A DNA stretch of 64,000 nt from an uncultured Gammaproteobacteria bacterium (GTDB taxonomy: Bacteria; Pseudomonadota; Gammaproteobacteria; Eutrophobiales; Eutrophobiaceae), in assembly GCA_963976795.1 (NCBI GenBank), contig CAXBLT010000004.1:3979-67978 (forward strand), written 5' to 3'. The position numbers were made by a program, and so were the translations under genes. Shown piece by piece: positions 1 to 64,000 of this stretch; the stretch's first letter is position 1, and every line of letters starts with the position of its first letter. The notes beneath the pieces were generated by a model. The model did not search any database. It saw nothing but the letters and a program-made list of their open reading frames with translations, and was not told the DNA's origin.

Positions 1-138
1 AAAATGCAATGGAAAATGAATTTAGTGCGTATTGTAAACTATATTTGGTGCGCTGCAATATTTATATTGTCAGTATGTTGATATTTTTATATTTTTCAAT
101 AGCTTGTATAGAGCCTGAGTTTTCAGGACGAGGAGTGT

Positions 139-861
139 CTAGATTGAACGGTAGAGCATAGCTATACCACTGATAAGCATTAATATGAGGGTATATTTCC
201 TGAATCGATGAGTTTCAATACTATCGAGATGTTTTCTGGCCAAAAACACACCTGCTACACCACCAAGACCAAGTGCAACGCCAAAACCCGCAACTTGCAC
301 ACTAAGCGCACCAAATGTGCCATAGCTGATCACCTTTGTAAGTTGCATCACCAATGAATTTACTGCCTTTGTACCGACAAGATATTCTTTCTCTAGGCCA
401 TAACTCAGCATAAAAGGGTTGTGAACTGGTCCAGTAGCACCGATCAGTCCTGATAGAAAAGAAACAGTCACTCCTAAGGGGAAAAACCAGAACAACTTCA
501 TCTTTATATTCAGTTTCGCTTTGCTAAATTTATCCTGTAATACATAAGTAACTAAGAATAAACCCAGCAAAACTTGAATAAGCTGAGTATTGCTTTGCGA
601 CAAAGACCAGGAACCCATTACTGCACCAATAATGCTGCCGGGGAGTAAAAAGCGCATTACTTGCCAATCAATATGCTTTCGAAATATCACAGCGCGTGAT
701 GGGTTTGCGATTAATGCAGCAATTGAGATGATTGGAGCAACCATTTGCGCTCCAATCAAGAATGAAATAACTGGGAGCAACAACGTCGCCGCGCCACCAG
801 CCGCGACGGTACTAAAAAACCAGGCAATCAGACCAAAAACGAATAGGAGCAGGAAAATCAT
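139..861 (-). CDS. TSUP (TauE/SafE, DUF81) family membrane transporter
   Basis: 240-aa polytopic hydrophobic ORF with glycine-rich motifs (AAGGAATLLLP, GLIGATGP) typical of DUF81/TauE. Confidence 0.75.
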   Translation of the reverse strand: MIFLLLFVFGLIAWFFSTVAAGGAATLLLPVISFLIGAQMVAPIISIAALIANPSRAVIFRKHIDWQVMRFLLPGSIIGAVMGSWSLSQSNTQLIQVLLGLFLVTYVLQDKFSKAKLNIKMKLFWFFPLGVTVSFLSGLIGATGPVHNPFMLSYGLEKEYLVGTKAVNSLVMQLTKVISYGTFGALSVQVAGFGVALGLGGVAGVFLARKHLDSIETHRFRKYTLILMLISGIAMLYRSI

Positions 862-968
862 AGTGTAAACTTAGCAGAATCCAAATAACAAATGCGATAT
901 CCTGAGGTAAATATATTAAGGGCGAATAAGCAGTTCAAGATAAGTTTATATATTAGAGGAGTAGTGTT

Positions 969-1724
969 ATGAGCTTGTATATACAGTCTACGAGTTTTGC
1001 TAGGGGGTATGCCTGGATTGTGGAGGCATGGCCCTATTTTACGAGTAACCCGCTTGGCTGGATTGCTGCGATGGTTGTGTTTTTCTTAATCGCTATGGCC
1101 GTTAGTATTATCCCTCTTGGGGGGATTGTATTAAATATTTTCTATCCTGTTGTCGTTGGTGGTTTTATGCTCGGGTGTCTTGCTCATAGAGAGGGAGGTT
1201 CTTTCGAATTTCAATATATGTTTGCCGGTTTCAAAGAACCTCATTTTAAACGTTTGGCGATGTTGGGTGTGTTGTATACGGTTATTACTTTTGCAGCTAT
1301 TATCTTGGTAGCTGTCCTCGCCTTTGTAATGTTAGGCGGGTTCGAGTTTTTTCAAGAAATTGAGCACGCACAAAAGGAGGATGTTGCTGCCTATGCAACA
1401 GACATCATGCTGCTTTCATTGATAACAGTAACGCTATTCACTCCTTGTGTTATGGCGATTTGGTTTGCTCCCATTATTATCATATCCAGTGATGAAACGA
1501 CCGTTTCGGCGATGTTATTAAGTTTTAATGCTTGTTTAAAGAATATATTGCCTTTTCTCTTGTACGGCATTGTTGTTTTTGTATTAGCAATCATCGCTTC
1601 TATTCCGCTCATGCTCGGCTATTTGGTCTTACTCCCGGTACTCAGTGCTAGTGTGTATGTTTCTTATCTGGATTGTTTTAGGAGCGATATCAGCGATGAT
1701 TCGACTCAACTATTACCGCGGTAA
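969..1724 (+). CDS. integral membrane protein of unknown function (DUF2189/BPSS1780-like)
   Basis: 251-aa ORF with several TM helices; GAGGAG Shine-Dalgarno 7 nt upstream; family assignment from memory only. Confidence 0.55.
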   Translation: MSLYIQSTSFARGYAWIVEAWPYFTSNPLGWIAAMVVFFLIAMAVSIIPLGGIVLNIFYPVVVGGFMLGCLAHREGGSFEFQYMFAGFKEPHFKRLAMLGVLYTVITFAAIILVAVLAFVMLGGFEFFQEIEHAQKEDVAAYATDIMLLSLITVTLFTPCVMAIWFAPIIIISSDETTVSAMLLSFNACLKNILPFLLYGIVVFVLAIIASIPLMLGYLVLLPVLSASVYVSYLDCFRSDISDDSTQLLPR

Positions 1725-1764
1725 TCTATTGAACTTCTGCTTAAACCAGAATTCAGAGTAAAGC

Positions 1765-2403
1765 ATGATGTTTGGACTAAATAAAAAATTACAATTGCCT
1801 GGTGTTGACGAAGCATTGTCTGGACGTCAGACACCAATAACCGTTGATACTCATCATTTTGTTAATGGGAATTCGATCAAACCACCGTTTCCTGAAGGTA
1901 TACAACAAGCCTTATTTGGCCTTGGGTGCTTTTGGGGGGCTGAAAGAAAATTCTGGGAATTAGCGGGGGTATATTCAACCGCAGTTGGCTATGCCGGTGG
2001 GTTTACACCAAATCCGAGCTACGAGGAAGTTTGCACAGGTATGACAGGGCATAATGAAGTGGTGCTGGTGAACTATATACCGGTGAAGGTTAGCTTCAAA
2101 CAATTACTAGCTGTTTTTTGGGAGTCCCACAACCCAACACAAGGGATGCGACAGGGAAATGATGCTGGAACACAATATCGTTCAGGAATTTATGTTTTTA
2201 ATGAAGAACAAAAAGAAATAGCTCAATCTTTGAAAAATGATTATCAAGTTAAACTGAATGGAGCAGGTTACTCTTCAATTACGACTGAAATAATTGAAGC
2301 ACCAGAGTTTTATTATGCAGAGACGTACCATCAACAGTATCTAGCAAAAAATCCAGCAGGTTATTGTGGTTTAGGGGGTACTGGCGTCAGTTGTTCTAAC
2401 TAG
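1765..2403 (+). CDS. msrA: peptide-methionine (S)-S-oxide reductase
   Basis: GLGCFWGAE active-site motif plus YHQQYL C-terminal region; 212 aa. Confidence 0.95.
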
Positions 2404-2604
2404 ATTGTTTAACCGATTGATGCATGGGGAATAAGAACTTATTTCGAATAGGATAGTGAACCTTTTTTTGATTTCTTATTTGGCTTAGCAGTAACTTTTT
2501 GTTTATTAACAGCAATCTGCGTCGTGGATTTAGTATTAATTGCCATCATTGATCCTGATGACGTCCTTACATAGTTCATATTATATCTCCGCTTATTTTA
2601 AAAA

Positions 2605-3120
2605 TTAATTTATAGGAAAGCTGCTGGCATAACGGCTAATCCATTCTTCTGTTAACTTTTCCCTGCTTAAGAAAGGCCCTTCTTTATATCGTTTGTCATT
2701 CAAATAGAGCTCGATATGACAAATTTGTTCAACGATTCTTAATTTCGGGCTGTCTTCATCATTTAACAGCCATATTCCTATCTCAAAATTATCATCAGTT
2801 TCCTTGACCATAACCGTCTTACCCAAAAAGCGATGTGTTTCTTTACGCGTAGGTATAGTTACTTCAATAATGCTGCCTGGTTTTTGATACTCATTGGAAG
2901 AAAAGGTCAAACCAATATTTGCAGTCTGTGAGATTTCCACTTTTGATCGTTCCCAAAAACGTAATCTCCTGAATTGAAGTGGAAAACGGTCAGGGTGTCT
3001 AATAAATCCTGCTAGTAATTCATTCTCAAAATTTATCGGCTGCCCGTATGGAGCCGGTGGTGAAACAGATCCGGTTCCGGGGTGGTAAGAAGTATGACTT
3101 AGACTTACATCAGCTAACAT
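2605..3120 (-). CDS. PilZ-like domain protein (degenerate motifs)
   Basis: RHPDR (RxxxR) followed by a beta-rich segment resembling PilZ. Start moved to the second ATG (3120), which has GGGAG 6 nt upstream; the track ORF starts at 3141. Confidence 0.45.
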   Translation of the reverse strand: MLADVSLSHTSYHPGTGSVSPPAPYGQPINFENELLAGFIRHPDRFPLQFRRLRFWERSKVEISQTANIGLTFSSNEYQKPGSIIEVTIPTRKETHRFLGKTVMVKETDDNFEIGIWLLNDEDSPKLRIVEQICHIELYLNDKRYKEGPFLSREKLTEEWISRYASSFPIN

Positions 3121-3333
3121 GACGATCTCCCAATGAATCAAGTACTTATAGGATATACTTTTATGACATTATTGAAGATAAATCAAGTAAAAATTTAAAT
3201 ATATCAATTATTTATAGATACTATCTATTAATCACATTAGAATTAAAAATTAATAAAACAAGTTAAGTAATTGATATATATATAATTATAAGTGATAGTC
3301 AAGGTGAAGGTTAAGCCTTGTCAAAGCTTGCTT

Positions 3334-3507
3334 TTAACCTAATTCAACGTCTGAATATTCACCATTTGAGATCATTTCGACTGTTGGTTCATCGGGTAAT
3401 GTCATTTTATTCCATGTATCGATAATCAAATAAATAGTCCCTGATATAACAAGTAGTAAGATGATATCGCTGATCAGATGTTTTCTAATGTAGATAGATA
3501 GTGTCAT
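3334..3507 (-). CDS. small (57 aa) single-TM hypothetical protein, below ORF-track cutoff
   Basis: ATG preceded by GAGGA at 7 nt; hydrophobic helix LISDIILLLVISGTIYLII; acidic C-terminus. Confidence 0.3.
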   Translation of the reverse strand: MTLSIYIRKHLISDIILLLVISGTIYLIIDTWNKMTLPDEPTVEMISNGEYSDVELG

Positions 3508-3658
3508 AGCTAGATCCTCGTTGTTATTTGATTAGAACTTACAACAACTAACGCGCTATAGATAAAGTCGTTGACAAAAACATGAACTGCTCACGATTTT
3601 TCACAAGAGATTGTGAACTGTGTCAAAATAGTGCAATTGAATTGATGAGGAACAATGC

Positions 3659-4159
3659 ATGAAGGCGATGGTAGGTTTGGTGATTGCCATACTAATAATT
3701 TTTATAGCGAATTTGTTTTGGCCATCAAACCAAGTTAGTGATCGCAAGTTGTCATCAGAATACGACAGTATAGAGCAGGGCAAAAGTACAGAAGAGGCTA
3801 CTAATAGTTCGGTTATTTTATCGACTGATCTTAATGTGCCGAGCGATGATGAAAAAATAAAGTTGATGACAGCGGAATATGAAATCCTTGAGAAGGAACG
3901 AAAGAATCTAAAACGTCGACTCTCTCGTTTAAAACATGATATGTGGGGACAAAAGTTTGCTCCAGAAACAGCAAAGAAAATGAGCGAGATAATGCTGAGT
4001 TCGCATAAACTGATAAAAAACCCGGATATGTTGGGTGCTTTCTCGAATGTTAAAGGAATTCAAGATGAGATAGCAAAGATTAAATTTGCAGAGAGCTCAA
4101 TTGAGCAGGTCAGTGAATTAATTGAAGAAAATAAAAAGAGTAATATGGCGTCTGATTAA
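3659..4159 (+). CDS. membrane-anchored coiled-coil hypothetical protein
   Basis: N-terminal TM helix, charged helical remainder; GAGGAA SD upstream. Confidence 0.6.
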   Translation: MKAMVGLVIAILIIFIANLFWPSNQVSDRKLSSEYDSIEQGKSTEEATNSSVILSTDLNVPSDDEKIKLMTAEYEILEKERKNLKRRLSRLKHDMWGQKFAPETAKKMSEIMLSSHKLIKNPDMLGAFSNVKGIQDEIAKIKFAESSIEQVSELIEENKKSNMASD

Positions 4160-4165
4160 GCAGTT

Positions 4166-5443
4166 TTATAACAGCTCAGCTATACAATGACTTGCATCTG
4201 TCGCGATATCTGAAACCTTTACTTTTGAAATTTTATTTTCCAGGTTTAAATTCTCAGTAGCTTCCATTTCAACACGAATAAAATTATCTGTATAACCTGT
4301 CCATGCATTATTCTCATTACATGTTTCCCAAAGTACAGAGTGTGATTTATTGAGTTGATCTTGCAGACAGATTTGACGCATAGATTTTGCCAACGCATGT
4401 AGTTGCTGGCTACGTTCTTTTTTTATTTTAGAGCTAACTTGGTTGGCTAATGATGCTGCTTTTGTGCCTTCACGTTTTGAATAAGTGAAAATGTGTATAT
4501 GTGAGAACAGGGTTTCTTCAATAAATTTAATTGATTCTTGCCACTCACTCTCCGTCTCTCCAGGAAAGCCCACAATAATATCCGTTGTCAAATTAAAATT
4601 CGGAACCTCATGCCTTGCCCGTTGTACCAAGTCTTTAAAATCATCCGTCTTACAGCGACGCGCCATTCGTTTTAAAATGCTATTGCTACCGCTTTGAAGT
4701 GGCAAATGCATATGCGGCATCAGGCGCGTGTTTGAAAATAAATTAAAGAAGTTATCAGGCAAGTCCCAAGGTTCAACGGAGCCAAGCCTTATGCGCGGAA
4801 CATTTGTGTCGGAAAGGACAGATTTTATTAATTCATATAGGCTAGAATTATTATCGCCACCGAAACCACCCACATGAACGCCGGTGAGAACAATTTCCTG
4901 AACCCCCTGTTGATGATATCGGTTTATTTCGTTAATGATATCTTCTGTTGAACGGCTTCGTTCTTCGCCTCTGGCAACAGTTACTATACAAAATGTACAC
5001 CGATAACGGCAGCCATCTTGTATTTTTATGAAGGCTCTATTTCTTCCGCGTTTAAATATGCTTGCCTCGCCGGGCTCAGTGGACAAAGCGGACATCGTTT
5101 CACTATTCAATTCTTTTAATGCAATTTCGACCAACTGATCTTTTTGCTGGTTCTTAATCAGGAGATCAATCCCCGGGATATCGTTCTGAATTTTTTCATC
5201 TAGACTTGCGTAACAACCGCTGACGATAAGTTTAGCCTGTGGATTATTGCGGTGTGTTCTTCTTATAATTTGCCGAGATTTTTTCACCGCCTCTTGAGTC
5301 ACGGCACAGGTATTAACGACCAAGACATCTGCTTCGTCGGCATGTTGAGTTACACTATGACCTTTTTTCTGAAAGCCCTCGGCCCAGAATTCAAGCTCTG
5401 CTTCATTTAGACGGCAGCCTAGTGTTTTTAGGTGAATTTGCAT
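4166..5443 (-). CDS. mtaB: tRNA methylthiotransferase, MiaB-like (MtaB-type) radical SAM enzyme
   Basis: N-terminal UPF0004 domain (LKTLGCRLNEAE), radical SAM CRYRCTFC motif, C-terminal TRAM-like region. Confidence 0.85.
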   Translation of the reverse strand: MQIHLKTLGCRLNEAELEFWAEGFQKKGHSVTQHADEADVLVVNTCAVTQEAVKKSRQIIRRTHRNNPQAKLIVSGCYASLDEKIQNDIPGIDLLIKNQQKDQLVEIALKELNSETMSALSTEPGEASIFKRGRNRAFIKIQDGCRYRCTFCIVTVARGEERSRSTEDIINEINRYHQQGVQEIVLTGVHVGGFGGDNNSSLYELIKSVLSDTNVPRIRLGSVEPWDLPDNFFNLFSNTRLMPHMHLPLQSGSNSILKRMARRCKTDDFKDLVQRARHEVPNFNLTTDIIVGFPGETESEWQESIKFIEETLFSHIHIFTYSKREGTKAASLANQVSSKIKKERSQQLHALAKSMRQICLQDQLNKSHSVLWETCNENNAWTGYTDNFIRVEMEATENLNLENKISKVKVSDIATDASHCIAELL

Positions 5444-5499
5444 GGTGGATACTATATCAGATACGTCAATTGTGTATAAACAGGCTGAAAGGCGAGACC

Positions 5500-5865
5500 C
5501 TATTTGAGCTTTGCAAGATCCAAAATAAGTTTTGGCATGTCTTTATGATTACCTATAAATGTTGACACATCAAACCGACACTCCGGGTACTTTGCAGCAG
5601 CTGTTTTAATAATAGTGGGAATATCACGTATGACATGGTTACCTGAATTTAAAAAATAAGGGAAAACAGTAATATCAGATACGCCTTCGCTAATGACCTT
5701 TTCTATACATTGAAGCAGTGAAGGTTCGGCCAGTTCTAAATAAGCATGCTCAATTCTATCGTAGTCATCACTGGAATAGGCTTTCACTTTTCTGGTAAGT
5801 ACCTCGATCTCTTCGTTAGATTCTTGTCGACGGCTACCATGAGCCAAAATAATAAGAGTGTTCAA
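5500..5865 (-). CDS. CbiX/SirB-type sirohydrochlorin chelatase domain protein
   Basis: LIILAHGSRR N-terminus and 121-aa length typical of small CbiX. Confidence 0.7.
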   Translation of the reverse strand: MNTLIILAHGSRRQESNEEIEVLTRKVKAYSSDDYDRIEHAYLELAEPSLLQCIEKVISEGVSDITVFPYFLNSGNHVIRDIPTIIKTAAAKYPECRFDVSTFIGNHKDMPKLILDLAKLK

Positions 5866-5866
5866 C

Positions 5867-6193
5867 TTATTTGTGGTCCAGTGATTTTTCTTTTAAAGAC
5901 TGTTCAAGTAAGGCATCAGTTTTTCCACTAAGGATCTTTGCTTGTTCTAATATGGTTCGTGAATTAGTGAAATCATTTTGTGAAAAATAGGGTTTTGCCC
6001 ATGATAAGTAAGCATAAGCTTGTAAGCTTTGGTTTGGTGATTTGCTAGCCTGATTATGTAAATCGTTTGTCACACTAAACAATTTTATTTGGAGTTGTCT
6101 TTCTTTTGTTAGAACACAATTTGTTGTTGTATAGGCATAATCTGACAGTAAGCCGCTTTTGGTTAAGTTTTTCTGATATGCTTTTGCAAACAT
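5867..6193 (-). CDS. hypothetical protein
   Basis: 108-aa ORF; GAGG 8 nt upstream of the ATG; 2 nt after the stop of the upstream ORF. Confidence 0.4.
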   Translation of the reverse strand: MFAKAYQKNLTKSGLLSDYAYTTTNCVLTKERQLQIKLFSVTNDLHNQASKSPNQSLQAYAYLSWAKPYFSQNDFTNSRTILEQAKILSGKTDALLEQSLKEKSLDHK

Positions 6194-6195
6194 CC

Positions 6196-6399
6196 CTATA
6201 GCCTCACAGATTTTTTTTCTTGGTTATAAAGTAAACCATAACCTAGGTAGATAAATGGATTATCTTTTTCTAATAGTTCCAGATGGTTCTTTCTGTTTTC
6301 TCCTCCATACATAGGTAGTAAACTACTATCAGCACTCACCGATATTATGGGTGTAAAGGTTAGGAGTACAATAGTTTTTATAAGCAATTGTTTGGTCAT
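6196..6399 (-). CDS. hypothetical secreted protein
   Basis: 67-aa ORF with N-terminal signal-like helix (LLIKTIVLLTFTPIISVSA). Confidence 0.4.
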   Translation of the reverse strand: MTKQLLIKTIVLLTFTPIISVSADSSLLPMYGGENRKNHLELLEKDNPFIYLGYGLLYNQEKKSVRL

Positions 6400-6426
6400 G
6401 TAGATCTGTATAAAAATTATTTTCTA

Positions 6427-7371
6427 TTAATGTTCTAATAGTGTTTCAAGATGCTTCCCAATACATAATGACAAAGCATTCAAATTATAACCACCTTCCA
6501 ATAAGGAAATAATGCGATTATCACAGTGTTGATCTGCTGATTCCATGATGCGTTCAGTCATCCAGGAAAAAGAATCTGTTGATAGATTTATATTAGCCAA
6601 CGGATCTGCCTGGTGTGCATCAAAGCCTGCAGAGATTAGAATAAACTCTGGTTTGAACAGATCCAGTCCGGGTAGGATATCTTCCATAAAAGCCTTTTCA
6701 TAATCTCCGTCGCTAGCACCAGCCGGCATTGGGCAATTTAAAGTCGCGCTTTTACCTTTGCCAATCCCTGTTTCTGAATAGCTTCCTGTGCCGGGGTAGA
6801 AAGGGTATTGGTGTGTGCTGATATATAAAACCGATGGGTCTTCTTCAAATAAATGTTGTGTCCCGTTCCCGTGATGTACGTCCCAATCTATTATGGCAAT
6901 CTTATCAATACCATGTGTATTTTGAAGATAACGTGTCAGCACTGCAATATTATTAAATAAACAAAACCCCATTGCCATGGACATCTCTGCATGGTGACCT
7001 GGTGGTCGAATTAGGGCAAAGGCATTATCAATATTTTTATTGATAATTTCGTTTGCAAGTTGCATAGAGCTACCTGCCGCAAGTAAGGCTATGTCGAATG
7101 ATTTAATACACACGCTTACATCCATAGAATCCAAGTAGCGATTGCCAGAACGACAAACTTCCTCTGCACGCCGTATATAGCCAGCATCATGAACCTTTAA
7201 TACCTGTTCAAGTTCTGCTGAGTTCGCTTTAATCTGAGTCAAGGTTTCATACCAAGACTGAGCTTCCAGATACTTTAACGTGGCAGATAAACGCGTGCTA
7301 CATTCTGGGTGACCATCTCCTGTATCATGTTCTAAAAATCGTGTGTCTTGTACAAAACCTGTTTTCATCAA
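6427..7371 (-). CDS. histone deacetylase / acetoin utilisation (AcuC) family deacetylase
   Basis: RPPGHHA, DWDVHHGNG and GGY motifs of the Zn-dependent HDAC fold. Confidence 0.9.
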   Translation of the reverse strand: MMKTGFVQDTRFLEHDTGDGHPECSTRLSATLKYLEAQSWYETLTQIKANSAELEQVLKVHDAGYIRRAEEVCRSGNRYLDSMDVSVCIKSFDIALLAAGSSMQLANEIINKNIDNAFALIRPPGHHAEMSMAMGFCLFNNIAVLTRYLQNTHGIDKIAIIDWDVHHGNGTQHLFEEDPSVLYISTHQYPFYPGTGSYSETGIGKGKSATLNCPMPAGASDGDYEKAFMEDILPGLDLFKPEFILISAGFDAHQADPLANINLSTDSFSWMTERIMESADQHCDNRIISLLEGGYNLNALSLCIGKHLETLLEH

Positions 7372-7447
7372 AATAAAGTTTTAATGCCAGTCATCAAGTG
7401 ATTCGTTATTATACGTGTTTTAAGATAACAAAAGACGCAATCTTTCT

Positions 7448-9397
7448 ATGTATAAGCCTAAAAAACCCGTGTTCACAAAACAAAAGGTTGCCTTTGGTTC
7501 CTGGGAATCAACGATCACAACTGATCTGATGCTCAATAGCAGTGTTGGTTTGGGTGAAATCAGTATTTTTGGTACGGATATTTACTGGGTGGAGATGCGA
7601 GCCAATGAAGGGGGCCGTTATGTTATCGTAAAACGAACAAACGATGGACAGGAGTCGGATGCTATTCCTGCTGAATATAACGCCCGTACTCGCGTACATG
7701 AGTATGGCGGTGGCTCATATCTGGTAACGGAGCGCGGTGTGGTTTTTTCTAACTTCGCCGACCAATGTTTATATTTGTTTGACGCTAACAACATATGTAA
7801 GAAACTCACAGTTCAGGAAGATTGTCGTTATGCCGATATAGTCTATGATAAATACCGGGAACGTTTGATTTGTGTGCGAGAAGACCACTCAGACAAAACC
7901 AGAGAAGCGATTAATACCATTGTTACTGTTTCCTTATTAGAGACAGGCGAAGAAACTATTCTCCATAACGGAGCAGATTTCTATTCTAGCCCGCGCCTCA
8001 GTAACGATGGGCAACAGTTATGCTGGATTAGTTGGTTGCACCCCAATATGCCTTGGGATAATACTAGTTTGTATGTTGCTGGTATTGATAGTACGGGTGA
8101 GCTTGAACAAGCAAAGCTGATTGCCGGTGGGGATGACAATGAGGCGGTTTGCCAACCGTCATGGAGTCCTGATGACATACTTTATTTCATATCTGATAAA
8201 AGTAATTGGTGGAACTTATATCGCTCAAGTGAAGAGGGTGTTGAATGTGTTTTAGAAAGTAAAGCAGAGTTCGCCGTGCCTCAATGGTCATTCCGCGAAT
8301 GTAACTATGACTTTATTGATAATGATTCAATCATGGTTGTCTATCGGAAACAAGGCTTGGCATATCTTGGGGTGGTCAACACGAATGAAAAAAAAATGGA
8401 AACCCTGACGTTTCCCTATACGGATATTGAATCGCTAGTCTGTAATAAAAATACTGCTTATTTTTTGGCTGCATCTCCGACTGAATTTGCATCGATTATT
8501 GAATATGATATTGCACAACAAAGTTTTTGTGTAATTCAAAAATCAAATACTATTCGTCTGGATCAAAAATATATTTCTGTTGGTGAGATCATCAGTTTTC
8601 CTGTAGCTGAAGATAAAGAGGCGCATGCCATTTTTTATCGGCCACAGAATAGATATTTCACAGGGCTTGATGATGAAAAACCACCATTGATAGTCATGAG
8701 TCATGGAGGACCAACGGGTGAGTCACATAATGGCCTTAAAATGGTAGCGCAGTTTTTTAGCAGCCGTGGCTTTGCTGTGCTTGATGTTAACTACGGAGGT
8801 AGTAGCGGCTATGGACGGGAATATCGACAGCGTTTAAACGGCAACTGGGGTATCGTAGATGTTAATGATTGCAGCAAGGCAGCACTATACGTTGCAGAAC
8901 AAGGTTGGGCAGATAAAGATCGCCTTGCGATCCGTGGTGGAAGTGCCGGGGGATTCACTACATTAGCCGCATTGGCATTTACTGATGTATTTAAGGCTGG
9001 CGCCAGTCATTATGGTGTTAGTGATCTTGAGGCGTTAACAAAAGAAACGCATAAATTTGAATCTCGTTATCTGGATACATTGATTGGAGCCTATCCAGAA
9101 GAACAAGAGATATACAAGGAACGTTCGCCTGTAAATGCGGTAGAAAAATTATCATGCCCTGTTATTTTTTTCCAAGGCTTGGAAGACAAGATAGTCTTGC
9201 CCAATCAGGCTGAGATGATGGTAGAGGCATTAAAAGCAAAGGGGATTCCGGTTGCATATATTGCCTATGAAGGCGAGCAACATGGTTTTCGGCAAGCCAA
9301 GAATATTAAACGGACATTAGAGTCGGAATTGTATTTCTACTCAACAATATTTAACTTTGAGTGTGCGGATAAGATTGAGCCGGTTGAGTTTCTCTAA
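7448..9397 (+). CDS. S9 family serine peptidase (prolyl oligopeptidase / dipeptidyl aminopeptidase-like)
   Basis: N-terminal beta-propeller-like region; C-terminal alpha/beta hydrolase with GGSAGG nucleophile elbow, D and H (EGEQHGF). Confidence 0.9.
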   Translation: MYKPKKPVFTKQKVAFGSWESTITTDLMLNSSVGLGEISIFGTDIYWVEMRANEGGRYVIVKRTNDGQESDAIPAEYNARTRVHEYGGGSYLVTERGVVFSNFADQCLYLFDANNICKKLTVQEDCRYADIVYDKYRERLICVREDHSDKTREAINTIVTVSLLETGEETILHNGADFYSSPRLSNDGQQLCWISWLHPNMPWDNTSLYVAGIDSTGELEQAKLIAGGDDNEAVCQPSWSPDDILYFISDKSNWWNLYRSSEEGVECVLESKAEFAVPQWSFRECNYDFIDNDSIMVVYRKQGLAYLGVVNTNEKKMETLTFPYTDIESLVCNKNTAYFLAASPTEFASIIEYDIAQQSFCVIQKSNTIRLDQKYISVGEIISFPVAEDKEAHAIFYRPQNRYFTGLDDEKPPLIVMSHGGPTGESHNGLKMVAQFFSSRGFAVLDVNYGGSSGYGREYRQRLNGNWGIVDVNDCSKAALYVAEQGWADKDRLAIRGGSAGGFTTLAALAFTDVFKAGASHYGVSDLEALTKETHKFESRYLDTLIGAYPEEQEIYKERSPVNAVEKLSCPVIFFQGLEDKIVLPNQAEMMVEALKAKGIPVAYIAYEGEQHGFRQAKNIKRTLESELYFYSTIFNFECADKIEPVEFL

Positions 9398-9484
9398 GGG
9401 TTCTCCTGAGATGTTTATTTTACGCGGTAGCTGCGTCAACTCCGTTACAGGGCTAACGCCGCGTTACCGCGAAAAAGTGTCTTT

Positions 9485-10507
9485 TTAGAGGTGGCTTATA
9501 ACCGCTGCTGTATATTCTTTTGTATTTGCTGACCCTTGTAGATCTCCTGTACGAGTTTTGGGGTCACTGAGAGCCTCTTTAATCGCACCACGTAGGCGGT
9601 CACCCAGTTGTTTTTCTTCGATGTGATCCAGCATCATTGCGGCAGCCAGGAGTAGAGCGGTTGGATTCGCAATGCCCTGACCAGCGATATCTGGTGCTGT
9701 ACCGTGTACAGCTTCAAAGATTGCGGCGTCTTCACCAATGTTGCCGCCAGGTGCGAGACCGAGGCCACCGATTAAGCCAGCAATTTCATCAGAGAGTATG
9801 TCGCCGAACATATTAGTGGTCAAAATCATGTCGAATTGAGCTGGATTGGTAACCAATTGCATAGCCGTGTTATCTACAATGCGATCTTCGATTTCCAGGC
9901 CTGCATATTTTTTTTCTTTACTGACTTCTCTTGCTGTTTCAAGGAACAGCCCTGTAAGTTTTTTTAGAATGTTTGCCTTATGCACAATCGTAATTTTTTT
10001 ACGGTTGTTTTTAATGGCATAATCAAAAGTATATTTTGCGATTTTGCGACAACCTGAGCGGGTAATAATCCCCGATGCTTCAGCAACGGCTTTTGGATCC
10101 CCGTCGATGGGGATGTAATGTTCAACGCCGACGTAAAACCCTTGTGTGTTTTCACGGATTAGAACGATATCAATATTGTCATAACGGCGGCGATCGTGAA
10201 GGTAGGATACCGCTGGTCGAACATTGGCATAGAGTTTAAACTCTTCTCGTAAACGCACGTTTGCAGATCGAAAACCATCACCGATAGGTGTTCCCAGAGG
10301 TGCTTTTAGTGCGAGTCTGGTTTCGCGAATATTATCCATCATGGCTTGTGGCAGTGGATCGCCAAATTCTTCAAATGCAGACAGGCCTGCTTTAAATCGG
10401 TGCCATTCAAATCTTGCGCCTAGAGCATCCAGGATTTCAACTGTAGCGTCAAGGATCTCTGGTCCAATACCATCGCCTTCGATTAATGTTGCTGGTGTAG
10501 TTTTAAT
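9485..10507 (-). CDS. isocitrate/isopropylmalate dehydrogenase family, probably NAD-dependent isocitrate dehydrogenase; proposed ATT start
   Basis: The track ORF (9485-10342) lacks the N-terminus. The same frame continues upstream as [36 protein letters not shown] up to an in-frame TAG at 10526-10528. No ATG/GTG/TTG is available; ATT at 10507 lies 6 nt after AGGGAGA. Confidence 0.8.
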
Positions 10508-10577
10508 GACAATTCTCCCTAATAACTATTGAGTGATGAAACAAATATGTTTCAGTCGAGATTATATAAAATGGATG

Positions 10578-12710
10578 TTACAGATTGTTATTCGTTATAA
10601 CGTTTTTTTTTACATTTACTGTCCTTGTATCAACAGGCTGTTCTTTCGGAGGAGAAATCAAGTCGTTTAATATCTCCGCGGTTTCGTTTAGTAATATATC
10701 TATTGGTTCGTCCTCTTCATTATCTTCACCAGATGCTTCTAATTCGTCATCTATATCATCCAGAGGTGGCAGCCCTTTTTCAGCCCGCATAGCATTTTGA
10801 ATATCTTTTTTTGCAGTTAATAACTTTTCACGTTCTGTCTTGCGTTTACTCTCCAGTAATGAAATTTCCTTTTTATCACTAGCTTCACGTTTTACATTAA
10901 AGTCATCCATTAACAACTGAAATAATTTATTCTCTTTGATCCTTTTCTCGTGTTCAACTTTAGCAACTTCAAATCTATCTATAGGTGCACTTGTTGGATA
11001 GTATCGGGCTGGTTTAACTTGATCCCAAGGTAATGCGTTTTCGTAAGCACGTTCGCCTTGATCGGAAGAGTCTTCAGCTGTTGGAAAAATGATATCAGGT
11101 ACAACACCTTTATGTTGATTACTACCGCCGCTTACGCGGAAGAATTGTGCAATTGTGGTTTTTAAACGGCCGTGGTCTTCATTGCTTTCTTTAATAAAAC
11201 GGTTCAGATCAATGACATTTTGCACAGTGCCTTTGCCAAAGGTAGGTTCGCCAATAATGATACCTCTGCGATAATCCTGGATAGCACCAGCAAAAATTTC
11301 GGATGCTGATGCACTATTACGGTCCACTAAAACCGCTAATGGGCCAGGGTAGCTAATGCCAGGTTCTGGGTCATAATTAATATCAACCCTGCCAGATGCA
11401 TCTTTGGTTTGAACAACTGGACCTCTATCTATAAAGAGCCCGGTTAATTCTAATGCTTCAGATAATGAACCTCCCCCATTACCACGCAGGTCGATTATCA
11501 ATCCGGAAATATTTTCTTTAACCATAGATTTGATCAATTTACGTACATCACGCGAGGTGCTTTTATAATCTTTTTTTCCTTCTGCTTGCGCTGCAAAATC
11601 TATATAGAAAGTTGGGAGGTTGATTACCCCGATACGTGTATCTGTATCAGGCACATCGATAATACTTGAGCTGGCATCTTGCTCTTCAAGTTTTATCTCA
11701 TCGCGTGTCATGGTTACTATTTTAGATGTGCCTTCAACGCCGATATCTTTAGGTAATACTTCAAGTCTTATAATGCTGCCTTTGGGGCCACGAATAAGAT
11801 CAACCACATCATCCAGACGCCAGCCAATCACGTCAATTATCTTGCCATCCTTGTCTTGCCCAACACCAACAATCCTGTCATCTGCTTTTAACTCGTTGCT
11901 TAAGTCCGCAGGCCCACCTTTTATAATTTTGACGACTTGTGTGTAATCATTATCACCACGTAACACGGCTCCAATACCCTCTAATGATAAGCGCATGCTG
12001 ATATCGAAATTTTCTGATGTTCGTGGTGAAAAATAAGCAGTGTGAGGTTCTATAGCGGTGGTGTAGGCGTTAATAAACGATTGAAAAACATCGTTTGAGT
12101 TCAATTGTAAGGTGCTGGTAAGTATTCGGTTGTAGCGGTCTGTTAGCGTTTTTTTAATTTCATCAGGTTCTTTTTTTGCGAGTTTTAAATTCAAAACATC
12201 ATTTTTGACACGTTTAAACCAAAGCTTATTCAAATCAGCTTTGTTTGCAAACCAATCATCATCGCGGCGATCAAATCGATAGGTCTCATCAATATTGAAA
12301 TCAAAATCAGAGTCAATCGCACTCAGTGCAAATTGGATGCGTTCATCAACACGTTGACGATAACGCTTGAATATTTCAAAAGCAGGATCTAGGTCTGACC
12401 TGATAATGGCATTATCTATCGCGTATTTATACTGATCAAATTCATCAATATCTGTTTTCAGAAAATAGGCTTTGTTTTGATCAAGGTTTTCCAGGTAGTG
12501 CTTGTAAATTAATGCAGAAAGATTGTCATCTAATTCAGTTTTTTTATAATGATAGGTGGTTAAGATATGCGTTATTAATTCGTTTGCTCTTATATGTTTA
12601 CTTTCTGGTTCTAATTCTGTGGTAGGCACAGTTTTAATGTCTGCACATACATTAGAGAAGATCAAGATTAGTGCGCCAGCCAATATGAAGCGTTGTTTAA
12701 TATTTTTCAA
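10578..12710 (-). CDS. prc: carboxy-terminal processing (tail-specific) protease, S41 family
   Basis: 710 aa, signal peptide, PDZ region, S41 catalytic region SASASEIFAGAIQDY...GKGTVQ. Confidence 0.9.
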   Translation of the reverse strand: MKNIKQRFILAGALILIFSNVCADIKTVPTTELEPESKHIRANELITHILTTYHYKKTELDDNLSALIYKHYLENLDQNKAYFLKTDIDEFDQYKYAIDNAIIRSDLDPAFEIFKRYRQRVDERIQFALSAIDSDFDFNIDETYRFDRRDDDWFANKADLNKLWFKRVKNDVLNLKLAKKEPDEIKKTLTDRYNRILTSTLQLNSNDVFQSFINAYTTAIEPHTAYFSPRTSENFDISMRLSLEGIGAVLRGDNDYTQVVKIIKGGPADLSNELKADDRIVGVGQDKDGKIIDVIGWRLDDVVDLIRGPKGSIIRLEVLPKDIGVEGTSKIVTMTRDEIKLEEQDASSSIIDVPDTDTRIGVINLPTFYIDFAAQAEGKKDYKSTSRDVRKLIKSMVKENISGLIIDLRGNGGGSLSEALELTGLFIDRGPVVQTKDASGRVDINYDPEPGISYPGPLAVLVDRNSASASEIFAGAIQDYRRGIIIGEPTFGKGTVQNVIDLNRFIKESNEDHGRLKTTIAQFFRVSGGSNQHKGVVPDIIFPTAEDSSDQGERAYENALPWDQVKPARYYPTSAPIDRFEVAKVEHEKRIKENKLFQLLMDDFNVKREASDKKEISLLESKRKTEREKLLTAKKDIQNAMRAEKGLPPLDDIDDELEASGEDNEEDEPIDILLNETAEILNDLISPPKEQPVDTRTVNVKKNVITNNNL

Positions 12711-12874
12711 GATAAGTAATACTCGGTCTGTCTATGAATGAGGATGGGTATTTATCTACTAATGACCATCAGTACAAGTATAAGTGCAATCTAGTATTAA
12801 GCATTAATTTATGAGCAGTATGAACGTTCACTAAACTGAGCTTTCATGCCCATAGGAACAGGGACACGCAATAT

Positions 12875-13339
12875 TTATTCAAATCTGGCCAAACCTTCGT
12901 TGGAGCTGATATTTTTGATTAAATCTTCAACTTTATTGGCTTTTTCTGCATCACCGCCTAAAAAGCCAGGCGCTTCCCGGTAGTAATCCCTTAGGTCATC
13001 CAGAATATCAATGTTTTGGCTGTCCAGTTCCGCAGCGATTTCGAGATGGACCAGGGTTTTCTTTGCATAATTGACGGCTTTGAACCAGTTCGTTCTTTCA
13101 GCTTCACGACCATAGCTTTTTGCTAAAATATGATGATATTCAGCAACTTGTGGCTCTATTTCGACTGCAAGCTCAAGTTTTTTTATGGCTTCACTGTATT
13201 TTTCATCTTCATAATGAGCCAAGCCGCTCTTGAAATAGCTCTCAGATTCTGAGTTGGCAATTACATTTGCCGTCAAGGTAAAAACGCATAGCAGTATGAT
13301 AAACAGCTTGTGCTGGCAGGTTTTTATGGACATTTTCAT
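12875..13339 (-). CDS. secreted TPR-repeat protein
   Basis: Signal peptide starting at MKMSIKT...; TPR-like repeats (YFKSGLAHYEDEKYSEAIKKLELAVEIEP). The track ORF extends to 13393. Confidence 0.6.
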   Translation of the reverse strand: MKMSIKTCQHKLFIILLCVFTLTANVIANSESESYFKSGLAHYEDEKYSEAIKKLELAVEIEPQVAEYHHILAKSYGREAERTNWFKAVNYAKKTLVHLEIAAELDSQNIDILDDLRDYYREAPGFLGGDAEKANKVEDLIKNISSNEGLARFE

Positions 13340-13435
13340 AGGGTTGTAGAGTATAACTCTATTATTTTGTTCTGATAAAGTTAAAAATAACATATTAAAT
13401 CGCTCATAAACATAGAATAACCATCATTTTTTATA

Positions 13436-14256
13436 ATGAACCTATTATCAAGCCCGTACTCATCTATACGGGTAAAGCTCATCATATTATTTTTTATCCT
13501 GAGTGTGTTTTTACGATTTCAAAAATAACGACGTCTACAGAAAAGCAATTGTCGGAAAGAGACATTATTCAGGCCAGGAATTATGCGGCTCTTTGGCACT
13601 CTGAGTTTAACGTAATAACAAGTCTAGCAAGTGTTAATACTGCTTTGAAAAAGAGACCTCAGAAAACGGGTCAACTTATTTTTACAAGACTAGTGCAGTA
13701 GGAATTGATTCTCTTGCATTATAATGAAACGAGGGATTTGAGTGGTATTTAGAAACACAAGTCGCCGGAGAAACTATTTAGTCTGAGCCTTACATTGATG
13801 CGTCATCAAAGCGGAATATTAAAGGGGGCCGTTACAGCACCTTTATACCTTGAAAATGAGTTTGCAGGTTTCAGTTTTTATCGATATTAAATCAACTCTT
13901 GATACAAGATCGGGAACAGCTAATGTTCGTTACGGTATTTGTTGCTGAATATAATATTAGTGATGGAACCTTGTGTTATGCCAATGGTGGACATGTTAGA
14001 AGATGCGGAGTTTGATGAAGGGACTTTAAAACTCAAAAAAGACGAAACGATTGTTTTGCACACTGATGGAATTTTAGAAGCACGTCATCCGGAGGGTGAG
14101 TTTTTCGGAGAACGTCATTTTGAAATAGTATTATCAGCCAATGCAGAAATGAGTCTTTTTGAACTCTGTGATTCTGCATTGGCGACTGTAAAAGCATATC
14201 AGGCTAATAAACTAAGTGATGATGTCATCGTATTAGCATTAAGAAAACGTAACTAA
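13436..14256 (+). pseudogene. decayed Cache-sensor / SpoIIE-RsbU PP2C phosphatase gene remnant
   Basis: Fragments lie in different frames: an N-terminal TM (MNLLSSPYSSIRVKLIILFFILSVFL), a Cache-like piece (WYLETQVAGETI*SEPYIDASSKRNIKGG), and a PP2C piece ending YANGGH. A frame shift then leads into the 105-aa ORF with IVLHTDGILEA...DDVIVLALRK. Confidence 0.6.
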
Positions 14257-14260
14257 ATTT

Positions 14261-14932
14261 TTATTTAATCTCAATAAGTTCGATATCAAATAATAAAGTG
14301 GAGTTGGGTCCTATAGCACCACCAGCACCACGCTGACCATATGCTAGATCTGAGGGCACAACGATTTGCCATTTAGAGCCGACGTTCATTAACGGCAATG
14401 TTTCTTGCCAACCTTTTATAACCTGACCAACACCCAGTTCGACAGGTTCGCCACGGGCGTAGGAGCTATCGAATTCAGTACCATCAATGAGTGTGCCACG
14501 ATAATGAACAAGTACTTTGCTGCTACTAGAAGGTTTTTCCCCTGTGCCTGCGGTTATCACCTTGTATTGCAGTCCACTGGCTGTTTCTGTAACGCCTTCT
14601 TTTGTTTTGTTTTCAACTAAATATTTTTCTCCATTGACCTTGTTTGTGCTCGATTGGTTTTTTTGTCTGTCTTGTTCCGCTTTTTGAAAATCTTGCATGA
14701 TAACTTGCATGTCATCTTTGCTCAGTTTTAGTTCTGAACTTGAGAGGACATCTTCGATAGCTTGTAAAAAAGCAGGGGCGTCCAGTTCCATTCCTTGGCG
14801 GTTGACGTTTTCACCAAAGACTACGCCCAGTGTATAGCTGATCTTTTCCAGGTCAGTTTCTACTTTTGCTGCATATACATTTAGAAAAGTAAAACTTAAA
14901 ATTAAAACAAAAGCAGATTTAAAGATTTTCAT
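14261..14932 (-). CDS. fkpA: FKBP-type peptidyl-prolyl cis-trans isomerase (FkpA/Mip-like), secreted
   Basis: Signal peptide, N-terminal dimerisation helix, C-terminal FKBP domain (VHYRGTLIDGTEFDSS...LLFDIELIEI). Start placed at the ATG with GAGG upstream. Confidence 0.9.
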   Translation of the reverse strand: MKIFKSAFVLILSFTFLNVYAAKVETDLEKISYTLGVVFGENVNRQGMELDAPAFLQAIEDVLSSSELKLSKDDMQVIMQDFQKAEQDRQKNQSSTNKVNGEKYLVENKTKEGVTETASGLQYKVITAGTGEKPSSSSKVLVHYRGTLIDGTEFDSSYARGEPVELGVGQVIKGWQETLPLMNVGSKWQIVVPSDLAYGQRGAGGAIGPNSTLLFDIELIEIK

Positions 14933-15035
14933 AAAGACCTCAATGTAGATTAAATGTTTTGTAGTGGTGGAAATGAGAACATACTCCCACAAAACTATGA
15001 GTCAGCCAACCCGATATTAGTTCTATCTTACTTTT

Positions 15036-16022
15036 TCAAGAGGGGAGTTTAGAAACAGTTTGGATAACATTATCGAGGAACTGAGTCGCATTTATCTCTT
15101 TAGGGATAGAGTCTGACAGCATCCGACGATACTGGCGTGCACCTGGCTGGCCTTGATAAAGCCCAATGACATGACGAGTTAGACTTTTTATATTAAATCC
15201 CCGGTCGATTTGCTCGACTGCATAATCTTTAAATTTACCCAGTATTTCTTCTCGCGTTTGTAGTGGGGAGTCGTCCCCATAAAAAAGCTTGTCTGCTTCG
15301 ATCAACATAAAGGGGTTTTGATAAGCTGCTCTGCCAATCATAACGCCATCTACATGCTCTAATTGAGACTTGATTCGCGTCAATTCGGTAAAACCACCAT
15401 TGATGGTTATATTTAAGGATGGGAATTGCTGTTTTATTTTATGAACGCGCTCATAGTTTAGCGGTGGAATTTCTCTGTTTTGTTTGGGACTCAGCCCATT
15501 CAATATGGCTTTTCTCGCATGAATTATAAATGTATTGCAGCCTGCTTCACTAACAGTCTTGATGAATTCCTCTAGGAATTCATATGAATCCTGCTCATCA
15601 ATACCAATTCGTGTTTTTACTGTGACAGGAATTTTCACGGTAGATTGGATCTTATTTACGCAATCACTGACGAGTTCTGTATTTGACATCAAGCAAGCAC
15701 CAAATTGACCATTTTGTACACGGTCACTCGGACAACCAATATTTAAATTAACTTCGTCATAGCCTTCGCCTTCGGAAATATGTGCGCATTCGGCTAGTTC
15801 AACCGGGTTATTTCCTCCCAATTGAATCGCTAAGGGATGCTCAATCTCGTTGTAATCCAGAAATCGTTTACGGTCTCCATGTATCAATGCGCCGGTAGTT
15901 ATCATTTCTGTATAAAGCACGGCATGTTTTGACAGCAGACGCATAAAATACCGAAAGTGTTTATCGGTGTGATCCATCATGGGCGCAATTGAAAGGCATC
16001 TGTCTATTTGGCTTATGCGCAT
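15036..16022 (-). CDS. dusA: tRNA-dihydrouridine synthase A
   Basis: SIAPMMDHTDKHFRYF N-terminus and TIM-barrel Dus motifs. Confidence 0.9.
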   Translation of the reverse strand: MRISQIDRCLSIAPMMDHTDKHFRYFMRLLSKHAVLYTEMITTGALIHGDRKRFLDYNEIEHPLAIQLGGNNPVELAECAHISEGEGYDEVNLNIGCPSDRVQNGQFGACLMSNTELVSDCVNKIQSTVKIPVTVKTRIGIDEQDSYEFLEEFIKTVSEAGCNTFIIHARKAILNGLSPKQNREIPPLNYERVHKIKQQFPSLNITINGGFTELTRIKSQLEHVDGVMIGRAAYQNPFMLIEADKLFYGDDSPLQTREEILGKFKDYAVEQIDRGFNIKSLTRHVIGLYQGQPGARQYRRMLSDSIPKEINATQFLDNVIQTVSKLPS

Positions 16023-16028
16023 ATTAAT

Positions 16029-16700
16029 TTAACTTGAAACTGTTTTGGAGATAATTGTATGGGTGAAAGAAGGACGTAGATAAAAACCACGAGGTAGCGT
16101 TAATTTATTCTCGGCTGATTGGTTTTTATCTTTAGTTAAGCTTTTGGAATGAGCTGCTTTAGGTCTAATTTGCAAATACTTTCCCATGGAGGAACTAATC
16201 TTGTCTATATTTCCCAACACGATCATGTCACAGAGTTCCTGCCAATCATCTTTTAACTGTTTTTCCTGCGTTATACTTGGTTGCCATAATATAGGTGAGC
16301 CTATTCGCCGCAAAGGAACAGGAATGTTCTTGTTTGCTTCAAAAGGGATCCATAATACTTCTGTCAACTTACATTTTACCAGTGATGATTCCCAGGAAGA
16401 CAGGGCGATCGGGTCGAGTTGTGTAACACAGATGTAAGTTGATTCTTTAGGTTTACCATTTCCATCAATAGGAATTGATTTTAATTCGATACCTAAATTC
16501 ACAAAATCAGGTTCTGGAGCACTAGCGGCACTTGCACCAAGTGAACGTTCTAACAAATTACCAAACCAACCTTTCGCATGGGTCGTAGATTGAGGAATAG
16601 GGACAGCCATTCTATTTGCGAGTTGTTGGATTGTCAGTCCTGCTATATTTTTTGCTCGTTCTAGTAATTCTAACCTGCTATCAGGTGGAGAGAGATGCAT
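16029..16700 (-). CDS. mutH: DNA mismatch repair endonuclease MutH
   Basis: 223 aa; GWFGNLLERSLG, EPDF..LGIELKSIP motifs as in MutH. Confidence 0.85.
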   Translation of the reverse strand: MHLSPPDSRLELLERAKNIAGLTIQQLANRMAVPIPQSTTHAKGWFGNLLERSLGASAASAPEPDFVNLGIELKSIPIDGNGKPKESTYICVTQLDPIALSSWESSLVKCKLTEVLWIPFEANKNIPVPLRRIGSPILWQPSITQEKQLKDDWQELCDMIVLGNIDKISSSMGKYLQIRPKAAHSKSLTKDKNQSAENKLTLPRGFYLRPSFTHTIISKTVSS

Positions 16701-16725
16701 AAAATGGAGCTAGGGAATTAAGAGG

Positions 16726-19371
16726 TCAAGAAAGCGCATCAATAATTGAGTTCCTGAGACATTCAAATTTCAATGGATCTTCGATCATTTTATTTTCATC
16801 ATTTTGTAGATAAAAGATATCTTCCGCACGTTCTCCATAAGTTGCAATTTTTGCATTCTGTAATTTAGCACCACACATATCCATAGCCATGCCTATTCGT
16901 GAAAGTACTCCAGGACGATCAATAGTACTTATTTCCATAATAGTTCTATTATTTTTTTCGTCCGTTTCGAAGGTGATATGTGTCGGTATGTTAAAACTTT
17001 TTAATTGTCTCTTTTCAAGCCAATTACCTTCCTCCACTTTAGCTGATGTGGATTTCAATTCTTTTAATATTCGATTTTTTACTTCATTGCTTCGATCATT
17101 ATTCTTAATCGGCGCACCATCATTTTCTAAAACGGCAAAGGTATCTAGTGTAAAACCTTTTCGATTAGTAATGATTTTTGCATCTACAACAGTAAGCCCC
17201 AGTTTTTCAATTGCTCTGGTTGTTGTAGCGAATATATTTTTTCTGTCTTGCATGTAGACAAATATAAGACTTCCTCCACGACTGGATTTTTTCATGACCA
17301 GCACTAATGGGTCTGATTTATTTTTATGTTTGAGGATGCCTTCTGTATGCCAGGCAACCTCATCTGAATTATGTCTGAGAAAATAATCTTCCCCAACGGT
17401 TTTCCAAAGATTAAGAATGCTTTGTTCGAGCATATCTTTGTCAGCGATCAATGCTAATGAATCTTGCTTGGTATCTTTAATACGTTCTTTTTTAAGTATA
17501 GGTTTTTCATTGCCACGCCTTAATTCATATAAGGTACGTTGATAAAGATTTGTTAATTGTGTTGATTTCCAGCTATTCCAAAGCTCAGGGTTAGTGCCAC
17601 AGATATCTGCCACTGTCAGTATATAGAGGTAATTCAAATGCGTTTGATCGCGCATTTCATTGGCAAATCTTTTTATGACATCGGGGTCATCGATGTCTTC
17701 ACGTTGGGCAGTTTTACTGATTAACAGGTGTTTCTCTACTAGCCAGGCGACAAGTTTTGAGTCGTAATCACTCAATTGATGTGTCTTGCAAAAGGTAAGA
17801 GCATCTTTTATACCTAATTTGGCATGATCTCCACCGCGTCCTTTTGCAATATCATGAAATAAACCAGCAAGGTAAAGTAGCTCTAGTTTTGGTAGTTTCT
17901 TGGTGATGCTATTGCAGATAGGAAATCTTTCTTTGTATTCGTCCGTCCCAAACAATCTGAGATTTTGAATGACAGTTAATATATGTTCATCAACAGTAAA
18001 GATGTGAAATAAATCAAATTGCATTTGCCCCTCGATCGCGGCGAAGGTCGGCATATACGCGCCTAAAACACCATAACGATGCATCATTCTAAGCTTGTGT
18101 CCTACCAGGTTTGGTTGCTTTATTATTTCTATAAACAGACTTTGGTTACGGATATCATTTCTAAAATAATCGTCTATTAGATGCAGGTTGTTTCTAATAA
18201 GTCGAATAGTGCTGGCTCGAACACCTTTAATTGTTGGGTCTTGTTGGCTAAGCAAAAAGATTTCAAAAAGTGCAAACGGGTATCGTTTGAAAATATTTTT
18301 ATTAACGACTTCGATAAAATTATTTCTTTTTTGGAAGCGCGGGTTTATCGAAATAATTTTTTCTCTACGTTTTTTATATATGATTTCTTCTTGAAAGTGA
18401 TGTAGCAACATTTCATTCAAGCGACTGATTTCTCGTATCGACTGGAAATACATTTTCATGAACTCCTCGATACCTTTATTATCTTTACTGATGAAGCCCA
18501 TCAACTCTGCTACAGGTCTTTGAAACTCAAAAAGCAGTCTGTCTTCGCGTCGACCTGTTGTCATATGCAAAGCAAAACGAACGCGCCAAAGTAAGTTGCG
18601 GCCTGATTCAAGCAGGCTGTATTCGTCCTTGGTAAGGAATTTATGTTTCACGAGACTGTTTAAGTCGATGTTGTCAAAATGACGTTTGGCGACCCAGCTT
18701 ATCATCTGGATATCTCTTAACCCGCCCGGGGATTCTTTTATATTAGGTTCAAGCTTGCTTTCTGAATCATTGTATTTTTCATGACGTGCTTTTTGTTCTA
18801 TTAACTTATGTTCAAAGTATTTGCGTGCCGGCCAGATTTTTTTAGGGTTTGTCGCTTTACGCATTTTTTCGTAAAGTTTTTCATTGCCGCAAAGCAATCT
18901 GGATTCCATGATGTTAGTCATGATCGTAATATCATTTTTCGCTTCATGCTGACATTCCGCTACAGTTCTTACGCTATGACCGACCTCAAGACCAAAGTCC
19001 CATAAAAAAGTTAGAAATGCCGGTAACTGTTCTTTAGCGTCTTTATTTGTCCAACGTTTTTCAAGGATCATCAGGTCTATATCTGATGCCAGAGACAATT
19101 CAAAACGACCATAGCCGCCTACCGCAACCAGAGAGAAATTTTCGGAATCAACATGAAGTTGCCAGGCAAGAACAAGTAGTTGATCGATGAACCAACCTTG
19201 CTTTTTTACGATGAGATTAATGTTTTCGCCAGATTTAAATTGCTCGGTGAGGTAATCGTAACCCTCCTGTAGGGTTTTCTTAAAAATGGTTAATGGTTGT
19301 TTGTTCTGTTTAAGCTTTTGTGAAAATTGAGACTTATCAAACAAAAATTTATCCGCGATAATATTTTCCAT
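16726..19371 (-). CDS. glnD: bifunctional [protein-PII] uridylyltransferase/uridylyl-removing enzyme
   Basis: 881 aa; nucleotidyltransferase (GGYGRFEL..SDIDL), HD domain, two C-terminal ACT domains. Confidence 0.95.
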   Translation of the reverse strand: MENIIADKFLFDKSQFSQKLKQNKQPLTIFKKTLQEGYDYLTEQFKSGENINLIVKKQGWFIDQLLVLAWQLHVDSENFSLVAVGGYGRFELSLASDIDLMILEKRWTNKDAKEQLPAFLTFLWDFGLEVGHSVRTVAECQHEAKNDITIMTNIMESRLLCGNEKLYEKMRKATNPKKIWPARKYFEHKLIEQKARHEKYNDSESKLEPNIKESPGGLRDIQMISWVAKRHFDNIDLNSLVKHKFLTKDEYSLLESGRNLLWRVRFALHMTTGRREDRLLFEFQRPVAELMGFISKDNKGIEEFMKMYFQSIREISRLNEMLLHHFQEEIIYKKRREKIISINPRFQKRNNFIEVVNKNIFKRYPFALFEIFLLSQQDPTIKGVRASTIRLIRNNLHLIDDYFRNDIRNQSLFIEIIKQPNLVGHKLRMMHRYGVLGAYMPTFAAIEGQMQFDLFHIFTVDEHILTVIQNLRLFGTDEYKERFPICNSITKKLPKLELLYLAGLFHDIAKGRGGDHAKLGIKDALTFCKTHQLSDYDSKLVAWLVEKHLLISKTAQREDIDDPDVIKRFANEMRDQTHLNYLYILTVADICGTNPELWNSWKSTQLTNLYQRTLYELRRGNEKPILKKERIKDTKQDSLALIADKDMLEQSILNLWKTVGEDYFLRHNSDEVAWHTEGILKHKNKSDPLVLVMKKSSRGGSLIFVYMQDRKNIFATTTRAIEKLGLTVVDAKIITNRKGFTLDTFAVLENDGAPIKNNDRSNEVKNRILKELKSTSAKVEEGNWLEKRQLKSFNIPTHITFETDEKNNRTIMEISTIDRPGVLSRIGMAMDMCGAKLQNAKIATYGERAEDIFYLQNDENKMIEDPLKFECLRNSIIDALS

Positions 19372-19377
19372 TATTAA

Positions 19378-20145
19378 TTAATATTCCTCATCAGGACGGA
19401 GAGTTAACACTTCATAACCGTCGTCTGTAACAAGAACTGTATGTTCCCACTGTGCGGATAAACTTCGATCTCGAGTTACCACAGTCCAATCATCAGATAA
19501 TAATTTAACATCACGTTTACCTAAATTGATCATCGGTTCGATAGTAATGGTCATGCCTGCTTCTAGTTTGAAACCGGTATTAGGTTTGCCGTAGTGCACA
19601 ATTTGCGGGTCTTCATGGAAACCCTTGCCAATGCCGTGGCCACAGTATTCTCGAACCACAGAGCAGTGATTGCTTTCTGCCAATGATTGTATCGCATGGC
19701 CTATGTCACCTAGGCAAACGCCAGCACGGACTAATTGAATGCCTCTTTTCATACATTCATAAGTGATTTCTACTAGTCTTTTGGCTCGGATGGATGGTTC
19801 ACCAACATAAAACATCTTGCTGGTATCACCATGATAGCCATCTTTTATGACTGTAATATCTATATTAATGATATCGCCATCCTTCAGTTTTTTGTCGCCG
19901 GGTATCCCGTGGCAGACAACATGATTAACGGAGGTACATATTGATTTAGGAAATCCGTGGTAATTTAGGGGGGCCGGGATAGCTTGTTGTTCATTTACGA
20001 TGTAATCGTGGCAAATCTGATCAAGTTCTCCGGTGGTCATGCCACTTTGTACTTTGGGGCCGATCATTTCGAGTACTTCAGCAGCGAGCCGCCCAGCTAC
20101 GCGCATTTTTTCAATTTCGTCGGCAGTTTTAATAGTTGCAGTCAT
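19378..20145 (-). CDS. map: type I methionine aminopeptidase
   Basis: Canonical MetAP-I sequence (FPKSICTSVNHVVCHGIP, DITVIKDGYHGD, HGIG). Confidence 0.95.
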   Translation of the reverse strand: MTATIKTADEIEKMRVAGRLAAEVLEMIGPKVQSGMTTGELDQICHDYIVNEQQAIPAPLNYHGFPKSICTSVNHVVCHGIPGDKKLKDGDIINIDITVIKDGYHGDTSKMFYVGEPSIRAKRLVEITYECMKRGIQLVRAGVCLGDIGHAIQSLAESNHCSVVREYCGHGIGKGFHEDPQIVHYGKPNTGFKLEAGMTITIEPMINLGKRDVKLLSDDWTVVTRDRSLSAQWEHTVLVTDDGYEVLTLRPDEEY

Positions 20146-20197
20146 AGATTCAGTAGTCCATTTATGGGCTTAGGTAATTGTTGTTGTATATGTTCTA

Positions 20198-20347
20198 TGG
20201 TATAAAGCGTCCGCGATTTTCGCAAATACATTAATTAACCGTCACACGCATGCTTTAACCATATATAGGGTGCCTGCCAGGAAACTGTTTTTGGTAGGTT
20301 GGTATATGGGGAATGCGGAGGCTTAACCCTAAACAGGAGAACTTAAC
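20198..20347 (+). promoter_or_regulatory. candidate extended -10 promoter (TGGTATAAA) and structured 5' leader of rpsB-tsf
   Basis: TGGTATAAA at 20198-20206 resembles the extended -10 rpsB promoter as I recall it from E. coli. It is followed by a leader of about 140 nt with GC-rich segments (GGGTGCCTGCCAGG). Confidence 0.4.
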
Positions 20348-21349
20348 ATGTCTAACGTCACCATGCGTGAAATGCTGGAGGCTGGTGTTCATTTTGGCCA
20401 CCAAACCCGATACTGGAACCCCAGTATGGCACCATACTTATTTGGTCAACGCAATAAAATCCATATCATCAATCTGGAAAAGACTCTGCCTTTATACGAA
20501 GAAGCTGTCAATTACGTCAGTAAAATGGCTTCTAAGAAAGGAACTATATTATTTGTTGGTACTAAGCGTTCTGCACAATCGATTGTGGCTGAAGAGGCTA
20601 AGCGCTGTGGGATGCCGTTTGTTAATCGTCGCTGGTTGGGTGGTTTACTTACTAACTTTAAAACCGTGCGGGGCTCGATCAATCGTTTAAAAGAAATCGA
20701 AGCGATGCAAACTGATGGCCGTTTTGAACGCATAAATAAAAAAGAACAACTCATGCTCAAACGAGAGTTGGATAAGCTGGAAGCTAATTTATCCGGTATT
20801 AAAGATATGAAAGGTATCCCTGACGCAATATTTATTATTGATGTGGGCTACGAAAACATTGCTGTTAGCGAAGCTGTAAAACTTGGTATACCTGTGGTAG
20901 GTGTTGTAGATAGCAATAATAGTCTCAAAGGTGTTGATTATGTCATTCCAGGGAATGATGACGCTATCCGCTCTATATCTCTTTACGCTAAAGGTATAGC
21001 CGATGCTATTCTCGATAGTCGTCAATCTGTTGCACATTTAGGTGGGGCTGAAAATAGTGATGAACTGATCGAGATTGATGAATCTGGCGCACCTGTTGAA
21101 GCTGGTGAGGAAAGCAGTACCAAGTCGAAAGTCACTAAAAAAACAGCGAAGAAAAAAGTAGCAAAGAAGGCTGAAAATAACGAGGATGGTGCCGATGCAG
21201 CGGAAGAACCCGCTTCAGACGGTACTGATACGACTAAAAAGAAGGTAGCCAAAAAGAAAACCGCTGCCAAGAAAAAGGTTGCCAAAAAAGCAGCTAAGAA
21301 AGTCAGTAAAAAAACGGCTGCAAATGCAAAAACAGAAGACGAAGAGTAA
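20348..21349 (+). CDS. rpsB: 30S ribosomal protein S2 with long Lys/Ala-rich C-terminal extension
   Basis: Canonical S2 core ([17 protein letters not shown]...) plus a tail of about 95 aa. Confidence 0.95.
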
Positions 21350-21398
21350 CGATTAAGTTTATTAGTCATTGATTTAAAGAAATTTAGAGGAATATCTG

Positions 21399-22268
21399 AT
21401 GCAAATTACTGCCTCGTTGGTTAAAGAGCTCCGTGAACGTACAGGTGCGGGGATGATGGATTGTAAAAAGGCCTTGAATGAGGCCAATGGTGATATCGAA
21501 GTCGCGATTGAAGAGATGCGTAAATCTGGCGCAGCAAATGCGGCAAAGAAAGCAGGTCGAATTGCTGCTGAAGGCATCATTTTGGTTAAACAGAACGATA
21601 AGAGTGCCATTATTTTAGAAATTAATTGTGAAACCGATTTTGTCGCAAAAGATGAAAACTTTCTTAATTTTGCTGATAGTGTTATTGAAACTATCGATGC
21701 TCAAAGCCCTGCTGATGTTGAAGCACTGATGGGATTGAGTTTTGGCGAACAAACTATAGAAGAAGCAAATCAGCAATTAATTGCCAAGATAGGTGAAAAA
21801 ATCACTGTTAGACGATTTGAAAAAATAACTTCAGCAGGGCAAATTGGACATTATTTGCATGGTAGCCGAATAGGTGTGATTGTTGAGGTCGAGGGTGGTG
21901 ATGAAGCTATGGCAAAAGATTTGGCAATGCATATTGCTGCTAGTAAGCCAGTTTGCGTTAGCGAAGATGAAGTTTCACAAGATATTCTGGATAAAGAAAA
22001 AGAGATATTTTCAGCACAGGCTGAAGAGAGTGGTAAGCCTGCTGAGATCATTGAAAAAATGGTTACTGGTCGAATCAAGAAGTTTCTTAAAGAGATTACC
22101 TTACTCGGGCAGCCTTATGTTAAAGATCCCGATCAAACTGTAGAAAAGCTTCTAAAATCAGCAAATGCTTCCGTATTATCATTTCGTCGCTATGAAGTTG
22201 GTGAAGGCATTGAAAAGAAAGTGGATAATTTTGCAGAAGAAGTCATGTCACAGGCGAAAGGCGCTTAA
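21399..22268 (+). CDS. tsf: translation elongation factor Ts
   Basis: [25 protein letters not shown]-terminus. Confidence 0.95.
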
Positions 22269-22272
22269 ATAG

Positions 22273-23004
22273 ATGTCCTCCCCGTCCAACGCATTAAAAT
22301 ATAGACGGGTATTATTAAAACTCAGTGGTGAGGCATTGATGGGAGATGAGTCCTATGGCATTGATCCCAATGTAATTGAGCGTATTGCAGGAGAAATCGC
22401 TGACTTATGTCAGCAAGGTGCCGAGATTGCCATTGTTATCGGTGGCGGTAACATCTTCAGAGGGACAGGTCTGGCTGCCGCTGGCATAGACCGTGTTACC
22501 GGTGATCATATGGGCATGTTAGCAACGATAATGAATTCGCTTGCCATGCAAGATGCGCTTGAGCGCGTTCAACTACACGCCAGAGTCATGTCGGCGCTAA
22601 AAATAAACCAGGTCTGCGAAGACTATATCCGTCGTCGAGCTGTACGCCATCTTGAAAAAGGGCGCGTTGTTATTCTTGCAGCCGGAACCGGCAATCCTTT
22701 TTTCACAACAGACTCTGCCGCCAGTTTACGCGCTATTGAGATCGGTGCTGAATTGTTAATCAAGGCGACTAAAGTGGATGGCGTTTATTCTGCCGATCCA
22801 GTGCAAGATAAAAATGCAGTGCGTTATGATTCGTTGAATTATGATGAAGTGATCGAACGAAAACTGGGGGTTATGGATACCACAGCCGTTGTGCTTTGCA
22901 GGGATAATCAAATGCCATTAAGAGTTTTAGATATGACTAAACCCGGTGCATTGTTGAATGCAGCCAGAGGCGAAGACGAAGGTACTCTGGTTAGTAATAA
23001 CTAG
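22273..23004 (+). CDS. pyrH: UMP kinase
   Basis: [13 protein letters not shown], amino-acid kinase fold. Confidence 0.95.
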
Positions 23005-23022
23005 TATTTAGGAGCGAGTAGT

Positions 23023-23580
23023 ATGGTTGAAGATATTATCAGTGATGCAAAATCTAGAATGCTTAAAAGCATTGAGTCACTAAAAGTGGAAATGTCCAAG
23101 ATAAGAACAGGTCGTGCTCATCCTAGTCTTTTAGAGCAAGTAAAAGTCAGTTATTACGGTTCGGACACTCCCTTGAATCAGGTAGCGAGTGTTAACGTTG
23201 TTGATGCCAGAACGCTTGGGATAAGCGCCTATGAAAAGTCTAGTATTCCCGATATAGAAAAAGCAATTATGAATGCCAATTTGGGATTGAATCCAGTAAC
23301 GGCAGGTGAAGTGATTCGTGTCCCTCTGCCACCATTGACTGAAGAAAGGCGTAAAGATTTGATTAAAGTTGTTCGTGGCGAGGCGGAACAGGCTCGCGTT
23401 GCCATTCGTAATATTAGACGTGATGCCAATTCTTCATGTAAAGAGTTAGTCAAAGAAAAAATGATCACGGAAGATGATGAAAGAAAAGCGGAAGGCCGTA
23501 TTCAAAAATTAACGGATGAACATATTGCGCTGATTGATAAAAGTCTGGAGCAAAAAGAAGCAGAGATGCTTGAAATTTAG
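23023..23580 (+). CDS. frr: ribosome recycling factor
   Basis: 185 aa, canonical RRF sequence. Confidence 0.95.
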
Positions 23581-23660
23581 AACGTTCAATAATTTACGTG
23601 ACATCCAGCCCATTTAAACCCCGGATATTTTCTCTCAATAGTCAGATAGCTCATTATTAG

Positions 23661-24413
23661 ATGACTGCTACTCCCATACTTACTAAGCCTGCACATGTTG
23701 CAATTATCATGGATGGCAATGGCAGGTGGGCAAAGTCAAGAAGTCTGCCTCGTGTCGCGGGTCATCGTGCTGGAGTAAAAACGCTTAGAAAACTCATCGA
23801 GTATTCGGTCAAAATCAAACTAGATGCCATTACAGTTTATGCTTTTAGTCGTGAAAATTGGCAGAGACCTGAAAGTGAGGTCGATTTATTAATGGACCTA
23901 TTTATCTCGGCGTTGAATTCAGAAGTAAAAGATTTGGATAAGAATAATGTCAAGTTGAGGTTTATTGGAGATCGTTCGGCATTTAGTAGCAAACTACAAA
24001 ACTCAATTAATGAATCTGAATTATTAACGTCCACCAATAGTGGTTTGTGTCTAAATATTGCCGCTAATTATAGTGGTCGTTGGGATATCGTTCAGGCTTA
24101 TCAGGCGCTTGCTAAAGAAATTGAGTCTAATTTAATATCTATTAAGGATATTGATGAAACGCTTGTCAGTGATAAATTATCCTTAGCAGATATCAAGGAC
24201 CCGGATCTCTTCATTCGAACTGGTGGAGAACAACGGATTAGTAATTATTTATTGTGGCAAGCAGCATACACAGAACTTTATTTTACCGAGACACTGTGGC
24301 CAGACTTTGATGCAAAGCAATTTGATATAGCAATAGATTGGTTCTCTAAGCGACAACGGCGTTTCGGTAAAACCCCGGAACAAATTGAACAGGCGCTGAA
24401 CACTAATAAATAA
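23661..24413 (+). CDS. uppS: di-trans,poly-cis-undecaprenyl-diphosphate synthase
   Basis: HVAIIMDGNGRWA and ISNYLLWQAAYTELYF motifs. Confidence 0.95.
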   Translation: MTATPILTKPAHVAIIMDGNGRWAKSRSLPRVAGHRAGVKTLRKLIEYSVKIKLDAITVYAFSRENWQRPESEVDLLMDLFISALNSEVKDLDKNNVKLRFIGDRSAFSSKLQNSINESELLTSTNSGLCLNIAANYSGRWDIVQAYQALAKEIESNLISIKDIDETLVSDKLSLADIKDPDLFIRTGGEQRISNYLLWQAAYTELYFTETLWPDFDAKQFDIAIDWFSKRQRRFGKTPEQIEQALNTNK

Positions 24414-24416
24414 AAA

Positions 24417-25238
24417 ATGCTTAAACAAAGAATCATAACGGCAACAATACTAATACCCGTTGTAATAATGGCTATTTTTTTGTTCGATACATTATGGTTT
24501 TCGGCTGCATTTGCTCTGTTTGTTGCTATAGGCGCCTGGGAATGGGCGGGTCTATGTAAATTAAATAAAAAACATCAATATTTCTATAGTTTGATTAATG
24601 TACTGATTTTAGTGGTTTTGTACGTGGCGAATAATGGTGGCATATATAATAGTGTCATTTTCAGCGGTGTGATTTATTGGCTCATAGCGGTTGTTTTGGT
24701 TGTTTTATATCAAAAACAACATAGTTTATTGTCTAAATCATCACTGGTTTTGCTTATCGTGGGACTCTTGTTGCTTATTCCAATGTGGGCAAGTTTAACC
24801 GTTTTGAAGTCTTTTCCAGAGAATGGAGCTGCACTAATAATGTTTCTCATGTTGCTCGTCTGGGGTGCTGATACAGGGGCCTATTTTGTGGGTAAAAAGT
24901 GGGGTAAACGACGCCTCGCAAGTCGAGTTAGCCCTGGAAAAACATGGGAAGGTAGCTTCGGCGGTGTTGTCGCGGGGATTGCTATAGCATCGGCATATGT
25001 TATTGTTTCGGGCTTACCATTAAGTGTTGGTATAGCATTAGTTGGTCTCTCTATTTTGACAGTCTTGATATCTATAATCGGCGATTTAATGGAGAGCATG
25101 GTGAAGCGTGAAGCAGGTATTAAGGATAGCGGATCTATTTTACCTGGCCATGGTGGGGTGATGGACAGAATAGACAGTTTAACTGCTGCGGCTCCAGTGT
25201 TTGTTTTTGGTGTTGTACATTTAGGTATTGGAATATGA
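24417..25238 (+). CDS. cdsA: phosphatidate cytidylyltransferase
   Basis: Polytopic protein with SxxKRxxGxKDxxxxxPGHGGxxDRxDS signature. Confidence 0.95.
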
Positions 25239-26416
25239 AAGGTATTACGGTTCTTGGTTCAACAGGTAGCATCGGTGTTAACACGCTGGATGTTATCTCA
25301 CGCCACGCGGATAAATATAAGGTTAAGGCATTAACGGCAAACACAAATGTCGATGTATTACGCGAACAGTGTATAGCACATCAACCTGAATTTGCGGTTA
25401 TGGTGGATGATGATTCAGCGTCGCGATTGCAACAAGAGTTAAAGAATCTAGCACCAGATGTGACAGTACTCAGCGGTGTGAGTGGATTGCTAAAAGTGGT
25501 GGCACTTTTTGATGTTGATTATGTGATGGCCGCGATAGTTGGTGCGGCAGGATTATTGCCTACACTTGATGCTGCAAAAGCTGGAAAACGCGTGTTGCTT
25601 GCTAATAAAGAAGCCCTGGTTATGTCAGGCAAATTATTTATGGACACTGTTCAGGAAAATAATGCTGAACTATTGCCTATTGATAGTGAACATAATGCAA
25701 TTTTTCAATGTATGCCGGTTGATTTTAGTGCAGGGTTTGAAAAACAGGGCGTTAAGAGAATATTACTTACTGCGTCAGGCGGGCCATTTCGAACTACGCC
25801 GTTAGAACAACTTTCTTCTATGTCTCCAGAACAGGCCTGTGCACATCCAAACTGGGTCATGGGCAGAAAAATATCAGTCGATTCTGCGACAATGATGAAT
25901 AAAGGGTTAGAAGTCATAGAGGCCTGCTGGTTGTTTCATACTCAGACAGCATTTATACAGGTGGTTATCCATCCTCAAAGCGTTATACATTCTTTGGTCG
26001 AATATAATGACGGTTCGGTATTAGCACAGTTGGGTAATCCGGATATGCGAACACCTATTGCTTATGGCCTAGCCTGGCCAAACAGGATTGATGCTGGTGT
26101 CGAAAGACTTGATTTATTTGATATCGCACAGCTTGATTTCGCAAAGCCAGATGAACAACGCTTTCCTTGTTTAAGGCTAGCGCGTGAAGCTATGGAACAA
26201 GGCGGGACGAGTAGTGCAATATTAAATGCGGCTAATGAAGTCGCTGTGAATGAATTCTTGAATAAACGACTTCGGTTTACGGACATTGCCCGTGTCATTG
26301 AAACAGTCCTGGGAAGTGTCACTCGTAACCAAGCAACTTCTCTTGATGTCATCCTTAAAGATGATCAATCAGCAAGAGATTACGCGTTAATGGCGATTAG
26401 TGATCTAGCTGCATGA
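25235..26416 (+). CDS. dxr: 1-deoxy-D-xylulose 5-phosphate reductoisomerase
   Basis: [12 protein letters not shown]-terminus, LANKE, NKGLE motifs. Confidence 0.95.
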
Positions 26417-27780
26417 TCGATATTTTACAATCAATAGCTGCATTTATCGTTGCCCTTGGAGTATTAATTACCTTTCATGAGTTTGGTCACTATTGGGTGG
26501 CTAAGTGTTTTGACGTAAAAATTCTACGGTTTTCAATCGGTTTTGGCCGAACGATATATAAAAAACATTTTGGGCAAGATAACACTGAGTTTGTTGTCGC
26601 AGCATTACCCTTGGGTGGCTATGTAAAGATGCTGGATGAGCGAGAAGGAGAGGTAAAGGCAGACGAATTGCCGCGCTCGTTTAATTACAAGCCCTTATGG
26701 CAACGGTTCGCTATCGTTTCAGCGGGCCCAGTTTTTAATTTTATCTTTGCAGTGTTCGCTTACTGGATAATATTTGTTGTTGGCGTAAACGGCTTAAAAC
26801 CGATCATTGGAGAAATTGAACCCGCGTCGATTAGTGACATTGCCGGTTTGAAAGCAGGGCAGGAAATTGTTTCCATTAACAATACTCAAACATTAACGTG
26901 GTCTACGGTGATAGATATGTTAGTTAACCATACTGTTAATCGCGATATGATAAATTTAGTTGTCGTTGACAATAATGATGTGCAACAACATGTAAACATT
27001 GACCTGTCCCAAATTACAATAGATGAGATGGCGGAAGGCAAGTTACTTAAAGCCCTGGGCTTAAGTGTCATTAAATTAAAGCTTCCTGCAGTTATCGGTG
27101 AAATCCTGCCAGGTGGTGCGGCTGAAAAAAGTGGTTTACGCCAACGTGATGAGATAGTGAGTGTTAACGGGATTACGACACAATCATGGAGTCAATGGGT
27201 TGAATTTGTTCGTAACAACCCAGGTAATAACCTCAGTGTTGAGGTGCTGCGAGATGATAGTCACCTTAAGATTGACCTAGTTCCTGATAGCGTTCAAGCC
27301 GATGGAAAGACTATTGGACGCATAGGCGCTGCAGCCTATGTTATTGAAGGACTGTTTGATTCATATTTCGTGATTGAGTCTTATCCAATGCCATATGCTT
27401 TTTTAAAGTCAATAAAAAAGACTTGGGAAATGTCAGTGCTAACTCTTCGCGTACTTGGTAGAATGCTGGTTGGTGATGCATCGGTGAAAAACTTAAGTGG
27501 CCCGATTAGTATCGCGCAATATGCAGGACAATCTGCTGGCATAGGACTACTTGCTTTTTTTAGTTTTATGGCCATAGTAAGCATCAGTTTAGGGGTGCTT
27601 AATTTGTTGCCGGTACCACTACTGGATGGCGGACACTTAATGTATTACCTTATAGAGGCTGTAATAGGGAAACCAGTTTCTGAGGCGACGCAAATGCTTG
27701 GGCAACAGGTAGGAATAGTCTTGTTGTTAGGGTTAATGAGTATTGCTTTTTACAATGATGTTATCCGCTTATTAGGGTAA
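26413..27780 (+). CDS. rseP: RIP site-2 zinc metalloprotease RseP
   Basis: HEFGH motif, two PDZ domains, NLLPxPxLDGG motif. Confidence 0.95.
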
Positions 27781-27809
27781 ACACACTAAAAATAATAAAT
27801 AACAGTCAT

Positions 27810-30113
27810 ATGCGATTCATAGTTAATAAAATACTTTATGTTTTAGCACTGTCATTAGTACTACTTGCACAACCGCAGGCAGCGCAAGAATTCGTTATTC
27901 AAGATATTCGTGTTGAAGGATTGGAGCGAATCAGCCCAGGAACGGTTTTTAATTATCTGCCAATGAAGGTGGGTGATACTTTTGATGATTCGCGTTCATC
28001 TGAAGCAGTTAAAGCATTATTTAAAACCGGGTTTTTCGAAGATGTAAAACTCGAAAGAGATGGTAATAACCTGATCCTTATTTTCAAAGAACGCCCCTCT
28101 ATCGGCTCCATTACGATGACAGGTAATGAGGATATAGAAACGGATGAATTACTAGAAAACCTTAAACAATTTGGGTTTGCGGAAGGCCGAGTCTTTGTGC
28201 AGTCTACATTGGATCAGGTTAAACAGGAGTTACAGCGACAATATTATTCAAATGGGAAATATGCAGTCAAAATTAATTCAACCGTTACTGATCTCGACAA
28301 TAACCGTGTTGGAATTTTAATCGATGTCTCAGAAGGGCTTGCAGCCAAGATTAAGAAGATAAATATTGTAGGAAACACGGTCTATACTGAAAAGAGATTA
28401 TTGAAAGAATTTAAATTAAGCACTCCAAATTTATTATCGTTCTATACGAACAATGACCAATATTCGAAACAAAAACTATCCGGTGACCTGGAAGCATTGC
28501 GTTCATATTATCTGGATGGCGGTTTTCTAAATTTTAATGTCGATTCAACACAGGTCTCGATAACACCTGACAAAAGAGATATTTATATCACAATCAATGT
28601 AACAGAAGGTGAGCAATATACTGTTACGGAAGTAAAACTTGCGGGTGATTACATCCTGCCAGAAGAAAGCCTTTTTGAGTTAATTTCCATTGAATCCGGA
28701 AAACTATTCTCGCGTAAAAAAATAACTGATAGTAGTAAATTGCTGACCGAACGATTAGGACAGGAAGGCTATTCTTTTGCCAATGTTAATTCGATACCCG
28801 AGATTGATAAAGAAGCAAAGACGGTGTCTATAACGTTTTTTGTGGACCCGGGTAAACGCGTCTATGTCAGGCGAATTAATTTTACTGGAAATGCAAAAAC
28901 AAAAGATGTGGTATTAAGACGTGAAATGCGCCAGCAGGAAGGTGCCTGGATCTCGACTACACAAGTTGAAAGAGGTAAGCAACGGTTGCAAAGAACGGGG
29001 TATTTTGAAGACGTTAATGTTGAAACTCCTGCTGTCGCCGGAACTACCGATCAGGTTGATGTTAATTATACTGTTGAGGAACGTTCAGGAGGTCAACTGG
29101 GCGCAGGTATTGGTTTCTCTCAAACTCAAGGACTCATATTTAATACCACTATTTCTCAAACCAATATTTTTGGCACGGGTAACAGGCTTAATTTTCAGTT
29201 TAATAATAGTGATGTTAATACGCGTTATGGTTTAGGTTATTCAAACCCCTATTTTACAGATGATGGTATTGGCAGTGCGTATGATGTTTTTTATCGTGAG
29301 ACGAATGCAGAAGATGCCAACCTGGCAATCTTTGAAACGAAAGAATATGGTGCATCATTTGGCTTATCTATTCCCGTTACTGAGCATAATACTATAGGGA
29401 CTTCATTTGGATACACGAATACAGAGATTAAAACAAGTGTCGGTACCTCATCCCAAATTACAAATTTTATAGCTAGTAATGGCAGCCAATACGATATCTT
29501 GAAATTTGGAGTCAATTTTTCATATGACACAAGGAACAAGGCTGTCTTACCGGATAAGGGCGCTCTGCAGCGCATAAACGCATCAATTGCACTACCTAGC
29601 TTTGGCAACTCTCTTGAGTACTATAAGCTTAATTATGAGGCCAAGTGGTTTAAGGATCTGTATAACGAAGATTTTGTCCTGGTGTTAGGTGGCAAGTTTG
29701 GTTACGGTGAAAGTTATGGTGATACGACAGAACTACCCTTCTTTGAAAACTTCTACGCTGGTGGCCCGCGAACACTCAGAGGCTATGAAGAGAATACATT
29801 AGGGCCAAGGGATTCTACTAATCGTGCACTAGGGGGTGACACGAGAATTCTTGCTAACGCGGAGGTCATTTTACCGGTTCCTTTTCTGACTAGTTATAAA
29901 AAATCCGTCAGGCTGACCACTTTTGTTGATGCCGGTAATGTGTTCGGTAGCAATCAAGATGTGTCACTAAGCGATATGCGTTATTCTGCTGGATTGAGTG
30001 CCATATGGATTTCACCGTTTGGTGCTGTTAGTGCTAGCATAGCAATGCCTTTTGGAGATGAAAGTACTGATGAAATACAAAATTTCCAATTCAATTTTGG
30101 GACAGCATTTTAG
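27810..30113 (+). CDS. bamA: outer membrane protein assembly factor BamA
   Basis: Signal peptide, POTRA repeats, C-terminal beta-barrel ending FQFNFGTAF. Confidence 0.95.
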   Translation: MRFIVNKILYVLALSLVLLAQPQAAQEFVIQDIRVEGLERISPGTVFNYLPMKVGDTFDDSRSSEAVKALFKTGFFEDVKLERDGNNLILIFKERPSIGSITMTGNEDIETDELLENLKQFGFAEGRVFVQSTLDQVKQELQRQYYSNGKYAVKINSTVTDLDNNRVGILIDVSEGLAAKIKKINIVGNTVYTEKRLLKEFKLSTPNLLSFYTNNDQYSKQKLSGDLEALRSYYLDGGFLNFNVDSTQVSITPDKRDIYITINVTEGEQYTVTEVKLAGDYILPEESLFELISIESGKLFSRKKITDSSKLLTERLGQEGYSFANVNSIPEIDKEAKTVSITFFVDPGKRVYVRRINFTGNAKTKDVVLRREMRQQEGAWISTTQVERGKQRLQRTGYFEDVNVETPAVAGTTDQVDVNYTVEERSGGQLGAGIGFSQTQGLIFNTTISQTNIFGTGNRLNFQFNNSDVNTRYGLGYSNPYFTDDGIGSAYDVFYRETNAEDANLAIFETKEYGASFGLSIPVTEHNTIGTSFGYTNTEIKTSVGTSSQITNFIASNGSQYDILKFGVNFSYDTRNKAVLPDKGALQRINASIALPSFGNSLEYYKLNYEAKWFKDLYNEDFVLVLGGKFGYGESYGDTTELPFFENFYAGGPRTLRGYEENTLGPRDSTNRALGGDTRILANAEVILPVPFLTSYKKSVRLTTFVDAGNVFGSNQDVSLSDMRYSAGLSAIWISPFGAVSASIAMPFGDESTDEIQNFQFNFGTAF

Positions 30114-30143
30114 TAATTTTAGTAATTTTGGAGTTTAAAGTTA

Positions 30144-30671
30144 ATGAATACCTTGTTTAGAACAGTTATTTCGACCGCAGCATTTTTGGCACTTACAACA
30201 TCTTTCGCAAACGCTGAAGAGACTTACAAAATAGGGGCTGTTAATGCAAACCGAATATTGCAAGAGTCACCTCAAGCTGAAGCAGCGATAAAGATGCTGG
30301 AAAAAGAATTTTCTCCTCGTGATAAAGGGCTTTTGGCGGCACAAAAAAAGATTAAAGCGCTTGAGGACAAGTTTAATAAAGATCGCGCTATTATGAGCGA
30401 GCAAGAACGTGCAAAACTAGAAAGAGAGGTTATCGCACAGCAACGTGATCTCAAACGTGATCAGGATGAGTTCAGAGAAGATCTGAATTTTCGACGTAAT
30501 GAAGAATTTGGTAAAATTCAAAAACGCGTTGTTGTCGCTATTCAGAAGATAGCAAAAGAGAACAACTATGATGTTATTTTGGGTGAAGGCGTTATCTTTG
30601 CTAGCTCGAAGGTTGATATAAGTGGACTAGTCATTGATTATCTTAAAAAGGAAGTTAACACTGCTCCATAA
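30144..30671 (+). CDS. skp: periplasmic chaperone Skp (OmpH)
   Basis: 175 aa, signal peptide, coiled-coil, position between bamA and lpxD. Confidence 0.9.
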   Translation: MNTLFRTVISTAAFLALTTSFANAEETYKIGAVNANRILQESPQAEAAIKMLEKEFSPRDKGLLAAQKKIKALEDKFNKDRAIMSEQERAKLEREVIAQQRDLKRDQDEFREDLNFRRNEEFGKIQKRVVVAIQKIAKENNYDVILGEGVIFASSKVDISGLVIDYLKKEVNTAP

Positions 30672-30697
30672 TAAGTCAAAATAACGAGTAATGTTGT

Positions 30698-31702
30698 ATG
30701 TCAACCACCCTTGGAGAATTGTCAGACATAAGTGGTGCTAGGCTAGTTGGGGATTCTGAGTGTGTTATTACTGCGGTAAATACACTGAGTTTGGCTCAAA
30801 AAGATGAAATTTCTTTTTTATCAAACAGGCATTACGCACATCTATTACTGCAAACAAAGGCTTCAGCTGTCATTTTAGCTGAAGCCGATTTAAAAAACTG
30901 TCCAACAAATGCGCTCGTAAGCAATGAGCCATATTTAGTATATGCGAAGATTGCGAATCATCTGTACCCTGTAAAACGGCAGACTGGCGCTATTGATGAA
31001 CATGCGGTTATAGGCCAAAAATGTAGTATCGATAGCTCATCGACCATCTCTGCAAATGTTGTTATTGGCGACAATGTCGTTATTAATGCAGGAGTATTTA
31101 TTGGGCCAGGCTGTGTCATTGCTGAAAATGTTTGCATTGACAAAAACACAATATTATACGCAAACGTAACTGTATGCTGTGATGTCACTATCGGAAAAAA
31201 TGTTATTCTTCATCCAGGAGTTGTAATTGGTGCTGATGGTTTTGGTCTTGCACAAGAGAATGGATGCTGGTTGAAGATTCCTCAGGTTGGTTCTGTTTCT
31301 ATTGGTGACAATGTTGAAGTTGGGGCAAATTCAACAATTGATAGAGGTGCGATAGGGAATACGATTATTTGTAGTGGTGTGAAGATCGATAATCAAGTTC
31401 AGATTGGTCACAACGCATTTGTCGGTGAAGATACAGCAATTGCCGGATGTGTAGCGCTCGCAGGAAGCGCCAGAATAGGGAAGAGGTGTCAGATTGGTGG
31501 GGCCAGTAGTATTAATGGTCATATAGAGATAGCAGATGATGTTATTATTACCGGGATGTCTGGGGTAGCAAACTCTATTAAATCACAAGGTGTTTATTCT
31601 TCTGCTATCCCGGTAACAGACAATAAGATCTGGAAAAGAAATATAATACGATTCAAGAACCTGGATGAAATAATAAAAAATATAATGTTTAAGTTGGGAT
31701 AA
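30698..31702 (+). CDS. lpxD: UDP-3-O-acylglucosamine N-acyltransferase
   Basis: Hexapeptide-repeat LbH fold, synteny. Confidence 0.95.
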
Positions 31703-31715
31703 TGATGGACTATAT

Positions 31716-32165
31716 ATGCAAGACACTATGGTTGATATAGAAAAAATCAAGACTTTATTGCCACACCGCTATCCATTTTTGTTGATTGACCGTGTGCTTG
31801 AAGTAGAAAAGGGACAACATATAAAGGCATTAAAAAATATAACGGTCAATGAACCCTTTTTTCAAGGACATTTTCCTAGTAAATCGGTTATGCCAGGTGT
31901 GTTAATCATCGAAGCATTGGCGCAAGCTGCAGGCTTGCTTGGCGCGTTAGGTTTTGAAGAAGGAGATATAACCGAAGATAGTTTGTTTTACCTGGTAGGT
32001 ATCGATAAAGTTCGTTTCAGGAAACCAGCTGGACCGGGAGATCAATTAATTCTAGACGTCAAGTTCCTCGCATTAAAAAGGAACATTTGGAAATTTCATG
32101 CTTCTGCATATGTGGATTCACAATTAATAACATCAGCAGAGCTTTTAACTACTGTCATGGAATAA
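31716..32165 (+). CDS. fabZ: 3-hydroxyacyl-ACP dehydratase
   Basis: [20 protein letters not shown] motifs. Confidence 0.95.
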
Positions 32166-32169
32166 GTCC

Positions 32170-32943
32170 ATGATAGACGCTACAGCTATTGTCCATCCCG
32201 ATGCCATTTTAGACTCAAATGTAAGTATAGGACCCTATTCAATAATAGGAGAAAATGTCTCAATTGGATCGGGCTCTGTTATTGGTTCGCATGTTGTTAT
32301 CAAGGGCACAACAAAAATTGGTCCAGATAACAAGATCTTTCATTTTTGTTCTATCGGTGAAGACCCCCAGGATAAAAAATATATAAAAGAAAAAAACTCA
32401 ACTCTGGAAATAGGTGCAGGGAATACAATACGTGAATATGTCTCAATAAACCGCGGCACTAATGATGGTGGTGGAAAAACAATTATTGGTGATAATAACT
32501 GGATTATGGCGTATGTACATATTGCCCATGATTGCATTGTAGGTAACGAGGCTGTCTTTGCTAACAATGTGACTTTAGCCGGTCATGTGATTATTGATGA
32601 TTTTGTTATTCTTGGGGGGTTTACTGGAGTGCATCAGTTTTGCCGTGTTGGCAGTTATAGTTTCTCTGCTATTTCATCAGTCATAGTTAAAGATGTTCCT
32701 CCATACGTTCTAGTGTCCGGTAATTCAGCAAAGCCGTCGGGACTAAACCGGGAAGGTTTAAAAAGGCATGGGTTTGATTCAGACACGATTAATATATTAC
32801 GCAAGGCTTACAAAGCAATTTATCGAGATGGGTTAGTTTTGAAAGATGCATTAAAGGTACTATCAAACTTAGCTTCCGAATCAGATAAAGTTGAATTAAT
32901 GCATGCATTCATTGCTTCTTCCCAACGCGGAATCGTTAGATGA
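32170..32943 (+). CDS. lpxA: acyl-ACP--UDP-N-acetylglucosamine O-acyltransferase
   Basis: LbH repeats, synteny. Confidence 0.95.
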   Translation: MIDATAIVHPDAILDSNVSIGPYSIIGENVSIGSGSVIGSHVVIKGTTKIGPDNKIFHFCSIGEDPQDKKYIKEKNSTLEIGAGNTIREYVSINRGTNDGGGKTIIGDNNWIMAYVHIAHDCIVGNEAVFANNVTLAGHVIIDDFVILGGFTGVHQFCRVGSYSFSAISSVIVKDVPPYVLVSGNSAKPSGLNREGLKRHGFDSDTINILRKAYKAIYRDGLVLKDALKVLSNLASESDKVELMHAFIASSQRGIVR

Positions 32944-32979
32944 TACTGTTTTCTACTACAACTGCATCAAGATAATTCA

Positions 32980-34128
32980 ATGCTTCGAATTGGAATTGTC
33001 GCGGGTGAAGCATCAGGCGACATGCTTGGTGCTGGGTTGATTAATGAATTAGGAAAAAAAACTGAAACCTTATCTGTAGAAGGTATCGGTGGGGAACGGT
33101 TGCTTGCGTCTGGCATGAAGGTTTTATACCCGATGGAAAGGTTGTCCGTGATGGGTATTACTGAAGTAGCAAGTAGATATTTCGAATTAAAAAATATTAG
33201 AAATAATTTATTAAAACATTTTATTAAAAACCCACCAGATGTGTTTATTGGCGTAGATGCTCCTGACTTTAACCTTTGGCTTGAGAAGGAGTTACGCAAG
33301 GCAGGAATAACAACAGTCCATTATGTTAGTCCTTCGATTTGGGCTTGGCGTGAATACAGAGTAAAAAAAATTCGTATGGCTGCCGATTTAGTATTAAATC
33401 TATTTCCTTTTGAAGCAGCTATTTATGATAAATACGAGGTGCCCAATCGATTTGTTGGGCACCACCTGGCCGACAAAATCCCAAGCATGCCAAACGTGCC
33501 TGCAGCAAGAGCTGATTTAAAAATTCCGCAAGATAAAATTGTAGTTGCTCTTTTGCCGGGCAGTCGATTGTCTGAGATAAAAAGAATCGCCGGGCCACTA
33601 TTAGAAGCGGCTGTTTTATCACAAATAAAAAACCCTGATATGTGTTTTATCACTGGATTGATTGATGAGAAGTCACTGAATCTTTTTTCAGAAATAAAAA
33701 ACAGAGTAGCGCCTGATCTGAATGTAAATATTAGTGTAAATAATACACACAAAATAATGGAAGCTGCAGATTTTATTATGCTTGCATCCGGAACAGCAAC
33801 ACTTGAGGCTATGCTCTACAAGAAACCTATGGTTGTTACATACAAGCTTTCTTTTCTAACGCATCTAATAGTCAAATTGTTGGCAAAAATTCCTTACGCC
33901 TCATTACCCAATATTCTAGCTGGAAAAATGCTGGTGCCAGAATGTTTGCAATCAAGATGCACGCCTGAAATATTATCTTTTGAGTTAAATAAACTCCTGA
34001 CGTCCGCAGAGCAAACAAAGAAAATGAAAATGGAATTTACAAGTTTATCTTCCCAACTAAAAAAGAATGCTGATTTGCAAGCGGCTGATGCCATTCTTGA
34101 ATTACTAGAAGGTGATAAGGTTGTCTGA
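32980..34128 (+). CDS. lpxB: lipid-A-disaccharide synthase
   Basis: [12 protein letters not shown]-terminus, synteny. Confidence 0.95.
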
Positions 34129-34711
34129 CTATTCCTATATTAACCGTCTTGAGTTTGTAGCAGGTGTCGATGAAGTTGGAAGAGGCCCTCTAGCAGGAGC
34201 GGTTGTTGCCGCAGCTGTAATATTAGACCCGAAGAATATTATTAATGGCTTGAAAGACTCTAAAAAACTGAGTCATAAAAAAAGGATGATTTTGTCGGAT
34301 GAAATAAAATCCAAGTCATTGGCGTGGTCATTAGGTCGAGCTGAAGTTGAAGAGATAGACGAGATAAATATATTGCAAGCTAGTTTGCTGGCTATGAAAC
34401 GTGCCGTTGAAGCTTTAGAAAAAGAACCAGAAATGGTGGTTGTAGATGGTAGTTTTACGCCGGAAGTTAATTATAAAACTATTGCCATTGTCAAAGGAGA
34501 CAGTTTGATTCCTGCAATAAGTGCTGCATCAATTATCGCTAAAGTGGCACGAGACAATGAGATGGTGAACTTTGATGAGGACTATCCAGGGTACGGTTTT
34601 TCATCGCATAAAGGTTATCCCACAAAACAGCATATTGAAGCGTTAGCAAGATTAGGGATAACTAAAATACACAGACGTAGTTTTGCACCAGTCGCTAAAT
34701 ATATAGTGTAA
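34112..34711 (+). CDS. rnhB: ribonuclease HII
   Basis: [19 protein letters not shown] motif. Confidence 0.95.
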
Positions 34712-34723
34712 GTTGTCATATCT

Positions 34724-37700
34724 ATGAGTTTTGTTCATCTACATCTTCATACTGAATATTCGTTAATCGATGGATTAATTAAGATTGATGTTTTGGCAAA
34801 TAAAGCGGCTGATAAGTGTATGCCTGCACTTGCTGTTACAGAGCAAGGAAACACTTTCTCTGCTGTAAAATTTTATCGTGCAATGCACAGAGTGGGTGTT
34901 AAGCCACTGATTGGTGCAGAAATAAAAGTGGTGACAGCTAGTCCTGACGAACCTTCAAGTATCGTTCTACTTTGCCAGCATATTGAAGGTTTCCAAAACC
35001 TGTCCAGATTGATAACGCGAAGTTTTACTGAAGGTCAGTTTCGAGGTAATCCATTAGTACAGTTTGATTGGCTTGAAACATATAACGAGGGACTCATTGC
35101 TGTTGATTGTGCAGATACTGGTGCTTTTTCTACTTCAACTTTACTTCAAGATAATACAAAGATTGAAAAGAATATTGAGAAATGGATGTCTGTTTTTTCA
35201 GATAGATATTATCTTGAAGTGCAAAGAATAGGTAGAAAAAGCCAGGATAGCTATATACATGACGCCCTCAATTATGCTGAAAAATATAGTATTCCTCTCG
35301 TTGCTACGAATAATGTTCGTTTTATAGAAAATGATGATTTTGAAGCGCATGAAGCACGCGTTTGCATTCAACAAGGATATACATTAAATGATCCTAGACG
35401 CGCCAAACAATACACTGCTCAACAATACCTCCGAACAAATGAAGAAATGGAAGAGTTGTTTTCTGATATACCTGAAGCACTTGAAAACACGGTTAAAATT
35501 GCACAGCGGTGTAATGTTGAATTTACGCTAGGTGAAAATTTCTTACCTCATTTCCCTGTCGATTCGATTGAAACGCAAGATCAAAGATTGGTCAAGGATG
35601 CCAAAGCAGGGTTACTAAAAATCCTTGACGACAACAATAATATTCCTGAATCAAGCCATGAGGAATACTTTTCAAGATTACAACGTGAGATAGATGTTGT
35701 TACTGGAATGGGTTTTTCCGGTTATTTTCTTATCGTTGCTGATTTCATTCGTTGGGCGAAAGAAAACGGTATTCCTGTGGGTCCAGGACGTGGTTCAGGT
35801 GCCGGTTCATTAGTTGCTTATGCACTGGATATTACAGAATTAGACCCACTTGAATATGACCTGTTGTTTGAGAGGTTTTTAAATCCTGAGCGTGTTTCAT
35901 TGCCGGATTTCGATGTGGATTTCTGCATGGAACGCCGAGATGAAGTGATTGATTACGTTGCCAGGAAGTATGGCCGTGATCATGTCTCACAAATTATTAC
36001 TTACGGCACGATGGCAGCAAAGGCTGTGGTTCGGGATGTTGGAAGGGTACTCGGGTTTCCATATGGTTTTGTTGATCAAATTGCAAAGCTGATTCCATTT
36101 GATTTGAACATGACGCTTGAACGGGCTCTTGCTGAAGAGAAGATGCTGCGACAGCGTTATAACTCTGAAGAAGATGTCAGATCGCTGCTGGATTTAGCAC
36201 AAAAGCTTGAAGGTTTGTCGAGAAATGCCGGACGGCACGCTGGAGGACTGGTTATCGCTCCTGAACCTTTGTACGAATATATGCCACTTTATTGTGAAGA
36301 AGGATCTCAAGCAACTGTAACGCAATTTGATATGGGTGATGTTGAATCTATTGGATTGGTTAAATTCGATTTTTTAGGGTTAAGAACATTAACTATTATT
36401 GATTGGGCTTTGCGAGATGTTAATCGTATAAAAAGACAGAATAACGAAGACGAAATTAATATTCGAAAAATCCCGCTAGATGACTCTGCTACTTATGCAT
36501 TAATTCAACGTATGGATACTACGGCCGTCTTCCAGCTTGAGTCTGACGGCATGAAAAAGCTGGTTAATCGACTTAAGCCTGATGTGTTTGATGATCTTAT
36601 TGCGCTTGTTGCTTTATTTCGACCTGGTCCTTTGCAGTCAGGCATGGTCGATGATTTTGTTGAAAGAAAACATGGCAGAGCAAGTGTGCAATATATGCAC
36701 CCTGATTTAAAAGCCATTCTAAAGCCAACCTATGGCGTTATTCTTTATCAGGAACAAGTGATGCAAATTGCTCAGATATTATCTGCTTACTCCTTAGGAG
36801 AGGCAGATCTATTACGTCGTGCTATGGGTAAGAAAAAGCCGGAAGAAATGGCAAAGCAAAGGCAGATGTTTACCGATGGAGCTGTTAGCAGAGGTGTAGA
36901 TAAAGACAAAGCAAAAGAAATATTTGATTTAATGGAAAAATTTGCTGGTTATGGTTTTAATAAATCTCACTCTGCTGCCTATGCGCTTGTTGCCTATCAG
37001 ACGGCCTGGTTAAAAGCACATTATCCGGCTGCTTTCATGGCCGCAGTACTTTCTTCCGATATGGATAATACTGATAAGGTTGTGATGCTGTTTGAAGAAT
37101 CTCGTAGAATGCAAATAGAAGTGGTAGCTCCTTCAGTAAATGCTAGTTTCTATAGTTTCACTGTGATCAATGATAAAGCGATTCAATATGGTTTAGGAGC
37201 TATAAAAGGTGTCGGGGCAGCAGCGATTGATAGCCTTATTAATGAACGAGAAGAGAATGGTCCGTTCGATAATTTATTTGATCTATGTAAACGAATCGAT
37301 CTAAGAAAGGCGAATAAGAGAGTACTTGATGCGTTGATAAAATCTGGTTCAATGGACTCATTAGGTGCTGGCAGGAGCACATTAAATGGAAACCTTGAGA
37401 AGGCAACTTCTTTAGCCGAGCAGCATAATAAAGATATTGATAGTGGACAGAATGATATGTTTGGACTTGAAACTTCTACAGACCCAAATGAAGAACTCGA
37501 TTCAGCTTCGGTTTATGATGTTGTTAAAGATTGGGATGATAAGCAACGTGTTATGTATGAAAAAGAAACTTTGGGATTTTATTTGTCGGGACATCCTATT
37601 AATAGATACAAGCAGGAATTATCAAAAATAACTCGGAAATTATATGGCGTAAAAACAGGCGAAGTCAAAGTAGCGGGATACATTATGAGTATCCGAAAAT

Positions 37701-38206
37701 CAGGAATGAGAGAGGAATATGATGTAAAAATTGATGATAATACTTCCCGAAAGGTCGTTGTTGTTAAAGTAGATGATTATGAAAAATATCGTAACTATTT
37801 AATCAAAGATCACCTGATAATTGTGAAAGGTCGCGCGAAGACTGATGAGTATTATGAAGGCGGAATTAAGATTCTCGCAGATAATATTTTAACCATAGAA
37901 GACATTCGTAAATTGGATAATCCATTTAATGTGACCAGCTCTTTAAGGTTGACGCTATATGAATCTCAAATGAGTAATGGAATAATTAATAATATAAAAA
38001 CCATTTTACTTAAATACAATCATGATGTATCGAGCGTGGTCGTAAAATATATAAAAGCTGATGCGATGGGACAAATGACGTTTGGGAAAGAGTGGAACGT
38101 CCGGATTAGTGATGACTTGATAGATGAATTAATAAATATACTTGATATTAATCAGGTCGAAATCGAGTATAATCCTGTAATTAAACACAATAACAGATTG
38201 ATTTAA
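34724..38206 (+). CDS. dnaE: DNA polymerase III alpha subunit
   Basis: 1160 aa, PHP N-terminus ([11 protein letters not shown]), polymerase core, OB fold. Confidence 0.97.
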
Positions 38207-38208
38207 AT

Positions 38209-39162
38209 ATGAATTTTCTAGATTTTGAACAACCAATTGCAGAGCTCGAAGCCAAAATTGAGGAATTGCGCTACGTTGGTAATGATAAAGAAATAAATAT
38301 TAATGAAGAGATTTCAAGACTCAAGAAACGTAGCGATGAATTGACAGCGTCCATCTTTTCTTCATTAACGCCGTGGCAAGTTTCTCAAGTTGCGCGGCAC
38401 CCACAACGTCCATATACGCAGGATTATATTGATCTTATCTTTACCGACTTTGAAGAATTACATGGAGAGCGGTATTTTGCAGATGATCCAGCAATCATTG
38501 CTGGCATAGCAAGGTTAGACGGGAAACCGGTTGCTGTCATAGGGCATCAGAAAGGTCGAGATACAAAGGACAGGATTATGCGAAATTACGGTATGCCTAA
38601 ACCAGAAGGTTATCGTAAAGCATTGCGCATTATGCAAATGGCAGAGCGTTTTCATTTGCCGGTGTTAACCTTTATCGATACACCAGGCGCTTATCCAGGT
38701 ATTGATGCAGAGCAACGTGGTCAGAGCGAAGCTATAGCGAGGAACTTGATGGTAATGTCAGAGCTAAAAACCCCGGTTGTTGCAACAGTGATTGGCGAAG
38801 GTGGTTCAGGAGGTGCACTCGCTATTGGCGTTGGTGATCGTTTGATAATGCTGCAATATAGCACTTACTCAGTAATATCACCTGAAGGTTGTGCCTCAAT
38901 TCTATGGAAAAGTGCTGATAATGCGAAAGAAGCCGCAGAAGCAATGGGGATTACAGCTCAAAGGTTGAATGAGCTTAATTTAGTTGATCGAGTGATAGAT
39001 GAACCACTAGGTGGTGCACATCGTGACTTTAAAGCTATTGCGAACAGCTTAAAACTCGCGTTAATTGAGGAATTAGAAGAATTACGTTCCTTACCAACTC
39101 AAGAAGTTGTATTACAAAGACAAAATAAAATAAGACAGATTGGTGAATTTAAAAATAATTAG
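38209..39162 (+). CDS. accA: acetyl-CoA carboxylase carboxyltransferase alpha subunit
   Basis: [21 protein letters not shown]-terminus. Confidence 0.95.
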
Positions 39163-39286
39163 CTCTTTATATAGATGAGCGTAATGTCAGAATTTTATTT
39201 CAGATTAATCTCCAGTGCCTGCATCCATGCAGGCAACGTCGCGGGTGCAGGAGCGGCGATAAATGTCTTAGGTAGATAATAGCACT

Positions 39287-40630
39287 GTGTCTACCAGTCC
39301 TCTCTCACAATATAATTTTGATTTAATTCTTAGTACATTTCCCGAAGCAAAAAAAATATGGATAGCTTGTAGTGGCGGTATGGATTCTATTGCCTTACTA
39401 CATTTGGTATTTTCAAATAAAGAAAAAATAGGAAAATCACTTGAGGTTGTCTATGTTAACCATGGGCTACAAAAGGAGAGCACTAAATGGGCTGAGTTTT
39501 GTAGAACACAGTGTAAAGATTATGCGCTGGCCTTTAGCGAGCTAAAGATTAATGAGGAAATCCCCAAAGGGGAAAGTATCGAAGCTTGGGCAAGGGAAAA
39601 ACGTTACGCCCTGATTGCTCAAATTATGAATAATGATGACTTGCTCTTTACTGCCCATCATCAAGATGATCAGGTAGAAACATTCTTCCTGCAAGCTCTA
39701 CGTGGTGCTGGACCACGTGGTTTATCGTCAATGCCGCGATTTAAAAATATCGGGAACGCAATACATGTTCGTCCACTATTGAACTATAGTCGAGAACAGT
39801 TGCTCGCTTATGCAAATGAGAATAAATTATCTTGGCAAGAAGACTTGAGTAATGCTGATACTAAATTTGACAGAAATTACTTAAGAAATAATGTTATTCC
39901 AGCATTTGAAAAACGCTGGCCGGCCTATCGCGAAACAATTAGTCGTTTGCTCAAACACCAGCAAGATTGTAAATCCTTAATGCAGGAAGTTGGTCTTGAA
40001 GATTTGAAGTTAGTATCGCGAGAAAATATGCTGATCCTGAAAAAAATAAGAAGATTGAGTGTTTCCAGACAGAAAAATGTCATTTTTACGTGGCTGCAAA
40101 AACTACAATTAGAAACACCTGGCTCAAAGCATATTAACCAAATCATTTCAGATTTGATTAATTCGACAAGTGACAATGCGCCCTGCGTTAATTGGAAGAA
40201 TGTTGAAGTAAGGAAGTATAGAGCATTATTATACGCATCCAATAAAACTGACAAACAGGTTGATAGTATTAATTACCAGTGGGATCTTTCTTTTCCCTTA
40301 AAGATTATGAATGAAACATTAGTTGCAGAATCGAAAGTTGGAAAGGGACTGTCAAAAGAAAAAATTGAAAATGCACATATCAATGTTCGATATAGAGAAG
40401 GAGGGGAAAAAATACTGCCTTTTAGTCACGCTCATTCAAAGACAGTGAAGCAATTGTTTCAGGAGAGGGGGGTTTTACCATGGGTAAGAGACCGGTTTCC
40501 TCTGGTTTATGTTAATGGATCTTTAGCGCTAATACCGGGTGTTTGCGTTGATGTGAGCTACGCTGCGAAAACTGATGAGCCATCTTGGCAAATAACGTGG
40601 ACTGGATATAAAGAAGCCGTTCAATTGTAA
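39287..40630 (+). CDS. tilS: tRNA(Ile)-lysidine synthetase
   Basis: PP-loop SGGMDS motif; GTG start as in the ORF track (start uncertain). Confidence 0.9.
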   Translation: MSTSPLSQYNFDLILSTFPEAKKIWIACSGGMDSIALLHLVFSNKEKIGKSLEVVYVNHGLQKESTKWAEFCRTQCKDYALAFSELKINEEIPKGESIEAWAREKRYALIAQIMNNDDLLFTAHHQDDQVETFFLQALRGAGPRGLSSMPRFKNIGNAIHVRPLLNYSREQLLAYANENKLSWQEDLSNADTKFDRNYLRNNVIPAFEKRWPAYRETISRLLKHQQDCKSLMQEVGLEDLKLVSRENMLILKKIRRLSVSRQKNVIFTWLQKLQLETPGSKHINQIISDLINSTSDNAPCVNWKNVEVRKYRALLYASNKTDKQVDSINYQWDLSFPLKIMNETLVAESKVGKGLSKEKIENAHINVRYREGGEKILPFSHAHSKTVKQLFQERGVLPWVRDRFPLVYVNGSLALIPGVCVDVSYAAKTDEPSWQITWTGYKEAVQL

Positions 40631-41424
40631 TGAAAAATTTATTTTCACTCGCTTATCAGTGCCTGTCAGAATCTAAACTAGATGAAAAGCTGGCTTTATC
40701 AGAACTAGCAGCAAAAACTATATTATCTGGCAATATTACCGTTACTACAATTGATGTTGATCTTAAATTAATAAAAGTCGGCCAACCAGCTAAACCTTTG
40801 CTTGTCGAACCACGAGACTTACCTAAACGCAATATGCAGACTGATGAAGGCAGGGCAGCGATGATACATTCCTTTGCGCATATAGAATTTAATGCTATCA
40901 ATCTTGTCTGGGACTTAATATATCGCTTTCAGAATTTGCCCAAGGGTTTTTATCTTGACTGGGCCAGAGTGGCTTCTGAAGAGACCAAACATTTTTGTTT
41001 ATTACAGAATCAGTTGCACATATTAGGTTATGACTATGGTGATTTCCCCGCGCATAATGGACTTTGGAATATAGCAGAACAAACGAAACATGATTTATTA
41101 TTACGCTTGGCGGTAGTGCCCCGCATTTTGGAAGCAAAAGGTTTGGATGTAACTCCGAATTTAATTTCTCGGTTTCGTCAGGTAAAAGATGAATCAACGA
41201 GTCTGATACTTGAATTAATTCTTGAAGAAGAAATTGGACATGTTAAGACTGGAACAAAGTGGTATCGCTATCAATGTGAAAAATTAAACCTGGATCCAGA
41301 ATATAAATTCAAACAGATAGCAGAAGAATATTTGCCTTTGAATAAAGCACAGAAGATAAATTATGAAGCGAGAATAATGGCGGGATTTAGTCAAGCCGAA
41401 TTGGATTACCTTGTAACACATTAA
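40630..41424 (+). CDS. DUF455-type ferritin-like di-iron protein
   Basis: Two ExxH motifs (EETKH, EEIGH) and RLAVVPRILEAKGLD; start overlaps the tilS stop (TAATG). Confidence 0.75.
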   Translation: MKNLFSLAYQCLSESKLDEKLALSELAAKTILSGNITVTTIDVDLKLIKVGQPAKPLLVEPRDLPKRNMQTDEGRAAMIHSFAHIEFNAINLVWDLIYRFQNLPKGFYLDWARVASEETKHFCLLQNQLHILGYDYGDFPAHNGLWNIAEQTKHDLLLRLAVVPRILEAKGLDVTPNLISRFRQVKDESTSLILELILEEEIGHVKTGTKWYRYQCEKLNLDPEYKFKQIAEEYLPLNKAQKINYEARIMAGFSQAELDYLVTH

Positions 41425-41491
41425 TAAATAGTTATGAATATTATTAATAAAATTAGAAAACCAGTGCTTGCCACAAGATAAGTAAACATCA

Positions 41492-42148
41492 ATGTCGAAC
41501 GACTCTGTAGAAATGACGATGAGTGAACGCAAAAGCAAGAATTATGATGAGAACCATTTAAGGTTGCAAAAATTATATGAAAAATGGATATGCAAGGATA
41601 AGTGGTTACTACAGAAAGAGGGTATTCCATTATTATTTGGTGTAAGTCCCAACATTGATGAATCTAACCATGATGTCTTGCTGAAGATAGAAGAACAATG
41701 GGAGTATGCACAAGAGTGCGTTAACAAAAAACTATTATCAGTTACAAATGTAGAGGATTTAGCTGAAAAATGGGAGGTCTTGCCGATTGATTTATATCGA
41801 TGGGCTATGGTTAGTCGCATATCGGTTCCTGAAGAGTTCAGTGCGTTAATCACTTTTGTTATTCAGACGGTTAAAACTGAACAGAGTGCTCATATTCAAA
41901 CAGTTGTGGAGCAAGATGCGGTATTGCAAAAACATAAAGAAATTATAATGGGCGCAGCTACTTCACTGTTAGCTAACGCATATAAACAATGTCAAAATGA
42001 TCAAGGGGATATTTGCGCAAAAAACATATCGAAATTAATTATTGACAACAAACAAGAATGGTTCGGTCATGATGAACCATTGTTAGATCAACCAGGCATG
42101 ACAAGGTTGATCGACGAATATATTAAGCTAACAAAACCCGTTATTTAA
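41492..42148 (+). CDS. hypothetical protein
   Basis: 218-aa ORF, no recognisable motifs. Confidence 0.5.
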   Translation: MSNDSVEMTMSERKSKNYDENHLRLQKLYEKWICKDKWLLQKEGIPLLFGVSPNIDESNHDVLLKIEEQWEYAQECVNKKLLSVTNVEDLAEKWEVLPIDLYRWAMVSRISVPEEFSALITFVIQTVKTEQSAHIQTVVEQDAVLQKHKEIIMGAATSLLANAYKQCQNDQGDICAKNISKLIIDNKQEWFGHDEPLLDQPGMTRLIDEYIKLTKPVI

Positions 42149-42156
42149 CTAATTGT

Positions 42157-43659
42157 TCAATGGGTGATAGGTACCTTCGTTTTTTGCATGACGGTTGATT
42201 CTTCAAGTGAATAATCAGAGGCTAATTGTGTAAAATGTAAAAAGACATCTCCAATCTCAACAACATCTCCTTCGTGTAATTCCGCCTTACCAATTTTTTC
42301 ATTATTAACATATACGCCATTCATTGAGTTCATATCAATAATATCGAAGGTGCCATTGCTATTCCTATGAATTTCAGCATGACGTCTGGAGAGAGAGGTA
42401 TCATTTAGTGTGAGCTCATTGTCTTTACTTCGACCGATGCGCCAAATTGTTCGTGTTATTGGGTATCGAGTTTCACTACCATCATCCGCGATTAAATAAG
42501 CATAAGGCTTATAATTGCTATCCGAAATAGGTCTTGTTTCAGGACGGCGATTCCATAATAAAAATAATGTAATCAATATGAATATGATAATGATGATAAA
42601 TGCAGCAGGAAGACCGTACCAAAGCCATAAATTAATACCTTGATTATCTATCTGTTTTGTTACTATTTGAATTGGCTGCTTGTTTTCGGGACTAATCTTA
42701 TTCACGCTTCCAACATCAGTTGAAATGTTACTGGTTTTTATTTGAAGATGTTTCTCTGTAGTTTTTATTTTCACCGGCACATTTATACTTTCTGTTCCAT
42801 TAATATCCGTGAAGGATAGCGTTACTTTGTCAGGGGCAGGGCTTTTTTTAGATAAAGAGCCTAATTCAACAGTGAATGAGCCTCCATTATCCAAATTATT
42901 TATTAGCGGCATTAATTTGTTTGGTGGAAGTTTATAGCTCATATCAGTTTCAATATAATTGCCGCCAGTTTCTTCGCTTAAGCGTCTGATAGTTTGTAAA
43001 GAAACAGATAAAGAAACAGATCTTGGATATCCTATTGAGTTTATAACTACGCCAGATTTTTTAGCTGATCTAACGACATCAGAATGGAAATAGGCCTTAT
43101 CTTCAGCTTGACCATCAGACATTAAAATAATTAATTTTCTATTAGCATCAAATGATTTGAGATGGTCAATAGCCGTGATCAGGTTGCGATATAATTCTGT
43201 TGTCCTGCCTTGCGCATTTAAAGAATTAATAGCCTTGGAAAGTAAAAAACTTGATGTTCCTATTGGTGCCAAAAAGTGTATGGATTTGTCAAAAGCTGCC
43301 AATCCAATTTTGTGATGCGACTTTATATTAGTTAACAAAGTATTTATATGAGACTTGTTTTTTTCAATGACATTTTGTCTGTTAGGGTCGCTTGTATCAA
43401 CCAGAAATAAAATTGCCGTTGTATCATTAGTTTCAGGGAATGGACTTGATTTACTTATTTCAAGCTTATCATTATCAGACATTGCCTTAATTTCAGGAGT
43501 TGCCTCAGATTTGAGGCTTCGATACGTACAATCAAGAACTGTTTTAGATTGTTGGCAATTAATATCGTGCTTATCGGTTAACGTGTTCCAGGGAAACGCG
43601 TTTACGGAATATACTGATAGATATAAACAGAATAAAAGAGAAGTAATGTTTCTATTCAA
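42157..43659 (-). CDS. transmembrane protein with periplasmic vWA domain and cytoplasmic FHA domain
   Basis: Signal peptide; vWA (LFLVDTSDP..., TELYRNL, LIILMSDGQAED); TM helix (LPAAFIIIIIFILITLFLLW); C-terminal FHA (WRIGRS...LSRRHAEI...SMNGVYVN). Confidence 0.85.
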   Translation of the reverse strand: MNRNITSLLFCLYLSVYSVNAFPWNTLTDKHDINCQQSKTVLDCTYRSLKSEATPEIKAMSDNDKLEISKSSPFPETNDTTAILFLVDTSDPNRQNVIEKNKSHINTLLTNIKSHHKIGLAAFDKSIHFLAPIGTSSFLLSKAINSLNAQGRTTELYRNLITAIDHLKSFDANRKLIILMSDGQAEDKAYFHSDVVRSAKKSGVVINSIGYPRSVSLSVSLQTIRRLSEETGGNYIETDMSYKLPPNKLMPLINNLDNGGSFTVELGSLSKKSPAPDKVTLSFTDINGTESINVPVKIKTTEKHLQIKTSNISTDVGSVNKISPENKQPIQIVTKQIDNQGINLWLWYGLPAAFIIIIIFILITLFLLWNRRPETRPISDSNYKPYAYLIADDGSETRYPITRTIWRIGRSKDNELTLNDTSLSRRHAEIHRNSNGTFDIIDMNSMNGVYVNNEKIGKAELHEGDVVEIGDVFLHFTQLASDYSLEESTVMQKTKVPITH

Positions 43660-43673
43660 TTGTTTGATGCCTC

Positions 43674-44186
43674 CTACTTATCCGGGAACAATGGGTCGGG
43701 TAAATCATAAAATTCAATATGAACTGATTTTACTCCACGTCGTTGTTCATCAACTTGATTCATTGTATCATCAGGCTCCTTAAATTCGCCTAATTGCGCA
43801 ATATCTTTATCTAGCTTTGCTTTTACGTTGATGATTTTTTCATGCAACTCATTAGAATACTGTAACTCATAAGCACGTGGAGCTAATGTGCTTGACATGT
43901 TTTCTATCTCAGCCAGCCAAAGGTAGACAGAGCCTTCTTTGCCGGTTTCTTTATTAGGTTGTTCTACGTGGGTTGAGATTAAACGGAACTGCGGTGGTAA
44001 GTTTTCAGTTGTGGCCCAACCAAGTAGTGGGGGAAAAGAGTAATAAGTTATGACGTAAAATGCAGAGGTGATAACGATACTTGCAGCTTTAACTTTCCAG
44101 GACCATTTAGAATAGAGGTTTATACTAAGTAGTAGTAAACCGATTAAAATATAGGCTGAAATAATGCCAGTAATGCCCAATATCAC
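43674..44186 (-). CDS. two-TM membrane protein of unknown function
   Basis: 170 aa, two N-terminal helices then a charged soluble domain; 14 nt upstream of the vWA-FHA gene. Confidence 0.6.
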   Translation of the reverse strand: MILGITGIISAYILIGLLLLSINLYSKWSWKVKAASIVITSAFYVITYYSFPPLLGWATTENLPPQFRLISTHVEQPNKETGKEGSVYLWLAEIENMSSTLAPRAYELQYSNELHEKIINVKAKLDKDIAQLGEFKEPDDTMNQVDEQRRGVKSVHIEFYDLPDPLFPDK

Positions 44187-44213
44187 AATATTTTCTCCAG
44201 TGTTATTATTTTC

Positions 44214-44807
44214 TTAACCAAGCTCTACAAGCGACTTCGGCAGGAAATTTATTCCATAAACGTCGCCATCATGCCCAATTTTAAATCTGACCGCAGTTTT
44301 CTCATCACCTCTTTTCTCAAGGTTAACAGTGCCATAGTATATAACTTCGAGCTTAGGGTTTACTTTGACCAACCTCACATTTACATCAACAGGTGTTCCC
44401 GTTTCAGATGCATAATAATGCAGATTGACTATATATTCTCCTTTCACAACGCCTCTTAAGGTGACCACTTCTTGATTAAGTGGGTTCTGAACTTCTTCTC
44501 CAGCGATTGTAATAGTGTCATTGACCAAACCCCGGTCATCACGGTCTAGATGCAACAATCCTGCTTCGGGGGTTCTAAACCAGAGAATCTGACCTTCGGG
44601 ATCTTCTACCCAGACGTCGACATCATCAGGGCTATTATCTTCCCAGGTTATGGTTAATATGTATTCTGCTTTAGGATCTATTATCCCTGACTTCGCTTCA
44701 GGGTTCATAAACATAATGGCAACCAGAAACAGAAACGTAAAACCCAGCAATGCATTGAACAGCAGGTCTGTGAATGGGTCAGAACGCAGTCGATCTTTAA
44801 CACTCAT
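44214..44807 (-). CDS. single-pass membrane protein, MotB/ExbD/TolR-like N-terminus with novel beta-rich periplasmic domain
   Basis: DPFTDLLFNALLGFTFLFLVAIMF resembles the Asp-containing stator TM of ExbD/TolR/MotB. It starts 7 nt downstream of the MotA/ExbB-like gene. No OmpA-like or ExbD C-terminal motifs seen. Confidence 0.55.
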   Translation of the reverse strand: MSVKDRLRSDPFTDLLFNALLGFTFLFLVAIMFMNPEAKSGIIDPKAEYILTITWEDNSPDDVDVWVEDPEGQILWFRTPEAGLLHLDRDDRGLVNDTITIAGEEVQNPLNQEVVTLRGVVKGEYIVNLHYYASETGTPVDVNVRLVKVNPKLEVIYYGTVNLEKRGDEKTAVRFKIGHDGDVYGINFLPKSLVELG

Positions 44808-44814
44808 TAATTAA

Positions 44815-53635: not shown

Positions 53636-53714
53636 GTATAACAAGAAAATCCAGCCGACCTTCGAAAGCGTCGCTTCACTCTGCTTTCTCGGCCGGCTGA
53701 TTTAAACGTTATGT
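53636..53714 (+). other. attC site 4 (79 bp)
   Basis: GTATAAC..ATCCAGCCGACC / GGCCGGCTGAT..GTTATGT. Confidence 0.8.
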
Positions 53715-53760
53715 GTTTCTTGCTGTCGGGTAACTTTTAGCTTCTAACGGTGCAAGGGAA

Positions 53761-55785
53761 ATGAAAAAAATCGATTTTCATATTCATACAATCCCATCGG
53801 TACGAGATGCTCATTTCGTATTTAGCATGGACACGCTTACAAGCTATGTCCTTGAACGAAAATTAGACGCTATTGCGATTACGAATCACGACCTTTTTGA
53901 TATCGCACAATTTTCCCAAATTGCAGAAATACTCGAGGTGCCTGTTTTCCCAGGCATTGAGATAAATATGCAATCAGGGCATTTGTTAGTTATTGATGAC
54001 ATAAACCGTTTGGAAGAATTTCAGGAGAAGGCAGATAAAATTCGCGCGATCGTTAAGAAAGTCGAAGACTATGTCACATTTGATAAATTGATCGAAATCT
54101 ATGGTGATTTAGGAGAGTATTTGGTCATTCCCCATTATCAAAAGAAACCTGCTATCTCGGGAGATGAGCTTAATTGGATACTACCTTATGCATTCGCTGG
54201 TGAAGTTGATTCTCCGAAAAAGTTTGTCAGAATGTGGAACGATTCTAACCAACCCACACCAGTACTTTTCAGTGATATGAGAATAAAGGAGAACCTAACC
54301 AAGTTTTCTAGTAGGTCTACCAGTATTGATTGCGGCGAATTGACTGTAAAAAAAATAAAATTATGCCTTAAAGATAAAGCGAAGGTTCTTCTATCGCCCA
54401 AAGATGGAAACAAACTATTCGAAGCGCTTCCGAATGGCCAGATGATTTCTACCGGGCTTAATGTTGTCCTGGGAGGCCGGTCAACAGGTAAAACTGTAAC
54501 GTTAGAAAAAATTGCCGAACAGATGTATGACCCACTGCATATTGAACAATTTGATTTGGTCCAAAAAGAGGAGGAGCTAGACAAACGGTTATTTGAAGAG
54601 GCCGTGACACGCGATAAATCTCATGTGGAAGAAAATCACCTGCGACCATTCAAAGAAGTGGTAGATAGTGTTTTGAGTATCGATATAGCTGAAAACGAAA
54701 AAGACGTTTCCAACTACATTGCGACACTAATGAAATCGGCATCTGAAACCGCGCTAAGAGATACATTTTCAAATACCGCTCTTTTCGAAGAAACTACATT
54801 CCCAGTCACTTCCGATGACACGTTGAAAGCGTTAATACGGTCGGTTCAGCAGCTTATTGCAAACGCGGATTATAAAAAGATCATCGAGAAATACGTCGAT
54901 AGATCAAAACTGAGAGAACTAGCTTGCGAGTTGATTGAAGAGAGATGGCGCCAAGAAGATGAAATAAGTCAGAAAACTGAGGTAAATTCACTAATAAATG
55001 AGATTAAGCAAGAATTAGATCTCAAATCCGCAGTTGCACCGATTAGCTCCGTTGACTTATATGGCGTAACTCTAGATCAAATTAGGATTGATAGGTTTAC
55101 TGAGATCGTCAAGCTTTTAAAATTCGAGAAGGATATACACGATGAAAAAATTCAAAACTTTAGGGTTGTGGCAAAGAGAAGCCCATTTAAAGGTGCTCAA
55201 GAATTACATGACAAATTAGCTCGCCAAGCATCTTTTTCAGCGGCGTTCAGTGTCTACAATGACCCCTATCGATATCTCCAAGAATTAAAGTGTATTTCGG
55301 CACTTCCAAAGACAGAGATTTATAAGTATTTCGCAAAAACTGACTATAAAATTCTAAATAATGATGGCATAGAAGTTTCTGGTGGAGAGCGTTCTGAGTT
55401 TAGGTTGGTCCAAAAGATAAAACGCGCCACAGTTCATGACATTCTTCTAATAGATGAACCTGAATCTGGGTTTGACAACATTTTTTTGAAATCAAATGTA
55501 AACCAAATTATTAAGGACCTTTCAAAGACACTACCTGTAGTAATTGTCACTCATAATAGCACCATAGGGGCTTCAATCGGGGCGGACTACTTTCTCCACA
55601 CTTCGAAGGAATACGATGACGGCAAAGCTATTTTCAAAATTTATTCAGGCTATCCCGCAGACACTTACTTAACATCAATCGATGGGGCTAGTATTGAAAA
55701 TTACTCATCAACTATAAACGCACTAGAAGCCGGAGCGGACGCTTACAAAGCCAGGAACGAATTCTATGAGAATATTAAAAATTGA
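53761..55785 (+). CDS. cassette 5 gene A: PHP-domain phosphoesterase fused to ABC/SMC-like P-loop ATPase (674 aa)
   Basis: PHP motifs DFHIHT, AITNHD, PGIEI, HLLVID, IPHY, FSDMR. Walker A GGRSTGKT (54472-54495), signature-like SGGER (55378-55392), Walker B ILLIDEPESGFD (55441-55476), VTHN. Confidence 0.85.
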   Translation: MKKIDFHIHTIPSVRDAHFVFSMDTLTSYVLERKLDAIAITNHDLFDIAQFSQIAEILEVPVFPGIEINMQSGHLLVIDDINRLEEFQEKADKIRAIVKKVEDYVTFDKLIEIYGDLGEYLVIPHYQKKPAISGDELNWILPYAFAGEVDSPKKFVRMWNDSNQPTPVLFSDMRIKENLTKFSSRSTSIDCGELTVKKIKLCLKDKAKVLLSPKDGNKLFEALPNGQMISTGLNVVLGGRSTGKTVTLEKIAEQMYDPLHIEQFDLVQKEEELDKRLFEEAVTRDKSHVEENHLRPFKEVVDSVLSIDIAENEKDVSNYIATLMKSASETALRDTFSNTALFEETTFPVTSDDTLKALIRSVQQLIANADYKKIIEKYVDRSKLRELACELIEERWRQEDEISQKTEVNSLINEIKQELDLKSAVAPISSVDLYGVTLDQIRIDRFTEIVKLLKFEKDIHDEKIQNFRVVAKRSPFKGAQELHDKLARQASFSAAFSVYNDPYRYLQELKCISALPKTEIYKYFAKTDYKILNNDGIEVSGGERSEFRLVQKIKRATVHDILLIDEPESGFDNIFLKSNVNQIIKDLSKTLPVVIVTHNSTIGASIGADYFLHTSKEYDDGKAIFKIYSGYPADTYLTSIDGASIENYSSTINALEAGADAYKARNEFYENIKN

Positions 55786-56059
55786 AGACAGCAACGGTCA
55801 CTTTAGCGTTAATGGCGAGGGGTTTGTATCTATTGATAAGCTCGACAAGGAGGGTTTACTCAATTTGGTTAAACTTGCGCTGACAGATGAGATAGAAATG
55901 GACGACTATGATTCAGAGATACTAAAGAATGAAGCTCACCGAATCATTTACAGAAGCGTACACAAAAAACTTCAAGAACTAGCTGCGCGCAAAGACGAGT
56001 TTTTTGACAAGTCAGAGAGAGAGTTTTACGAAATATACGAACACTATAAAAATTCATAG
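55766..56059 (+). CDS. cassette 5 gene B: 97-aa acidic helical protein, translationally coupled to gene A
   Basis: AGGA SD 9 nt upstream; 20-nt overlap with gene A; no recognisable domain. Confidence 0.65.
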   Translation: MRILKIEDSNGHFSVNGEGFVSIDKLDKEGLLNLVKLALTDEIEMDDYDSEILKNEAHRIIYRSVHKKLQELAARKDEFFDKSEREFYEIYEHYKNS

Positions 56060-56116
56060 TATTGGCAGTGAGTGCTGGAGTGAAATCGCACCAGTGTTGA
56101 ATTTTATCGAAGAAAC

Positions 56117-56188
56117 ACATAACAAGGGCATGCAGTGGACGCACCGCTCGCTGCGCTCGCGTTGCGCCACTGATGCCGGGCGTTATGG
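56117..56188 (+). other. attC site 5 (72 bp)
   Basis: ACATAAC..GGCATgCAGTGGaCGC / GCGCCACTGATGCC..GTTATGG. Confidence 0.8.
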
Positions 56189-56482
56189 GTTTTTAAGCTT
56201 CGGTTCAACGTCCATACTGCTGTGAAGAACACGAGCAATAAAAACAGTGCTATTTCTATTTTCATAGAAAATAATATGGCTCTCATAACAATGCTTTCTT
56301 AAGCCTGAAATAATATAGTCACAAGTAATGCCAGAAAGAGGGTTCTCTGCTAAACAATGGAACGCCAAATCCAAACCTTTAAGATAATCTATACGCTGGC
56401 TGGTTCCCCAGGTCTTTTGTGTATATGCAGCGATATTTTTCAAATCGGCCCGCGCGGCTCTGGAAACTACAAATGAGCTCAT
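56183..56482 (-). CDS. parE: cassette 6: ParE/RelE-family type II toxin
   Basis: 99 aa, ParE-like sequence; overlaps the antitoxin by 4 nt; its stop codon is the TTA of the attC5 core. Confidence 0.8.
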   Translation of the reverse strand: MSSFVVSRAARADLKNIAAYTQKTWGTSQRIDYLKGLDLAFHCLAENPLSGITCDYIISGLRKHCYESHIIFYENRNSTVFIARVLHSSMDVEPKLKNP

Positions 56483-56721
56483 TTACCAAGCTCATCATCA
56501 AGTTCCTTCATCAGGCTATCGTAACTATATTCAGTCGTACCGCTAGCTATGCCTTCCTGTATAAGAGTTCGCAATGTTTCAAGCTTTCTATCTTCATCTT
56601 CAAGTTTGCGCAAACCTGCACGAATTACTTCACTTGCAGAACCATAGCGCCCGTCAGATACTTGACGAGATATAAATTCATCAAAATGGTTGCCCAAACT
56701 AATGCTGGTATTTTTAGCCAT
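56479..56721 (-). CDS. parD: cassette 6: ParD-family (RHH) antitoxin
   Basis: MAKNTSISLGNHFDEFI...GRYGSASEVIRAGLRKLE is typical of ParD/COG3609; GAGG SD; imperfect palindrome ACCAATAT..ATATTTTGGT upstream. Confidence 0.85.
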   Translation of the reverse strand: MAKNTSISLGNHFDEFISRQVSDGRYGSASEVIRAGLRKLEDEDRKLETLRTLIQEGIASGTTEYSYDSLMKELDDELGK

Positions 56722-56767
56722 AATTTACCTCACTTATACCAATATTTACTATATTTTGGTACAACAC

Positions 56768-56858
56768 CCACAACAAGTCAATCAAGTGCGTGCGCAAAAT
56801 ACGCGCACTGGACACAAAGCTGCTTCGCATCTTTGTTCCACTTATTGAAACGTTAGAA
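56768..56858 (+). other. attC site 6 (91 bp)
   Basis: CCACAAC..TCAATcAAGTG / CACTTATTGA..GTTAGAA. Confidence 0.7.
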
Positions 56859-56864
56859 GATAAT

Positions 56865-57329
56865 ATGAACTTACTCTTAATCGTGGTACCAATTTTATCT
56901 TTCATTTTGTTCGGTTCCATTGTCGCAATTGTTGCTCCTTTTAAAATATTCTCCACAATTTACACTGATCATTTTAAAAGAGAATTATCATTCGCAATTT
57001 TTACTTTTTTGGTTCTTCCGGTTTTAATAATTACATCACTAATGAACTATCAGCTGCACCATAATTTAAATAGTGACTTTCATAATGTTGTCCGCGTTGG
57101 AGGTATATTAGATACTTATATATTTACCGTCTCCCCGGTATTTTTAGTAGTTGCTGTTCTTGTAAAGGCAAGTGGAAAGGAAGGCTTTAAATTACTCCTA
57201 TGGGGCTCACTTTTTTTAACGTTTACCTTGCCTTTAGTGCTAGTAATTTTTGGCGTTCCAATTGGTGAGTTTTTTGTGAATATGTTGTGGGATGAAGGTA
57301 TATCAGTAAGAAAGATCGTGTTTCATTAA
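56865..57329 (+). CDS. cassette 7: polytopic membrane protein (154 aa)
   Basis: MNLLLIVVPILSF... with 4-5 TM helices. The track start (56790) lies inside attC6. Confidence 0.6.
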   Translation: MNLLLIVVPILSFILFGSIVAIVAPFKIFSTIYTDHFKRELSFAIFTFLVLPVLIITSLMNYQLHHNLNSDFHNVVRVGGILDTYIFTVSPVFLVVAVLVKASGKEGFKLLLWGSLFLTFTLPLVLVIFGVPIGEFFVNMLWDEGISVRKIVFH

Positions 57330-57336
57330 ATTATCT

Positions 57337-57408
57337 TCTAACAAAAAGCTCCAGCGGACGCGCAAAAGGCGCGCTAGATCAGCGCCCGTTGCTATTAGCT
57401 GTTATGTG
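57337..57408 (+). other. attC site 7 (72 bp)
   Basis: TTCTAAC..AGCT..AGC..CGCGC / GCGCCCG..GCT..AGCT GTTATGT. Confidence 0.75.
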
Positions 57409-57453
57409 ACACCGAGCACGTGGGAAACAGCATTCGATTAGGAGCGTTAAGAT

Positions 57454-57732
57454 ATGATTAAAAAGCCATTGGCATCTGTACTTTTTTCCATGGTGATCTA
57501 GGCTCAAGTTAGTTTCGCTCAAGATCAGTCGGAACAGGATAGGAGCATGTGTAAGTACGGCGCTGATCATATGATTGAGATAGCAAAGCAATCTCTGAAT
57601 GAGAAAAGTAGTCGGCCTGAGCGTATTGAAAAACGCAGAACATTAGTCGAAGAATGGAGCACACGAATGGCTAGCGGAGAAGCCCCCTGTAGTGTTTATG
57701 CAGACATTCAAAAAGAGGCTACCACTTTCTAA
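57454..57732 (+). pseudogene. cassette 8: small secreted protein interrupted by in-frame TAG (57499-57501)
   Basis: AGGAG SD, then ATG 57454 encoding MIKKPLASVLFSMVI-TAG-AQVSFAQDQSEQ... The frame is continuous with track ORF 57547-57732. Confidence 0.6.
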
Positions 57733-57741
57733 TGCTTAGTC

Positions 57742-57802
57742 AGATAACTAGTGAAGGTTGTTGAGACGGCCGTACCGGCGGCCCCAACTGCAGGCGTTAT
57801 GA
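57742..57802 (+). other. attC site 8 (61 bp), last of array
   Basis: AGATAAC..GTTG..GGCCG / CGGCGGCCCCAAC..GTTATGA; followed directly by the core gene ndh. Confidence 0.7.
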
Positions 57803-57827
57803 TGACAGGAAGCAGACTAAATATAGT

Positions 57828-59159
57828 TTAGTGTAACTTCATCCTGGGTTTAGTCTTCTGCGTTAAGAAGTTAGCAATCGTTGTCAATGTGACGCGTATA
57901 AAGCCTTGTATTTCTACTTGATGCATTTTGTAGAGTGACCAATAAACCAGCCGTGCTAATACGCCCTCGATCATCATGCTGCCGGCTTTTTTTCCGAGTA
58001 GATTTCCCATCATGTTGCCAACAGTCGAATACCGACTTAGATTTATTAAGGAGCCGTAATCAACATACGTGTATGTGGGTAGTGGTTTGCCATCTATACG
58101 ATTCGTGACGCTTTTAACCAGCATACTCGCTTGTTGATGTGCTGCTTGAGCTCGAGGGGGGACGTTATTGTCCGTGCCTACCATTGGGCATGCGGCACAA
58201 TCGCCTAAGGCAAATATGTTTTCATCGCGTGTGGTTTCCAATGTCGTCTTGACGACGAGTTGATTCATTCTATTTGTTTCTAAACCATCAATTTCTTTTA
58301 GAAAGTCGGGAGCTTTAATACCTGCTGCCCAAACTTTTATTTCCGCCGGAATCAGCCCGCCTTTATCGGTAATAAAACCTTTTTCAGTGGCTTCACTGAT
58401 TCGATGTCCGGTTAAGACATCGACTTTAATTTCTTTTAAGGCATTTTCGGTCATTTCAGACAAGCGTTTGGGTAGGGCGGGTAACACCCTGTCGGATGCT
58501 TCAATAATGGATATACGTACATCATCTTCTGTAGATATATGATCAATACCAAAAGTAACTAATTGATTAAATGCTTCGTGCAATTCTGCGGATAGTTCAA
58601 CGCCTGTGGCGCCGGCACCGGCAATAGCGATTTTTAATTGGCCCTCACGTAGGGGTGTTGTTTGTGTATGTGCGGCATAGGCACTTCGTAACAGGTGTTG
58701 GTGAAAGACATCCGCCTCCTGGCGGGTGTCGAGTACCATACAGTGTTCTTTTATCCCCTTAATATTAAAATTATTAGTTTGGCTACCAACGGCCATGATT
58801 AATGTATCGTAATTGAATGTTCGTCTGGGAATGTATTCATCACCGTTGTCATCTAATGTCGGTGCGAGACTGATTTCTTTTTTATCTCGGTTTAAAGAGT
58901 CCATGCGCCCGAGCCTGAAGGTAAAATGATTCTTATGGGCTAACGCGAGATAACTTAATTCGTCTTCATAAGAATTCAATGTGCCGGCAGCAACTTCATG
59001 CAGTAGCGGTTTCCAAAGATGGGAGCGGGTGCAGTCTACTAATGTAACAAGGACTTTTTTCTTCTTGCCCAGTTTGTTACCAAGCATTGCGGCGAGTTCA
59101 ACGCCGCCAGCACCACCGCCAATGATGATGATATGATGTAATTTGTCTTGTGTGCTCAT
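57828..59159 (-). CDS. ndh: type II NADH:quinone oxidoreductase (NDH-2)
   Basis: Two GxGxxG dinucleotide folds (IIIGGGAGGVE, IAGAGATGVE), 443 aa. Confidence 0.9.
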   Translation of the reverse strand: MSTQDKLHHIIIIGGGAGGVELAAMLGNKLGKKKKVLVTLVDCTRSHLWKPLLHEVAAGTLNSYEDELSYLALAHKNHFTFRLGRMDSLNRDKKEISLAPTLDDNGDEYIPRRTFNYDTLIMAVGSQTNNFNIKGIKEHCMVLDTRQEADVFHQHLLRSAYAAHTQTTPLREGQLKIAIAGAGATGVELSAELHEAFNQLVTFGIDHISTEDDVRISIIEASDRVLPALPKRLSEMTENALKEIKVDVLTGHRISEATEKGFITDKGGLIPAEIKVWAAGIKAPDFLKEIDGLETNRMNQLVVKTTLETTRDENIFALGDCAACPMVGTDNNVPPRAQAAHQQASMLVKSVTNRIDGKPLPTYTYVDYGSLINLSRYSTVGNMMGNLLGKKAGSMMIEGVLARLVYWSLYKMHQVEIQGFIRVTLTTIANFLTQKTKPRMKLH

Positions 59160-59269
59160 GAGTCAGGATTATGCGAGTATTGATTTATAATTATTATTAA
59201 AATTAATTGTTGTATGAGTCCAGAGTAGGCGTTAAATTAAAATTAATCAAATCATTACAGGCATAACTA

Positions 59270-59572
59270 ATGGATAAACAAACAGAAACCGAAATCGAGG
59301 CAGCCGCTTTTCGTCAACTGGTACAACACCTGCGCGAAAACACGGAAGTACAAAATATTGACCTTATGAATTTGGCAAATTTTTGTCGAAATTGTTTGTC
59401 AAAATGGTATCTAGCCGCAGCAGAAGAGAAAGGACTAGATATGGATTATGACCAAGCTCGAGAAATTATTTATGGCATGCCATATTCAGAATGGAAGCAA
59501 CGCCATCAAAGTGAAGCAAGCGTAGAACAAAAGCAGAAATTTGATGAGGTAATCAGTCAGACGGATCAATAG
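59270..59572 (+). CDS. DUF1244 family protein
   Basis: 100 aa with the FCRNCLSKWY motif, as I recall for DUF1244. Confidence 0.65.
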   Translation: MDKQTETEIEAAAFRQLVQHLRENTEVQNIDLMNLANFCRNCLSKWYLAAAEEKGLDMDYDQAREIIYGMPYSEWKQRHQSEASVEQKQKFDEVISQTDQ

Positions 59573-60510
59573 ACAGGTGTAACGCGATAATTCTTATCAC
59601 TGAGTCTTTGTAGCAAGCCTTTCTCATCAGCTAGATGAGATGCGCCAACGGCAACAAAGACATTTCCTTTGTTGAATGCCTTTTCTATTCTTTCAAGCAT
59701 TCTAATATTTCGATCGTACAACACCCGTTGCATAAAACGGTCGAAAACGGCTTCGTCATAATGAGCCTGCTTATTGAATGCAACCAATCCAGCGAGATCA
59801 CGGTTGAGATAGAGATCGACCAGATTTTTGGTTCCCTGGATTATTTTATCGTGATTACAGATAGTATCTTTGAGGATGGTTAACTGGTCTTCAGTTGTTA
59901 ATGCATCTAACGTAGAAAGTATTTCTTGCATTGTTTCGAGCGATTTTATTTCAAGCATGTATTGTTGTGCTGCGTTCAATAAATTGCTTTCCAAAGTTGG
60001 TGCTCTAACCGGTATTGGTCTTCCAACAAGGCTAAAAGCGGCCCAGGGTTTTAGATGTTTCAGTTGTTCTGGGGCAATACCATAGTCATTTATCCAGCGC
60101 TTTAACTCATTAAAAACGGCTGTTTCAAGCATATTATCCAGTTGTTGACCATCTTTGAAATACATCATATTTATAAAACTCTGATTAGCTTCTGCATTTG
60201 GTATGGTTTCCAGTATCAATGTTTTACTTTTGGCCAAAGCCAGTCGTACCTCAGGTGGAAATTTACTTACAGCATAATCTTGTGAATGCATGGTGCCGAA
60301 TAGGTAATTAAGCTTTCCATCCGGGGTTTCTATTTTCCAAAGTAAGCCTTTATCGTATGGACTGGCTTGATTTGGCGTTACATTCTCGTTGGATTCAATG
60401 GGGAATGACCTGAAATCTTCACAGACGTCAGATAAACCGGGGGCCGCATAGCAAGTTACAGGAATTATCAACAGACAAAACAGGCAAATAACTATATTAT
60501 TCATGGACAT
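59566..60510 (-). CDS. TraB/GumN family protein, secreted
   Basis: Signal peptide, LLWKIE....YLFGTMH motif, GASHL near the C-terminus. Confidence 0.8.
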   Translation of the reverse strand: MSMNNIVICLFCLLIIPVTCYAAPGLSDVCEDFRSFPIESNENVTPNQASPYDKGLLWKIETPDGKLNYLFGTMHSQDYAVSKFPPEVRLALAKSKTLILETIPNAEANQSFINMMYFKDGQQLDNMLETAVFNELKRWINDYGIAPEQLKHLKPWAAFSLVGRPIPVRAPTLESNLLNAAQQYMLEIKSLETMQEILSTLDALTTEDQLTILKDTICNHDKIIQGTKNLVDLYLNRDLAGLVAFNKQAHYDEAVFDRFMQRVLYDRNIRMLERIEKAFNKGNVFVAVGASHLADEKGLLQRLSDKNYRVTPVY

Positions 60511-60596
60511 AAAAAATGTTCACTTAATCGAACCAGCATTTTATATTGCCAAGTTTGAAAGAATAATAAACACGAGTAATACGGTTCCCTTTAAAC

Positions 60597-62111
60597 ATGT
60601 CATTTCAATTAATAAGGTTTAGTACTATACCCAAGTCTATGACACAAGTTTTGAAATATTATTTCATAATATTCCTGGTTTGTATTGGGCTACAGGGTTG
60701 TGCAAAACACGTCTATCAAGAAAAGCCAGTCAATTTCTCAGAGGTGTTTGCCGAAATCAATTCCTGGACAATGGATAACCCTGAGTTAAAACGTTTCCTT
60801 GAAAAGAATGGCATGTCGGCTGATGAATTGAGGAGTAATACGTTTTCTATTAATCGTTTATTTTTGACGGGTTTATTTTATGACCCTGAAATGCAAGTGG
60901 CTTACAAAAAATGGAAACAAGCTAAAATTGCCGTTGACCATAGCGACTATAAAATAAACCCACAGGTTTCATTCCCATTAGAACATCATAGCGATAATAC
61001 AGATACTTCAAATTCATGGGGTATTGGTGCTGTTTTGAGCTTTATTTACGAACGCAAGAGTAAACAAGAAGCAAGGAAATCTAAAGCAGAAGTGAGGCTG
61101 TTTAATGCGAGTTTGAAGATAAACCAACTTGCGCTAGAGCGTTATGGTTTATTTGAAGAGCGATACCATCAATATATCATCCAGCAGGCGACTATCTCTG
61201 AGTTAAGAAATGAAATAAATGTGTTAAAAGAACTATTAGCACAGTTGCAAAATCAATTTGAACTGGGTGCTGTGAGCCAGTTTGAATTGAACAGCATAAA
61301 GTTAGAGCTGCAACAAAGCGCATTTCAGTTAACTGTTCAAGAAAATAAGTTGCAAGATCGAGTGGATGAATTATTGGCTATGACCCACTTGTCGTATTCA
61401 GAACTAAAGGACATTAATATAAAGGCTATTTCGCCTTTGTTATTCGCGAATTCGGAATTTCATGAGTCGGAATATATTTCGACTGCGTTCCCGGATCTAC
61501 AGAAGATAATGTTAGAGAACCATTTAGGTATGGCAATTACATTAAACCAATATGCTTTGTCTGAAGCTGATCTTCGCTTGGAGATCGAAAATCAATATCC
61601 CGATATCGTATTGTCACCGGGGTTTATCTTTGACCAATCCGATAATATATGGGCGCTAGGTGCATCATGGGTGCTACCGCTTTTTGAAAATACAGAACAA
61701 AACCTGAATATATTAACTGCGCTTGAAGAGCGCAAAATAAACCAGCAAAAAATAATTGTATTACAAAAAGAATTATTAAGTGCCTTGTATAAAGTGCACC
61801 GCTCAATATTGCGCCAGAAAAATGCCATTCAAATAAGCGATGAAATTATTAATTCGATAGAACAACGTGCGAAACAGATAAAAGCCCAAATAGATATTGG
61901 CGGAATGGATAACGTTGCATTATTGAGAAACAGGAAAGAATTTTATAAAGCAAGGCAAGAGCAAATTACAGTTTACAATAATGCGATTAATGCCATTCTG
62001 GAAATGGACCACTTATTGCAAAGCTCGCATTCAGAATTAAATATAAATGATGTTGTAGCCTTATGGTTAAAACAGATTGAAGAGAGAAACAATGATGAAT
62101 TGGTTAACTAA
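60597..62111 (+). CDS. efflux outer-membrane factor (TolC/CzcC family) lipoprotein
   Basis: Lipobox LQGC; two coiled-coil/beta repeats. The true start may be ATG 60639. Confidence 0.8.
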   Translation: MSFQLIRFSTIPKSMTQVLKYYFIIFLVCIGLQGCAKHVYQEKPVNFSEVFAEINSWTMDNPELKRFLEKNGMSADELRSNTFSINRLFLTGLFYDPEMQVAYKKWKQAKIAVDHSDYKINPQVSFPLEHHSDNTDTSNSWGIGAVLSFIYERKSKQEARKSKAEVRLFNASLKINQLALERYGLFEERYHQYIIQQATISELRNEINVLKELLAQLQNQFELGAVSQFELNSIKLELQQSAFQLTVQENKLQDRVDELLAMTHLSYSELKDINIKAISPLLFANSEFHESEYISTAFPDLQKIMLENHLGMAITLNQYALSEADLRLEIENQYPDIVLSPGFIFDQSDNIWALGASWVLPLFENTEQNLNILTALEERKINQQKIIVLQKELLSALYKVHRSILRQKNAIQISDEIINSIEQRAKQIKAQIDIGGMDNVALLRNRKEFYKARQEQITVYNNAINAILEMDHLLQSSHSELNINDVVALWLKQIEERNNDELVN

Positions 62112-63168
62112 GTACTTCCTGGTTTTTCTGGTTATTAGTTTAGCGGCGTTTCTTGTTGTCCAGACTATTGATAAAGACAATAACTTTTTGGTCAATGATC
62201 ATATAGATGATGACTCTGATGAAAATGATGATGAAAGAGAAATGATTTCTATCATAGATGGTTACAAGGCAATTCGTCTTGATAAGGAGGTTGCTGAAGC
62301 GTCAGGGTTGAAGTTTGCGCCATTAAAAATTATTTCTATTAGAACAGAATTCATTGCCTATGCTGAAGTGGTTAATGTGCAGCCTTTGGTTTCTTTAAAT
62401 ACAGAACACAATGACCTATTAGCCGAACGTAAGGTCTTGCAAAATGATCTATATAACCATAATAAAATTTTAAAACGTGCGCAGGCATTACATAAAGTAA
62501 AAAGTCTTTCGACACGCGATCTGGAGAAAATTCGTTTTGAACGAGACCAAAAAGCATCCGAGTTAAATGCGGTTAATACGCGCATAAATAGCTTTGTTTT
62601 CAGGGTCAAGTCTAATTGGGGTGACATATTATCTAAGCTTGTTCTTGATAAAGAACAGCAGGGTATGTTTGATAAAATTGCCTTGCAGAAAAAAGCACTT
62701 ATATTATTGTCGTTGCCGAAAAATAAAACGCTAAACCACCTGAATCAAACGGTATTTATCAGTGCTTTAAATAAGAGAGAGGTAGCGCAAGAGAGTTCTT
62801 ATCTTGATCAAGCAAAACAGGTTAATAACCCGTTGTATGGTGAAAGTTATTTTTACTTGCTTGATTCCCGGAAAGTGCGGTCGGGAATGCGTTTGTTCGC
62901 ATGGATAGAAGAGAGTGGCAATATTAGTGAAGGTTCTTTCGTCACAGATAGAGCAGTCATTTGGTATGCTAATGAACCATGGATCTACGTTAAACATGAT
63001 GATGAATTGTTTATAAGAAAACCTCTGGGCGATGCTAAAAAAATAGATAATGGTTGGTTATTGGAAGACGAGGCACTGGTTGGTGATGACTTGGTAGTTA
63101 TTGAAGGTGGACAAACCTTGTTATCAGAAGAATTTAAGTGGGCTATCCCTGATGAGAATGATGATTAA
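62092..63168 (+). CDS. efflux RND periplasmic adaptor (membrane fusion protein), divergent
   Basis: N-terminal TM anchor, coiled-coil hairpin, position between the OMF and RND pump genes. Start set at the ATG after a purine-rich SD (the track uses TTG 62077). Confidence 0.65.
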   Translation: MMNWLTKYFLVFLVISLAAFLVVQTIDKDNNFLVNDHIDDDSDENDDEREMISIIDGYKAIRLDKEVAEASGLKFAPLKIISIRTEFIAYAEVVNVQPLVSLNTEHNDLLAERKVLQNDLYNHNKILKRAQALHKVKSLSTRDLEKIRFERDQKASELNAVNTRINSFVFRVKSNWGDILSKLVLDKEQQGMFDKIALQKKALILLSLPKNKTLNHLNQTVFISALNKREVAQESSYLDQAKQVNNPLYGESYFYLLDSRKVRSGMRLFAWIEESGNISEGSFVTDRAVIWYANEPWIYVKHDDELFIRKPLGDAKKIDNGWLLEDEALVGDDLVVIEGGQTLLSEEFKWAIPDENDD

Positions 63169-63183
63169 TCATAAAGTATTATA

Positions 63184-64000
63184 ATGTTAGCCGCGCTCGT
63201 CAGGTTTTCTATTAATTATCGTGGTGTCGTGATTGCGATTGCCATGCTCTTGATGATTTATAGTCTTTATCAATTATCTCGTGCAGGTCTTGACATCTTT
63301 CCTGAGTTTTCTCCGAATCTGATCGTCGTACAAACAGAAGCCCCTGGATATTCGACAGAACAAGTCGAAATTCTTGTTACCAGACCCATTGAAACAACAT
63401 TGTCCGGTTTGATCGGTATTGATCATGTGCGTTCAGAATCTATACAAGGCTTATCTGTAGTCAATATTTATTTTGAAGAAGACACGGATATCTATCGTAA
63501 TCGCCAGCTTGTCTCAGAACGACTTGCCGGATTGATTAACTTGTTGCCAGAAGGTGTCGGTCCCGCTGTCCCTGTACCGATGGCTTCATCATCAGCAACA
63601 ATTTTAACCATGGGCGTGACATCCTCTAGTAAAGACCTGATGGAACTGCGCAGCATGGTTGACTGGAATCTGGTGCCAACGATATTAAGTGTGCCGGGTG
63701 TCGCTGATGTTAATGTCTTCGGTGGAGACATTAAGCAGTTACAGATTCAAATCGATGAAAATAAACTGAGGCAATATGACATCGGGATAAATGAAGTCGC
63801 CGATGTAGCGAAACAAGCAACCGGGATCTTTGGTGCAGGGTTCATTGAGAATAGTAATCAACGCTTAAGTTTAAGTTTGACTGGTTTGCCTGAAAAAATA
63901 GATGAACTGGCGCAGGTTGTCGTCAAGCATAGTGATGGTGTGAGTATTACACTCGGTGATGTTGCTAATATTGATTACGGTGCAGAACCTGCTTTTGGCG
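63184..64000 (+). CDS. CusA/CzcA-family heavy-metal efflux RND transporter (5' part, runs off window)
   Basis: Open frame from ATG 63184: MLAALVRFSINYRGVVIAIAML...FPEFSPNLIVVQTEAPGYSTEQVEILVTRPIE. Not in the ORF track because there is no stop in the window. Confidence 0.85.
   Translation, partial: MLAALVRFSINYRGVVIAIAMLLMIYSLYQLSRAGLDIFPEFSPNLIVVQTEAPGYSTEQVEILVTRPIETTLSGLIGIDHVRSESIQGLSVVNIYFEEDTDIYRNRQLVSERLAGLINLLPEGVGPAVPVPMASSSATILTMGVTSSSKDLMELRSMVDWNLVPTILSVPGVADVNVFGGDIKQLQIQIDENKLRQYDIGINEVADVAKQATGIFGAGFIENSNQRLSLSLTGLPEKIDELAQVVVKHSDGVSITLGDVANIDYGAEPAFG

What the first reader, a model, noticed from the sequence alone, without database searches (positions are those of the whole stretch)
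53709..56182. Large two-gene integron cassette: PHP phosphoesterase-ABC/SMC ATPase fusion plus coupled 97-aa acidic protein, a candidate novel defence system
Size and layout:
- The cassette (G53708|TT to G56182|TT) is 2474 bp, against 359-670 bp for its neighbours.
- It carries two genes that overlap by 20 nt.

Gene A (674 aa):
- It begins with a complete PHP metal-dependent phosphoesterase motif set: DFHIHT, AITNHD, PGIEI, HLLVID, IPHY, FSDMR.
- It continues into a P-loop ATPase with Walker A GGRSTGKT, a long helical insertion, an SGGER signature-like motif, Walker B ILLIDEPESGFD and VTHN.
- This is the ABC/SMC/OLD-type ATPase layout, but with an N-terminal PHP nuclease/phosphatase in place of a TOPRIM or HNH effector.

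Gene B is a small, very acidic helical protein with no recognisable domain.

Why it points to defence:
- ATPase-plus-nuclease pairs are the logic of Gabija, Septu, PARIS and OLD-family defence systems.
- A PHP-containing single-gene system (Ppl) was, as I recall, reported in a 2020 defence-island screen.
- Whether this protein belongs to that family cannot be decided here. The coupled small partner and the cassette context are not something I recognise as described.
- Chromosomal integron cassettes have been reported to be rich in compact anti-phage systems, and this one sits next to a ParDE stabilising cassette.
Basis: partly seen in the sequence, partly recalled or inferred. Interest (0 to 1): 0.82.

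Follow-up and report, generated by a model that had tools for sequence, protein, structure and literature searches.

The report
Integron cassette carrying defence candidate PDC-M49
A 2.5-kb integron cassette in a marine bacterium carries a two-gene module (a nuclease-like enzyme fused to an SMC-type ATPase, plus a small partner) that is very probably an anti-phage defence system, but it is already catalogued as the untested candidate "PDC-M49", so it is a good experimental target and not a new discovery.

Summary
The cassette 53709-56182 (2474 bp) is the fifth of eight behind a genuine integron integrase.

Both proteins match PADLOC-DB models full length: PDC-M49A (E 2.4e-272) and PDC-M49B (E 1.6e-31). 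PDC-M49 is a phage defence candidate predicted by guilt-by-embedding (Payne et al., bioRxiv 2024). I found no experimental test of it.

- **Gene A:** a PHP phosphoesterase (closest fold RNase AM / Pol III alpha PHP) fused to a RecN/SMC-like ABC ATPase head with a roughly 180-residue helical insertion. Published descriptions give Ppl the same domain order, but PADLOC's ppl model does not match A.
- **Gene B:** a confidently modelled small alpha/beta protein with no fold match. It is always stand-alone and always follows A. In 19 of 21 full-length loci, spanning Bacteria, CPR and an archaeon, B's start lies in the same 20-nt overlap.
- **Context:** homologues sit beside restriction-modification, Lamassu, DRT-like, Mrr and Schlafen-like genes, on Enterococcus and Staphylococcus plasmids, and in other integron arrays.

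Most likely function: an ATP-driven, nucleic-acid-sensing nuclease complex acting in defence. Verdict: a new member of a known candidate family. Interest is moderate.

The parts
50787..51758 (-). Integron integrase intI
   Evidence: TIGR02249 integron integrase, 435 bits against a cutoff of 265, full length
51914..51943 (+). Pc-like promoter pointing into the cassette array (TGGACA-18-TATAAT, 11/12)
   Evidence: Best promoter-like site in 51700-57900. It is a consensus match only: the region as a whole has no excess of such sites.
53637..53711 (+). attC of the preceding cassette (cassette 4); its R' box GTTAT supplies the G53708|TT junction
   Evidence: Sequence; bottom strand folds as an imperfect hairpin, z -3.1
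53709..56182 (+). Integron cassette 5 of 8, 2474 bp, carrying genes A and B
   Evidence: G|TT junctions at both ends. The cassette start is 14/14 complementary to its own attC R'' side (I24). The Pseudohongiella MAG L003 shows equivalent attC-type junctions at both ends, and L035 shares the 5' junction only.
53761..55785 (+). Gene A, 674 aa: PHP phosphoesterase fused to a RecN/SMC-like ABC ATPase (PADLOC PDC-M49A)
   Evidence: PDLC04680 E 2.4e-272, aligned 1-674 of 674. AF2 model pLDDT 81. Foldseek matches RecN at 3.5e-7 and RNase AM PHP at 1.9e-5, plus MukB, JetC and Pol III alpha PHP.
53761..54405 (+). PHP domain of A (about residues 1-215); candidate metal ligands H7 H9 D16 H43 E67 H74 H125 D172, with R174 in motif IV
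   Evidence: Pfam PHP 25.8 bits. pLDDT above 90 over residues 1-150. The listed residues are invariant or at least 90% conserved in 21 sequences of 30-80% identity.
54472..54495 (+). Walker A GGRSTGKT (residues 238-245)
   Evidence: Position; G238, R240, S241, G243 and K244 are invariant
54571..55119 (+). Helical / coiled-coil insertion between the two ATPase lobes (residues 271-453)
   Evidence: AF2 helices 271-304, 309-332, 353-367, 372-378, 381-420 and 433-453. The SMC/RecN-type head is split in the same way.
55378..55392 (+). ABC signature motif SGGER (residues 540-544)
   Evidence: Aligns to LSGGQ of PstB; S540, G541 and G542 are invariant
55441..55476 (+). Walker B and D-loop ILLIDEPESGFD (residues 561-572)
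   Evidence: Aligns to the PstB Walker B; D565, E566 and D572 are invariant
55546..55557 (+). H-loop VTHN (residues 596-599)
   Evidence: Aligns to VTHN of PstB; H598 is invariant
55766..55785 (+). 20-nt A/B overlap (ATGAGAATATTAAAAATTGA): the start of B lies inside the last codons of A, with a purine-rich Shine-Dalgarno-like stretch in the preceding A codons in most loci
   Evidence: An ATG at -20 in the same relative frame is present in 21 of 21 full-length loci from Bacteria, CPR and an archaeon. In the two CPR loci L018/L019 the conserved B N-terminus begins at a second ATG just after A's stop. The same overlap occurs on an E. faecalis plasmid.
55766..56059 (+). Gene B, 97 aa: small alpha/beta partner (PADLOC PDC-M49B), no known fold
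   Evidence: PDLC04682 E 1.6e-31. AF2 pLDDT 94.5, strands 2-22, helices 28-40 and 56-96. No PDB or BFVD match at E < 0.7. 489 clusters at 50% identity, essentially all 66-167 aa and stand-alone.
56110..56188 (+). attC of the A+B cassette (R'' ...CACATAAC, R' GTTATGG with G56182|TT)
   Evidence: Sequence; bottom strand hairpin -24.5 kcal/mol, z -4.5, with bulged bases
56183..56852 (-). Neighbouring cassette 6: inverted ParD-ParE toxin-antitoxin cassette (context only, not part of the system)
   Evidence: ParD TIGR02606 E 3e-27; ParE_toxin Pfam; promoter-like site at 56781-56753 on the minus strand

Best explanation
The region is a single integron gene cassette in the chromosomal integron of a marine gammaproteobacterium. 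The closest genome is a Pseudohongiella MAG. The cassette carries a complete copy of the two-gene module that PADLOC catalogues as phage defence candidate PDC-M49.

Proposed mechanism:
1. Protein A dimerises through its RecN/SMC-like ABC heads when ATP is bound. This is inferred from the ABC fold and the invariant Walker A, Q-loop, signature, Walker B, D-loop and H-loop residues.
2. A uses the head plus its short coiled-coil arm to recognise or clamp an invader's nucleic acid, such as DNA ends, replication intermediates or small circular DNA. This is inferred by analogy with RecN, Rad50, Wadjet JetC and Lamassu LmuB.
3. The N-terminal PHP domain then acts as the metal-dependent nuclease effector. 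This is inferred from its invariant metal-ligand set and its fold similarity to the exonucleolytic PHP domains of RNase AM and Pol III alpha.
4. Protein B is made in fixed proportion by translational coupling and binds A as an obligate regulatory or adaptor subunit, probably through its 41-residue C-terminal helix against A's coiled coil or head. It would either gate the nuclease until a trigger is sensed or bridge the heads as a kleisin does. This step is the most speculative.

The result would be restriction of phage or other mobile DNA, either directly or by abortive infection.

Shown here: the anatomy, family membership, conservation, obligate A-B pairing, mobility and defence-gene neighbourhood. 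Inferred: every biochemical step and the defence phenotype itself.
For: - Family membership: full-length PADLOC matches to PDC-M49A and PDC-M49B. PDC-M49 is listed as an A>>B candidate in Payne et al. 2024.
- Fold of A: RecN 3.5e-7, MukB, JetC, cohesin SMC1A, Rad50, RNase AM PHP 1.9e-5 and Pol III alpha PHP 1.5e-4.
- ABC motifs: signature, Walker B and H-loop align to PstB.
- Conservation: catalytic residues of both domains are invariant in 21 sequences of 30-80% identity from many phyla.
- Pairing: B follows A in 21 of 21 full-length loci with the junction conserved. B is never fused and is always small.
- Defence neighbours: type I HsdR (E 0), type III Mod+Res, REase_II plus a GmrSD/HEC-06-like protein, LmuB, an IetA-like ATPase, a DRT-like reverse transcriptase and a ZorD-like helicase. 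Also SoFic, PDC-S04, PDC-S24 and type I specificity subunits; a caspase/EAD1/GAP1/DO-GTPase conflict system; and Mrr, Schlafen-AlbA_2 and a PLD-helicase.
- Mobility: other integron-type contexts; a Shewanella island with recombinases; 57 plasmids, where one E. faecalis plasmid carries the pair next to an Abi gene and a RelE/ParE TA pair.
- Patchy spread across Bacteria, CPR and Archaea.
- Integron cassettes are established carriers of defence systems: Kieffer 2025, Darracq 2025 and Getz 2025, as cited.
Against: - I found no experimental test of PDC-M49. PDCs are explicitly unvalidated predictions, and only 4 of 8 randomly chosen PDC/HEC candidates protected E. coli in one study.
- The neighbourhood evidence has no computed background rate.
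- The A family is unusually conserved for a defence gene: length is nearly fixed at 674 aa, and about 50% identity is kept across phyla.
- The PHP motif IV has Arg where, as I recall, canonical PHP enzymes have a metal-binding His. Pfam PHP is just below its cutoff. Nuclease activity and substrate are therefore not assured.
- I found no promoter inside the cassette. Expression as the fifth cassette may be weak.
- The A-B complex could not be modelled with these tools.
Confidence: 0.6

Rival explanations
1. Toxin-antitoxin or addiction module. A is a nuclease toxin and B is its small, acidic, co-translated antitoxin. The pair stabilises the integron array or plasmids by post-segregational killing and does not sense phage.
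For: - The cassette sits next to a ParDE cassette, and TA cassettes are typical of chromosomal integrons.
- On the E. faecalis plasmid the pair lies beside a RelE/ParE TA pair and between recombinases.
- L039 is a cassette-like array with HigB/HTH.
- B is small, mildly acidic and translationally coupled to A.
Against: - A is a 77-kDa two-enzyme protein with a fully conserved ATPase, which is unlike a simple toxin.
- B has no detectable HTH/RHH/AbrB-type DNA-binding domain, lies downstream of A, and is a compact, confidently folded protein with no predicted disordered region (pLDDT 94.5).
- Many loci are in restriction-modification or defence islands and not in maintenance regions.
- TA and defence functions are not mutually exclusive.
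Confidence: 0.12
2. Anti-plasmid or inter-element competition system of the Wadjet or Lamassu kind. The SMC-like ATPase recognises small circular or replicating foreign DNA and the PHP nuclease cuts it, so the main target is plasmids or other mobile elements and not lytic phages.
For: - The structural neighbours of the ATPase part include JetC of Wadjet and MukB.
- An archaeal locus places the pair directly beside Lamassu LmuB.
- The pair rides on conjugative or mobilizable plasmids and islands, where competition between elements is expected.
Against: - The helical arm is only about 180 residues, far shorter than those of loop-extruding SMCs, and no hinge or zinc hook is seen (no CxxC in the arm, translation).
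- No JetA/B/D-like or LmuA/C-like partners accompany the pair, and there are no PADLOC hits to JetC or LmuB for A.
- Its presence on plasmids argues against indiscriminate plasmid killing.
Confidence: 0.13
3. Same complex, different chemistry. The PHP domain acts on RNA or nucleotides, either as an RNase AM-like 5'-3' exoribonuclease or as a phosphatase of a nucleotide signal, and not as a DNA nuclease.
For: - The best PHP fold match is the RNase AM PHP domain: 7ug9, E 1.9e-5, TM 0.56 normalised to the target.
- The motif pattern, with Asp at the third ligand position and the strings DFHIHT / AITNHD / PGIEI, resembles TrpH/RNase AM-type PHP proteins. That comparison is from my memory of the E. 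coli YciV sequence and was not tested here.
- Motif IV is atypical (D-x-R).
- A published counter-defence against Ppl is a Ro60-like RNA-binding phage protein.
Against: - Pol III alpha and PolX PHP domains, which are DNA exonucleases, match almost as well.
- The fused partner is a DNA-handling type of ATPase (RecN/SMC/Rad50).
- No cyclase or other signal-producing gene accompanies the pair.
Confidence: 0.15
4. A non-defensive DNA repair or maintenance factor: an SbcCD/RecN-like end-processing enzyme in one chain, carried by mobile elements for their own replication or integration.
For: - The RecN head is the top structural hit.
- A phosphoesterase plus an SMC-like ATPase mirrors Mre11-Rad50/SbcCD, which follows from established knowledge of those families.
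- Sequence conservation is high.
Against: - Distribution is patchy, sporadic and horizontally transferred. The pair occurs in cassettes, islands and plasmids and never in a conserved core-genome context.
- No NCBIfam housekeeping family matches above its cutoff.
- No phage genome carries it.
- Neighbours are defence genes, not repair genes.
Confidence: 0.07

Closest known systems
PADLOC phage defence candidate PDC-M49 (Payne, Hughes, Fineran & Jackson, bioRxiv 10.1101/2024.01.29.577857; PADLOC-DB v2.0.0)
   Same: Both proteins match the family's own models end to end: A to PDLC04680 at E 2.4e-272 (1-674 of 674), and B to PDLC04682 at E 1.6e-31. Gene order and adjacency are the same A>>B pair listed in the paper's supplement.
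   Different: Nothing differs in the genes themselves. The source of the family was embedding in BREX, DISARM or type I RM systems in RefSeq genomes. This copy is an attC-bounded integron cassette from a marine metagenome. The family has no published phenotype or mechanism that I could find.
Ppl (polymerase/histidinol-phosphatase-like) single-gene defence system (Gao et al. 2020, as described in PMC11482910 and PMC13152194)
   Same: Same domain composition and order: a PHP domain followed by an ATPase that annotators call Smc or SbcC-like. Ppl is experimentally anti-phage, and its mechanism is likewise unknown.
   Different: PADLOC contains a ppl model, but it gave no hit to A at E <= 1. Ppl works as one gene, whereas A always has partner B. 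I could not obtain a Ppl sequence for direct comparison; Gao 2020 is not held.
NCBIfam TrlF family (NF045780) and Spaf_1101 family (NF045781) AAA-like ATPases
   Same: The N-terminal PHP region of A aligns to the N-terminus of the TrlF model (residues 3-87 to model 7-104 of 944, E 1.1e-14). The C-terminal 110 residues of A align to the very end of the Spaf_1101 model (738-835 of 836). This suggests the same overall layout.
   Different: Scores are far below the family cutoffs: 54 against 350 bits, and 27.6 against 475 bits. Those models are 160-270 positions longer. A is not a member.
SMC-like ABC ATPases RecN, Rad50/SbcC, MukB, Wadjet JetC and Lamassu LmuB
   Same: An ABC head split by an antiparallel helical arm, with Foldseek matches from E 3.5e-7 (RecN) to about 2e-3 (Rad50). 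The pairing of an ATPase with a phosphoesterase or nuclease follows the logic of Mre11-Rad50 and of the Lamassu and Wadjet effectors.
   Different: The arm is short at about 180 residues, with no hinge or zinc hook. The nuclease is a PHP domain fused in the same chain, not a separate Mre11, Toprim or Cap4 protein. Sequence similarity is confined to the ABC motifs. PADLOC LmuB and JetC models do not hit A.
ABC-ATPase plus nuclease defence pairs: Gabija GajA (OLD), PARIS AriAB, Septu PtuAB
   Same: The general logic of an ABC ATPase sensor coupled to a nuclease. There is a weak AriA hit at E 0.0096 over the ATPase region.
   Different: The effector is PHP, not Toprim or HNH. The second gene is a 97-aa non-enzymatic protein and not the nuclease. 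There is no significant sequence relationship.
Bacteriophage-resistance integron cassettes (Kieffer 2025; Darracq 2025; Getz 2025)
   Same: A compact defence-type module packaged as an attC-bounded cassette in an array that also holds a TA cassette.
   Different: At 2474 bp it is much larger than its neighbours. One study reports that cassette recovery falls as cassette size rises (R = -0.54). No PHP or SMC-type system is named in the integron papers I could read; the two Science papers and the Nature Microbiology paper themselves were not read.

Membership tests
PADLOC PDC-M49 | Protein A matches a PDC-M49A HMM | tested here: met
   PDLC04680 E 2.4e-272, 903.5 bits, 1-674 of 674; also PDLC04678 and PDLC04679
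PADLOC PDC-M49 | Protein B matches a PDC-M49B HMM | tested here: met
   PDLC04682 E 1.6e-31, 1-96 of 97; also PDLC04683 and PDLC04681
PADLOC PDC-M49 | The two genes are adjacent, on the same strand, in the order A then B | tested here: met
   A 53761..55785 and B 55766..56059, both on the + strand; listed as FAM_00021>>FAM_01695 / FAM_02682 in the source paper
PADLOC PDC-M49 | Confers anti-phage protection (what the candidate is proposed to do) | not testable with these tools
   No experimental report found; PDCs are described as unvalidated
Ppl (Gao 2020) | Matches the Ppl profile used by PADLOC | tested here: not met
   No ppl hit among the 9 families at E <= 1. PADLOC does carry a ppl model, because it called ppl in S. 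epidermidis.
Ppl (Gao 2020) | PHP domain followed by an ATPase domain in one polypeptide | tested here: met
   PHP at residues 1-215 and the ABC head at 228-665; the Ppl description comes
Ppl (Gao 2020) | Single-gene system | tested here: not met
   Partner B is present in 21 of 21 full-length loci, in the conserved overlap or, in two CPR loci, immediately after A's stop
Integron gene cassette | Lies in an array next to an integron integrase and attI | tested here: met
   intI scores 435 bits on TIGR02249; the array runs 52043-57796 directly downstream of the divergent intI
Integron gene cassette | Bounded by G|TT junctions with an attC (R''-L''...L'-R' imperfect palindrome) at the 3' end | tested here: met
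   G53708|TT and G56182|TT; attC hairpin with bulges, z -4.5; 14/14 complementarity between the cassette start and its own R'' flank
Integron gene cassette | The cassette can be excised and inserted by IntI | not testable with these tools
   Indirect support only. L003 has equivalent attC-type junctions at both ends behind different neighbours, and L035 shares the 5' junction only. Cassette-sized contigs L033 and L034 end in palindromic or attC-like sequence.
PHP (polymerase and histidinol phosphatase) superfamily, Pfam PF02811 | Passes the Pfam gathering score | tested here: not met
   25.8 bits against a cutoff of 26.4, covering only the first half of the model. Some homologues carry a precomputed PF02811 hit.
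PHP (polymerase and histidinol phosphatase) superfamily, Pfam PF02811 | PHP fold with a conserved His/Asp/Glu metal-ligand set | tested here: met
   Foldseek to RNase AM PHP at 1.9e-5, Pol III alpha PHP at 1.5e-4 and the BAD_1165 phosphoesterase at 8.2e-4. H7, H9, H43, E67, H125 and D172 are invariant; D16 and H74 are at least 90% conserved. The last ligand position is Arg (R174).
SMC/RecN/Rad50-type ABC ATPase | Walker A, Q-loop, signature, Walker B, D-loop and H-loop, with a coiled-coil arm inserted between the N and C lobes | tested here: met
   Motifs and invariance; helical insertion at 271-453; RecN, MukB, JetC, SMC1A and Rad50 fold matches
SMC/RecN/Rad50-type ABC ATPase | Hinge or zinc-hook dimerisation element at the tip of the arm | tested here: not met
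   No CxxC motif and no hinge-sized domain in 271-453; the tip is low-confidence at 331-346
NCBIfam TrlF / Spaf_1101 AAA-like ATPases | Score above the curated cutoff | tested here: not met
   54.1 against 350 bits and 27.6 against 475 bits
Type II toxin-antitoxin pair | A small antitoxin with a DNA-binding domain and a disordered toxin-binding tail, usually upstream of a small toxin | tested here: not met
   B is downstream of A, compactly folded (pLDDT 94.5), and has no HTH/RHH or other Pfam/NCBIfam domain. A is 674 aa. Toxicity itself was not testable.

The most novel reading that the evidence does not exclude
PDC-M49 is a genuine defence system that works in a way not yet described. In this reading, a single-chain 'Mre11-Rad50 analogue' (a PHP nuclease fused to a short-armed SMC-like ATPase) has its activity gated by a partner with a new fold, and the expression ratio of the two is fixed by a 20-nt overlap conserved from Archaea to CPR bacteria. 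The integron cassette would define the minimal self-sufficient unit. Solving the mechanism would also explain the architecture-sharing but still mechanistically opaque Ppl system.
Probability: 0.3. Interest if true: 0.6.

Novelty: new member of a known kind. Interest (0 to 1): 0.4.

Why it matters
If A+B protects against phages or plasmids, it would turn one of PADLOC's 145 untested candidates into a validated system. It would also give a tractable two-protein model for the PHP-plus-SMC-like ATPase class, to which the validated but unexplained Ppl system belongs by architecture.

The cassette boundaries supply a natural definition of the minimal functional unit: two genes and no third component.

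The family is widespread. I counted at least 1442 A homologues at 90% clustering, in Bacteria, CPR and Archaea. It also sits on Enterococcus and Staphylococcus plasmids from clinical isolates, so its host-range effects could matter for phage therapy.

B is a well-folded protein with no structural relative, which makes it a candidate for a new regulatory principle.

Against that, neither the prediction nor the integron-as-defence-bank idea is new.

Tried and rejected
1. Crude attC scans using strict RYYYAAC/GTTRRRY consensus found nothing. The sites here use looser boxes (xxATAAC/GTTAxxx), so I mapped the junctions by eye and by folding instead.
2. Sequence search of PDB gave only weak ABC-motif hits with the full protein and with the profile, and nothing with the PHP domain alone. 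No relative of this family has a solved structure.
3. PHROGs gave nothing significant. tblastn against 50,697 phage genomes gave no match, so this is not a phage gene.
4. Fold searches for B against PDB and BFVD gave a best E of 1.5 and 0.72, so no assignment is possible.
5. Looking for A-B fusions as evidence of interaction failed. P0119 (803 aa) is only a mis-called N-terminal extension. P0358 (286 aa) is a frameshifted A C-terminus joined to B. No real fusion was found.
6. I tried to read Gao et al. 2020 for a Ppl sequence or architecture, but the paper is not held. Staphylococcus plasmid hits that might have been Ppl turned out to be two-gene PDC-M49-type loci.
7. Literature searches for 'TrlF' and 'PplA' returned only unrelated papers. 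'PDC-M49' returned none.
8. The search for a cassette-internal promoter found nothing in 53709-53760. Promoter-like sites in the region are no more frequent than in shuffles: 13 found against 19.3 expected.
9. Base composition gives no sign of foreignness: the cassette has GC 0.397 against 0.391 for the core.
10. The other cassettes of the array have no PADLOC or NCBIfam match apart from ParD.

Full report
**1. What is in the sequence**

The two ORFs are exactly as described. Gene A is 53761..55785 (+), 674 aa. Gene B is 55766..56059 (+), 97 aa. They share 20 nt.

The integron is real:
- A 323-aa integron integrase lies at 50787..51758 (-), scoring 435 bits on TIGR02249 against a cutoff of 265.
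- The best promoter-like site in the region (TGGACA-18-TATAAT, 51914-51943) points from the intI/attI side into the array.
- Reading the sequence gives eight cassettes bounded by G|TT junctions: 52043-52401, 52402-52760 (a 99% duplicate of the first), 52761-53148, 53149-53708, 53709-56182 (A+B), 56183-56852 (ParDE, inverted), 56853-57401 and 57402-57796.
- The A+B cassette is 2474 bp. The others are 359-670 bp.
- The attC sites fold as imperfect bulged hairpins, with z-scores of -4.5, -3.1 and -3.6.
- The first 14 nt of the A+B cassette are perfectly complementary to the R'' flank of its own attC. This is what a single cassette carrying both genes should show.

The window matches a 225-kb marine metagenome contig, and a Tara Oceans scaffold carries the same genes. 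The nearest genome is a Pseudohongiella MAG, with 80% identity for A.

**2. What the proteins are**

Both proteins match PADLOC-DB v2 models over their full length. A matches PDC-M49A at E 2.4e-272 (1-674 of 674). B matches PDC-M49B at E 1.6e-31.

'PDC' stands for phage defence candidate. There are 145 such systems, predicted because homologues are found embedded inside BREX, DISARM or type I RM loci (Payne et al., bioRxiv 2024). The supplement of that paper lists the A>>B pair as 'Assign as candidate PDC-M49'. Later papers describe most PDCs as unvalidated. I found no paper that names PDC-M49 or tests a PHP-type integron cassette.

Pfam sees only a sub-threshold PHP hit. NCBIfam gives only far-sub-threshold hits: the N-terminus of the TrlF family, the C-terminus of the Spaf_1101 family, and ABC transporter signature regions. 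No housekeeping family matches.

**3. Structure of A**

The AF2 model has mean pLDDT 81, and above 90 in the PHP domain. It shows four parts:
- a PHP barrel at about residues 1-215;
- an ABC N-lobe carrying Walker A;
- a helical insertion of about 180 residues (271-453);
- an ABC C-lobe carrying the signature, Walker B, D-loop and H-loop, followed by a small beta-rich C-terminal region.

Foldseek against PDB returns RecN (E 3.5e-7), MukB, Wadjet JetC, cohesin SMC1A and Rad50 for the ATPase part. For the N-terminal domain it returns the PHP domains of RNase AM (1.9e-5) and Pol III alpha (1.5e-4). A profile search of PDB sequences aligns SGGER, LLIDEPES and VTHN to the signature, Walker B and H-loop of PstB.

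I aligned 21 sequences of 30-80% identity, from Proteobacteria, Bacteroidota, Bacillota, Omnitrophota, CPR, an archaeon and an Enterococcus plasmid:
- PHP residues H7, H9, H43, E67, H125 and D172 are invariant, and D16 and H74 are at least 90% conserved.
- ATPase residues G238, K244, Q263, S540, G541, G542, D565, E566, D572 and H598 are invariant.

Both activities are therefore under strict selection. One departure from the canonical PHP set is that motif IV reads D172-x-R174 where, as I recall, canonical PHP enzymes have D-x-H.

**4. Structure and distribution of B**

B is modelled with pLDDT 94.5. It has a three-stranded beta-meander (residues 2-22), a helix (28-40) and a 41-residue C-terminal helix (56-96). 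It has no significant structural neighbour in PDB or in predicted viral structures.

B is mildly acidic, with pI 5.05. A profile search of 1.84 billion representatives finds 489 clusters at E <= 0.001, and essentially all are stand-alone proteins of about 66-167 aa. The one apparent fusion is a frameshift artefact. Conserved positions include K28, the stretch around N55-Y62 ('N-x-A-H-x-I-I-Y'), F79 and Y94.

**5. The A-B link**

All 21 full-length A loci recovered from one-genome-per-species contigs have a small ORF with an ATG exactly 20 nt before A's stop, in the same relative frame. Usually a purine-rich Shine-Dalgarno-like stretch lies in A's preceding codons. The junction reads T-ATG-A.......AA.A.TGA, encoding '...YE.LKN*' in A and 'MK.LKIE..KG.F' in B. 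In the two CPR loci the conserved B N-terminus begins at a second ATG just after A's stop.

The same overlap is annotated on an E. faecalis plasmid. This is strong evidence for obligate co-expression and, by inference, for a complex.

**6. Genomic company**

Immediate neighbours of the pair in other genomes include:
- a type I HsdR (E 0);
- a type III Mod+Res pair;
- a type II REase plus a GmrSD/HEC-06-like enzyme;
- Lamassu LmuB, in an archaeon;
- an IetA-like ATPase;
- a DRT-like reverse transcriptase;
- a ZorD-like helicase.

A pooled scan of 127 neighbour ORFs also shows SoFic, PDC-S04, PDC-S24 and type I specificity subunits. Other loci carry a caspase/EAD1/GAP1/DO-GTPase conflict system with transposases, or an island with a PLD-helicase, Schlafen-AlbA_2, DUF2726 and Mrr. 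I did not compute a background rate, so this is qualitative support.

The pair is also mobile:
- It sits in a Shewanella island with recombinases.
- It is on 57 plasmids: 45 Enterococcus, 9 Staphylococcus, and one each of Rhizobium, Phaeobacter and Clostridium. On one E. faecalis plasmid it lies beside an Abi gene and a RelE/ParE pair.
- It occurs in other integron-type settings. The Pseudohongiella copy (L003) has equivalent attC-type junctions at both ends behind different neighbours, and the Tara copy (L035) shares the 5' junction. L039 is a cassette-like array with HigB/HTH. Cassette-sized metagenomic contigs end in palindromic or attC-like sequence.

Most loci outside Gammaproteobacteria have no attC. 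The module is therefore not integron-specific; integrons are one of several vehicles. No phage genome carries it.

**7. Relation to Ppl**

Published descriptions say Ppl is a single gene with a PHP domain followed by an ATPase that annotators call Smc or SbcC-like. They also say PADLOC detects it and that its mechanism is unknown. A has that same architecture. However, PADLOC's ppl model did not hit A at E <= 1, and A has an obligate partner.

I therefore treat A as Ppl-like in design but as a separate family. I could not obtain a Ppl sequence for a direct comparison.

**8. Most likely mechanism (inferred)**

The steps I propose are:
1. ATP-dependent head engagement of an A dimer.
2. Recognition or clamping of invader nucleic acid by the head and short arm, as in RecN, Rad50, JetC and LmuB.
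3. Hydrolysis by the fused PHP nuclease.
4. B acting as a stoichiometric regulator or adaptor.

The rivals are a TA/addiction role, a mainly anti-plasmid role, RNA or nucleotide chemistry for the PHP domain, and a non-defensive repair role. The first three overlap with the main model rather than excluding it.

Expression in this array probably depends on read-through from Pc, because I found no cassette-internal promoter.

**9. Verdict**

The defence reading is reasonable and now better supported. The claim of novelty fails, because this is a textbook member of the already catalogued, still untested candidate PDC-M49, here packaged as an unusually large integron cassette.

Its value is as a clean minimal construct for the first functional test of this family and, by extension, of Ppl-type PHP-ATPase systems.

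Noticed in passing
window 52043-52401 and 52402-52760: The first two cassettes of the array are 359-bp tandem duplicates at 99% identity. Each carries a 60-aa ORF with no PADLOC match.
   Followed up: partly
window 56183-56852: The ParDE cassette is inverted relative to the array. It has its own promoter-like site (56781-56753, minus strand), and the ParE stop codon overlaps the R' box of the A+B cassette's attC (GTTA at 56182-56185).
   Followed up: partly
window 55766-55785; loci L003-L026, L032: The 20-nt A/B overlap and the peptide pair it encodes ('YE.LKN*' in A, 'MK.LKIE' in B) are conserved across bacterial phyla and an archaeon. This is an unusually deep conservation of a dual-coding junction. 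The two CPR loci L018/L019 also have an ATG at -20, but there B's conserved N-terminus starts at a second ATG just after A's stop.
   Followed up: partly
one search hit list; L033 (2477 bp), L034 (2692 bp): Many metagenomic contigs that carry A homologues are only 2.3-2.8 kb long, about the size of the cassette. L033 ends in mutually inverted repeats, and L034 has attC-like sequence on both sides. This fits assembly breaks at cassette borders that have variable flanks.
   Followed up: partly
L032 (E. faecalis plasmid NZ_CP124933.1, 27574-29899) and one search hits H30, H31: The same two-gene module, at 27-40% identity, is on plasmids of Enterococcus and Staphylococcus isolates, including ones from human clinical samples, annotated only as 'histidinol-phosphatase' or 'hypothetical protein'. 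The one Enterococcus locus I inspected is flanked by recombinases, a Mu-type transposase, an Abi gene and a RelE/ParE pair.
   Followed up: partly
L015 1156-3180 (Nitrososphaeraceae archaeon MAG): A Lamassu LmuB homologue (E 2.2e-98), by coincidence also 674 aa, lies about 2.8 kb upstream of the archaeal PDC-M49 pair. Two SMC-like defence ATPases therefore sit in one island.
   Followed up: no
window 54268-54282 (A residues 170-174, FSDMR): PHP motif IV has Arg (R174) where, as I recall, canonical PHP enzymes have the last metal-binding His. D172 is invariant and R174 at least 90% conserved across the cross-phylum alignment. This could mean a two-metal site or an altered substrate.
   Followed up: partly
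L020 (Pontiella sulfatireligans), A match 6001-7674: The A reading frame stops after 513 codons while similarity continues to residue 570. This is probably a disrupted copy.
   Followed up: no
window 52761-53148 and 53149-53708: Cassette 3 encodes a small putative lipoprotein: its N-terminus is a hydrophobic signal-like segment ending in L-L-A-C. Cassette 4 encodes a 180-aa protein with two CxxC pairs followed by hydrophobic segments. Neither has a family match.
   Followed up: partly
window about 47800-50712 (L001 78-2952): A HAMP/HisKA sensor kinase and a sigma-54-type response regulator lie immediately beside intI, on the side away from the cassette array.
   Followed up: no
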